Made by a program: the position numbers and the translations under genes. A stretch of 63,614 bases of DNA, counting the filler, from Klebsormidium nitens (taxonomy: Eukaryota > Plantae > Klebsormidiophyceae), in the NCBI GenBank assembly GCA_000708835.1. It is 6 parts of 6 records of this genome, joined end to end, with 100 filler letters (N's around TTAATTAATTAA, not from the genome) between each part and the next. Parts side by side here need not be neighbours in the genome. Positions count along the whole stretch, not along the records: positions 8,815 to 31,016 come from DF237898.1; 5 more parts are not named here. One strand, written 5' to 3'. The notes below the pieces were generated by a model, which was not told where the DNA came from, made no database searches, and worked only from the letters and a program-made list of their open reading frames with translations. Shown here one piece after another: positions 1 to 63,614 of the stretch. Numbering within the stretch: position 1 is the stretch's first letter; each line of letters starts with the position of its first letter.

Positions 1-3000
1 GCGATGCAACCGCACAACTTCCGTTGAAGCCCATTCATCTCTGAGGAAAAGCCAGGCAGATGGCCGCAACTGAACAGCTGCGATCGCCGGCTCAGCTTCA
101 AAGCATCTTAGTTACAGCGTCTGCGGACTACGTCGTGGCACCAGCGGGTCAGGGAACTTCCCAGAGTGCTTGAAGCTTTCCCCTTCGCATCTACGTCAGG
201 AAACTGAAGGAAAGAAGCTAACCGTTTAAACATTAAAAACAAGAACACCTGATGTTCAGTCAAAGGACAAACTCAGAAGCGAACCACTGATCTGTGCGGC
301 TTCCCTTCTCAAAAATCAGTAACCGTCAGATCATCAACAACTTAAAGCCTTGGCTTCGGTGCCATCGTGGGAGAGTGGCCGGAGGCCATCTCCCTGGTAC
401 ACTCATCATTGCCACACACGTCCGCCTCGGGTTTAAAGTTCAGCATTATCTACGGCTCAGGACAACACGCTGATCTGATCTGTTCGGTTTCCTTTTTTCA
501 GGTCATGAGACACCGAATCCGAATATCTGCCGACTTCGGCGAACTTACTTTTGCAAAGAAAATACGAGGAAGTATATAGCACCTTTTTCCCTGCCGCAAA
601 AGTTGGTTAACCTTCAAATACCAGCCGAAGATTGTTTCCGGAAGTACCTTTTGGTAGCAATTGGTTCCAAATTACGTAACCATCTAAGCAAAAAGACAGT
701 GATTGCGTTGCCGTACGGATGAGCAGATGATACAGGTTGAATGTAAGGCAGACACAAGGCGTTCTGGAATGAGCTTCGAAAGCTTAACATTTGTTGGCAG
801 CTCTTGAAATATGCAATGTATGTCGCTGCAAAAGAAGCATCTAAACTGACGGGAAACTGACTCGTGGCCTCGGCGCGCCTTTGGTATAGTTGTTTTGTGG
901 GCGGAGGAATTTTGATGCTGGCCAGCTCGTCTTTGGCACGTCATCCTCCTTACGGCTTCGACCTAGAAAAGGAGCTCACAATCTCAGCAGCAGAAAGGAC
1001 AGCTGCCAAGAGTCTCTGACCGCCATAAGGTCGCGCTAGAAGCTTCGACGGCGAAGCTGATCTCGCGAGGACGAGGAACATGTGTGTTTTCTCAAACCCG
1101 GAAACGAGAAAACAAAAGAGACGTGCATCGATTCTGGCCGACAGATCGTGCAACCTACCTCCCTTCTAAATCATTAAAGCGGCAAGCAGACGTGGCGGTC
1201 GTGCGCGAGGAAGTCGGTACGAGATCAGATCAGCATCCCGAAAGTTCGGACGTCAGAGGAGCGCACCGCGAAAAACTGCAGCCAGCCTGGACAGATGCAA
1301 CTGCGCGCTCGCGGAGCCGCGACTCGCTGCCGCGATTTTGCCGCAATGTCGAGCAATAAATGAGTCCGGAACACCAATTCAGGAGACTTGTCAGGCCTCG
1401 ATCCGCGCTTTTGATTGAGATTGGGTAAGCCAGAAATCAATCTTCGGTTTTCGTATATATTCTTTGCTCGATAACGAGATGAAGGACTTTTGAAAAGACT
1501 ACGGCCAGCTGTCACACTCCTTACCGATTTCAGGATGTATAAAGCTGCAAGCAATGACCGCCCAGATTAGGCACCAGCCTCCGAAGGAGATTCAAAAAAT
1601 GGATTTCGTTACTCGTTCTTGCTGAAGCCGGAATAGCAGGCTTGCCGCGCTGATCGACGACGAATCAGCAAATATGTCTCCAAATTCTATCTGCGAATCG
1701 TTGAAAAGTTCTCTCAAGTCGATCACGCGGTATACTGGCCGATAGAGAAGCTTGTAGTTCTTTTCAAGCACAAGAAATATTTTATCCGAGGCTATTCAAG
1801 TTAGAGTTCGGCTTCAAGACGAGCCGTGCAAAAGGCACCGGAAATTGCCGGTCAGACGCCGACAAGGATCCTCCCGAGTCAATATCACCAGTTGCATCGT
1901 AGCAGAACTGCGGATGGATAAAAGTTACGAGCTCTCCGACCCTCTAAGTTCTTCTACTGTTACTTTTGATACAGCAAGGGGAGACGTCATTGCCCAGCTT
2001 CAATTTCCTTCAAAGGCGCACTCTCTCGCAATCGTAGTTGTACGCCACAAATTTTTGGGGTTCAAAGGGAGAGACGAAGGATGCAATCTGCACAACCGTC
2101 TCCAAGAGCACTTGGCCAGCTTGGCCGGAAGTGTTTCAAGTCCAAAAACCGCGGAGCTGAAGCTTGCTGAGTTCCAGTGACCACATTCGGAGCTTTACAA
2201 TCTTTGATCCTGGACAGGATGTTGCACGCAGCGCATGACCGTACAGAGAAGTTGTAAGGCCGCGGCCAAAACTTCTGCGCAGCTAGCTGCCCAGCGAGTC
2301 TTCTATAGTGGCCGAAAACTATGCCCTGGAGCAGTCACCGCGAGTGAAATTACTATGTCATTTCGCTACGTTTCATAATTGTGTGCATGACGCATTTCCG
2401 AAATTTATTTTAGCGGCACGGGCATCATAGAGGTAATGGATTTCCTGTGGTGGTGATCCGCATACTACCGCCACGTATGCATTCATCATTGCCACTGCGC
2501 CTTCTACATCACTCAGCTTCGTCGCTTGTCGGAGCCCTCGGAGACCGATGCGGGACCGATGCGCCTAATGCATCAAAACTGACGCATGTACAAAATAAGG
2601 CAGTGGTACGTAGCACGGCAACAACCGAGAACAGTGGTTACCGATGGAAGATCATATCAGTGGCCCGCTTCCACAACTTTCCGGATGCTTTCAATCAAGA
2701 GCTCTCTTGCTTGCAGACGCCCACCATCTACACGAGCATCGTGGCCGGCGTCATTACACTCAGCCACGACCTCTGGCATGCTGCCATCGAGTTCATCATC
2801 ATTGCCACCAGCAGATCCAATAAGGCCTCGCCAACCTATAGTCTATATGTAATACGTGTGGCAGGATCATGCAGCGCATCAGGGATACTTCCGTTCCGTT
2901 TTCCAGCCGATCCTCAGGATCTTGCAGGGCCACACAAGCCTGATCAGGAAAGAAGAGGTAATGAGAACCCAATTGATTTTGAGAGAACGCACGTTTTGGG

Positions 3001-5339
3001 GAACCGGAGAAGTCCATTACCTAACTCAGGTGCTGAATTAAGTTGGAGGGTGAATCACAAAAGCAGAACATTCAGATCAAGACGTTTAAGCGAACTCAAC
3101 ACGGATGTTCAAGCGTCTCGCAATTCGAAGCGGCACCTTTCTTTACCTACCCCTTGGCAACTTGCCATGTTTGGGGAGAACAACTCATCATTGCCACAGC
3201 CCCGTACGCATGGGCCGCAATGCCAAACTGATTTACGGAAAGAGAGGCACTGGCTGAAAGACTCGCGCTACTCTGGCCAGAATCGGGTTGTTTGAAGTCC
3301 TGGCTTCTCACCACATCTCAAAGGATGAAAAGCAGCGGTGTAAAACAATCGGAGCCCACAAACGGGTTATGTCCTTTCAATTCGATCAATCCGAATCACC
3401 TGCAAATCTAGAATCTAAAAGCACAAGCGCCACGGACGCGCGCAATGAACATTTCAGCACGATCAGAGCCCAGAATCTTTGGTACTCAAAACAATTCGTT
3501 ATGCAGCTTCACGTCTTTGAACTCCCAGGATTCAAACTCTGCCAGCTGAAATGCTGCCAGCCTGGGCTTTCTTCACTGCCGCTTGCGCTTTGCAATCTTG
3601 CCGCTGCACTCGAGGAAGGCTTCGCAAGTCGCATATACTCGACTTGGTAAACGTAAACGTAAACGTGTCCGCAAACAATATTAGAGGAGAGTGTGACACC
3701 GTCGTCGATGTTCGTAGCGAATTCGACGTTGTTCCTTGGCAGGAAGCAGCAAGTGGCTACGTTGCACGGCTGAACGCTCAAATACGAAGCAGTGTTGTAA
3801 AAGTTCACGAAGGGAACTTGCATAGACGCATCTTTCCATGTGCGGCCATTAGGGAGTCTGGGTTCGTTCTTTGGGTATACTCCGGTACGTCAGCGGGGGA
3901 GCTCGGAGGGCGCCACAACCGTGGATCGGCTCCGCAAGCTTGACATCGGGGGCCTGTGGCGGAAAGCAACTTTTGCCTCCACCAATTGTCGACATGTCAT
4001 TGCCTTCCGGGAAGCGCATGCATGAACGGATCTTGCAGTAAAGATCGACGTGCGACCCAAAAGCTTGCTCTATGTGGTGTGAGATCTCGAAACAGAAGCA
4101 CCCCCAATCTTAGATCAATGTTAAATTGTCAATGAGCAACGGCCGATGCCGATGGAAGCTGTGGGCTGCAGCAAAGGTCAACTTCGGACTTGGATTTTGC
4201 GCGGCAACTTTGAGGCCTTTGAACCGGACGAACACGACGGATGGGATGCCTTGCTCAAAGCGCTCTCTCTATCATCACGGCGAGGACGGTCAACGAGTTC
4301 ATCTATTGAACGCGTCTTGCGGCCAAATTTCTGCTTTATCTGTCCAAGCGAGTGGAAAGGGAAGGTGGAACGATGATCATCTGACCATCGCGGGGCTCCA
4401 AAATCGCCTTCTACATGCGAGATCAGATGCCAGTGAAAGCGCGCTCGCTCCCATAATGACTCTGATTCAAGAAAGACGTACAGCTGTGTTGACATTGCCA
4501 ACACGGAAGCCTCATCATTGCCGAATCTCTTCTTTTTGACTTGAATAGTGGAGTTCCTCAAAACAATCCCCTCTCTACTAGGTGGCTAGCACCCAGCGTC
4601 CGGTCTAAGAAACGAATTTATTACCGAGGAAACAGGTTCCGTTAATCATGATTGTCATATGAGGCGCCGGCTGATAGTCTCATAGGAAAACGTGCTAAGC
4701 TGCTTTCGTATACGCAAGAATCGGACGGTTCTGGGCACAAAAAGCGAGGTCAACTTTGAAATTTCGAGAAGAGCGTGAGATCTAGCAGCGGTAGACAGCA
4801 AGAAGGGAGCCGTCGGCACCTGTGCTGATCGTGTATTATCAGCACTTGAAGATGTTGATAAGTACGGCATATAGGCAGATGATCAGACGATTGGTGTGGC
4901 AAATCGGATCTTGGATACGTTGGCATAAGCATCTGTAGCTCGTGAGGTTTACAATGTGAGTAATCGCATTATGGCAATCTGTTATTCTTGACGCCAATGA
5001 ACGCGGGCTCGGCCTGCCGACGAGACCACATATGGGCAATGAAAAGCTGGCCCATTTGCTGGCCGCCTCAGCCTCGACACGTAAACCTCCACACAGCCCG
5101 CAAGTCAGGTTCGCATCTTGGCAACAGGATGGAGGTCGTAATGGCATCGATTGCAACGCTTATTAGAATCTGAGCTCATCGAGAATTCGCCCAAGTGATC
5201 GGACCCGTAAGGACAAGGAGCCTATGTTAAAGGTATACATCAAGAGAGGGCCAACCTGCCAAATCCTGCTGCCTCTCAAGTCCGGTTCCTCGAGANNNNN
5301 NNNNNNNNNNNNNNNNNNNNNNNNNNNNNNNNNNNNNNN

Positions 5340-5351
5340 TTAATTAATTAA
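5340..5351. other. Artificial gap linker TTAATTAATTAA (44 N + 12 nt + 44 N); same linker at 8759-8770, 31061-31072, 58996-59007, 61294-61305
   Basis: Identical palindromic 12-mer centred in five 100-bp N gaps; gives stops in all six frames. Confidence 0.95.
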
Positions 5352-5510
5352 NNNNNNNNNNNNNNNNNNNNNNNNNNNNNNNNNNNNNNNNNNNNGCGCG
5401 CGCCCAGGGAGCCGGACGGGCCAGGGGCGGCGGGGAGTGCGCCAGCGCGCGCGCCCAGGGAGCCGGACGGGCTAGGGGTAGCCGGCGGAGCGGGGCGTGC
5501 GCAAGAGCGC

Positions 5511-8500
5511 GTGCCCAGAACAGCGGACGGCGGAGGGGCAGCCGGCACAGGGGACGGTGCAGGGGCAACCGGGGCAGCCGGGCAAATTCGACCAGGGCAA
5601 AATGGGATTGGGAGACCGGTGGGGCAGAGCCAACCGGCCAAGGAAAAGGGGACGGGAGGGCCCGCAGCGGAGAAGTGTCGGGGATGGTTGGTTGGGAGCC
5701 AGCTGACGTTGGAGGAGCAGGGGTATGCGGCGTCAGTGGCAGAGGCGAACCGGGACGTGTTTGCAAACAGTCTGGAGGAGATCGGGGAGTTCAAATTGTT
5801 CGAGGTAGAGCTGACGTTAAAGTCGGACAAGCCCATTTTCGAGCGGCGAAGAAAGCACAGCGTCAAGGAGTGGGAGCTTATAGACCAGCGGTGCGCGGAG
5901 CTAGAGGCGGCGGGGATCATCGAGGAGACGGACAGTGATTTCGCTGCGAACTCGGTGCTAGCTGCAAAGAAAGATCCGGAGGGGAATTGGAAGCTAGATC
6001 GGTTCTGCACAGATCTGCGCAGGGTTAACTTGGAGACGGCGCAGGATCGCTACCCGATGCCACTGCCGGAAGAGGTGCTGGAAGCGTTGGGGCATGCGAA
6101 GTTCTACTCGACAATCGACATTAGGGGGGCGTTTCATCAGTTGGTGGTGAAGAAGGAGGACAGGCGAAAGCTGGCGTTCTGGGGGTCCACCAAGCTGTAC
6201 TGCTGGAAGCGGTGTCCGTTCGGGGCGCGCAACCCCAGCGCGTGGTTCCAGCGGGCGATCGACAGGACGTTGCGGGGGTTGGAGGCGTTTTGGGAGCTTC
6301 ATCGACGACGTGCTGGTGGCTGGAGGGGAGACGCTGGAGGAGCATATGGCGCTGGTGCAGCGGGTCTTGGATCGGCTGAGGGAGGTGGGGCTCAAATGTC
6401 ACCCCGACAAGTGCTGCTTCGGGGCAGACTCGGTCGAGTACCTCGGGATGTGGCTGCGCCCAGGCAAGGTGTCGCCAGTTGTGGCCAAGGTGGCGGCGAT
6501 TGAGGCTCTGCCAAGGCCCACAGACGTCACGTCCGTCAAGGCGTTTAACGGGGTGGTGAACTACTACCGGAGGTTCATTCCGGAGTGCAGCAGGGTGCAG
6601 GGGCCGCTCAACGACCTGACGAAGAAGGAGGTGCAGTGGCGCTGGGGCGAAGAGCAGGAGGGGGCGTTCCTGGCGCTCAAGAAGGCGCTGCAGAACGAGC
6701 CCGTGTTGGCCCTGCCGGTGCGGGGGCGCAAGTTCAAGGTGCGTTGCGACTGGAGCAAGAAAGGGGTAGGCGGGGTCCTGCTGCAGGCTGATGAGCAGGG
6801 GGTGGACAGGGTGATTGCGTATGGTAGCCGCAGCTGCAACCCGGCGGAGTCGCGGTACAGCAGCTTCGAGGGGGAGCTACTCGCGGCGGTCTACTTCGTG
6901 CGGCTGTGGCGGAACTACCTGTACGGGGAGCAGTTCACGCTGGAGAGCGACCACAGGCCGCTCAAGTGGATTCTCACCAACACGAAGCTCACCGGCAAGC
7001 TCGCTCGCTGGGCCATGATGCTGAGTGAGTTCGACATGGAAGTCGACCACACCCCCGGGGAGGAGAACGAGATGGACTGCCTCAGCCGCTACCCCCAGCA
7101 GTCGGACGAGGACACAGCGGGGGTCCGGCAAGAGGGGGATTTAGGGGAGGTGCTGGCGCCCTGCTGGTCGGCAGCTGCTGCGCTGGCGTGGGCCCCGACA
7201 GACTCTCCCGGGCAGGACGGAAGTCGGCGAGTGGTGGCGCGGCCCGCAGTGGACGTCTGGGAGGACGCAGCTGTCTTGTCGCTGCTGCGGACAGGACGCG
7301 TTTCAGCGGAGGCGACAGTTTGGGCCGCAGCTGGCGGCGCGCCAGGAGCGCGCGCGCAAGCGCCAGGTGGCGCCCCAGCTAGGGACGCGCCAGGTGGCGT
7401 CGCAGCCGTTCGCGCGCCAGGAGCGCGCGCGCTGGCGCCAGGTGGCGACGCAGGTGGCGGCGCGCCAAGAGTGCGCGCGCAAGCGCCAGACGGCGCCGCA
7501 GCTGGGGGCGTGCCAGGCGGCGTCGCAGCTGGTGGTGCGCCAGGAGCTTGCGCGCCAGCGCCAGGTGGCGCTGCAACTCGGGCCGTACCAGGACTGCGCG
7601 CGCCAGCGCCAGGTGGCGCCGCAGCTGGAGGCGCGCCAGGAGCGCGCCAGCTGGCGCCAGGTGTCATAGCAGCGGGGCGCGCGCAGGCGGGATGTTCCCC
7701 GGGGGAGCGGGATCGGGTGCAGCACCGGGCGCGCAGCTTCGAGTGGCGGCGAGATCACCTCGTGCACAGGGGAGCAAACGGGGAAGTGCGGGTAGTCCCG
7801 CGGCCGGCGGAGAGGGAGGCGCTGATTCGGGACGTGCACGAGAAATGCGGGCACTTTGGGGTCAAGAAGACAGGGTCCCTGCTCAGCCCTCACTACTGGT
7901 GGGTGGGGCTGGCGGCGGACGTTCAGCGGGTGGTGCGCCGGTGCGAGGCGTGCGATCGGGTGAGGGCGGCCTTCAACGCGGTTAATCCTGTGTTGCAGCC
8001 CCTCCCGATCAAGGGCCTGTTTTATCGTTGGGGGCTAGACTTTGCAGGCCCGTTGCCCAAGTCAAGCCGGGGGAACCAATTCGTGCTTGTCATGGTTGAG
8101 CACTTCAGCAAGCACGTGGTATTCGTGCCCACAGCTGACAAAGAAGCGCAGACGGTGGCGGAGGCGTTCACCCGGGAAGTGCTGACAACGTTTGGGGCAT
8201 GCGCTGAAATAGTGACGGACCGGGGGGGAGAGTTCGGGGGTGTCTTCCAGGAGCTGCTCGACCGGTCTCACATAGACCACCGGTCGACCTCGTCTCACCA
8301 CCCGCAGGCAAACGGGCTCAGCGAGCGCATAGTTGGGGTGGTCAAAGGGGCGTTGCGCAAGTGGTGCCTTGGGCACGCAGCGGAGCAATGGGACGTGTAC
8401 CTGCCCTGGGTCGCAATGGGGTACAGGTTCAGCGCGCAGGCGTCTCTCGGGGGGTTCTCCCCGTACATGCTGCTCTTCGGACGGGAACCGGTGTTGCCAG

Positions 8501-8714
8501 GGACAGTGTGCGCAGCGCTGGAGGAGCCCCTGGATCTCGATCGGCCCGACAGGTTGCGGGCGCTGGTGGCAGAGCGTGCCGCGCTGTTCCGGAAGTGGGT
8601 TCCCATGGCCATGGGAAACCTGCAGATCGCGCAGCACCGCGACACGCTGCGGTACGCCAAGACCCGCAGTGGCGCATGGAAGCCCCAAATCCTCAGGTAC
8701 GCGGTTGGTGACTA
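5511..8714 (+). CDS. Gypsy Pol polyprotein with one apparent +1 frameshift at about 6288-6291
   Basis: ORFs 5511..6503 and 6310..8766 join into one Pol if a single T is removed from TTTT (gcg ttt ggg agc ttc atc gac gac = AFGSFIDD). Confidence 0.85.
7324..7680 (+). repeat. In-frame degenerate GC-rich tandem repeat (GCGCCAGG-rich) encoding Gly/Ala/Pro repeats between RNase H and integrase
   Basis: Translation GAPGARAQAPGGAPARDAPGGVAAVRAPGARALAPGG... lies within ORF 6310..8766. Confidence 0.9.
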
Positions 8715-8814
8715 NNNNNNNNNNNNNNNNNNNNNNNNNNNNNNNNNNNNNNNNNNNNTTAATTAATTAANNNNNNNNNNNNNNNNNNNNNNNNNNNNNN
8801 NNNNNNNNNNNNNN

Positions 8815-10460
8815 ATGCTGCAATTCGATCAGTCCAGAGCTGCAGGAATTCTCTTACCTGCTCGGTCCCTGTCGATATGAAAACAACCCTTTGTTGGGCC
8901 GTGCAGCTCGCAGTAGTACCGGATGTTGCCTCCATTTTTGCTTCCCCGGAGCCCCCATTCTGCTGTCAGGTCGCACTCATGGCAAACGATCGCATGTGGG
9001 TCTGGAAAAGAGATAAAGGCAAACCTGGGAATCAAGGCCGCTCACACGTGATACAAAGACCGGCCATGCCATCAACTTCAGAAACTTTACAATGAGTGAC
9101 CTATTGATACCAAGTAAAGAAGCGGCCAGCACTTGGTTGACTTTCCTGCCATGCCATCAACTTCTGGCACTGAACCAGGAAATGGCCCATTGATTTCTCA
9201 AGAAACAAACGGCCATTTCTTGGTACACTTCCTACTTCAACTTCTTGCGCCCTTCTCATGTTTCAAGGCACGCCCAGCCACGACTACAACTTCTGGCTTT
9301 GTACCAGGAAATGATCCTTCGGAGTCTCTGACTTTGAAAAATAACGGGTCAGAATCTGGTACACTTATGCGCACGGCCAGCTATTCTGCTGGTCGACGTT
9401 GATGATTGTTCATCAACCTAATGTTCTAAATAAAAAGAAGCAAACTCACCACGTTCCGCAGCGCAATCCACAGCTTCTCTGAGCGCTCGCGCGTCCTGCC
9501 ACTTGGCTTTCCGATCCGCAGCGCTGCAGCGCGCGCATGCTGGAACCTCTCGAGCCGGCTTCCCCGCATGCTTTAATCCCTTCGACCTTTGACANNNNNN
9601 NNNNNNNNNNNNNNATGCTGCAATGAGAAAAGGGCACGATCAGTCCAGAGCTGCAGGAGCTGCAGCCATGCCAAGTCCTGCGTGATCCAAGGTCAACCTT
9701 GCCTCCTCTTGCACACAAGCGGGGTGTGTGCGTCTTCTCTTACCTGCTCGGTCCCTGTCGATATGGAAACAACCCTTTGTTGGGCCGTGCAGCTCGCAGT
9801 AGTACCGGATGTTGCCTCCATTTTTGCTTCCCCTGAGCCCCCATTCTGCTGTCAGGTCGCACTCATGGCAAACGATCGCATGTGGGTCTGGAAAAGAGAT
9901 AAAGGCAAATCTGGGAATCAAGGCCGCTCACACGTGCCATGCCATCAACTTCAGAAACTCTACAAAGAGTGACCTATTGATACCAAGTAAAGAAGCGGCC
10001 AGCACTTGGTTGACTTTCCTGCCATGCCATCGACTTCTGGCACTGAACCAGGAAATGGCCCATTGATATCTCAAGAAACAAACGGCCATTTCTTGGTACA
10101 CTTCAACTTCTTGCGCCCTTCTCATGTTTCAAGGCACGCCCAGCCACGACTACAACTTCTGGCTTTGTACCAGGAAATGATCCTTCAGAGTCTCTGACTT
10201 TGAAAAATAACGGGTCAGAATCTGGTACACTTATGCGCACGGCCAGCCATTCTGCTGGTCGATGTTGATGAAAGATCATCAACCCAATGTTCTAAATAAA
10301 AAGAAGCAAACTCACCACGTTCCGCAGCGCAATTCACAGCTTCTCTGAGCGCTCGCGCGTCCTGCCACTTGGCTTTCTGATCCGCAGCGCGGCAGCGTTT
10401 GCATGCTGGAACCTCTCGAGCCGGCTTCCCCGCATGCTTTAATCCCTTCGACCTTTGACA
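8815..10460 (-). repeat. Tandem duplication (8815-9594 and 9615-10460) of a degenerate minus-strand gene segment with Cys/His motifs
   Basis: Near-identical copies with substitutions and indels; both encode VCHECDLTAEWGLRGSKNGGNIRYYCELHGPTKGCFHIDR. Confidence 0.85.
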
Positions 10461-11125
10461 CCGCCGGCGGCGAGGGGCAGGGATGTCATCGCTTCGTGCA
10501 TTGACAGCAGCGATCAAAATCTCTTGCCTTTCTGCACTTATTGAGATGCGCTCCCTATACTCTGCAGCGCGCACAAAGCGCGCAGCCTTGCAAACCCTGT
10601 GATCAGACTTGGACCTGCCACAAGGCCGGCTTCCTTGCCATTTTCAATTGAGCAGAACCTCCGCTGGTCACAGCAACAATCACACAAAAAGCGAGGGCTA
10701 ATTTGCCCACACTGATGAAGCGCTTGATGGCTTGAAAAACCCTTGCGACGCGCTTAAGTAACAATCACAAGCGAGGGCATGGCAGACACGCTGGCCCTTG
10801 ATGTCGAGAGTACACCAAGTATGGAACTTGAAAGGCCGTCAGTCTGCCCTAAGTAAATACACTTGGCGCTTGCGGCTTGTTTGCAGTTCCGGTTTGCTGG
10901 TGAAGTCGAGCGCTAGCTATGTGATTGGTGGAGGTTGCATTGCTTAGTTTTTAGGTAGAATAGCAGGCAGGTGTTGAAGGTTTGAGGTTGAGTGTATCGT
11001 CTATTGCCTGTTCATCTCGTCTTCCTTCTAAGCGTGAATGGAATCTACAGCTGCAAGGTTTGCTCTTGCCTCGTAATTCCAGAGCTTCGTTCTCACAAAA
11101 CAATGGCTTACCTGTTGAGAGGAAC

Positions 11126-12799
11126 ATGGCTGGCCAGGCCCTGGGACCGCTGAATCCCTACCAGGTGATTGGACCTGAGCAAGTCAGGATTCAATCCCCA
11201 ACCCCGTTGCAGCAGAGACACAAACCAACCAACGCAGAGGTCGCCGAGCAAGTGATGCATAGTCACCGGGTCAAGAAATTGAAGGGTGAGTGTCCCTCAT
11301 AAGCAATAGAGCAGGTGGTACTTCAGCTTTTCATATGGTTCCCCTTTTGACTAACACACTGTCAACTTATAGTGTCGTCCTGGATTGCTTGATCTGCCTT
11401 TTCAAGTTCCTGACAGCGTTTCTACAGTTGGCGAAGGTGCCGGTGCTGCTGTCTGTGTTGTCTCCCTTGTCAACTTGCGCATTGGCCTGTTGGAAAAGCA
11501 GGCACGTTTCAAGATTGGATTGCAAAATCCACAACTAGATTGTCTTGCGATGACTTCATCTATAAGTTGTAGCTGGTGTTTGAAATCAGGTTCTGTACTT
11601 TGGTGCATTTTCAGATGTTGTTGCTACTGCGTCTGCAGCTTTTGGCACCGTCCTTTTCTGTAACTCTGCACAACTTTTTTTGAATATTTTCCGGAAACAT
11701 CACAGTAAGTTCGATCATAGTTTCTGCCTCACAGCTGGCTCTGCTGCTTTTTGGTGCTGCTGCCTGTTCAGGTTACCGCCGCGAAAGCTAGATGTTTTCT
11801 CGAACGCTTCGATCATCTGATCTACGCTCTCCATCTCTTCAAATGTATGTGTTTCTATTCCTGCTTCTCAAAAATTTCTTCGTTGCAAACACACATGGTC
11901 ATTTGTGAGAGGGGAGCTTCTTACGGATGGTCATCTGATGACAGCTCAACTATCTCATCTGAATCAACAGACTGCTGGACGGTGAAGTTACTTCATTTCA
12001 TTTATAATCTTTTCCATGGTCTACCTTGTGATTGATTGAATGCATCTTCCTTGCAGATAGTCAAGGGGCAGGGGTGGTTACGATTACTGACGCAGACGTT
12101 GCGGAGGCTGGGAAGAGCAAATTCAGAGTCCTGGAGGCTGGTATGTGATTGCAGCCCTCCGCCAGCATCGCATCTTGCTCGGGACAACAAGTGCTTGATG
12201 CCAGTTTCGACCTCCCACTTTTAATGCTGGTTTCGTTCTCAAGATCAACTTCAGTCTGGTTATCAGAGGTGGTCTTTCCAAGTACTTGAGTGCTGCAGCA
12301 AATGGTGTTTAGAACAAAGAGGGAATCTTTCAGGGGATGACGTGCCGTTCTGCTCAGGTATGATTATCAGAGGAAGGGCATTTGCACGGGAACGTTTCTG
12401 CGACTTGATCGTACTCTGTATGCTGCAGCTGCAGGGCCATCACTGGCCGACCTGAATCGCTCCATGGACGAGATGAAAGCGAATCTGAAGGCAGGGCTGG
12501 AGGAGATACGGATGCAGAGCACCAACACGCGAATCTGCATGTACAACAGCCAAGCAAGAAGGCCTGAGCACCAATTGCGCCCGCTCGTCGTTCAGAAAGC
12601 TGGAGGGCCGCAGAATCTCGGTGACGTGCCGACCATGATGCCGGGGGGAATCTTCCCGCATGTTCTTGATGACCTTTCCAATATTACCGCCCCACAGCTT
12701 GTCCAGTTGCGCACGTTTTTTCATGAGGACTTTGGCATCCAGCCCGGCGAGACGCACGCGGAAAAGGTGTTCAAGTTCCGGTTGTTTATAGGCTGTTAG
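11126..12799 (+). CDS. Mug135-like (MUG2_C-type C-terminal domain) protein; predicted exons 11126-11285, 12057-12140, 12429-12799
   Basis: GT-AG sites with compatible phase 1. The C-terminus YNSQARRPEHQLRPL..G..FP..LDDLSNITAPQLVQLRTFFHEDFG..KVFKFRLFIGC fits my recollection of the Mug135-like consensus. Confidence 0.65.
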
Positions 12800-13495
12800 G
12801 TATTGAAGAAAGCACCATTAATTAGTACACGGTCATATTCGTTGTTTGGAAGCAGGATACAAAACAAGTAATTGTGATGGGTGCAGACCAAGGGTTTCAT
12901 AGGCCTTGCACTTCCCTCTATGGTTGAAGGCGTGTTCAAATAGTTGCAACAAGAAAAGGGCTCAAGTACGTCAAGTGCAAGCTTGATTCCTTTATATTGT
13001 TGCTATGATGCACAACCCTGACATACACTAAAACATGCAACTGCTAACATACATACACAACATGCAAGCGGCTGGACAATTCAAATGATTGAAACAAGCC
13101 ATGTCAACATGTCGAGTATGTAGTAAGACCATGCCATATACTCGGCATACACATTCTCACTCCTCCCATTATGTGCGACTGTTCAGAAGAAAAATGTAAC
13201 AGGAAGTAGTATAACTCCCACATTGGGGCCAACTGTGTAAGCGTAAACATATATAACAAGACCATCACAGAGATTTTTGCGCAGATTTTCGCTTTTATCC
13301 TGTTATTTACGTACTCAGGAACAAAGGGTACCTGTAATCGCGAGTGCTCGGGTGGATCAAGGCAATACCGTACAATGTGCGTACGCACCAGCTTTAAATT
13401 TCGACCCCGGTTCGGTGCCTAGTGCCCCTGCAACTATATTTAGGTCCGAGGGAGGCTGACATGGCAGCCTCTCAGTGGCCCAATTGTAATATGAC

Positions 13496-13662
13496 GGTCG
13501 ATTCTACATTAAATGAGGTCTATATAAAATAAGCTCCAACTAACACTAAAACTCTAATCCAAACATCTACTCACCCGCATCCACCTTAACCCCCAAACTA
13601 ACCCCACCCGTCACAGGCTGGGGAGCTTGTTTCATATGGAGCTTATTCTATACAGATTCGAC
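13496..13662. mobile_element. Small foldback (MITE-like) element with a C/A-rich telomere-like core
   Basis: Imperfect inverted arms (ggtcgattct..aataagctcc / ggagcttatt..agattcgacc); core ccaccttaacccccaaactaaccccacccgt recurs near 32360-32410. Confidence 0.55.
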
Positions 13663-14811
13663 CGCGATAACTTCAATGCCGAAATTGCCTGGGCCGGGGG
13701 TTACCCGTGGCGGCCATCGCGCGGCTGCTTTTTGTGGTGAAGTTCATTTGGTTTGCTGCGCCTTGTCGCTAACGTTACCGTCTCTCAGCTTTCTCAGCTT
13801 GCGAGCTTGTTTCTGTGGCTTTTGAAATTTGTATGCTGGAGACCAGGCTTGTGACCCGGGAACGCTTTACTGCGGTAACGGTGTACATACGGACCCCTAC
13901 CGGCTCATTGCTTATGCCGAAAGGGCCGATATCTGGGTGCCCGGTACATTGACCTGGCTGGGTTGGGTGGGAATGCAAGGTCGCGCCAACTGCACCGTTG
14001 GGCTTACTCGCGGGCGGCCGCCAGGCCGCGCCCCGCTGGCGGCCGCCGCTAGTCAACTTAGCAAGGTTTCAAGGTTTCGCAAGAATCAATCTGGGTTAAC
14101 TTCAGTGCGGTTAAAATTGCAGGGTTACAATCAATTACAGAAAAACTGTAGGCAGCGCCAGGATCTCGATATGCGCACGTTCCAAACGAAACGTTAAACT
14201 TCGCGGTTAACGTGACGTCTCCAAATCCAAGTGCTAGGGTTTCCATGCACTGTAGTGCTCATGCAGAGAATCTGCTTTTCCTGATGGAAAGAAACAGATG
14301 GTGTCTTTCGGTATAGCCCAGATGGTTTCTTGCGGTCTTGAGCTCCATTGTAGCATTTCGGCATCCTAGTACTCGATTGAAAACGGCCTGAAGACAGGTG
14401 GTGGTTTGCTGGAGCTGCATTGTTGCTCATGTGTACTTGGTCAGGGCTTGTTGAGCGAGGGGGGCCACAAGTCATATTATGAGAATCTTCGGTGCAGAAG
14501 GGTATATGCAAGGAGATATGGAACAACTCTCTGTAAGGGGGATATGAGAAACTTAAAATCCCATCCGCGTTGCATGCATCCCTTGGCAAAGCTGCATCCA
14601 TGCTGCAATCAAAGTTTGCACTAGTCCCAGGCTTGGAGTGCAGGCCCTACAGAAGTCAGAGGACCCAAAGAGAAGATCTCATCTGCGGTGATTGTCTAGT
14701 TGCATGAAGCTCTTTCCAAATTAGGTGAGAAGCTTCTAAGGATGCCTGCTGACCCGCCTACAATACAACCAGCTTCAATCACCAGAAACAAATCAAAGCC
14801 GTGCGTCGCAG

Positions 14812-17800
14812 CTATTAGATGGATTTGAAGATGGCGGAATCCAGGAGGTGGTGTTGGAGCAGGTTGAGTGCGGTTGGGACATGCCCGCGGACGCAACGCG
14901 GCTGCTTCGGCGCAGAACTCAAAATCTGGCAGCCCACTGGGCCCCAGCGGAGCATCAAGCCAGCTTCTCGACCAGCACAGGATCCAGGTGAGGAAAGCAG
15001 GGCAAAGAAAGCAAAGTATAGGAGGGGGACAAGGTTTATAGAGTTGGTGGGAAGATACAGAGTTAAGGAAAAGGGAAGAAAATTACACTCAGTCAGATGG
15101 TAAGACTTCATATGAAGAGGTTTCGGCAAGTCCTGCTTGATCGCAACTAATTCTTGTTGACGTTGTAAACCGCGGCATGTGGGAGGCTGACCGTATACAG
15201 CGTTCATTCCTGCTCATCCTCCCTCCAGAGATTGCAAAGCACAGGATGGACTGGTTGCAGTCCTTGTCCCTTGAATGCTCCTCAGCATCAGCCACATCAA
15301 ACACTCTTGACAGATGGCTGGCCAGCGGCAGTCTGGCCCGCCTGATTAATTGGATGACAAAATGGGTATGGGTGCGTGTATTGCCATAGAAAGCTTTCAA
15401 TGCAGGCTCGGTTGTGGTTCGCGGCTGCGATGCGCAATTCATCCCATCCCCATTCAGCATTCTTTCAACCTGTTCTTCGGACTCATGTCCTGTCCTCTTG
15501 TTCTTCCCAGGCGCCAAACGCAGCATAGCACAGCGGGTCAGGCTCGTGGGAAAAGACATATCAGTGGGCGCGAGCAGGTTAGTGAGGCTGACACCGACTC
15601 TTACATATGCTTCATTCAAGCGACTTATCGTCGGGTTCAAGGCTTGGCACCTTCCAAGGTCAAACTGCAGTGAGTTTGATTTCCCAGATTGCCCAGCTTT
15701 CGTGCGCCTCAGAAGGAGACATGATGAATTGCTCCCCGGGCTCAAAGATTCCCTTGATGTGGCCACAAGACGCCGTCTGGTAGGAACATTTTCAAGAACT
15801 GGTTGATTTCTGCTGCGGCGATAGGCGAGTCCCAGAAATGTTCCACACGGAGAACCCTCCTTAATCCAGCTTTTCCTTAAGTCAGTTCGCTCATGCTATC
15901 GAGCCTTGGGCGGCTTGGCCGCTGTGCTCATGCCAATGGGATGACATTGACCAGGTTCACGTGGCCGCTCAAAACAGCGCACCCTTTACTTTGGACAATC
16001 ATACGCTTTTCAACTTTTTTCACGTCCCACAGGTCGACTCCAAACGACTGGGATCCGACGAGCCTGCACATATTTGTGGAGAGCCGCGCGTGGCGAGTGC
16101 AGCCGGGATAATAGCGGCCGCTACACGAGAGTACGACCACGATGTGCACATCGCGCAAATACTTAGGTGAGGAGTACTTCTGCACAAGTCGTGACGTCTT
16201 CAATATCTGGGCGTGTCATCGAGTCTTCCTTCCAATGCTTCCAAGAGTACTCAGAGATACAAGAGTGTCGCTGCTGCGCGCCTCACGCCCAGAATGAGGA
16301 TCATCTCGCTTCTGTGTGTATTGGGACTTGGGTCTTTGGGGCTTTTATTACGTATTTCTTTAAGGTGCGGGAGGGCACAGAAACAGCTGTACATTTATGC
16401 ACCTCGAGCTGAAATTTAGAGCAAGGATTTGGTTGGATCTTAGGGGTTTTCCTGGTTTCGTTCGGTGTTTTTGGGCTCATTCTTCTATGCCGGATATTAT
16501 CTATGCCGGATATTAGGAGCAGCTGGACAAGGACAACAACTTTGCGCAGCTCGAGCGGATATTCGGCGTGAGGGTCATGCTGGCTGTCGGATGTCGCCAA
16601 TTGAATCTACCAGCGCTCTTTCTAATCTCTTTGTCCATGCAGTGTCGTAGAAATGACCTGTAGGCGTCTCGCTCGCTCTCGTCATTCGTCCTTCCAACCT
16701 TACAGCTTCAAGCGCCTTCCGACAACAGACCACGACCGTGTCCGGCCCTTCCGGCTGCTACTATGGAATTTAACACTCGCCTGTCACCCATGTCTATCCT
16801 CTCTGATCTTTCCTCCTAAAATTGTCAGGCTTTGCTGCAGATGACATGAAGGAGCACCACCCCCGGCGTTTATGGCGCGTTCCGGCTGCGGCTGACTGAG
16901 TTGCGGCTGGAGAGGGAGTGCCACGTGGCACTCCAAGAGGAGCGTCAGGGCGTCCCCAAGCTGGCGGGCTCGCACACGAAGAGTGACGTCACAGTCCGGG
17001 GCCACCTGTCGGCCGTTGAGACTACCTCCCTAAACAGAAGTCGCGGGCTCCACAGGCGCTGAGGAATCCTTCGAGAAGATGAAAGGGTTGCGGAGTCAAA
17101 TCCCGACACATGGCGGGGCCTGTGCTCGGGAAAGAGCTTCGGCCGCTGGATTCGAGGATTGGTCGGAGGCTCAAAGCCACCGCAGCGCAAGAGCGCGACC
17201 GAGAGGGGCGGCGAGACATGGGGGGGGCGCGGGCGAAGGCCGCGAGAAGGGCGCCGGAGAGCAGCGAGATGCGCGCGCGTGCGCCCGGACTGCAAACCGG
17301 GGCGCGAGCGAGACATGGGCGAACGTGGACGCACGACCGGAAGCAGAGACGGGCGCGGGAACGCCTCAAGCGGACGACATCAGTCGGAAGATGGCGTGCA
17401 CGGCTTGCACGTGGGAAACGCGCTGGCGAAACTACACGAGGTGGGCTCCGCTTCCTGGTCGCCGCTTGTTAGCCCCCAGTTTCAGCAACTTTCTCTACCT
17501 TCTGCACCCGGTCCTGATTGTTCTCGAACGTTCTATCTTCGCGGGAGGTTCCCGTCGTCATTTAAAACGCTTCAATATTACAAAACCGCAATTCTCGAAC
17601 ACGACAACACGAGCCTGTGTAGGACGACGCGGTCAACACCACTATCCCACCGCGCCTCCTACGAACAAAAGGCTTTGCAACTCTTGTACGCTGTGCGTTT
17701 GTCGCGTTCACACCCGTTCACCAGAAAGAAACGAAGTCCGGTTGAGCTAGAGGAGTGGTGGGTCAAGCTGGGCTTGCAGACTGTGACGCCAGCAGGGGTA

Positions 17801-18444
17801 CGAACACTCGGGCAAGCTGTGAAGTAGGACATGGAGTCCGCCCCCGGATTGCTGGCAATGGCGACCCGGTTCATGCCACTGCTCAAATTCTCCCTAAAAG
17901 TGTGCAGATTCTGACGTCAGCAAAGTCCGACTGTTCCGTTCCGTTGTGACGTTAGCCGACAGTGTTCCGTTCCGGTAGTGAGGGACGACTTGGAGTCTGC
18001 GCAGGGGCTGCTGGCGATGGCAAAGAGGGTGAAGTTTAATCTAGGAAAGATGTGACGTCAAGTAAGCTTCGCATTTTCAGACTGGACGTCAGCAGAACTT
18101 TGATTATCTTTCAGGTTGTGAAGGACGACTTGGAAGCCCGCGCCGGGGCTGCTGGCGTTGGCAAAGAGGGTGAAGTTTTACGTTAAGGTGACGTCAGAAA
18201 AGCTTCGCATTTCCAAATTGAGACGTCAGCAGACTTTCGTTATCCTTTTAGGTTGTGAAAGATGACACGGAGTCCGCGCCAGGCTGCCGGGTTCATGCTG
18301 CGGAAGCAGTCGCCACAGACAAAAACAGTCTGAAGCGCATCCAGCAGATTGGGCTACTCTGCGGAGAACCGCGACGAACTAGAGCGGGGCTGGCTCAGGC
18401 CAGCTGACGTGTCCATCCGCGAGGGGAAGCACGACGCGGCGCAG
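14812..18444 (+). CDS. Unassigned multi-exon hypothetical gene or pseudogene (one or more)
   Basis: Several short AG..GT-bounded protein-like segments, e.g. EIAKHRMDWLQSLSLEC..LINWMTKW, EQLDKDNNFAQLERIFG, SEDGVHGLHVGNALAKLHE, LGYSAENRDELERGWLRP; full model not resolved. Confidence 0.3.
17816..18297 (+). repeat. About four tandem 137-140 bp units containing micro-exon-like DDLESAxGLLA(M/L)AKR segments and TGACGTCA motifs
   Basis: Units begin at about 17816, 17975, 18115 and 18252. Confidence 0.8.
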
Positions 18445-18541
18445 GTGGGAATACGCTCTTGGTGCAGACTCGGAAAATCATCCCTCAGGGGCAAGAAGCT
18501 CCGTAAGAAGGGTAGAGACGCTTTCTTTTGGCGCACAGGGA

Positions 18542-18605
18542 GGTGGCACGTTTAGAATGGATACTGCGCTGCTGGTGGCACGTTTAGAATGGATACTGCG
18601 CTGCT
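18542..18605. repeat. Perfect 32-bp direct tandem duplication
   Basis: ggtggcacgtttagaatggatactgcgctgct x2. Confidence 0.95.
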
Positions 18606-19859
18606 GGCGCATACTTTGACTGCTTTTTGGTTTGCTGTGCTTTTCCCTTGTCTTAATCGATCTGACACCCCATTAACAGGGGAAACGCTCTTCAGAGGGC
18701 GTAGTTCAATTGACTCATGACCACAGACCCAAGTAAAGAGAATCTTCGGACGACGGTGCCTGCCCTGCTGTACACGGACCCCGTTCTGGAATTTGATCCA
18801 TCTTTGTGAAGAGCCGAGCTCTGTGGTCAACCGCTTGGAAGGTGGTTTCTTTGAACCCTGAGGTTTAGAGCTTGGCCCAATATTCTGCAGTAATTTTGGA
18901 GCTCGATCTTGGAATAAACAAACTGCATCTTCCTTTCGCAATCTACCACGTCACTTCAGCACTCCTAACATGTAGCCTAAAGCTGCACCCAAACTTTGAA
19001 GAAAGACCCATTCTTGATTCTCGGCGACTCGACTTGTATCCATAATATGGACTCGCTTTGCCCTCTTCAACTACTAAGATCTGGTAAGCTCTTAACTTCG
19101 CGCTTTCACTGAACGACAGCATCAGATTCTTCAGAGTTTCTTCTCTCCATGTTGAAGTCTTTCCTCTGAGTATTCGTACTACTCTGTAACCTTCAATGAA
19201 GTTATATTCGATTGTGGGTATTAAACGTCTTGGTCGTTTCTCTACAGGACGGAAATTCAGGACGTGCTCGACAATTTTTCAGCATCGCGAGGTGTTACGT
19301 AGGTTGTACGTGCCACAGGGCCGCGGCCGCGCTCTGCCTCAAAAGGCTGTAGAAAAGAAAAACGTGAGGACTACAGTACTTTTGTTTCGAAATACCGTCC
19401 GCATAGCACGAAACTAGTAGTTTGTATAATGGTTCTTTCGAGCTGCACCTTGTCACGGTTTGCGTTCAAAAGAAGGTTTTTATACTCAGGCTTCTTCCAT
19501 CCAGCTTGCCGCTGACAGTGATCATGAGCAACGATGCTTTTCTCCTGCAAACAAAGACTAAGCGGCTGGATGACGGGCCGCCAAGCTGACTCAACATTGA
19601 GAATCTCGCTCAAGCATTGTGTCATTCTTCAATCACTTCCGTGCCGATCTTGGATCCGTAAGCCTGCGTACGTGGAAGAGCATGCAGAATGCTTCTTGTC
19701 CGATCTCGTTCGAAGTCTGCACTATGCTGTGGAAGTTCCGCGCTTCTCGAATCCTGCCCCTTCCCTCGATGTTCCAAGGATATTACTCTATTACGTCGTT
19801 CCTTGCTCAAAAGCGACCAATGTTTGCGGCCAGCTCTTAAGTACCAGTTGACCAGGATG

Positions 19860-20155
19860 ACATAAACCGTGGCCCTGTATATTGCAACTGACCCGGGACA
19901 TATACAAACCGGGCCCCGGTTGCCAGACACACACGCCGGTTGCACAAGTCTGGGATCGGTTTTCGTATAGCGGGGCCCGGTTCGTCCAAAGCAGTCCCCA
20001 CAACAGATACCGAGGCCTGGTTTGCACAAACTGGGCCTTGGAAAGTACAGCAACCGGGGCCGACCCGGTTCCTGCTTTCCCAGGCGGCCTTTGAGCTCAG
20101 ACACCCGTGCCAAACCGGTCAATTATCGGGGCGCCCAACAGGGGCGCCCCGGTTG
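19860..20155. mobile_element. Hairpin-rich non-coding element (AACCGGG..CCCGGTT palindromes)
   Basis: aaccgggccccggtt, aaccggggccgacccggtt and ggggcgccc-aacag-gggcgcccc hairpins clustered in 300 bp. Confidence 0.45.
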
Positions 20156-21113
20156 GACGCCACAATTCGCGTCCTATCCTCCGTGAAGAACACTTCTTTG
20201 TCAGCGGCCACCACGGTCTGTTCGAAACTCACAAGCGACTGGGAGACCGGCGTGCAATATTGGTCCGTTAGATTCACTTCAATCGCATATTTGGCCAGTC
20301 TGAGATGGCTTCGTACTCTTTCATGTTTCAAGGCTTTTAAGATTCTTCCAATCTAAGAAACGCATCTTGTGAGATTGCAATCTCATATGCAATCCCTGAC
20401 GGCGCTGGTTTTGAAACTGAGCGCGACCTCAAAGCTGCTAGACTATGAGTTCGTTGTGATCTGACTTTCGTTGCTTTGGTGTCTCGCACGAGAACTACGG
20501 AGAGCCGATGCTCGGGGCGACAATTTGATCGAGGGTGTGAATAAAGTGAAATTTCTTGTGGCCGGGCAAAGAGAAAAGGCTGCCAAAGCCAACGTTGTAA
20601 AACGCAATGGATCTGTTCAAATTCTGTTGAGAACGCGTCTTCCAATTGTCAATACCGCCTAGGTTGTATGTCATCAATCATTACCCCGGGATTTACTTTT
20701 GGTGGCTGTAAACCATTTGCTTCTCGTTGCAAAGACAGAAACATAGCAGGCATCTGGTCGCTTCAGATGCCTCGAACTCTGGCGGACGAATAAGACTCGA
20801 CGAACTCCCTCGGATCAATCCGAGGCCGCAAAAGCCGCAAAGAGTCTCGTGCACAAGCTAAGACTCGAAACTCGGCATTCAAGCCGCTGGAAAATCGTTC
20901 CAGTGGTCTGTTCGCATTGTCATGCTAATCTCCCTTTGAATTTTCAAGACTCAAAAGCTTGAATACAGTTTGGCATAAGGGAATTTTGCGCATGACCACC
21001 TTTCCTGTTCTCCATTCCCTTTTCTATCCATTCTCCTTTGAACTTCCTTACGCCGCAAGCAAGGCGCCACTGAGTTCCTACCCGTCTGCAGCCTCCGCGA
21101 CTTGCTTGCAAAG

Positions 21114-24100
21114 ATGGTGGCGAAGTCGTCCCTGATTGGCCTCTTCGGCCTACTCTGCCTTGTTCTGCATAGTGCGAAGGTAAGTGAATGTCGAGCAGGT
21201 TGTCCTAGTTTTTCCCAAGGCTTTGAAAAAGGGGACTTACTTCTGACGCTTGTGTTCTTTGCTTCTAGCTTTGGCTTTCTTATGTGACCCAGATGCTCTC
21301 CGATTTGCGTTCTTGTCTAGTTGTGTGTATAACGACTTCCAGCCAGTGACTCAAGTATGATAGTTGGCAGTTGAGTAAGTGATCATCAGTTTGTCTAGAC
21401 GCGTCAAAACTGCTGTATGTGTTGGCAGGATACACAGAATTCCCACATGGGCCACCCAAAATATCTATCTCTTATTGCGCTGCCTGTCGCTGCCTTTCAA
21501 AGCGCGGGTGTTCTTAAGAATCAAAGTTCTTGACATTTGAAACTAGCTCTTTTCAAAAGGTGGGCTGTATGGCACCACTTGCCGAAACGTCGAAGCTGGG
21601 AATGGTATCATTTCATGCAGTATGAAGCAGCCGATTCGGCCGTCGATGTCGAAGATTGAGTGCTTTTCGTGTCTGCCTCTGCTTTCTGCACGAAACGCAA
21701 TAAGGAAGCACTGACGTTTGCCCATCCATATTCAGGTTTTTGCAGTCGCTTTGAAGGAGGACTCCGGTTCCGTCGTGTTGGTGACGGAACCCCGGTTCCG
21801 CGGCGAAAGTATCGCGGTTGCCCACCGAAAGCTGATGCAGACTGCGTCACCTGCAACGCAGGCGCCAGGTGGGTGCAAAACACAAAATCATGGACTCGGA
21901 TAAGCGACTGTCTTCAAGGGTTATCAAGAAACCTTCAAAATTAAGTAATCCGACAAAGGACTTTGAATGATCTAATCTCCAAAGTAAGGAAGACAGACTC
22001 GGGGCTCTGAGAGGGATGTTCAGCTATCTGAACCCAATCCGACTCTTAGAACTGGCCAATGAAGTCTCGTTCGTGTTCTAGAATGTGGTTCTTGGTCCAA
22101 AGACCGAAGCTCGAAAGCACGTACGTCTCGAGCCGAAAGTTATTATATCAAGCGCAAATCTGATTTTTTCAATTTCGGTCTCAGAATTTTTTCGGTCTAA
22201 CTTGAAGCAAAGTCTCTGAGTCCGGATGCTGACTTCGAGTTCCTCGCGCTTATTTCCGGTTCAACATTGTAACGGCAGGTGCGGTTGCGTCCATGTGCGC
22301 ACCTACCGACCGGTCCTTGAACCCGCTGACCCGCGTCTACTGTTCCTACAACGTGACGATCGGCGGGGCCCCCGTTAAGACATTGACGGTCTGCACGTAC
22401 AATGCAACCGGTGCTCTCCTCGCGGTTCCCGCGGCCACTATCTCTGGAGGGGCTCCACGGATACCCCCGTTTTCCTGCCCAGGTGAGAATGGGCGCCGTT
22501 CCTCATACAAACGAGTCTCAGAACTCGTTTTGGCCTGTTGTAAATGCTCCCCGACCGGCTTCATTACACTTTGCTAGAAGAACAAGCTAGAGGTGCTACA
22601 GCGAGGCGGAAGTAGGGGAACTCGGCTTTTAAAGGAGTACAGAACGTTCAAAAGTTGTCCAGAAGCCCATTCATTGAAGTAGAACGGAGAAAGTTTGTGA
22701 ACATCTAAGACACTTCGCAATGAACGTTAGATCCTTTCAGTTCATCCAGAAATTGCAAAAACCTCCATCAATCTTTTCACGAAATCAAGTATTGCTATAT
22801 GAATCGGAGGCTATTGAGACTCTAAAGGGCTAGCTTACAGAACTTGAACATACAGAGGGATTCTGCATGACGCTGTGGCCCTAATCAGTCTTTGCAGTGC
22901 CACTTGTAGCAGAGATGCAAGTACTCAAGGTTCGTTTGCTTCTTCGATGACATTCTTATGGTGATCATCCATGGGCTGTTAGATCTTCCTACTTTTCTAG
23001 ACAACGTTGAATCCATATCACTAGCAATTGCAAGTAATCTGCTTCTGTATTGGAAAATCCATGGCCAGTGAAAAGTGCAAAAGTCGGATTTGTTTCTGGC
23101 TTACTGGCAGGCAATGTCGTCCCCAACTCTTGCCCCGCGTCGATTCAGCGGAACTTTGCAAACGCGAGCATTTTCTACCAGCAATATCTTTGCGTGTACG
23201 CTGTCAACGCATCAACCGCAGCTTCAACATTGTGTGGTTACGTCGCAACTGGCGCATCAAACGGGATGACCCCCCCCAACTGTCCAAGTGAGCGGCTATT
23301 TGCGAGCACCAGATCAAGTTGCGGCCCTGCAAGTTGTGTGAGCTACCAAGCACGGCCATTTTTGGCCACGAGGGAGCACAGCAAGATCGAAAAATGAATT
23401 GGTTAAGGCTACTCCGTACTTTGGCGTGGCTTCGTAGGATATCCGTTATCAGATTGATTCCAAAAATGGTTTTGAAATCCGGGCTCTTCGCTTTCAACAA
23501 AGACTGATGCAGGCCGATCGAATACAAAACACGTAGCCGTCGTTTCTGCTCAAGCCCGGTTATCCCACTCTATATGGCTGAGCTTATCCAATCTATTCCC
23601 GATAAATGAGTCGATTGAAGCCGAGCCCCGTACTGCTTCAGCTTACATAAAGAACTGGGTCCAGTGCCCATACCTCAAAAAGAACGAGAAAACGTTTGCG
23701 TAGCTCTTGCTAAAAAACTTAAGGATCTATTAGCTAGGTGCACCTTTTCCTTCATCAAGCAAACGTCATTTATATCTTTTCTGCAGGTGCTCCGACGCCC
23801 ATATGCCCTGTCATAAATGTAACCTCGAACCCGTTGACGCGATTGGCATGTCTGTACGGGGTCCAACAGAGTGTCCCAAGCGTTAGAACTGTGTACGCGG
23901 ATTGTTTCTACAATACAACCGGTGCCCTCCAGCCGCTGGTGTCGCGAGTAGATGATCCGAATATTGTCTCCTGCCCGGGTGAGCTGTAACGACTCGAACA
24001 CATTCCTTTTCATTTTTCGGGATGGATTCGGCTCTTTAGAGATGGGAAGTTAAGGCAAAGAAACGCGATATGCGATCACTGACTGCGAGGCTCTCCAACC

Positions 24101-27100
24101 TTGAATTGCGAATCCGTTTTTTTTGGGTCAAGTTGAAATGCGGCTTTCAAATTTGAACGCGTTCTTTTGGGGCCCGGTTCAGCTCTAGCAATACGCCTTC
24201 GATTTGCCAAGTTGTAGTCGATACCTATCACCCTTGCGTATGGCAGCGCTATTTTTGAACGATGAAAGTTATTTGGGGCTAGCAATACTTTCCCTAGAGT
24301 AAGTTTTTCGATTGCATCTACCTTTAGATTTATGAATTCCAAAGACGTCTTAGGCAGATTGAAGCACCAAGCAACGACCGGGTCGGACCCACTGACGAGC
24401 TTTATATATATCCAAAACAAAAGTTAAGGTTGCAACGTTGACGATCACCTTAATGCGTATATGACTTCACGATGACTGGCACGTACGTACTGGTCCCAAC
24501 GCACCAAGGAACACTCTCGAGAGTCTCCTGGCACTGTTCACTCAAGAATTTCAACCGAAGTAGTGCGCCTTTGTGCTCCCTAAAATCTTCCAGGCCATTC
24601 ATTTCCCCTTGATGTCCTTAATCTGGGCGCGACAGCAAATGGTTGCATACAGTTAAATAACCATCAATTATGCGTGTTCTCTGTGCTTCATCATTGTAGG
24701 AAGTACACCCGTCCTCAGTTCGTGCCCTCGCGTGGAGTCGGTTAATGGATTTTCTCTTGCCGTGTCATTCTTCAACTTTATTTGCCTTTACAATACTCCT
24801 GCCTTGGCGGCCGGGTTGGGCCCTCAGAATGAAGGAAGTTGCACGAGCCAGGTGGCGCATTGCTCAGCGGCGGCTGGAACATCCAGTGTCCTGGTGGGTC
24901 CCGCACCTCTCCTCGCAAAGACAAACCATAACACCATAATGTTGACCCAAGTATGAGTCGCTATATAAGCGCCGTGTCAAGTCGGATGCACATGAGTAAA
25001 ATATGGGGCCAGCCCAACTGGCAAATTGAATGTCAATACAGGTCTGCACGCTTAAGTTTGAGACTGCTTCAGAGCCTGATTGTTTCCCTCCTCTTGCCCT
25101 GCAATTGCAATCAGAGGCTGTTTGTATAAAGAAATCTCTCGAATCCAAAAACATTCGATGGATCAACGTTGCTTAACGGGGCCGCAGTTTCTCGTCCCTC
25201 ACAAATGTACATTTGTAACTTTACGCAGCTAAACTCCTTGTGCCCCCAACGCCTGCTTTGACGCCTGCTCCGACGCCACAGCCACCCGTGCCACGTAAGT
25301 TGCACAAGTTCCAATGGTCAGCTTTTCGATAGACGCTCTGCTATTCTGGTCTTCTGGGCTCCATCTTTTGATGTTAAGCGCCAAAAGAATGGACCACCGA
25401 ACGGTTGGTGTTCGCAATTGCAACCCCAGCTTGTTGGGGCTCCCGCTCTAGCGGGCAAAGCTGTCACGAGTGCACCACCGCATGAGTTGCATTCGGTCTC
25501 GGGTGAATAATTTCAAGTGTGCCCTCACTTCTTGGTAAACGGGCCAGGCCGAAAAAATGTAGATCTCTTTAGAACAGCGCTCGAGACTCGGACGAGTCGG
25601 TAACTTTGCCGGTAGAGAGGAACGATTCGAAATAGCAATCTGGATCTTAGACATGTATGTTACTGGATGTTTGGAGAGAGTTAGCTTGTCTTTAGAAGAT
25701 ATCAGGTGTTAATAGATTTATTCAAAGCCATGCCTAGTACGAATAACCTCGACAACTTCGCGTTTCTTGTTCTGCTTCTTCAACGCCAAAATTGGGCGTG
25801 CTTGGTAGCTTGCTTACACAACTTGGGCCGCAACTTGAAGTCACTTGATACTCGCAATCACGGATGTAGGGCCGACCGGTTACAAGAAACCGTAACCGTC
25901 GTTTTTGCTCCGCCCATATTTAGATTTATCGCATTCTAGGGCTGAAGTCACCCAACTTACTTCCACAGAAAGGAGTTGGTTGAATTCGAGTCCCTCGTAC
26001 CCTTTAAGCTTATCTAGAGACTCAAATCCAGACCCGGTACCTTGACAAGAATGAGAGAGCGTTTGCGTAGTACTTGCTAAACAGCCCAAGGATCTATTGA
26101 GTGCAACCTTTCAGACGGTCAAGCACGTCCTTTATTTTCTTTTTTGCAGGTGCAGTAACGCCCACATGCCCCACCATAGATTCGAACCCATTGACGCGAT
26201 TGGCGTGTTTGTACTCCGTCCAGCAGAGTGTTCCGCCCTTTACAGCTATGCTTGCGTCCTGTTTCTACAACACGACCGGTGACTGGCTCCTCCCGTTGGA
26301 GCCAGTGGATACTCCGAATATCTGCCCAAGTGAGCTGTAACATCCAAGGTCCGAAGGTCCTGTTTTTCCACTTTTCAAATTGTTCGAAGGGCTTTTCAGA
26401 AAACGGGAAGAAAAGGCAAAGAAAAGCGTTATTGGTTTTGTGACCGCGTGGCTCTCCACAAGGGATCTTTGCATGCGGTTATTTTGGAATCACGGCTTCT
26501 GAAAATAAACGCTGTCCTTTTAAACTTCGTGCAATATGCATTCGGTTCGCAAGCGGGACTAGGGCAGCGCTATTAACCATTTGAGGCAACCGTTGCACCG
26601 GAGTGGGTTGCCGAATTGCACGATCTACCTTCAGATCTCTGGACTCCAAAGACGTCAAACATTGAAGCACCGAACAACGACCCAAATGAGCGAGATGTTA
26701 AAAAAGGGTTGTAAGGTTTTACCTCTCTGACATAGTATCTTCATGCAAATTTGGCTTCACGATGACGGGCATGTAAATACAATCGTTCAGAACCAACGCA
26801 TCAAGAAACAATTTCAAGCGGGAGTCTCTTGTTGCCACCGTTCGCTCAGATCCCACCGATTGATTGTTGTGCCGCTGTCTCCCTACAATTGACCAGGCAA
26901 ACGAACTCCCATCGACGTCCTTTGGGCGCCCCAGCAAATTATCCTGTTCTAAATTGTACCTCCTCGTTTGTAGGTAGCACAACGGTCCCCAACCCGTGCC
27001 CTGGCGTGGTGTCGCTTGGTCTTCCCCTTGCCGTGTCAGTCAGCAGCTTCAAGTGCCTTTACACTACTCCTGCCGTGGTGGCCGGTTCCCTCAAGGAGGA

Positions 27101-27158
27101 AGTTGCACGTACGCGCCAAGTGGCGGATTGCTCGGCAGCTTCAATGTCCGATGTCCTA
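21114..27158 (+). CDS. Secreted modular Cys-rich repeat protein. Exons 21114-21179 (signal peptide), 21736-21868 (HRKLMQ pro-region), 22279-22482, 23111-23287, 23787-23978, 24700-24893 (frameshifted), 25229-25294 (Pro/Thr linker), 26150-26329, 26974-27158 (frameshifted); 3' end unresolved
   Basis: GT-AG boundaries; exon 1 to 2 is phase 0 and the intact downstream exons are phase 1-1 (204, 177, 192, 66, 180 nt); six homologous CP..CxY..CxY..G..CP domains; N-terminus MVAKSSLIGLFGLLCLVLHSAKVFA. Confidence 0.8.
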
Positions 27159-28619
27159 GTGAGTCCCGCACCTATCCTTGCATTAGAAAACCATGCGTTT
27201 TCCCATCGGTTTAGTTTTCCTTGGGGACAAAACAAATTAGCTGATATGATATTGCGGTGCAAGATAAGCACGCGATTTTCACTTGCTGACGGTTTATACC
27301 AATATTGCTACATAACATAGTCAATTCAGTCTTTGTCTCGTTCTGTTAATGGTCTCGACAAGCGAGTCCGCGCCACCAACTCGACGGTTGGAAGGGCATG
27401 TAGTGCGTATGAGCCGCTAATTCGGTGTCCCGTGTAATAGATTCGTTCGGCGAGCCCTGAGTCGAACCTCACCCTTCGAATGGGACTTGACTTGAACGGG
27501 AGCATTTTGCACAGCTGCATCTGTAAGCGGCACACTTTGACCAGCCACATGTGCCACCGTATTTACGGCCAATGAAGCGGTGTTCGTTCGAACCCACTTG
27601 CAGGGAATTGTGACTTTCTCATTGCAGGTCGACAACAGCCCCTACGCCACAGAAGGAAGGTTGCCCTGAATCTGATTCAATCCTTTGTTTCGATTTCCTG
27701 ATCAAGACCCGCTGTCGTGCTGATCATTACCTTGTTGGACTCGTGCAGCCCCCTCGCCTTCGCCGACCTCTGGTAGGTTTCCGTTCCTCCCCAATCTTGA
27801 CCGCCTAGCCGGATCCCATCTTAAACGACCAAAACATGAGCCAGTTTTTGAATTGACGAGTACTTCCGTTGATCAAATCTTAGGTTGCATCTCGTACAGT
27901 GATTGATGATATCGGATTGGACAGATTGAGCACTGCGCTTTCCCAGGTGTACAAGACACAAGTTTCCCGTTGGGTACGTAAATCTGCTCACCAAACCGGT
28001 CGATCAGGTGGGACGCAATATCAGTTCATCCGAATGCCAGGATGCACTGGGACCCTCGGGACCACGTTATTCATTCTCTTTCGTTGGCGTTCATGTCCGT
28101 CCTTAACTCTAACACTCGACATGTGCAGGCGTTTGATCCAGGAGACAGGGTAACAAGAAGCCGTTCCGCGCCAGGCTTTGGCCAGGATTCTGTAGATCGA
28201 GTTCGCGTTTGTAGGCTGTGAAATAGGGGGCGGGCAGAATCTACCTCGAGACAAAACAAGATTTCATCTTCTGCTGCCAGTTTAGAGACCACCGCCATGG
28301 CTTCAGAGTTCTTTTGACGGACCAGTAGTCCGTGCAGTTGCCTACGGCAGATATATATAGCACTGGACACCTTCAAAAACCTGCATAAAGTGCAGTGAAT
28401 GTCTTGAATCTCATGAGTACATCAACCGCGCCGCCGATGATCTTCTCGAGGGATAAAAGACTTGGAGTGTTAATCTAAGGTCCCTCTACGAACGATCCTT
28501 AACGCTTCTAAACGCAAAATACCTCGTCCGATCATGAAAATACTGTTTGTACGAAATTACATACACTGCATGGCTAATGAGTCATGACTGTGCAGCCAAG
28601 GCGACCATTCAATTAATGA

Positions 28620-30890
28620 CGTACGGCCAGGAATTGCTTGTACAGCTGGCGGCCGCCCAGTTCTTTTCGTGTGACGCTCAAATCCAGAAGCCTAGGATTG
28701 CGGGTGTCGCGTCGGTTTGGCAGCGCATTGAACGGGGCACAGGCGAGAGACTGGAGTTTCATGATCAGGAAGCTGGCAAAGCGAGCAAGCAACGAGTCGT
28801 TCATGTCAAGGAGGAGGGGTTGCGGGGTTGAATCCTTCCGACTTCTTCACTCCGGCTTTTAAAACGGTCGGATCAGGGGAGGGGCCGGCCCTTGGCACCT
28901 GCTGCTTGAAGAAATTCAGACGACGGTTTCGGAAGGCAGGAAAGGTTTGACATGTTCTGGAGCTCCCCAATCTGTCAGTATCGTGCGCCAGAATTTCAGG
29001 TACTTATCTCCAGGCAGTTGACTTCATACGGAGATTTGAAGCCTAAAGTGCCGGTGTGACACTTGAGAAGTGATTGTGGACTAGAGTCTTGCTCGACGGA
29101 AAGAACGAACCGGAAGGATCGGACGGATCATATCTAGCCGGAACCACAGAGCGGGGCTATTGTGGTCGTAAAGTTGAGGTGCCATGCAAATGGGCTCCCT
29201 GAGAGGCGCCTCTCGCTATCGAAGACAGCCGCTCAATTGCAGGTAATAAATTGACTCAAAAGACTGCAGATCCTGACTTCTGAAAGGAAGCCAGAATTGC
29301 TCTCAACGTGGGCGATTCTGAGAGGTCGCCGTTGATTCCACTGCTGAACGGCGTATCGGAATGTGCCGTCGAATTCAACGAACCGACCTCTTCGGGACAA
29401 GCCGGTTCTTCTGGTTGCGCCTCAGGCCGGATTGGGCGCCTCAGTACAATGCGTAGCGGTACAAACCTTCCAAACACCAGAAAGCCACAGCAGTTTCCTC
29501 ACTTTTGAAGTACAGGCGGTTGTTGTATTTTGGAAGACGGTCAGGTCGCCTCAGGGGACTACGAACGCGGGTTCCGCCGGTTCGTTAAGATGCTTATTCA
29601 CGTAGCTGCTTGTGCAGCAAGAAGGGTTGGCCAGTTTTCAGAGGCCGAAAGGTAGAAAGTGGCACGTACCAATCCTACGCGCAGAGCTGGCCGACCGCTG
29701 CAGGGGTTCTTTGCGACCGTATAGGCGCTGCGCGCGAGCGGGCTCCACCGGCAGTGATAGCCCGAGCATTATGCACCTAGTGCTGTGGACGGAGTTCCTG
29801 AAATGCAGTGGTTGGCGCGCGCGGGGCCGCGCGCAAATAGCAAGACCGCGGCGGCACCACTGCAGAAGCCGTGGCCTGCCTGCGGCGCGCGCCTCTGCGA
29901 AGTTTTGGGTTTTTGGTCTGAGAGACGATGGCGGCCGCCGAGCTGCCCACCGGCTCCGATCGGCTGCGGCAATCATACTTCAGCCGACGGACCGAAGAAG
30001 GTGACAGCGGGAAGACGTCAGCCGATTAGCTAGCAGCCGATGAATTGTGTTGAACGCGGCTCGGCGCCGGCCACGTTGCTGCAACGCTCGGCTGATCAGG
30101 CTGGAAAAAGGCGGAGTAGCGGAGAAGCTAGTACAGGGGAACTTGTAACGTTATCAGAAAACATGTTTCTGTGGAGGGGCATGAGGCAGTCAGTTTGGAA
30201 ATGGAGGATTAATGCAGCCATTCTTACGGGCCGGGGTGCGGGTGCATGGGAAAGCGCATTCCGAACCGTTCGCTCTGTAGATGCCGGACCCCATGTGGTC
30301 AGCAAGTGACTAGAAGCTGACCATGAGTTCGACAGCGCGGCGTGACTGCTGAGCGCGCGCGCGAGCACGCTCACGAGGTGGTCTCCGCGCCGCCAGCGCA
30401 AGGTCGCGCGCCTCGTGCGCGCTCTAAACCAGCAGACAGCGCCTCACGGCGACCGTGCTGCGCGAGGTAGCCCCGGCCGTATCAGAGAGTCTCGCGCAGC
30501 TACGCGCAGTCGGGCAACCTTTTCTCGGTACGTCGCGAGCTCTAAGTTCGCTGGACCTGACGTCCATATCCGCACCAGAACAGCATATGGTCGGGCGATT
30601 AATATCGATTGATGGCGTCACTTTGAATGCCCACAAGTTTGTTGCGTCGAGGCCTTCTAAGGTATTACGAACTTGTAAGATCTTCTAGACGAGGCAATTG
30701 GCGGCGCAGGTGGCCTCGCTTGATTTTCATTGGAGTCTGCCCGCGGCGCGGCGCGGCGCGAACCGCGTAGTGGTGGAACTCGATCCGAAGTGGCGAAGAC
30801 CGCAAAAGAAACCACGGAATCACGTGTACTTCGAACGAGAATGGTTGCAAGAGCCTGAAAAGCCGTTTAAAATTTTTCGAAGACTGTGAT
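28620..30890 (+). pseudogene. Possible decayed multi-exon gene fragments
   Basis: Exon-like pieces such as VASGDYERGFRRFVKMLIHVAACAARRVGQFSEAE (about 29546-29652) and RVVVELDPKWRRPQKKPRNHVYFEREW; no family recognised. Confidence 0.2.
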
Positions 30891-31254
30891 GGTTGGCCAG
30901 CTATATGCAGGGAGCTGGCAGGATAACTACACACGATCAGCTAACATGTGCGGAAACCATGAAAGCAGGCGTTCTCAAGCAATGGCGCAGCTCAGAAAAA
31001 TTGTTGTCTTTCTGCTNNNNNNNNNNNNNNNNNNNNNNNNNNNNNNNNNNNNNNNNNNNNTTAATTAATTAANNNNNNNNNNNNNNNNNNNNNNNNNNNN
31101 NNNNNNNNNNNNNNNNGAGCTGTAACTCACTTATCGCACCCGTCCGAGAGGGCAATCAACGGTTTGAAATGACCAGATAGCCCTGCCACGTGCTTAGCGG
31201 CGTGCTCGGCTGAGCGCTATCCGGCGATCTGGTGTCAATGTTAGCGGTGCGCAC

Positions 31255-31480
31255 CGTCTGGTACCCAAGCTGGGGTTTTTCAGGCTAACAGGAACCTCCC
31301 GGTGGGTACCAGGCAGGCAATTGCCGGCTAAAATACCCGCGTCCGGTAGGTACCAGTGAGATATACCCCCGGCCGGCGCGGGGTATATCAAGCTGATATA
31401 CCCCTGAGTGGGTACCGCGGCCTGATATACCACGTACCGGCTTCGACGCCTGGCAAGGCCGGTTGGATACGAGAAATATA
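31255..31480. mobile_element. Palindrome-rich element with repeated (T)GATATACC and GGTACC motifs in both orientations
   Basis: agatatacccc, ggggtatatca, tgatatacccc, tgatataccac plus several ggtacc. Confidence 0.45.
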
Positions 31481-32590
31481 GCCCGGCAAAATGGTTGAGC
31501 GAAAAACCCGGACGGGCGATAAGACTGTTTATCGAGGAGGTGAACCGTGCGGCGCCACAAGATCTTGTTTTCGCTGAATCGGTGCCTTTACTCCGCCGAT
31601 CTGGCGCACTTGAACGGTACGGACCACGTAAGTAAGTACCTGGCCGGTAAGTCTCGGTCCTCCACCCGGTTCAGCCTCCCGAGTCGATGTATCGATGGTG
31701 GCTCGACGCATAGGTACTGGATTTTGTAGTACGGTACGTACTTCGAACAATCTGCAAGCCTGCTTCTTGTGTCAAGTTGTATCTTTGGATTGAGCATGGT
31801 TTCTGCGACTGCGTCCAGTTTAGACTGTTACACTACTACTGGTAGTTCAATGCTTGACCATTATCGTATATTGACATAAGCAGGATAAACCTGCGGTAAT
31901 GCCAGTACGGTACCCGGGGCACGACAGAGGACTCTGACTCCGACTCTGAGCCCGGGAGGCCGGGCCGCCTTGCATGAGTCGTGAATCGTGATCCCACTCA
32001 AAGTCAAAGTGACGTGTAGGCTTCGAAATAATTGCGGGGAAGCAGATTAATAGGAATGCGCCATGTGGCGCAAATCGGACGATTTAAAAGGCAAGGGAAG
32101 TTCTGAACCGTCCAGGAGTTGGTTTGTCGTTTCTGGGGAAAATTTAGGTACCTAGGACGCACCGTACAAGTGCGTGGGTAGGTACCAGCCAGTACCAGCC
32201 CTGACTCCTGAGCCCACAATCCTTCGCGAAGTTCAGATCGATGATTGAATGGTTCGCCGTAAACCGGGCAACTCCCTCTCGATTCTATGAAGGGTAAGCG
32301 CCAGGAAGGGTAACATCAACACTGAACTGAAAACCTAAACCTAAACTTTACACGCTCCGCACCCGTACCCACCCTTTAACCCCCGGCCAAGCTAACCCCA
32401 CCCGTACCCGTTACCCTTCATGAATTCGAGATCGGAATGTAAAACCGGGATCGCCGCCTTTTCAGCCTGCTTCGTTCGATGTCCAAGTTCAAGGCTCCGA
32501 CTCCGATCAAAACAACCGTAGCCTTGCCAGATAGGTTAAACTGGGCACGATCAGACTCAGACTCACTAAGGTTGTTCACACCTGATTTAT

Positions 32591-32895
32591 TTTCTACCGG
32601 CGGCGTCGGATCAATCCGTCGCCGGAGTTGGCCATTTTCGACGGAAAACGAGGGTTGTTCGCACTGCGCTTTTGACGGGGCTCTCCGGTGCCGGGATCGA
32701 GATCACGTGCCAAAATAATAAGCTGGCCGCGCGGTTCCACGGGCTTTCGATATCGACGGAGCAATCCGGCGACGGACATCTCCGGCGCCGGAGGAAAGTT
32801 GTTCCAAAATTCTCCGTCGACGCCGGTGATGCTCCGTCGACGGAAATTTTGGATTTTCGACGGAGTACAGTGGCCGCCGGCGCCGGCGGCAGAAA
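32591..32895. mobile_element. MITE-like element, about 305 bp, with a 19-bp imperfect TIR and internal CGACGGA repeats
   Basis: Left tttctaccggcggcgtcgg versus reverse complement of right end tttctgccgccggcgccgg (16/19); repeated cgacgga/tccgtcg. Confidence 0.55.
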
Positions 32896-33350
32896 TTTTG
32901 TGCTAGTGTGAACAACCTATCAGACTCAGAGTCAGCACACTTGCGCCGGCGGCCCTGCATTGGCTTTTGTGGCGCGCTGCAGCTGAAGACTACGGTAGCT
33001 CACGAGTCAGAGCCACAACAAAGCCAGAGCACAGCACATCAAAGATCAGAGTGCGCTCTAAGATGGCTGAACACCCTCGTCCTTGGTAAGATTTCTGATA
33101 GGGAGTCTCCCATGACCACGGGCCTGTCAGTGATGGACCATGGGTGATGCGCGCAGCTGGCATTGAATGTAATACTATCAAAGACAGCGCAACATTGTAT
33201 AGCCTGCAGTAAGAGAAGCTGCAGCTGCATCATTTAGCTAGAGAGACATCCTCCAACTTTGGCCAGGCACAAGTTGCGATACTGTTAGTTGCATCTTGCC
33301 CAACAGACAAATGTGACAGCCTCACCAGCGAAGGTGATCGCGTTCTAGAT

Positions 33351-34831
33351 ATGGCAGGCAATATGTTGAACCAATTGGAGGACCTGTTGCGACGCTTTGC
33401 TGTTTGGTTTTTTGGCCTCTTTGCCCGCCTTGCAGCCTACTTCGACGATTCAGCAGCATTTGATCATGCTACAGCTCTAAAGAATGTGGTGACAATCAAC
33501 ACCCGGCAGCATTGGGACCTGGCATTTGAAGAAGCAGAGAGGGAAGGCAAGGAGGTGAGGAGCGGTGGCTTGAGCTGATGATTGCAATCTGGAGCGGATT
33601 TATGGGCTTGAGCCAACATCCCAACGTCTGCAAAGCACTTCCGATGCGATGGTTTGTTTCTGGTGACTGTCTGGATGGCGCCCGTACTACGATTGCCAAC
33701 AATCATAAGATCTTTGGGCCTTTCCTACATTTGTCTCAAGAGTTGGGAACATTGCAACTAATGATCTGACATGGTACAAGTGGTTTGAAACATATTTAAC
33801 GTGTGAAGTTGCATTCCACATTGAGAACTCAGTCTGACAAAATGCTTGTGGCAAAGCATATTGATCCTTCTGATTGAGATGTCTGCACATGTCCTCAAGT
33901 TTTGTTGATCATATGTGCTATCTTTGCATCACCTGCGCTGTGCTCATCAACTCCCCAATCTGCCTTGTCAGTGTGGTGGTACACCCACTGAGCTTACAGT
34001 GTCCTGGTTGAGGAAGTAGTGGGACTCTGACAGGCTCTAGATTGGGCGCCCACATGACTGACAGTTCAAAAATCAAACATTCGCAGCTTGCCCCCTTCCT
34101 TTGTGCCGAGGTTCTTTGCAGCTGTTGTCAGGTCTGTAAATGTCAATCTTTAAGGGCGCATTCTTGTCCTGACAGACCACGTACTCACAGAAATCGCCGC
34201 AAACCTGTGCTGTTAATGTCTAGCGGTGGTATGTGTGCATGCCTTAAGTACAAGGCAACAAAACCTCTGCCATAATGCTTATGCTTAGCTTCAAGTGCGC
34301 CAAATCCTTGCAAGCATCATGCTTTTGATCATGGTTGCAGGGTATCCTTGCATACTTCACAAAATGGTCATCCCCACCTTGCAAGTTCGTGCGGCCTTGG
34401 TTCGCGGAGCTCTCGGAAAAGTATTCCAACCTCAAGTTCCTCATGGTGTATGTGGAAGACCTAGAGGTGAGTGGCCGCTTTCGGTCAATGACCAGATGGC
34501 GGAAATGCTTCACTCTCACATAATGTCAACAAGGGTACTGAGCTCTGTGTCCGTGCTTCAATGAAGACGTTCTTACCTGCAAATGACAACTTCGATTGTC
34601 TTGTTTCTCCAAAAGACCTCATCTCATCCCTTTCAGGAGCTCGCGGTTGAAGCTGGGGTGAAGTTCATTCCAGAGTTCCAATTTTTTCACGAAGGTAAAA
34701 CGGAAAAGGTGCAAGGAGCAAAACGAGATCAAGTAGAGGCTCTTCTGAAGAGAAAAATAGGGCATTCAATGGTTCAACGGACACAAACTAGAACTATAGA
34801 GGAGCAAAGTCGGAGCAAAAAGGCCAATTGA
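33351..34831 (+). CDS. Atypical thioredoxin h-like protein (SPPC site); exons 33351-33554, 34341-34466, 34637-34831
   Basis: NVVTINTRQHWDLAFEEAEREGKE/GILAYFTKWSSPPCKFVRPWFAELSEKYSNLKFLMVYVEDLE/ELAVEAGVKFIPEFQFFHEGK; phase-0 introns at plant Trx-h-like positions. Confidence 0.8.
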
Positions 34832-35754
34832 ATCTACAGTAGTTGTAACTACTGTATTTTTACCGTGGTTGACAACACGGCATGGGATACGGATGGTGAA
34901 CCACATGTAAAGCTAGCGTTACTAACTGTCATGTTTATGTCGAGGATGGACTCACCGGCGGGTGCACCTCTGCGCAAAGCTATGCTAGTCAGTGGACGTG
35001 CCAGACTTTCTCACTGCAGCTAGGTCATCATGTGTGCGCCTTCTTTCAAATCCCATATACAATGTACGTGTGTCGCATATACTTAGTGTACGATAAGCAA
35101 GGTACGTTTATATTCGGGCGGGGCCCGGCCGCTCTTCTGCCGTTGCAATGGCCGCCCACTGATTTATCAGAGTCATTGAATGCCTCATGCAGTGTCCAGG
35201 CTGCAGACCTCGACATCTAAATATATTTAGATTTGAATTACGTGGGCCGGGCCGGGTAGCCACATGCAAATTTGTGCGGCACATCGTGGCCAGCCTGATC
35301 GATCTAGAAGTGCAATAAAACTCATATGATGCATGCACATGTGATCATCAGAGGCCGGAAAGTTGATTCCGACAAGATCGGGGCGGCAATGGTGTTGCTC
35401 ATATGGCTCTGATTAAGCACTTTCTTGTCAGTTGATTCAGATTGTAGCCAAATATTCGAAAATCTCAAATCTAGGTATAACAACACATCGCTGCGCCGCA
35501 TTACGTATTATGGTCGATTCTGACTGCACTTGACTCAATTGGACCTGGATTATGTCGTCGAACCCCAGCCAGGACCTGTTACAAACATATGCATGATGCT
35601 TCAACTCAGTTGTTCGTCTTATTTGCGAACTAACTTATCAACTTAGCGACTTGAGTGTATCATACGTGGACAGGCTTCAGGTCTGTTGCGGAAGAGATGT
35701 TGAACTGGAATTGCTGTACAGAGTCATTTGCTGGTCGAGGCATCCATTTCGAAT

Positions 35755-38466
35755 CTAGACAGACGCAATCTTGCAGATGTCTTCATAATCAATGGCAGGG
35801 AGTGTCCGCCCATCATACTTGCCCCCTTTCAACTGCACCCTCGCTTTAAATTTCTCAGTGTTGATCGCTTCCAGCCGTGCCATCTCCCCTCGGTACGCGC
35901 CATTCACAACTCGGACCAGGCCCCCAATCTGCGGGAGCACCGTCTCCAGCTCCGCCTGGTCTACCTTGAGCACGTCGCCACTATCCACCATCTCGATCTC
36001 GCCTATGTACTTCGCAATCACCGCTTTCACCACTCCTTTCATCTTGTAGTACCCCTTCTCCTTCAGGGCTCGGCTCATAACCTTGACGACGATCCCCGTG
36101 GTCAGCCAATAATCCTTTCGATTGAGACGCTCTTTTGCCCTTTCTTGCTCCTGCATCATCGCGCTCAAGGTGTCCTCCCTCCCCTTCTCCCCACCCTTTG
36201 CAGCCCCGCCTTCCCTCCCACGCCCGCTCGTCTCCGGCGCTCGACTCTCCTCCTCTGCTGCAAAGATGGCCGGCCGGCTGGTCGACGCCTTCTCCGCAGG
36301 TGCTTTCTCCGCCGGTCTCTTCGTACCATTCGACCCGCCCATAGCAAAAGCAATCTTCTCTCCCGTCGCTTCGTCTCGCCGCAACTCTTTCGCGGTCGCC
36401 GCTTCCGCTGCCTCGCCACCGTCAGGTGCGGTTTTTTGCTGCTTGGCCGCCCTTTCCACCTGCGCCAGAAGGTCCCGGTCGTGGCGGTCTTCCTCCGCCA
36501 GCTCCGCCTTCTTGCGCTTCTCTTTCGAGGCCTGCAAGCGGGTCAGACATGAGCGAAACAACGAATCAGCGCTCAGCGGGTAAAAGTGGTCAAGCACGAG
36601 GAGGATTGAATGCGGGGTAATAACCTTGAGATAAACATGAGAATCGGCCCAACCAACATCGACTCTGGACTCTATGTTGTGCCACTCTGTCAAAACGGGC
36701 AGTGAACTTGATGAAAGGCACTTTGGCTGAACATGAAGACCGAACGCAATCATGTACACGGTATTCCGACTGCTGATTTCTTGTGGCCTGAGTCCAGTCA
36801 ACTGAATGAGATACTTCCTCCTCAAACTCTTTCCAAAGCGGGCTTCTGGCAGTCGGTCAAGCACCCCGAAAACGACACGAGGCCCCGCTCAAACCATATG
36901 TCAACTGATCAAGCTACAAACCCCGACCAAACTTCGAGTCGATCGCATTGGCAGCATGACTGTAAGAACGAATAATCCACATTCTGTTCACTGCCTTAAA
37001 GCGTTTTTGGCAATCCAAGATGTATTAATAAACGCGTTATTATCCCAGAACCAGACAAACGCGGTTTCCCTACTGGTGCAATTCCATTTGACGTTCTGGT
37101 TACAGAGTGTCCCAGAGCCCCTCATTTGCTCACCTCGCGCATAATTGTCTCTGGCTCGCGGTCGACATATGTGATGAACCAGCCCTTGGGCGTGTCCTCC
37201 ACCTTGACCTGGCCCGTCTTACCCAGGTACTTGACAAAGTCGCTCAGCGTGAGCCACTTGGTCGAGTTCATGTGCACGTGTTCGCGGTCGTGGATGAACT
37301 CATTGTACACCACTGTCGCAGCAACGCGCGCACGGTGCCTGTAAAACAGCGCCAACAAGCTTTGGATGAGGAAAAGCAGGAGGCTGCCAGTATTTAAGGA
37401 AGCTGACACAAAACGACTCAGGGCTAACAAGATGGCAACACCGGATGCTTACCCACTTGCCTGTTGGACAGCTAGCAGCTTGGAACATCCCATGATTGGA
37501 AGGATTCGACTAATTAAAGTACATCCAGAGGCCTACTTCTTCCAACACCTGTTGCGGTTGAAACGTGTAGAGCCTTACGTGTGCTTCAGATGCTCCATGA
37601 AGCTCTCCTCGAACTGCTCTGAAAAGCTCTCCACGATGTGGTCCGGCGCCTCTCCGAAGATCTGCATTTGGCGCTGATGGCTCTCCGACATGCAGTGGCA
37701 CTGCACAGCAACAAACAAGAGGACAATCTCAACAGCGCCTCTCTCAGAATTGGAGCTTCAGCCTTGAGCCTGGCCCGATCCCCTGCTTACATGGGCACGA
37801 CAAGCGCACAACAGGTCTCCGATTGAAAGACTTTTATTCTTTGCTCTGCAAGCCCTGTCTGCAGAGCCCTACCAAAAGGTCGCTCAATACGACGCTTCAC
37901 AAGTTGACGGTTGTCTCCAAGAAAGCAGAGGCGCCTGAAGTTTCCAGATCTTTGTAAAAGAGGAAAGCCCTACAGGCAGAGTTCTAGATGGTCCATCCTT
38001 ACCTTGAACCCATTCTCGTCTCGGCATTGCTTCTGACACATCTGACAGTACCACCGAAGCTTTTGCAACCCTTTGGCCTGGACAAGACAGCGGAGACCTG
38101 TTAGCAATCTCAATCCGCTTAAAAGCACAATAACCTTTCCCCACATCCACTGCCAGACATAGGCACTTCAATCTGAAGAAAGAAGTGCCAAGAGGGAGAA
38201 CTTTTTCCAGCTTTCAAAAGCAAAAGAACGCAGCTCTCAACAGCAGAAACTTTCTTGAGGAGACAGTCAGCACTAAAACTCTGCTGTTTTTACCAACGAT
38301 CGCAGCTTGGCTTCTGAAAGGAGTCAGCACAGCAATGATGCAGTGCAGGCAATGCGAGAAGCAGAGGCCTTGACTGGAAATACCAGACAAGCACTGGCCT
38401 GTTGATCAAACTGACCTTAATGCGGTTTCCAATCGCCTTGGGCGACATAAAATCGCCTTTCGCCAT
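35755..38466 (-). CDS. KIN17: DNA/RNA-binding protein KIN17; exons 38466-38416, 38077-38003, 37700-37579, 37338-37134, 36531-35755
   Basis: MAKGDFMSPKAIGNRIK/AKGLQKLRWYCQMCQKQCRDENGFK/CHCMSESHQRQM, HVHMNSTKWLTLSDFVKYLG, C-terminal ELETVLPQIGG..YEDICK. Confidence 0.96.
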
Positions 38467-39312
38467 GTTTGCACCCTGAGAATCTTCACCAGCTAGCTAA
38501 CGCTCCGCTGACGATTCAAAAATTGACTACAGAACGTGCGCTCTCCAGCATTTCCTGTGATTAATTAGCGGAATGCTTGAAGCTCGGATAAGCAAGCAAC
38601 CTTGCCTCAACACCCCCCTCTGATGCAAGTCTTTAGCTCTTGTGAATGCTGTGGCGCCCCTCCACGTTGTGCCTCACGTTACACGTATAATGATAATACT
38701 AATAATCATAATAATTCTCGGCTGGTGCCAGCGGCAGAAACTAGGGTTGCATGATGATGCATCATTGCATGACCATTCTGATAAAATATGTTTATAATTA
38801 TACCAGTTGGAATCCATTACGGCCTAGCTATAGGCGCCCCTGTCAGTCGCCTGTGATCAGCATATTCTCTCGTTTTAGGAGACGCCCGGTCACAACAGTC
38901 CTCCGCAGAGTTTCCAGCTGCTCCTGCCTCTCCCGGCCCCAAGATCGAGATATAAGGAGCTATTCATAGATTGGATAATCCCAAAATCGCGTGTCAGGAC
39001 ATACATATCCGAATGATCATATGACAAAGTGAGCTTTATTAATGGAAATGCCTTGGCCCTCCTCCCTCCTCCCTTCTCCATGCAGGCCTTCCAACTTTCA
39101 ACTTCAAGCTCCAAGTTCAACTTCTTGATAATTTTGCATACCGTAATCTTTCTCACCACCTTAGCCTAGCTGGTCCACTCTTGTTGCAGCATGCTAATCT
39201 TCTAGAACGTTGAGGAGGGGGTGGAAGGACTACTTTGCTGTCCACTTTGGAATTGAATGGTGCAGGTGAAGGTGGTGGGGCCCTGGTAGTGCGAAGAATC
39301 CTCTGGTGCGCG

Positions 39313-41493
39313 ATGGAGTGCATTGTTCAGGGGGTGATTGAAATCAAGGCAAGCCTACCGGCCTACCCGTGACTTCTTTCTTTCATTCTGCGCTGATGTG
39401 TTGGAGCTGAACATTCAGTATCACCCGATTCTTCAGACGCATCCCGGCTGCTGTCTTGGTGCTGCGAACACTTTGTAAACATCCCTTATGATCACAGCAT
39501 TTTCTATCAAAGTGACACCATCATAGCCCATTCTTGTCTTCCTTGCTGTCTTGAGCTTGGTTCCTTCGGTACTTCCTTGAACTGAGCAAGTCCTCCCCAG
39601 TGATCATCCCAGATACTTTCTCATTCTTAGTGAATACTGACCAAGCGGTGTCGGCGCCGCTTTCCTTCTCTTCTCCCCGCTGATGGTGGCGCTGTTCTTT
39701 TCGCAGAACGTTCCTGGTTTCCAGACTCTTCTCCAGGGACTTTGCGGCACCTGCTCTAGCCCCGTGCGCTGCCATGAGATTTGCCTCAGGAGCGGGCCAA
39801 ACCTGGGGGCAGTAGAGTCGGAGGTTCGCCTGCTGTGCAACCTCGTGGAAGAAAGCCCCCGCTGGTGAGTGCCCCAGGTTTGCTCGAGGGGTTTTCATAC
39901 AATATTTGACCAAGTTTTTTTGTGGCCTGAGGTGCACCACCTAGTAACTCTCTTCCCTACTCTAGCTCACTCTTTGAAACCAGCGAATCGTTCCTAAGTT
40001 CCAACTCTGTCGCATGTGACCAGCGCCAATGTCACTGGTTGAAATGGCTCAGACCTTTCCCGAGATTGTCGGACTCAAGCTGGCCAGCGGTTCTGATCAT
40101 TCAAACCAACAGAAGCACAAAGCTTCCATTTCGACGGCCTTCCAAATCATTCACACTATTCTCATATCTGCGGTCGCCCCCCCATCCCGCTCCAGGACTG
40201 TCCAGCACATCGGCAGCGCAATGCGTGGGGCCGCCGCCGAACAGCTCCCAGCGGCGGTGCGGACTCTCCTCACGTCAGCCGTCACCGAGAACGCATTGCC
40301 CGTGTTTTTGGCCCTCGGGTACCGCGTCGACTACGAGCTGCTCAAGGAGGGGGTCACCTTCTGCTGCGTGCGCCAGGGGGTCCCTCTTGATGTTAGCGTC
40401 CTCACAATCTCGAAAGTGAGGCGCTTTCCGCCCCAGTTCCAGGATTGTCTCAGCCGACCAATGCAGACGTGCCCATTCGTCCTCAAAAGATGATTGCGGA
40501 GCTGCCTGTTTGGGAATCTTTAAGTAACCTCACCTCTCGTTTTTTTGGCTTCATTCTCGCACGACTTGATTTGGTCAGCAAATTCTTTCTTGAACAAACA
40601 ATGTGGTCAGAAAAGGTGTTGCTTCAGGATCAGATGTCTTTCTCCACTTCAACATTAGCCATATTAGCAACTCCCCCGCAGCAATTCGTCCAAGCAAGTG
40701 TGTTACGGGCCCTAGTACCCCTCAGGTAGTACCCTCTCAATAAGATCCATTGAACTTCACCACTTCTATATAAGAGTTCGCTGGTACAAGCAACGACTCC
40801 CTCGTGCCTGCGCAGCTTCCCGTCCTGCACGACCTCTCCCAGGCCGTCCCCCTCACCCCCGGCCTCCAGTTGGTCCAAGTCACCGGCCCGGCAGCCCCCG
40901 GCAAGTTTGCAGAGCCGGCCGCAGCAATCGCCGGCCTCGCAGAACACGTGGTCCAGTGAGCACCGGCCTCTGCCCATCGTTTTTCGCAAAAGCTGCCCGT
41001 ATGGTTCGCTGTCCGTCTCAAGTATCTGCTCCAGCTGATGACGTCCGTTTCAGGGATCTTGCAGTGGCTTCTGTTGCTTAAAGGCGTCCAGAATTTGCCG
41101 TATGGTCTGCCACTGTCTCAAGTATTTGTCGGATAAGATTCCCTTCAGATCGGATCAGCAACTCATGTTCCTGCCTGCTCCTTTGAACATGGTTTTTCCG
41201 GTTCGTAACCGGATGTTGGCTTCAGCAAATCCGGGTTTGGGTCCATAAACAGCATCGACACATCCCTCGCACTGCAAATCACCTCATGGATTCAAGTTTT
41301 GTGCAGCAGAAAAGCTTTACGTTTTGCATCGAAGCAAGTCTCTTGTCGTGAGCAATTTCACAGCCGGCCAGCTGAAGGAGCACCCCATCTTCACTGAGGT
41401 CAGAATCCCTATTCGTCCAGGTATGTGCGCCTCTCAAAGCCTGGCGTGTTGGCTGGCTTCCCGCCAGCTCAAAATCCAGCCGGGGGCGCTTAA
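39313..41493 (+). CDS. MED18: Mediator subunit 18; exons 39313-39348, 39707-39864, 40196-40415, 40816-40955, 41421-41493
   Basis: MECIVQGVIEIK/NVPGFQTLLQGLCG..HEICLRSGPNLG..EVRLLC/WTVQHIGSAMRGAAAEQ..LGYRVDYELL/TPGLQLVQVT/YVRLSKPGV match plant MED18; all phases join. Confidence 0.93.
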
Positions 41494-43480
41494 TGACCTC
41501 CGCGGGTTGCAACCTGGAGTGACGCCACTCCACTCAGGAATGACATACGCGGACGAGTGCAGTCAAAGGCGGACCCGTGTACTGCTCAATGCACGTCGGG
41601 CGGGCTCCCCTGATTGTACCCCTCCACAACCATCTTTGGCACACTGCCAGAGTGACCAACGTGCGAAGTCAAATTATGCGCACGAGCGGAACATGAAGTC
41701 TTGCTATGACGTTCAAAATCTGGTCGAGCAGGGGAAGAGGAAGCGTTTACGCAGGGAGATTGGGGAAAGCGATGACGACAAGGGTGCGTTGGTGGCATAG
41801 ATCCAAAATCCGTGTCCTAATCTGCCAATGCTAGCCCACATTGGCTAACGGTCTGAGGTTGCTTGACGAGGGTGGCGATGACCACTGTTCAACAGATTGA
41901 TGCTCACGAGAAACGAACTGCTCTGCCGCGAAAGAGTAAAGTACAATGGTTGTCGAAAAAGTATTGGCTGGATTGTCCTGCTTTTGTATACTCGAGCTGT
42001 GAAAAAAGAAGGAACGGATGGAAGACAACATCGAAACGAAAAACTATATTCGTCAAGGCAGATGCAGCTCAGCTACTACACGTGTACTACACGGTAATGA
42101 TATAAGATGACCTCCGCCGGCTGCATCATTGGGAGAAACCACATAATTGCCCGGAAAACTTTCTGAGTAGTGACTGATGCTATCTGCAGGCGGGAAAAAC
42201 TCGATCAGGTGATCCGACGGACTTGAAACTGAGTGGCCGTTTCTTGGCAAGCTAATATCTGGCCTTCCCCAATCGTGCTGCTTGCAATGTCCGTTGCTGA
42301 TTATGATTCAGGACGCGGTCACTGGCCATGCCGGCGGTCCCTGGCCCATGAACATGCAGATCATGACAGTACATACATGTGATGGAATTACACTGAAAGC
42401 TTATAGCCCCTGAAGATCTGCCAGGAATTTGGGCCCGGCCATGATACATATAAATCTGGCTCAGTAGATCGCTAGCTAGAATCATGCCATGCAGTTGCAG
42501 TGGCCGGTTCGATTGATACCGCGAGCTCGTAGATCGTAGAATCTGCATCAATGTGGGCGGCGGCAGATGTTAGAATGATCATGTTCATTTCATACATGGA
42601 GACGTACAATTTTCACGTAATTTTGCAAGTGGATGCGGGCCAGGCCCGAAACAAGACATTGCTTTAATCGTGCGTATGAAATCTAACTTACTTAATTCGT
42701 GATATCGACAAACTTGAAAGCACTGTCGGAGGCTGAGTCTAGGTAGATATGGCAATTGCAATGCATGCATCATTTGATATTGGCGCAAGTGATATATATT
42801 GCTACACAATTGCACTCATGGTGCGCGACGAGTTGGAGAACGTGCATGAATATGTTCATGCATGGTGCGTAATATGCAAATTATCTACGCACATGACCTT
42901 TAACCTTGATGCGAGGTATCCAATTTGAAATCAACGAATTGCCATGGCCCTGAGAATGATCTAAGTGGCTCGCAAAGTTTTGCTAACACGTTCGTTTGAA
43001 GCCCACTGAAGGATGCGAATGTAGCCTATCTCTGAATTCTGCGTTTCTTAACCTACATTTAGCAACTGCATTGTGAAAAAGTTCGTTCAATCGAGTCTGA
43101 AACCATAGCCCGCGCGGTATGATGACCCTCGATCTCGACATGACTGCCTCGCCTAGCCCAGCTCTTCTTACCACTCATCTATTGACTACTGAACTGGCGG
43201 CACACCGGCACTCAATTCTAGGACAGTATGTCACGTAACAAGAAGGTAGCTAGCATGCCGCCCGGGCTGCCTGGCACATGTCTACTCAGTTCAATACGAT
43301 ATCGCATCCGGCCAGGCTCGTACGTATTCGGCCGGCGTTGTTGTAGAAGAGATACTACCCAATTGGGTGCAAGATACGCAATCTCGTCGACATACCCAGA
43401 ACGAGCTTTAAGCATTGTGGTCGCTCGCATGGTAGGGGAACGATTAAGCACGAGCTTAAGATTGACCGACGACGTGGCAC

Positions 43481-46400
43481 TCAAATTTGCGTCCAGTAAC
43501 TTGTGTTCCCATCGAGCTTTGTTCGTTTTGCTGGCGGTGCAAGCTGCTGCCCATTCGACCCGTTTGCTACGGCTCCTACAAACCCCGCCTGCCGTGCATG
43601 GAAAAACGTGCAGTTTTCGCCCTTGTGACAACCCTGCGGCGTGTTGAAATACAGGCACAACTTCTTATCCCGCATGTTTTCCGGACGCCCGCCATGCCGC
43701 TCGCCCCGTCCACCCCCCTTCGGTCCGCGCGTTTCCCACACTCCCCTATTTGGTGTGGGTGACGTGTTATGAAACTGCAGAGGCGGGCCCCTCGGGGCCC
43801 CGTTCGCCGGCCGCCACTCCCCCTGCGGCTGCAGCGGCCGTTGCGAGGCTGGAAACGCATGTGGGGAGAACCCGGGCAACGGAGGAGGCCTCGGTTGATC
43901 GAACCGAGGGCGCTCCTGTGGGGGCCACCCGGGCGGTCCCCCTAGAGGCGGTCGGGGAGTGGCGTGGGGGGGTAACGGCGGCCGAGGTCCTGCCGGCGGA
44001 TGAGGCGCGGCGCCCTGGGGGTGTGGAGGGCGACCGGGAGGGAGGGGGGCTGGGCCGGGAGGTGGCCGGGGAGGGCCGGGGGCGAGCTCCGCTAGGTGAT
44101 TGGGAGGCAGGACAGGAGGGGGCGGTCGGGGCTGGTGGCCGGGCTGAGGCGGGGCCGTCCCGGGGAGTGGCGGTCTCAATCCCTGCCCTAAGTTTCCGAG
44201 GATGCCTGCCAGCTGCTCGAGCGCCTGGTTGGGGTTGCCCACGGGCCCGTCCTTCTTGGCCACGAGCTGCAGCAGGGCCGGGTTGCTCAGCAGGTCAAGA
44301 AGTGCCCGATTGTCCAAACCGGGGGGGAGCTGGGTCGGAGGGCCATCCGAGCTAGTGCTCGGGGCTGGTGCGGAGGCAGTCTGGGGACTTGGAGCCACGC
44401 TGTAGGGGGGTGGAAAAGGCGGGGGAGGAGGCAGGGTGGAGGGGGGGGCGCTAGAGGGGGGGTGGACTTGGGGCGCTGCTTCGGGTCGGCCAATCCCTGC
44501 AAAGATGGAGAAGGGCAGTCACTCACTGGTAACCTTGTTGTACAACTTGCGAAGAACCATCGTCGGCTTAAACCCCCTGCTGAACGAGCCTTTCACAAGG
44601 CTTAAGAGACAAGCGAGAACGCATCTTCAATCACGACGATATTATGGGGCTTGGCAAGAGCTGAAAGCCCACGCGATTTTGCAGATCGCACGGGAAGACG
44701 CAGGGACCTACGTCCTTCGCGAAAAGCCACTACAAAGAGCGCCGATTGCTTTGCTTTACGACCTGGCCTGGGCATGTCCCTGGCAAGAGAGTGCCCTTCA
44801 CTGTGCGGGGTGATGGTTGCGAGCATCCCCAAATCGAAGGCATTCTTTTGGAAAACGAAGGCGATGAGCACTGGGGACCAATGGAACGAGGCAGGGACCC
44901 AGGAGACAAACGGTTGGCAGGAAAAGCCTTCAGAGCAGAAGTCAAACAAACGGTGCACGTGGACGCTGATATATGCCGTGTATTCTGTCGTTCTGTATTT
45001 CGTGTACTCTGTCGTTCAGTTCTTTTGCGACTCGGACGACCAACCTGGGGCACCGTTCAGACTCGATTTCAAAAGCAGAGGGTTGTTGTACGAGGAGTGT
45101 CGGAGCCGGCCCAATTTCAAGAGCATACGAAGTGAACATGCGCGCCAGACCAATGGAAAAATGAATCAGGGGAGCATAAGTACCTGGCGGGGGCGGGGGC
45201 GGGGGCGGCGGCGCTTGGACCCCCGAGTGCGCAGCCGGGATGTCCTCCTCCATGAGCACCGCCTCGTCGTCCACCGGCATGAGCGGAATCAGCGGAATGG
45301 TGGAGTCGTTCTGTGGCGGAGGAGTGGGGCTTTCCGGCTCCGCAGGGCTGCAAGAGAAAAGTGTCCGCGTTGGATTCATAATTCAAACTAAGCCTCAGCT
45401 TTTCGAACGAGGGAATACTGGAATACATGAAAGAATGAACAAGCTGTTTGCGAAAACAGCAGTTTCGTAGACGGTCAGAGCACTGCGGTTGCAAACTAAG
45501 CAAAGCGACCACCTTGTAGACTTTGCTTAAGTTGATGAGCCTGGTTAGGGCGACTCGTCAAAAAAACCTCAACCCTGATCTACCTTAGGGTTGAGAACGC
45601 GTTAAGGCTTCGTGATCTACATCCTGTTACTCGTCCGTCGCCTTGACAGTGTTCGAATGAGTGGCTAGCGATCCAACGTCAATCTTTCAAGGTTCACGAA
45701 GCAGCGAGTAATCGGGACATGGCAACTTGCAGGAGTGTTCTTGGTGCTCTACCCATGACAATCGTCAACTAAAAGCGTCGATAAGGTTTGCATTTGCTGG
45801 GCGCTATGCACAGGCTAACTTCTCAGCAATGGTTATGGAGAAGGCACTCGAACTTCGATTTGGGACGCAGATGCGTCGTTGCAAATTGAAGGTCTGTGTA
45901 CACTTCGAGAACGAAGGTGGCAAGCCTTCAATCCTTCTCGGTTCTTCGCGGTTTCAGAGCTGACCCAGGACATCTTGGCTTTGACATATAGAGAACTTCG
46001 ATTATCCACCAAATCCGCTAGTTTGGCTTCAATTCTCAATCTTCGAAACGATGTACAGCAAAACTTTAACGGTATAACCGCGGTCTCGTCGAAATGAACT
46101 ACCTGATGCATCATTCACTTCAATCTGATTGCAGTACACGTATGGTGTAATAAAAAATCACAACATGATAATGCACACCGTCGTTTATTTTCGATGATCA
46201 TCCGTCACCCAAGCAGCTTGGGGGATCGTGCGCAACATGTGATACACTTGTTCACGTCTATTGGCTTCCTTTCTGTACCGTGGGGGCAGCGAGTACCTGA
46301 AACTTACGAAGGGAAGACGAACTCCGCTATTACTCACCTGTTTGGGATGGCTGACCCGTGCAAGTAGATGGCCTCGAGCGTCCCCCGCATGCGGCTGTCC

Positions 46401-48543
46401 TGCGCCGCGCGCTCGCTGCTCTCGTCGCCAGCTGGCACCTGCCACTCGGGATTCAAAGTCACCTGCACGTGGAAAGGACCTTACGTCACCAACAAAGGAG
46501 ACTTGCCAGCACAACGCACGAGGGAAGCTGTCAGGGAACAGAGGGACAAGGTTTGCGGCAAGGCTTGATAATCTCATGCACGATGCTGCTTTCTTACATG
46601 AGACTGTTTGAGAGTTTGACAGGATCTTTGTTCGATGTGCTAATTACAATCTGCATTGTATCAACCGATGACATTTAAAAGAGAAAGGAATGTATATTAT
46701 GCCAGTCGAGATTGTGTTGATCAGTGCTTCAGATGAGTCTTTGATGCTGGACAACTGCCTTCTGAAGGGATCAGAATCGAAATCACGGAACCACGTACAG
46801 CTATCTGGTGAAAGTGACAGTTAATTCGGAAGTAGAGTTGAGCACGACATCAGGGTCCAGACAAGAGCTGACAAACAAAAGCTCCAGATAGCTTTATTCC
46901 CAGGGATAGAATAAGCAGAACGCCAAGCAATTTTGCGACCATAGTTGCAGAAAGATAAACTCAATTCTTTGAGGTGCAGAAAGCATCAGGAACAGCCAAC
47001 AACCAACTTCGAACCATCCAACTTAGATTTGAACACCACAAAGACGAGATGATGTTTAGGAGAACCCACCTTTGGCGGTGGTCGCCATGCAAGCGAGGGC
47101 CGCATCGCCTCAATCGCTTGCCGGGAGGCATGCCCCACTCGTCCGGGACGCTGCCGCTTTGGCAGGGCCGCCTCCGTGCGCGCTGCCGCCTCCACTTGGA
47201 CGGCCAGTTGGTCTGACCGGCTGCGCTCAGCTGCGGCATGGGGGGCGTCGGCAGCAGAAAACACACGTACCTGCAGGTGGTGGGAGATGGAGTTTCATGT
47301 TCTGGGGGGGAAGCACAGGGGCATATGTCCAATTTGTATGAGGTTGGTGGGGTACATGTGTTTGAGGCAGAGTATGGCCAGAGGAAGGATAAAGTGTCTT
47401 AAAAAAGGTCTTACAGAGGCAAGTTCGTGTCTTCACCGACGAGGACTGAGGACTCAGGACAGGGATCAGCAAAATTAGTGCTCCAGGGGCTCAGGACTGG
47501 GGTTTAGGGGACAACAACAGTTGAAGGGGCTGCAGGGCAAGGCCCTGATGGCCCCGAATGAAGGGCTTCTACAGGCACAGTCTTCTCGTGCAAGAGGTCT
47601 TAGAACTCAAACAATGGCTCTCACAAGTGGCTGGACATGCTCCCAAAGTGGGGAGAAACCTCCACAAGAAGCTCAACTGGCCACTTGCACCCAGTCTCTT
47701 CAAGAGGCGATGTGTGGTTCAACATGCTGGGATTGTATAGACCAGCTAGGTAGGTACTACAGATCACCGTGAATGCAGCCGTTGCACTGCAGCTTAAATA
47801 TGCAGTAGTTGCTATTATTTTGCTGTTCGACTTATGATTGGGGAGGTGCCCATGCCTGTTGACAATGGTTGTTCCAGCTTGCACATGAGTGAACCAGGTT
47901 TTGTGCTTCCGAAGTTCAGGTTCCTGTGCTGTTTGAGTCTTCCTTCTTAAACCAGTTGCTTTTCCTGGTGCATGACGGTTTTCAGCAAGTTCCTCATGTT
48001 CAGCTGGTTGATCATCAATTCCTACAGCAAATTTCTGTGAAGGACGCAGGAACCTAGGCTCACTTGTTAAAACCCTTGCTTTCTTAATATGGGGTGGTCC
48101 TAAAATGTCCTGCCAGAAAAAACATTCATGGATTTTGGGTCTCCCTCTAAACAAGGCAGACAGCAAAAGTACCTTCGGCCCATTGCTATTGAGACATGCA
48201 GCTGCGCATCTTAAATGAGCATTCACATATTGCGCTGTTCATGCGAAAGTTCCAAAGCTCAAGGCAAAACAGCTTCAAATTTCCTCGGAGTGCACCATGT
48301 GTAGGACTTCCAAGCAGTGTCTGGTCTGTGAAGGTCCTCATGAATATGCTGCCATCACAGAGGACTCGTGTTAGTTATCTCTCGCAGGTGGACTGATGTC
48401 ACAGCTGCTATTACCTGTGTAAGATGTGGATCAGGCGCCCATGACACTTTCTTCCGTCGGCCTGTTGGCCTTTCTGCTGACACTGCTATTACTGGGTTCC
48501 AGACATCCCTGGTCGGAAGAATTCGTTCAACAGTTGCTGCCAT
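43481..48543 (-). CDS. PNUTS-like / Arabidopsis C3H6-like CCCH zinc-finger protein; exons 48543-48415, 47270-47070, 46462-46338, 45347-45184, a probable small exon near 44527-44566, and 44399-43481
   Basis: RRKKVSWAPDPHLTQ/VRVFSAADAP, WRPPPK/VTLNPEWQVPAGDES..LEAIY..IPNSPAEP..IPLIP, LLSNPALL, C-x8-C-x5-C-x3-H (CLYFNTPQGCHKGENCTFFH); true start codon uncertain. Confidence 0.82.
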
Positions 48544-49316
48544 GTCTATTTTTGAAGACGGCTACACACACAAGCCTAACTATGTGGTCACAAACCAAGA
48601 CTTGGTCATCAGGAATGCGTGGGCCATGCATGAGCTGGTATTGTGAACTCTTTCTGCAGAATCGCAACGGTTCCTCATCAAAGGGGCAAATTTCTTTCAC
48701 CCTCTGGTCGACATCTGCAAACACGACAAGCACATGATGCAAGGAGTCCCTTGTCTTATGTAGTAATCTCTGCCACAGCTAAGAACGTAACAATCTCTGC
48801 TACAGCTAAGCTCCAAGTCTTAGAGTGGCGCCATGCCTTCCTGGCCCTGCAAATTGCTGCAATCTTCTGAGCGCTCTGCAAGTTCCAACTCCTGCAGCTC
48901 GACTTTGAATGCTTCTTCCGCAATCTTACTGTACCAGATGAGCTTTAGTTTTGTACCTCAGCAAGTTTGTGAAAGGATTTCCATAGCTTATCATTATAGT
49001 CGTGTTCCTTCACAACAGGTAGGTAGGTATTTCAAGCTGCAAAATAGCTTATAAGCTCGTTGAAGCGGTGCCGGCGAGGAGATAGCCTATAGACGACCAC
49101 GGCAAAGAGACGTCCCATATGATGAGTCTGCAGACCGACGGCGAAGTCACTACCAACCAACAACCAAGTGTGGGCGCCGGCAGAGGTGGCGTATGAGGAG
49201 GCGGCCAGCCAGGCGAGGGGGCCACAAGATACAGGACTCGGAGTGAGGCGTAGGGAAAGGGTGTTAAAAGAGGAGGTTTCGATCAGAAGTTCGTTTGAGG
49301 GCTTCCTGAGGGCATC

Positions 49317-51271
49317 ATGGCGCAGACAGCCCGAGCCTTGTCCAATGTTACCGCAGGCCTCTCCAGCCTTTCGCTGGACACAACCAGGAACGCTGCTACC
49401 GTCAAGTCGTTTTGCGGTCTGAGGGCGACCCCTGTGGCCTTCCAGAGGTTTGGTGCCAGCGGGTTGAAGCAGAGCAGACAGGTATGGAATAGTCGACTCC
49501 GCTGCTGCATTTTACCGGATGCCCTTGTTCCTACAGGCATCCTTTGGTTGAAGGATACGGTTAGCATAGAGCTTGCTCAAAGTAGCGCCTGATGGTTGGC
49601 GGCTTCAGTGATGCTGATTCGTAGACGAGGCTGGCCGTCTTGGCTCCTCGCATTCTGTCACATTGTCCTCTTTCCCTCAGCTCGAAAGGATGGTGTTCTG
49701 CGAAAGCATAGGTATTGCAAGATGGTGGAAGAGGACGACTTTTCAGAGCAGTGTTTGTGTTGGTGATGCTAGGGTTTTCACAGATTCTTCGCAGCTGAAG
49801 AAAGCTGGTAATGGTGTGCTCAATCTGCTGCATTCTCTGGTCTTCTTTGCGGCCCATCATTCACGCGGAATCTGGATTCCTGCTCACTTGTCATGTCCGC
49901 TCCTTCGTCTTTCTTCCCTTGTGCATACTTGCAGCCTTTTTGCTAAGCACTGCTCTCGGCATTTAGTCTATATTGCCCACCATCCATCGTTAGACACACA
50001 TCATTGTGCAACGCTAGACATATATCATTGCGCAACGCTTGTCAGAGCTTTCTCAAACTTGATTGAGGTTATTCGGAGCTTTTGCAGCATCTGCTTTGGC
50101 CCCCTCATCAAGCAGAATTCAGTAAATCAGGGTTGGTAGCTGGTGCGCTTAGAAAGCTCGCGAAGTGCATATTGTATGCAGCATCATCATGAAAGGCGTT
50201 CGCATTGTGGCACGCTTGCCTATCGCCCCTCAACAAGAACGTGGGGTGTCTCTGCACCACTTGTCACGCCGCAAGAGCCTTCGTAGGCAGAGCATTGCAT
50301 CGCCTTGCTTTAACGAGTTGGGCGGCAATATATGTTGCCTGAGCTGACCAGGCAAGCAACAGTGGGAAACTTCTGGACAAGCAGGTCTTCTGCCTACTCT
50401 GTGCCGAGCTCCACCATCAGGATCGAGCCCCATCATTTGTCTGCGCAGGTTGCTGCCCCCACCCGCAGGCCGTTTGGGATTCGGGCTGCTCGTGTTGCTG
50501 GAGTTGAGATTCCGAATAACAAGCGCATCGAGTGTGCGCTGACCTACATCTACGGAGTCGGTGACACGACCGCCAAGGTCATTCTGAATGATACGGGGAT
50601 TCTGAACAAGCGCACGCGGGAGCTAAGCGAGGAGGAGCTCTCGGCTCTCAGGTCTGAGGTGGAGAAGTACATGGTGGAGGGAGATTTGGTGAGGCGGGCA
50701 TTCTGTGTCGTTCCTCTTCTGGTTTGGAAGGATGTGCGCTCTGCAGGCCTCATGATGTGCTCTTGCAAGGCTTTGGGGCTGACAACAAGAGCAGGATGAT
50801 CAAGTTTGAAAGCGGAGCTGTTTCGAGTCTGCTGAGTTAGAACTGCTCTGTGGAAATTCACTTTGGGATATTCCTGCGATGAACAGAAACATGGTGTGCT
50901 TTCTAAACTACCTGCGGTCAAGTTGCAAAGCCTTCACTCGTGGTGCAGTACACCGTCAGTAGCTCCAACTTCTCCAGTGTGTGGCCACTTGGGAGTGTAT
51001 CGCAGGGTACAGGGTGTTGTGATGGTGAAGGCCAATTGCCAAAGGCTTGACTTTCATGGAGATTACTCATTCCAACGTGCTGAATTTTTTTGCTGATGTG
51101 CAGAGGCGGTTCACGTCGTTGAACATCAAGCGACTGAAAGACATTCAGTGCTATCGGGGCCGGCGGCACATCATGCAACTGCCCTGCAGAGGACAGAAGA
51201 CGAAGACGAACGCTCGTACCAGGAGAGGCAAGAGGATGGCTATCGCTGGAAAGAAGAAGGCACCACGGTAG
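49317..51271 (+). CDS. RPS13: Nuclear-encoded plastid 30S ribosomal protein S13 with transit peptide; exons 49317-49481, 50449-50688, 51104-51271
   Basis: Ser/Ala/Arg-rich presequence, then [69 protein letters not shown]. Confidence 0.95.
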
Positions 51272-51892
51272 ACTGGGGGTGGGATTCTGCGAAGGGGATT
51301 AATCAATCTTTCTGGCGTTCTTTCATATCCATATTTGGTATGTCGTGTTACGTTTGGTGAAATGTGAAGTAATACATGCTGTTCTTACACATGCCAGGTT
51401 GGATCTTATCTGCAGACGTATTTTTCCTATAGAGATCACATGCTGTGCTATCGGCGTGCCATGCAATTATTGCTCTGTGAGATTGCATTGTCACTCAATG
51501 TTGCATTGAGACCCTATGCGTCTACGTACAGTGATGCACATGAAGCGGAATTTTCCATGACAGCCGAACTGCGCTCAATCGAGTCTTGCATGTTGTCAGA
51601 CGGTAAATGCGCAGCTTCGTCAAGCTCGAGCTAATGATACTGCATATTTCAACAATGTATATCTAGAGCTAGTTCACCAAAGGCGGGGCAAACATGCATT
51701 AGATTGACGCGACCATATTGTCCAATGAGGCGTTATATCAAGGGCAAATGTCTTAAGAGAGGGCCGACGCCCCAAAGTTGTGCACGAAGCAAAATGCGTA
51801 AATCTGAGAGCAGCCGACACACAGGCCGCCCTATTGGAGGGGTTTCCTAAATACCGACAACAAGACCAGTCTCCGTATCCAGAGGCTTCTCT

Positions 51893-54800
51893 TTACGGTC
51901 TGGAATCAATCGACGATGCTTCCGAAAATGTCGGGCTGGGCGGCTCGTCCGCCATCCGAAGCGGAGGCCTGCCCCCCGGGGACGCCTGGTTGGTGTACCG
52001 CGCGACTAGCCCCTGGACTGCCTCCTGTGCCCGGGCCTGAAACCACGTGTCCTCGGGGAGCGCTGCTGCCGCGTCCCCGCCGTGCTCCTCAAACGTCTGC
52101 TTGGCGCGCCCAATGGTGTCCGCCACGACTTGCCGCATGTGCCGGGACGCGTAGCGGCCCGCGGCAGCGACTTGGAGGAAGAACGTCAGGTCCATCACGA
52201 ACTGCAAAACAGACGGTGTTTCAGAAACTTGTGTGTTACAAAGTCCTTTCCATAGATGCCCCATAGATGCCGATCTTAACCAGTCGTACCTTCTTATTCA
52301 TTATGTGCTTCGGTGGGTAGTCGAGCCAGTGGAAATTCGCCAAACAACGGCGAGTCAGTTGTGCAGACAGAGGCGCTCCGAGCAAGAGCTTCACTCTACG
52401 GGTAATAGCAAATGCCCACCAACCAAAGGCAAACCAGGGCCTCTTGATTTGGAAGGCGCTTATATCCTCCCAATCACACCCTCCTTTTCTGGCAAGGGAC
52501 GGGTCTACCAAGCACTCCAATCCGAAAGCGGCCGCCCCTCACCTGTTTGAGCGCATCGGGCCCGAGGCCCTGCTGGTCGACCTCGGCCCAGAAGTCCTCG
52601 TCTGACGTCAGCATGGACGCCATGTAGTCCGCGAAGCGCATCATGAGCACCGTCACGCTGCGCTCGCGCCCCGCCATCAGTTCGCTCGCGGTCGACGCCA
52701 CTGACGTCATCGCCTCGAACAGGGCCTGCGTCAGACGAGGGGGACGTGTGAGCTATAATCGTCTGCAAACTCTTCCTGAAATCAGGGTGGCATACTTTTC
52801 CAAACCTAGCAAAACTGTGCTTTAAGACGGACACCCGATACGGAACTCGCCGAGAGCTTTGCGAAGTGTCCAAACCTACTACAAGGATGGTGACTGTCCC
52901 TTGGGGCCCTTCGGCTTCAGAAGCATTAAAAAGGGCCTCAAGAATGCTGGGGCCCGGCTCGTTCGTAACTGGACCGGACAGTAGCGCGGACAAACCATGA
53001 CGAAACTCCCATCGTTCGTACAGAGGCGAAACTTGACCATTAACATCATCTACACACGCCCGCACATTGACCAGGCTGTCCCCTCTTCAGAAGTCTATAG
53101 GCGCCGACGCAACTAGAGGCGCCTCAAACCACAGGACACAGTAACCACACATATCTTCCTCACCAGGAACGTCTGCGACGGGCGCCCGTCCTGCTCCGGC
53201 GGCACTCCCTCGCGGTCCAGCCGCAGGTAGTCGTCCGCTTCCATCGCGAGCCGCTCCCCATCTTCGTCCTCCCCATACCACAGCCGCAGCACCGTCTGGT
53301 TGCAGTACGCTTCCCGCAGCTTCTCCACCGCCTTCTGGCTCCGCTTCCGGAAGTACTGCTGCTCCAGCGACGTCGCCTGCGTGGCATTCCGATTGACTCA
53401 GTGAGCAGTAACGCCGGTGAAATGGGATGGAGACCGGTGGGATTCGTTGGAAATAGAGGGTAGGCACATGATTCTCAGTAGCTACAAGAGCTCCTATTAT
53501 AGTAACAACGAAGCTAACAATAGGAAACCAAACCCAAAGATTCACCTGCTCCACACGCATGCCCACCCTCTACCCTCTTACTAACCGTCCCAGGCAGATT
53601 GTCTTTATATTTTCAACTAACATGAGTATTCCAAAGACCAGCAATGGTGGGCACGGGTGCAGCGCACATAACGCTCATTCAGGATTCTACTCAACTAAAG
53701 CTTTACTGTGCATTGGGCATATTCATGACAGTTTTGACAGGTACCTGCGCGGCCCCCCGGTTCATGGTCCCTTGTCGAGCGTAGCTGGTGCGCGGGCGGG
53801 GAGGGGTGGAGGGGCTCGCGGCGGGGGCGGCCGCGCTGGGGGGGGCACGTGTCAGCTGCTGACAGACGCGGGGGAGGAGCTCGTCGGCGAGCGCGGTGGC
53901 GTTGGCGAGCAGCGCCAGCTGCTGTGCATCCGTCACGGCGGGGCGCACCTGAGATTCGGTGGGAAAACAAGGTTTCAACAAATGTTGTATTGTAATCATT
54001 CAGTTCGGGATTATCCGTTTCTAGAACTTACAACCTAGCGGTGATAGCAGGATTCTAGAACGAAGTTGCGAAGGGTGGATAAGTCAGGCGGCACACACAT
54101 CGTCGAAGTTTCCTAAAACGGCTCCATATGCTTGTGGACAAAGGGGGATGTTTCGCAACCTGCGGTCCGACACGCCTCGCAGCATTCAAGTGGTAGCAAC
54201 ACACGTACAGCCGTGAAGCTCTCGCCCTACCAATGTCACAGGAAAGAAAAGAAAAACACGGGCAAAAGTTCGCAATTGTCAACCTTTAACAACGTTGCAA
54301 ACTGAACCATGTTGAGAGAGTCTCAGGGGAGCCCCTCACCAGTCCGATGTCCCCATTGTCGACCCCCCCCTCCTCCTGCTCGTCCTGCGGCAGCGCCTTG
54401 TGCAGCAGCGCCACGTACGAGTCAAAGGCGTGCGCCAGCCCTTCCACGGTGACACCTGTCAGCTGCATGCTCACCACCGGCATCACGTCGTCCACGAACT
54501 CCTGCACCAACAGCGGAACCGGAACAGACTTTGTGAGTTTGCAGGACGGTATCGTGCCTGAAGACAGCTTCTCTAAGGTTCGAACGGCGGCAGTGTGTCC
54601 GTATTTTGATGCTGCCCAAAACAGAAGAATGACGGGACAGACATTGGAGAATTCCGTGAAACGAAGCAAACGTGGATCATTTAGCTGCATGTACCCGCAG
54701 AGAACAGGACATCCGAAAGCGAAATAGGTCCTGGCAATCGCCTTCAGCCCCAAGTCCGCCGCAATAACAGGCAGTGAATGAGAAACGACCAGCGACCCCA

Positions 54801-57800
54801 ATCACATCCTCCGCTTAGTCCCCAAAAGCCATGAACTTCGTGCCCGGCAGTTCCTTAACAGTATACTTATACTCCGCTCCCGATAATCTGATATTGCCCA
54901 CCTGGATCATGTTGAAGAGCCGGTGAGCGCTGCCGGTCAGGCGCACCCCGCCCGCGGCTGCCCCCTGCGGCCCTGTCCCCGCCCTCCGACCCGTACTCGG
55001 GGCAGCCGGCACGAGCAGCCAGTCCTCCGAGGCGGCCAGCGTCTGAACGCTCTCCTCAAAACCTGCGCAGAAGACAGACCGTCTTAAGCAACGTTTGATG
55101 GGGTCTTTCTGCTCACTGCCTCAGAATTTGTAGGCGTTGGAAGTGCTGCCTTGTTCTGTAAACTAGGGACTCTGCAGGAGATCCCGATGGAAAATAGATA
55201 CGGCAAGATTACGGCCAATACGGCAATTGTCGTTCTCGCTAGGCCGATAGTGAACGGGGAAGCAAGTTTCCACAGCACGTAACATCCATTCACCCTTCTG
55301 CTTTGCAACACGGTCAACCGCCCATAATATCCGTTCACATTACCAACCTCACTGAAGCATCACGCAAGGAATCAGCAGGCTACCAATGGCCCGAAATGCA
55401 TCTCCTGACTCGATGTGCGGTAATCAATACTACGCGACCCTTTTCTATGACCCACATTCACCAGTTCCAACACCGGCACTGGAAATTACATCCGCCCACT
55501 CACGGTGCAAGTTCGCATCAAGCGCCAGCTCCACGCTCGGCTTGAGCAGGCGCGAGAGCGCGGGGCACAGCGCCAGCCCGCTTTCCTCCAACAGCACACA
55601 ATGCCCCAGCGCAATCTGCACGCACTCGACCGCCGCGCGCAACCCCCCCGCTGCGGCAGACGACGAGAGCACATGGCGCTGCAACAGGCCCGCACAGCGC
55701 TCGGCTTCCGTGTGCGCCCAGAGGACCAGCTCGGACGCGTACGCGGGCTGTTCGCCAAACACGGCCAGGGAGTCGCTGGCGGCCGCCGCGATGGTCGAGA
55801 AGACGAGCTGGAGAAAAAGCGAGAAGACGGGGTTTTGAAAACTCAAGTTTGCCGGTGCTAGGGGTTTGCGTTTAACGGAAATACAACGGAAGCTGCGGAG
55901 GAGTTTGCGGAGGATGGTGACAACGCACGAGGAAGAGGACCGGGTTTGTTGGTGTATCTGGACCTTAGTTTACGGAAGTGTTCGTGATGTGAATGTTGGC
56001 ATCTTCACAGAACGAATCGATGAAGGTTTTGAGATTCTGCAGGATGCAACTCTTCCACTCCAGGCTGATCGTAAGCCTCTAGCCCTATCCGTACCACTTG
56101 AGAAATGACGTTGACATTGCAGAAAAATGCGACGTTTGGGTTGGCCTTCGCGTCTTAGAAACGGTGTGGCAGGGCGACAAGGGCATTAAGAACCGTCGGA
56201 CGATGTTTAAGAGAGGAGCTTTCAAAGTGTGAAGGTCATACTCGCACAAAAAGGGAGACGGAAGGGAGAACCGTTCCAAGACCCGCAGTGGCAAAGAAAG
56301 CTTCCAAGATGATGCGAAATCAATGTGTTGCTTGTGTCAAAGTGACTCTTCGGATGCGATAATATCGCTGCTGCAGAAACTGAAATAATGGGCTGCGACT
56401 TGACGTTTTAACATGGCAACATATTGAAAGGCCAGAGAAGGAGCACAGAGCCGGTGCCAGCTTCAACATGATTGATAACCTCGTGATGAGGAGTAAACTC
56501 AACACGAAAACGGTATCCGACAAGTCAGGGCGAATCAAATTCGCATTGGAGCTTGGTTTCTAAACGGCTGGACCACACCCAAAAGCGCACACTCCTCACC
56601 TGCGACAGCGCTGCCGTGTAGGCCCCACCGTACGACGTCCCCGTCGGCCGCAGCGCCCGCACGGCCCCTTTCAACCTCTCCTGGTGCGCACCGAGCAGCA
56701 GCGTATGCGCGCGCGGCCCGTCCCCCAGCCTTACCAACGCCGCAACCGCATCCCGCAACTCCGCGCCCCTCACCGACGGCTGCTGAGCTGCCTCCGCTAG
56801 TTGCTCCGCCAATCGCGCCCGTCGTTCTGTGAGTGCGGCGTGCAGCTCGGCTGCATCTCGGCTGCTGAGGACCCCCCGGCCGGAGCCCCCCTCGACCTGC
56901 CCCCCCGCTGCGAGTTTCTCGCCTTCCTCGAGAACGGTTAGCGCCTCCGCCACCTTGCGCTCGGCCAGGAGGACGTCTAGAAGGTCGGGCAGGGCCTGCG
57001 CGCGGATCTGCGGGGGGGTGCGCCATGTCGCTTGAAACTTGGCACAGCAGGAATGGGGATGGCCGCAATCAGGAATTGCACCTCCCCATTTGTTTGTGCA
57101 CTGGAAATGATGTCTCTATGCAATGAAACGATTGAACACCCTGGGTCTACGACAGTGGCTTTGCAAGGCACTCTCAGACAAGGTAGTTGTATGATGTCAC
57201 TCCGACCTCTGTAACCGAACTCCAACCGGTCAGCACCACTACCTTCGACCCTTCCCTAGTCAGCAGACAAAGGTCAAAAGCTTGTCTTCTGGCGCCGTGG
57301 AAAAGAAATGAGACGGTGCAGGTTGTTCTCCTTGCCTGGTGCTCTGAGAGGTCCCTCTCCTCCTCCTGTCCCAATTCCTCCTCGAGCGCCTCCTCGTCCC
57401 CTACCTCCTCTGGGCTCTTTTGAGGAAGAAGCGTGGGGCCCCCTTCGAGCAGCCCGTGGATCGTAGCCGCCTCTTGAGCCAGCAGGTTGCGCATCTGGAG
57501 CAGCTTGCCCTCCAGGTCCGAGATGCGCCGCGACGTCCTGGGGGGGGAGCGGGAGTGAAGATCTCCATTCATGCTACTGAGCCCCTGCCTCCAGCCAATC
57601 ATGAGGGACTGAAGCAGCTTTTGTCCGCCATTCTTGAAGTACAAGAGCTTCATTACGACTTTGGGGCGCGAAAGAGCCTCTCTTGAGACACCCCAACGCG
57701 GCGTAATTGTTTTATGAGTGGAATGAAGCGGAGTTCATCCAAGGGTTAGGACTGCTCGGAGGGCTCGGAATGGCCCTCTCATGTGGGCATACATGGCAGA

Positions 57801-58583
57801 AGGAGCGAGACCGGAGATGGCCTCACTGGATGAAGTCCGGGTAGTTGTGATACACGTTCTTGCGCATCTCGTCTGCGGAGGCTCGCTTCAGTTCCACCAG
57901 GTCGTTCACAAACTTTCGAATGCCCTGCGCCAGACGCATGTGTACAGTGTCTGGTTACTTACAGCTGAGTGTGAATTGCACAGGCCAACGGATAAGACCA
58001 GGGCAGGGGAGAGGTTTGGGGCTTCGCTGAATGCTAAGGGCACTCCTCCCACCATCTGAGAAAGAGGAAGCGACTGGCGGAAGGAACTGATTGAAAGACG
58101 ACTTTCAAGTTTGATTGTCAATCTATTCCTTGTGATCCATTTCTGCGTCTTGAAACTCAAGGTATTAACAAAGATGGGGGAAGGTAGGTCTTCTGGGCAT
58201 CGATGCAAATGCAGAGATTTTGAAAGGGGTCAAAGCAAGCATAGACAGTACAGTTCCACAAGGTAGTACAAGCTCTGGCGAAGGGTGAATAGACACAAGC
58301 TCTATGTCTACACACAGCAGAAATATGCAAAACCTTCTTCAAACTGCGCCGAATCTCAAGCTACCTGTCCTTCATATGTCACTTTCAATTGCGGGCCAAA
58401 AGGGCAAGTGTCCCTCACCTTTTCGCTCATTGATTGACATTTGAGCCTACAAAACTCCTCTGCGTCGAAGTCATCCTCCTCAAACACCCCCAGCTCGTCC
58501 ACTTGCCCATCGGCGCCCGAGTAGCTCTGGGCGCTTTGGGCACTGACCGCCGCACGAGACCGCGCAGAATTTCGGGCAGCCAT
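51893..58583 (-). CDS. EXO84: Exocyst complex component EXO84 (EXO84B-like), about 10 exons
   Basis: FEEDDFDAEEFC..MSEK/GIRKFVNDLVELKRASADEMRKNVYHNY/TSRRISDLEG, LPDLLDVLLAERKV, LVFSTI..AAAGGLRAAVECVQIALGHC..LEESGLAL, SAHR, QLALLANATALADELLPR, LGPDALKQ/FVMDLTF. Confidence 0.94.
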
Positions 58584-59051
58584 TCTGAGGTCTTCGACAC
58601 TCCAAGCAGCACCCGATGCAGAAAGTGATTTGTCGTAAGGTGACCGCTGAGAACGTCGACTAGCGCATCATTCTCAAAGAGTGCTTTCCACGTCGGTTTC
58701 GCAAATTTTCGGTGAGTTTTGAGAGGCTAAAGGTCTGTGTCCTCAACCAAAGGCTGGAGATCTGTGCAGATGCCTGTCTGCATGATAAGCCCTCGAACCT
58801 CTGATCTCAAGGAAGCCCCTGCGCAGCTGGCACATGCGTCCTTCCTTGAACTCGGTCCTTGCCGATGCACATTGTGCAGCTCTGGCCCAGGTAGCTGCCT
58901 TGGTTGTGAACTAGGTACCTACACCCGGGTCAACAAGTTTTGTAACCAAACNNNNNNNNNNNNNNNNNNNNNNNNNNNNNNNNNNNNNNNNNNNNTTAAT
59001 TAATTAANNNNNNNNNNNNNNNNNNNNNNNNNNNNNNNNNNNNNNNNNNNN

Positions 59052-59830
59052 ATTTTCCTCATCCCCAATCCCCTCTAAACCCACCTTCATTCGCCTCCTC
59101 CGCCTCATTTTCTTCACCGAGTTGAATGAATGCGCTGCATTGCAATTCTCTCCCTCTTCCTTTTACCAAGCCACCCCCTCCCCCCCCCCGCCCCCATTTC
59201 ATCCTCATCCTCCTCATTATTTTCACTGAAGATAATGAGAACGAAGAGCCCAGTGAATAGACATTATAAAGACCCACAAAAGACATCAAAGCTTTTTTCT
59301 TATCATCTTCCGTCTCATCCTCATCCTCATCCTCATCCTCATCATTATTTTCACCGAAGATAATGAGAACGAAGAGCCCAGTGAATAGACGTTAAAAAGA
59401 CCCACAAAAAACAACAAAGCTTTTATCTTATCATCTTCCGTCTCATCCTCATCCTCATCCTCATCCTCATCATTATTTTCAATGATGAGAATGAGGATGA
59501 TGAAGGCGATAAAGCCAGGGGTATAGACCCCCAAGGTAAGGTTGAGGATGAACCCTCAAGCACTAAGACTTCACCCTCGCCCTCGTCATTGGGGGTCTAT
59601 ATCCCCCCCTTCATCGCCCTCATCATCCTCATTCTCCTCACTGAAAAGAATGAGAAGGATGAGGAGGAGGAGGAGGATGATGAAGAAGATGAACGTTCAC
59701 ATTTTTTTATACTTCCTCTGAGAACAATGAACAAAATGATGAAAATCATGATGAAAATGAGGCTTTTCAAGTCATCCGGATGTATAGTGAATTCAGCCAA
59801 GACAAGGATGAAGTGAGGAGGATGAGGATG
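59052..59830. repeat. (CATCCT)n/(GAT/GAG) low-complexity region with roughly 129-bp tandem units
   Basis: attattttcac.gaagataatgagaacgaagagcccagtgaatagac at about 59216 and 59345, partial third unit at about 59472. Confidence 0.85.
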
Positions 59831-59877
59831 AGGGCTAATGTTGTAAGCCTTACAACTCCATTACGACTTCGTGGCCC

Positions 59878-60092
59878 TGTTAAGGACCACCACCTCTCGC
59901 TCGTGCTACTCTCGGACATGTCTGACGCAGAAGGGAACTTGGACGTGTCCAGGTCCGAGCTTGGCTTTGAAGATCAGAACCCCAATGATCATGAAGAGGA
60001 ACAAGAAGAAGGAGAACAAGGGGATTCTCCTAAGGGAAGTCGCTCACCCTCTCCACCGGTTGATGGGGACAATGGGGCACAGCAGGGTGGAG
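59878..60092 (+). mobile_element. Second copy of the 5' leader and gag N-terminus of the LTR element at 60738-60950
   Basis: tgttaaggaccaccacctctcgctcgtgctactctcggacATGtctgacgcagaagg shared; encodes MSDAEGNLDVSRSELGFEDQNP.. Confidence 0.75.
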
Positions 60093-60112
60093 NNNNNNNN
60101 NNNNNNNNNNNN

Positions 60113-60309
60113 TTTTCTAAGACAGAAGCGGAACATAGTGCGCATCTGCGCATTGTTCTGGTCATTCTTCGGCGTGATAGACCTACGTCTGTGAAGCGAA
60201 TTCTGTGTTCGCTCAGAAAGAAGTCAAGCACTTGGGCCATATTACTGGCTCGCAAGGTACTTGATAGGACGCGAAGGATGTTGAAGCTGTCCAATCGTGG
60301 CCAGAGCCC
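60113..60309 (+). pseudogene. Degenerate Ty3/gypsy reverse transcriptase fragment
   Basis: FSKTEAEHSAHLRIVLVILRRDR, a frameshift, then FAQKEVKHLGHITGSQGT**DAKDVEAVQSWPEP. Confidence 0.8.
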
Positions 60310-60368
60310 TAGAATGATGCTTGGTATGCTCGTTCGGGGAGCCAATCTGGCGTGACAGCCGCGTCACG

Positions 60369-60709
60369 TGTAACGGCGCTTTTTGAGCCTCCGCGGGGAT
60401 CCCCCGGTAGCTACGCGCGGGCGGGTCGCGTGGACTTGTCATTAACGCGCAGTGCGGCCGCGAGTTAAACCCCGAGCCAGTTCCGCTGTCGAATGGCCGG
60501 ATCCGGTTGAATTCAAAACGGGCATACTGTCTGAGTCTATGCATGTGCATGTACTGCAAGTCTGCGACTCATAATATCATACCGTGACACATGAGATTAT
60601 GCATGCAACTCCCAAGGGGGAGCATGAATGAGAGATGTAGTCCTACGAGAAGTTTATCACCAGGCGCCTTCGCGCCTCTTTCGGGCTCACTAGGAGTAAG
60701 AACGTTTCA
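60369..60709 (+). mobile_element. Putative 5' LTR (TGTAAC...TTTCA)
   Basis: Ends in CA one base before a tRNA-Met PBS; the left boundary is a guess from the TGTAAC motif. Confidence 0.5.
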
Positions 60710-60710
60710 A

Positions 60711-60721
60711 TGGTATCAGAG
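60711..60721 (+). promoter_or_regulatory. Primer-binding site complementary to the 3' end of initiator tRNA-Met
   Basis: TGGTATCAGAG, the canonical plant LTR retrotransposon PBS, followed by a leader and a gag-like ORF. Confidence 0.85.
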
Positions 60722-60777
60722 GAGTATTCCTCAGCCTTGTTAAGGACCACCACCTCTCGCTCGTGCTACTCTCGGAC

Positions 60778-61249
60778 ATGTCTGACGCAGAAGGGAACTT
60801 GGACGTGTTTAAGTCCGAGCTTGGCCTTGAAGATCGGAACCCCAATAATCAGGAAGAGGAACAAGAAGCATGAGAACAAGGGGTTTCTCCTAGGGGAAGT
60901 CGCTCCCCCTTCCCACCGGCTGAAGGGGACAATGGGGCACAGCAGGGTGAAGAAGACCCTGACCCTGATGACCCCTCCAAAGGGAGTGGAAGCAATGGGG
61001 ATAGCAGCAAGGACACCGGCAAGGATGCCACTGAGTCCCATCTCAGTGTATCTACTGCAGGGGCTGCCAGGAATGGAGTGACTAACCCAATCTTGAGGAA
61101 GAAGTTTGAGTCACAGGATGCTTCCATTAAGGCCTTGCAAGCCCAGGTAGCTGTATTGGTTGCCAATGCACATGCCACCGTGTCTGCTTCTGCACAGAAG
61201 TCAGCGTTTCAGGGGGTGAAGCTTCGTTCTCGCCGCGTGCCTTGTGATT
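60778..61249 (+). pseudogene. gag N-terminal region with in-frame TGA at 60871-60873
   Basis: ATG 57 bp after the PBS; acidic low-complexity segment then coiled-coil LRKKFESQDASIKALQAQVAVL; runs into a gap. Confidence 0.6.
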
Positions 61250-61597
61250 NNNNNNNNNNNNNNNNNNNNNNNNNNNNNNNNNNNNNNNNNNNNTTAATTA
61301 ATTAANNNNNNNNNNNNNNNNNNNNNNNNNNNNNNNNNNNNNNNNNNNNCCGCTTCACCTGGAGAGCCCTACGATGGTCGTCCTGCTGGCGAACGGCGTC
61401 CTGTCAGTCTCAGCATCTCCGTTCATCCATCTGGCGTCCATCTCGGCAGCCCTCCCACTCGCGAACGCAACCCAGAAGCTTGCGTTCAACTCGCGCCAGA
61501 AGCGCTCCGTGACGAGACTCGTCCCGCCGACGTCCCTGCATGAGAACATCATCTCGGGACCCCTCCTCTCGACGCCGCCACTTGCGAGACTCGCGTT

Positions 61598-62587
61598 TTG
61601 ACCTCAGGAGCGCCCCACGATGGTCCCCACGATGGCGTCCGTGCATCAGAGCTCCGTTTCGGAGGCTCCTCGGCTGGCGTACTCGCTTTAGGAGCTCGCG
61701 AAGCCGCTCTAGAAGTGTCCTACGATGGCCGCCCTACCTTCGCCGCCACTTCAGGCGACCCCGCCAGAGGCCCACCTGCGTTTTCGATGGACCGTGAGCT
61801 TCACCCTGGCGACCCTTCGGCGTTTCCTGCGGATCCTGGGCACTTTACTGGCGACCTTCCTCGCTTCTACGCGACCTTTGGAGCCCCCGTTGGAGGCTCC
61901 ACTGTTGCGCCCACGAAAGTTTCAGCACCGCCACCGGCGCCCAACCTCACCAACAAAGACAGCACGACTTCGCCTCCAGCGTTTCGACCGGCGAAATTTG
62001 GTCGACCATTTCGAGGGACGCCAAAAGACGAAGGCCACCGTGCGCGACGCTTCATTGCGAAGATCGAGATGATTCGGCGCACCACCCCCGGCGTCGCGAA
62101 CGCCCAACTTGTCAACATCGCCATGGCGAATCTTGGAGGGGACGCCTTGAGTTGGTTTTTCACGGAGGACGCCAGCTTCTGCCGGCGCACGGGCGGTGCA
62201 AGTTTGGCGAACGACTAAGAGGCGTTCAAGCGACTGTTTCTTCAGCGCTACGGAACCATCGACTCATCGCGAAGCTACTTCGAGCTGCGCAACATGAAGG
62301 TCGGCGAATCGGAGAGCCTGCTGAACTTCGGCCAACGACTTCGCGACCGCATCTTCGATGCAAACGTGGTGGACGAGAACGTCAAGATCACCATCTTCAT
62401 CAACTCGCTGGCGGAGCCGTTGAAGTCTCAGCTCAACACTCGTCTGCCGGCCACGTTCGACCAAGCCGTGGACGAAGCCGACTTCCTCAGCCGGCGAATC
62501 CAGACGACTACGATTCCGATCCCTACGATGAGTACGAGTACATCTACGATAACTCGGCGCTCAACCCCACTGGCGCAGCCTTCTTGA
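61598..62587 (+). pseudogene. Retrotransposon gag (Retrotrans_gag-like capsid domain) with one in-frame stop at 62216-62218
   Basis: RPFRG..ARRFIAKIEM..MANLGGDALSWF..ND*EAFKRLFLQRYG..ELRNMKVGESESLLNFGQRLR..IFINSLAEPLKSQL..TFDQAVDEA; ORFs 61598 and 62294 share a frame. Confidence 0.82.
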
Positions 62588-62749
62588 TGGCGCATCACGG
62601 CGGCCGCCGCGCAGCCGCAAGCACCACCACCACTTGCATCAACACTCGTACTACGACCACGACCATTCGCGCCAACTCCGGAGCTTCCACTTCATCGACG
62701 CCGTTCAGGGGCGAACGGTCCCGTGGGGGGATAGTGCAGTACAGCTGTA

Positions 62750-63110
62750 GTGCCCCGGGACCGCCACCCTGGCGGGCAACACCACCACGTACCGTAGCTG
62801 GCGTCCTACGCGAGCCCGGGGCAACCGCGAAGCCTCGCCGCGAGCCCACGCGCGCGTAGTACTCGGCGGTACCAGGCGGTACCGTTCAGCGGTACCTCCG
62901 CGAGCCTGCGAGCGGGTACCGGGTACCGGGCAGCAACGCCGGACCCGCGTTTACCAGGACGGTGGGCCTGCGAAGCTGTGGCGGACGTGGAGCTCATCGG
63001 GACTCGGCGACGGGCTCAAACTTCCTCAAAGAGCCTCGTACCGTTAGATATGCATCAGTCAATAATGACCGGTCGCGAGGTACCGTAGCGGTACACTCTG
63101 ATTGGCTACT
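62750..63110. repeat. Palindrome-rich GGTACC/CGCGAG element following the gag
   Basis: ggcggtaccaggcggtaccgttcagcggtacc..gggtaccgggtaccggg. Confidence 0.4.
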
Positions 63111-63614
63111 TAGGTGGTGTTCCGCGTTCTACGCGATTTAGGACTATCGCAAATCGTAGCGAATCAGTGGACTCAGTACTGTGCACTATGTCTTGAGTCT
63201 GCACTGTAGTCTTAGTAGTCTACGCGCGTAACTCAGTGACTTGGAGTAGCGTAGACTAGCTATTAGACTCACCGTAGCCTAGCCTCCGAGGCTCGTATGA
63301 CATGCTCGATGCTCGAACGATGACTCTCATTCCAAATGCACCTTTTTGGGATTACGGCGCTTGCCATTTCTGTGTGCCGGCTACCTTAGACGCTTGTCCC
63401 GTAGCCCTCTCTTTATCGTTCTGCTGGTTTTCATGCCAGCCCCGCATTAGCACATGCTAATGCCACCGAGGCCCCCTCGCAACGCCTTAAGTCGCGAACC
63501 AACGTACCTACGGGAGAACCCCTCTTGCGGGCTGCCACCACTGAGCTTGGCACGTTGCCCAAGCTCCACCTACGGGATACTGCACTTGCTGCATGTGTTA
63601 GAATCCGGTTAGGA

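Follow-up and report, generated by a model that had tools for sequence, protein, structure and literature searches.

The question raised by this locus is whether Klebsormidium nitens, a terrestrial, filamentous charophyte green alga and a streptophyte close to the origin of land plants, builds a secreted protein from class 1-1 modules, a type of module whose use in secreted mosaic proteins is regarded as a hallmark of animal evolution. One paper explicitly asks why exon shuffling should be confined to Metazoa (PMC8001218). The initial annotation of the window (the whole 63,614-nucleotide stretch of DNA that was analyzed, along which all positions are counted) had described a signal peptide and pro-region followed by six homologous four-Cys modules, each a symmetric phase-1 exon ending in CP|GT, and had proposed a lineage-specific cell-surface, wall, or defense protein of no named family, able to diversify by exon duplication or skipping. 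We found that the locus holds a real gene, KFL_009490050 (GAQ92222.1, 392 aa), which encodes a secreted-type protein with ∼60-residue four-Cys modules, one per exon, and which is already known in that it is deposited in GenBank as a "hypothetical protein"; a literature search for the locus tags found no paper. Our best reading, to which we assign a probability of roughly 0.6, is that the gene specifies a secreted, glycosylated protein that is restricted to this lineage and belongs to the wall or matrix, a function that we infer, and that it is partly decayed at this locus.

All exons of the gene lie on the plus strand. The ATG is at position 21114, and the start codon and signal-peptide exon (E1, 21114–21179, 22 codons, phase 0-0, residues 1–22 of GAQ92222.1) encodes an N-terminus whose hydrophobicity (Kyte-Doolittle, 11-residue mean) reaches 2.9 and in which a signal peptide is predicted, with a hydrophobic core at residues 5–18 and small residues after it; the core, LIGLFGLLCLVL, is conserved among the paralogues. 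Exon translation and paralogue alignment place a pro-region with the conserved stretch ..RFRGE..AVAHRKLMQT.. in E2 (21736–21868, 133 nt, phase 0 to 1), so that the signal peptide and pro-region first proposed are borne out by these two exons. Four module exons follow the same plan: E3 (22279–22482, 204 nt, type A1, two sequons), E4 (23111–23287, 177 nt, type B1, two sequons), E5 (23787–23978, 192 nt, type A2), and E8 (26150–26329, 180 nt, type A2) each start after AG in phase 1, encode four Cys, and finish ..TGC CCx N|gt in phase 1, giving the CP|gt end. A Pro/Thr linker exon (L7, 25229–25294, 66 nt, ..PPTPALTPAPTPQPPVP) is likewise phase 1-1, and the lengths of all five are divisible by 3. 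The junction codon, directly after the final Cys-Pro of a module, is Gly or Ser. Thus, the assignment of one disulfide-type module to each symmetric phase-1 exon is supported for E3, E4, E5, and E8, and the TPAPTPQPP linker exon, the peptide strings quoted in the initial annotation, and its NVT, NAT, NAS, and NTT sequons are all present.

The remaining two of the six proposed modules did not survive in that form; the reading frame had been switched silently within the exon. The type B2 module exons E6 (24700–24893, 194 nt) and E9 (26974–27158, 185 nt) both leave a remainder of 2 when their length is divided by 3. In each, the N-half (CP..CLY) follows the frame that the acceptor dictates, the C-half (SCTY..GxLL..CP|gt) follows another, and the last Cys-Pro codons do not fall in the head frame. 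The break sites differ, lying at ∼24846–24850 after ..GSCT in E6 and at ∼27086–27097 before ..GGSCTY in E9; a shared 12-mer encoding GSCT is in the head frame in E6 and in the other frame in E9. Consistent with this, the type B HMM matched E9 over positions 1–38 in one frame and 39–58 in another, and E6 was split likewise. Among intact relatives the nearest is in the paralogue P0008, whose B2 module keeps all four Cys in a single frame and shares 61% identity with the E6 head; the length differences of E6 and E9 are 4 nt and 7 nt. On reading by hand, use of an acceptor 4 nt downstream, for E6 or for E9, did not restore the module frame, and E6 contains a GT..AG stretch that, at 16 nt, is shorter than an intron can be.

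The usage of E6, L7, and E9 was taken from the public gene prediction, which omits E6 and L7, reads E9 in the head frame throughout, and leads from there to a last coding exon (E10, 27628–27669, 13 codons plus stop, phase 0) at the linker position of the second block copy. The translations of the eight exons from our coordinates equal GAQ92222.1 exactly. The mature public product contains 19 Cys, an odd number, to which E9 contributes only three. Splicing E6 in would cause L7 to be read in phase 0, with a stop after 10 codons. Because the neighboring exons are all phase 1-1, skipping of E6 preserves the frame and, since both B2 exons are frameshifted, a full-length product must skip E6.

The homology claimed for the modules proved to be graded: E5 and E8 are 61% identical (E 3e-17), E6 and E9 are 52% identical, E3 is 42% identical to E5 or E8 (E ∼1e-4), and E4 matches the other modules at the profile level only. 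The modules are of two types, A and B, which alternate and are homologous to one another (hhalign probability 92%, E 6e-7), giving the layout A1-B1-A2-[B2 broken]-[linker]-A2-[B2 broken]. This layout reflects an intragenic tandem duplication (23503–27194, plus strand; 23503–24929 versus 25860–27194, period ∼2.36 kb), in which a 2.36-kb block comprising an A exon, a B exon, and a linker exon was duplicated inside KFL_009490050, introns included, with E5 in copy 1 and E8 in copy 2. The copies are 67–74% identical across exons and introns (exons 72–80% versus introns 67–68%), and dN/dS is 0.37 for E5/E8 versus 0.93 for the heads of E6 and E9. The block duplication, introns included, makes growth by exon duplication directly visible at this locus.

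Using single exons or the database protein P0001 as queries, a profile search of 1.84 billion proteins together with a word search of 5.8 billion returned six paralogues only, all from K. nitens and all "hypothetical proteins" (KFL_000100020, KFL_009970010, KFL_000580190, KFL_014180010, KFL_000100010, and KFL_003530030). Identity is 35–74%, and the profile matched seven K. nitens proteins at E 6.7e-93 to 8e-9, with 2–4 matched stretches each. Two further profile matches, P0006 and P0009, were discarded as low-complexity tandem repeats without relation to the family, and none of 600 pattern matches of a single-module query to JGI metagenome contigs was confirmed. On these sequence searches, the family is lineage-specific, as had been suggested, and so far seen only in K. 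nitens. The module was not found in unrelated genes or other protein contexts and is restricted to its own small family; because it has no other protein context, only intragenic and intrafamily duplication is seen. The exon duplication initially envisaged stands; shuffling into unrelated genes, for which such exons are the classic substrate, was not seen.

The family alignment revealed a signal peptide and pro-region family-wide, with four-Cys modules of types A and B alternating after them; P0002 and P0004 are clean A-B-A-B arrays with 16 mature Cys, and P0004 and P0005 have near-identical linkers after their B modules. The sequence AHRKLMQT is found in four paralogues and AHRQLLQ in a fifth, P0008; P0002 is without the RKLM motif. 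A hydrophobic C-terminus is absent in every family member.

The module can be assigned to no named family, in agreement with the initial annotation, as comparisons with Pfam, PDB sequences, Foldseek, and ESM Atlas gave no match. Pfam searches of every exon and of all seven family proteins yielded nothing above noise, and a PDB sequence profile search gave noise only (E > 0.5). AlphaFold2 models of one module (4-row alignment, pLDDT 55.7) and of the public 392-aa protein (7-row alignment, pLDDT 34) were too low in confidence to name a fold. Queried with the low-confidence module model, Foldseek on the PDB reached E 0.77 at best, and ESM Atlas gave no usable match by features and TM-scores < 0.5 by structure. 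The locus lies on a draft scaffold, a 22.2-kb piece that contains an N gap; Rfam and tRNA scans of this piece gave no matches, and Pfam on 78 flanking ORFs of at least 75 codons gave nothing above noise. We put forward only tentatively that the A/B unit folds autonomously as an extracellular domain of undescribed fold, one that was invented in the Klebsormidium lineage and modularized as a class 1-1 exon; duplication of exon blocks would alter its copy number and order, as perhaps would the skipping of cassettes without loss of frame (E6 and L7).

The broken B2 exons invite the view that KFL_009490050 is a decaying gene or pseudogene, the 392-aa model being a gene finder's detour round two broken exons with no functional product, in a family that is itself real. 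We consider this rather unlikely for the locus as a whole, even with independent frameshifts in two of the six module exons, dN/dS of ∼0.9 for the E6/E9 heads, exon identity between the block copies that barely exceeds intron identity, an odd Cys count in the mature product, and a premature stop in L7 when E6 is included. The start codon, signal peptide, pro-region, four modules, and every splice site are intact, the dN/dS of E5/E8 points to purifying selection after the duplication, and the frame survives E6 skipping; the locus may, however, be en route to a pseudogene. It is very improbable that the frameshifts are instead draft-assembly errors in a gene that really comprises linkers and six unbroken class 1-1 modules, as initially described. 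The scaffold is indeed short and draft, with its N gap, and a small length change would make E6 and E9 complete B2 modules like that of P0008, but differences of 4 nt and 7 nt, non-homopolymer and at two sites in two copies, are unlike typical sequencing errors, and the neutral-looking dN/dS of E6/E9 is consistent with real decay.

A different function is also conceivable, namely that the family consists of pro-protein precursors of defense or signaling molecules and is not structural, the pre-pro region directing processing and the variable Cys-stapled modules serving as antimicrobial or recognition units. The signal peptide and R-K-L-M pro-region are kept in close relatives while module number and order vary, and small family size, restriction to one species, and the presence of truncated and broken members are typical of secreted families with fast turnover. 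However, conservation is no higher in the pro-region than in the modules (mean identity over all members 45% versus 52–54%), large, putatively glycosylated modules with arabinogalactan protein (AGP)-like linkers suit matrix glycoproteins better, and there is no similarity to known antimicrobial families, all of which makes this view improbable.

Under our preferred reading of a wall or matrix protein, the signal peptide would be cleaved, followed by a ∼45-residue pro-region ending in the conserved R-K-L-M, a putative subtilase (S1P-type) processing site by analogy. In plant pro-pectin-methylesterases, RKLL, RRLL, and RKLK processing motifs are cleaved by subtilases (bioRxiv 10.1101/2022.07.28.501549). 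The mature part would be a chain of ∼60-residue modules of four Cys each, probably joined in two disulfides, with a Y-N-x-T-G sequon after the third Cys and two C-x-Y motifs that low-confidence models place on a beta hairpin. In the paralogues, A/B modules are followed by (Thr/Ala)-Pro linkers that resemble, in sequence, the arabinogalactan-glycomodule type; such glycomodules are given in PMC7389152 as Ala-Pro, Ser-Pro, and Thr-Pro repeats. Clusters of these dipeptides occur in L7, P0004, and P0005, in short stretches and, for L7, outside the public model of this gene. The gene grew when a block of three exons (A2, B2, and linker) was duplicated in tandem with its introns, after which different deletions would have shifted the frame of the two B2 exons, the out-of-frame second half of E9 leading to a short new C-terminus. 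The mature protein may then carry N- and O-glycans, be stapled by disulfides, and form a soluble part of the cell wall or extracellular matrix, with a putative role in adhesion or in the protective matrix of a filamentous terrestrial alga.

Overall, the design known from animal class 1-1 modules is found in a streptophyte alga: a disulfide module that corresponds to a symmetric phase-1 exon, Gly/Ser junctions, and a datable block duplication. If the A/B unit is a new autonomously folding domain, it would be an independent, non-animal case of an exon-module system said to be essentially restricted to Metazoa. Because the domain has no relatives outside one species, this is a young, small family in which the birth, multiplication, and decay of an extracellular module can be studied and, should the protein belong to the wall or matrix, it may be relevant to the adhesion and desiccation tolerance of a terrestrial alga.

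Among known systems, Sushi/CCP modules have a beta-sandwich fold with 1-3 and 2-4 disulfides. Metazoan class 1-1 modules (Sushi/CCP, PF00084, and EGF-type) resemble the K. nitens module in design only, sharing ∼60 residues, four Cys, and a Cys-Pro start, a symmetric phase-1 exon for each module, with Gly or Ser as the junction codon, and a probably beta-rich structure, as well as secreted tandem arrays that grow by exon duplication (PMC8001218). Unlike them, the K. nitens module is confined to its own family, in a streptophyte alga; it had no Pfam match to PF00084 with either single modules (E ≤ 10) or whole proteins (E ≤ 1), has no conserved counterpart of the invariant Trp between Cys3 and Cys4, and carries C-x-Y after Cys2 and Cys3 in place of Y/F-x-C at Cys2. 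Chimeric AGPs and hydroxyproline-rich glycoproteins (for example, fasciclin-like AGPs and volvocine pherophorins) likewise combine a signal peptide with Cys-containing globular domains and (Thr/Ala/Ser)-Pro linkers between them (PMC7389152); a PAST content of 34–51% and the absence of a membrane anchor beyond possible glycan links are further likenesses. However, the module is unrelated to fasciclin, pherophorin, plastocyanin-like, and nsLTP domains, the linkers are short, the protein has no GPI signal, and the linker exon lies outside the KFL_009490050 public model. With group-2 pectin methylesterases and RALF peptides, which are processed by S1P/subtilases, the family shares a basic R-(R/K)-L-(L/M/K)-type motif ending an N-terminal pro-region, but the K. 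nitens protein has neither the pectin methylesterase inhibitor-like pro-domain nor the pectin methylesterase domain, and P0002 lacks the motif. The K. nitens paralogues, finally, have the signal peptide, the pro-region, the A/B modules, and the linkers in common with KFL_009490050.

Eight exon translations from the piece of the window holding the module gene (DF237898.1, positions 8,815–31,016) were found letter for letter, and in the same order, in GAQ92222.1 (KFL_009490050, 392 amino acids), which was also the top match (P0001) of a four-module profile search. KFL_009490050 is a real gene, and the family to which it belongs is lineage-restricted and unnamed. Because the piece has ∼50% G+C and GT-AG introns of 335–855 nt, and because an ORF listing and tRNA and Rfam scans returned no long ORFs, tRNA genes or Rfam matches in it, we assign it to the nuclear DNA of an intron-rich eukaryote. 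Elsewhere in the piece, the peptide translations of 8817–9092 and 9616–9969 (both + strand, separated by an N gap) are 88% identical, probably the result of a sequence duplication or of an assembly artefact at the gap. Upstream of the gene lie tandem repeats at 17970–18287 (136-nt unit, 2.3 copies, 80% matches), 18542–18607 (32-nt unit, two perfect copies) and 16484–16515 (16-nt unit, two perfect copies). Two G+C-rich islands (16800–17800 and 29300–30800; 58–61% compared with a background of ∼49%) contain no Pfam-recognisable ORFs.

The gene lies on the + strand. As the initial annotation had proposed, it opens with a signal peptide (E1, 21114–21179; 66 nt, phase 0-0) and a pro-region (E2, 21736–21868; 133 nt, phase 0 to 1), both translated in GAQ92222.1. 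The annotation's claim of six modules, each an exon ending in CP|GT, was partly confirmed: four modules are intact, but two are frame-broken. The intact exons, E3 (22279–22482; 204 nt), E4 (23111–23287; 177 nt), E5 (23787–23978; 192 nt) and E8 (26150–26329; 180 nt), are all phase 1-1, encode four Cys each and end with Cys-Pro plus 1 nt before GT; their junction codons (GGT, GGC, AGT and GGT) encode Gly or Ser. The initial annotation quoted the peptide strings and sequons correctly; E3, E4 and E5 have two sequons apiece, and E8 has a single one. The Pro/Thr linker exon is present as L7 (25229–25294; 66 nt, phase 1-1).

The two remaining module exons, E6 (24700–24893; 194 nt) and E9 (26974–27158; 185 nt), have lengths that leave a remainder of 2 on division by 3. 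In each, the first half, or head (..CP..CLY..), is in the phase-1 acceptor frame, and the final Cys-Pro before the donor is in another. The exons share a 12-mer encoding G-S-C-T; the E6 copy (24834) keeps to the head frame and the E9 copy (27098) does not, so the E6 break follows ..SCT and the E9 break precedes ..GGSCTY. At these breaks, the two exons differ by roughly 7 nt and 4 nt. An HMM of the type B module (one of two alternating module types, A and B), built from paralogue modules with E6 and E9 left out, matched E9 over positions 1–38 in one frame (E 8e-6) and 39–58 in the other (E 0.03); E6 was matched over positions 5–34 (E 3e-5) and, weakly, 44–58, with frames split as in E9. In the nearest intact relative, the subtype B2 module of the paralogue P0008 (identity 61% with the E6 head, 49% with that of E9), all four Cys share one frame. 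An assembly error as the source of the breaks appears highly improbable.

The public gene model omits E6 and L7 and reads E9 in the head frame throughout (three Cys) into the phase-0 final coding exon E10 (27628–27669), with a stop after 13 codons. When E6 is spliced in, L7 is read in phase 0 and meets a stop after 10 codons; when E6 alone is skipped, L7 remains in frame. In a frame unused by the public model, 27628–27772 runs without a stop for 48 codons before reaching a GT (gtaggt; ..TTAPTPQKEGCPESD..), and this linker-like frame could be a relic of the gene's original continuation. The dN/dS values, each from few sites, were 0.93 for the E6/E9 heads, which is neutral-looking, and 0.37 for E5/E8, indicating constraint. 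Pseudogenisation of this paralogue is a possibility to which we give about one chance in four.

Exon duplication, initially suggested as a route to diversification, is visible within the gene itself. The stretch 23503–24929 matches 25860–27194 at 67–74% identity, in exons and introns alike, with a period of ∼2.36 kb. E10 sits at the expected place of an L7 copy and, in the frame unused by the public model, shares ACGCCACAG (..PTPQ..) with L7; thus, the duplicated unit comprised an A2 exon, a B2 exon and a linker exon. Immediately beyond the left boundary of each copy lies a 73-nt inverted match (23314–23386 with 25838–25765; 78%), perhaps a short mobile element or a footprint of the duplication.

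When 1.84 billion representative proteins were searched with a profile built from the four clean modules, nine matched. P0006 and P0009 were rejected as unrelated tandem repeats; the remaining seven are all Klebsormidium nitens "hypothetical proteins". The family profile, run as a word-index search across 5.8 billion proteins, found no relatives beyond these same proteins, in agreement with the proposed lineage specificity. None was confirmed in JGI metagenome contigs, which were queried with a single module, and the KFL locus tags were mentioned in no paper found. Family members have in common a signal peptide (M.AKSSLIGLFGLLCLVL..) and a pro-region (..EDSGSVVP.TE.RFRGETTAVAHRKLMQT..), the motif of which is kept in four members, reads AHRQLLQ in P0008 and has diverged in P0002. 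Type A modules (C.P.D..NPLTRVYCSYNVT....LTVCTYNATGAL....SCP) alternate with type B (GST.PNSCPASVQ.NF....FYQQ..C.YA......LC.Y.ATGA.....NCP), and the two are homologous at the profile level (hhalign probability 92%, E 6e-7) across the C-x-Y...C-x-Y-N-A-T-G-A core. E3, E4 and most paralogues represent subtypes A1/B1; E5, E8, E6, E9, P0008 and the second A module of P0003 represent A2/B2. Both P0002 and P0004 form a clean A-B-A-B array and have 16 Cys in the mature protein. B modules of P0004 and P0005 are followed by linkers such as GGPSTPAPTPALTPAPTP, so L7, which lies 3' of the B2 exon E6, is a genuine family element. In P0003 (KFL_000580190), the B1 module is reduced to its first Cys (nine mature Cys), and an A module of P0005 has Trp where its first Cys should be; P0003 and the partial models P0005/P0007 also appear incomplete. 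Across the family, damaged modules or imperfectly modelled genes may be widespread.

No family member has a hydrophobic C-terminus. We propose that the protein would be secreted, that its pro-region would be removed at R-K-L-M and each module would form two disulfides, that the conserved Y-N-x-T sequon would be N-glycosylated and the linkers Hyp-O-glycosylated, and that the product might act as a soluble wall or matrix component. That the family instead supplies defence or signalling precursors we regard as unlikely.

Pfam gave no match for any exon or paralogue and PDB sequence searches none, in keeping with the view that no named family could be assigned. AlphaFold2 models of a single module (pLDDT 55.7) and the whole protein (pLDDT 34) both put strands on the two C-x-Y segments, at a confidence too low for any fold claim, and Foldseek and ESM Atlas searches returned nothing credible. 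The algal module resembles animal class 1-1 modules such as Sushi/CCP in having ∼60 residues, four Cys, phase 1-1 boundaries and Cys-Pro at its start; however, it has neither the defining Trp of Sushi/CCP nor a Pfam match and is therefore not a Sushi/CCP member. The family linkers resemble AGP glycomodules (PMC7389152), and R-K-L-M is similar to motifs at which subtilases process pro-pectin-methylesterases (bioRxiv 10.1101/2022.07.28.501549). According to Patthy's review, shuffled modules are all class 1-1 and mostly extracellular and β-rich, their junctions favour Gly, and the process appears restricted to Metazoa (PMC8001218). The algal family obeys these design rules, but only intragenic and intrafamily duplication is seen. 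Overall, the initial interpretation is partly supported.
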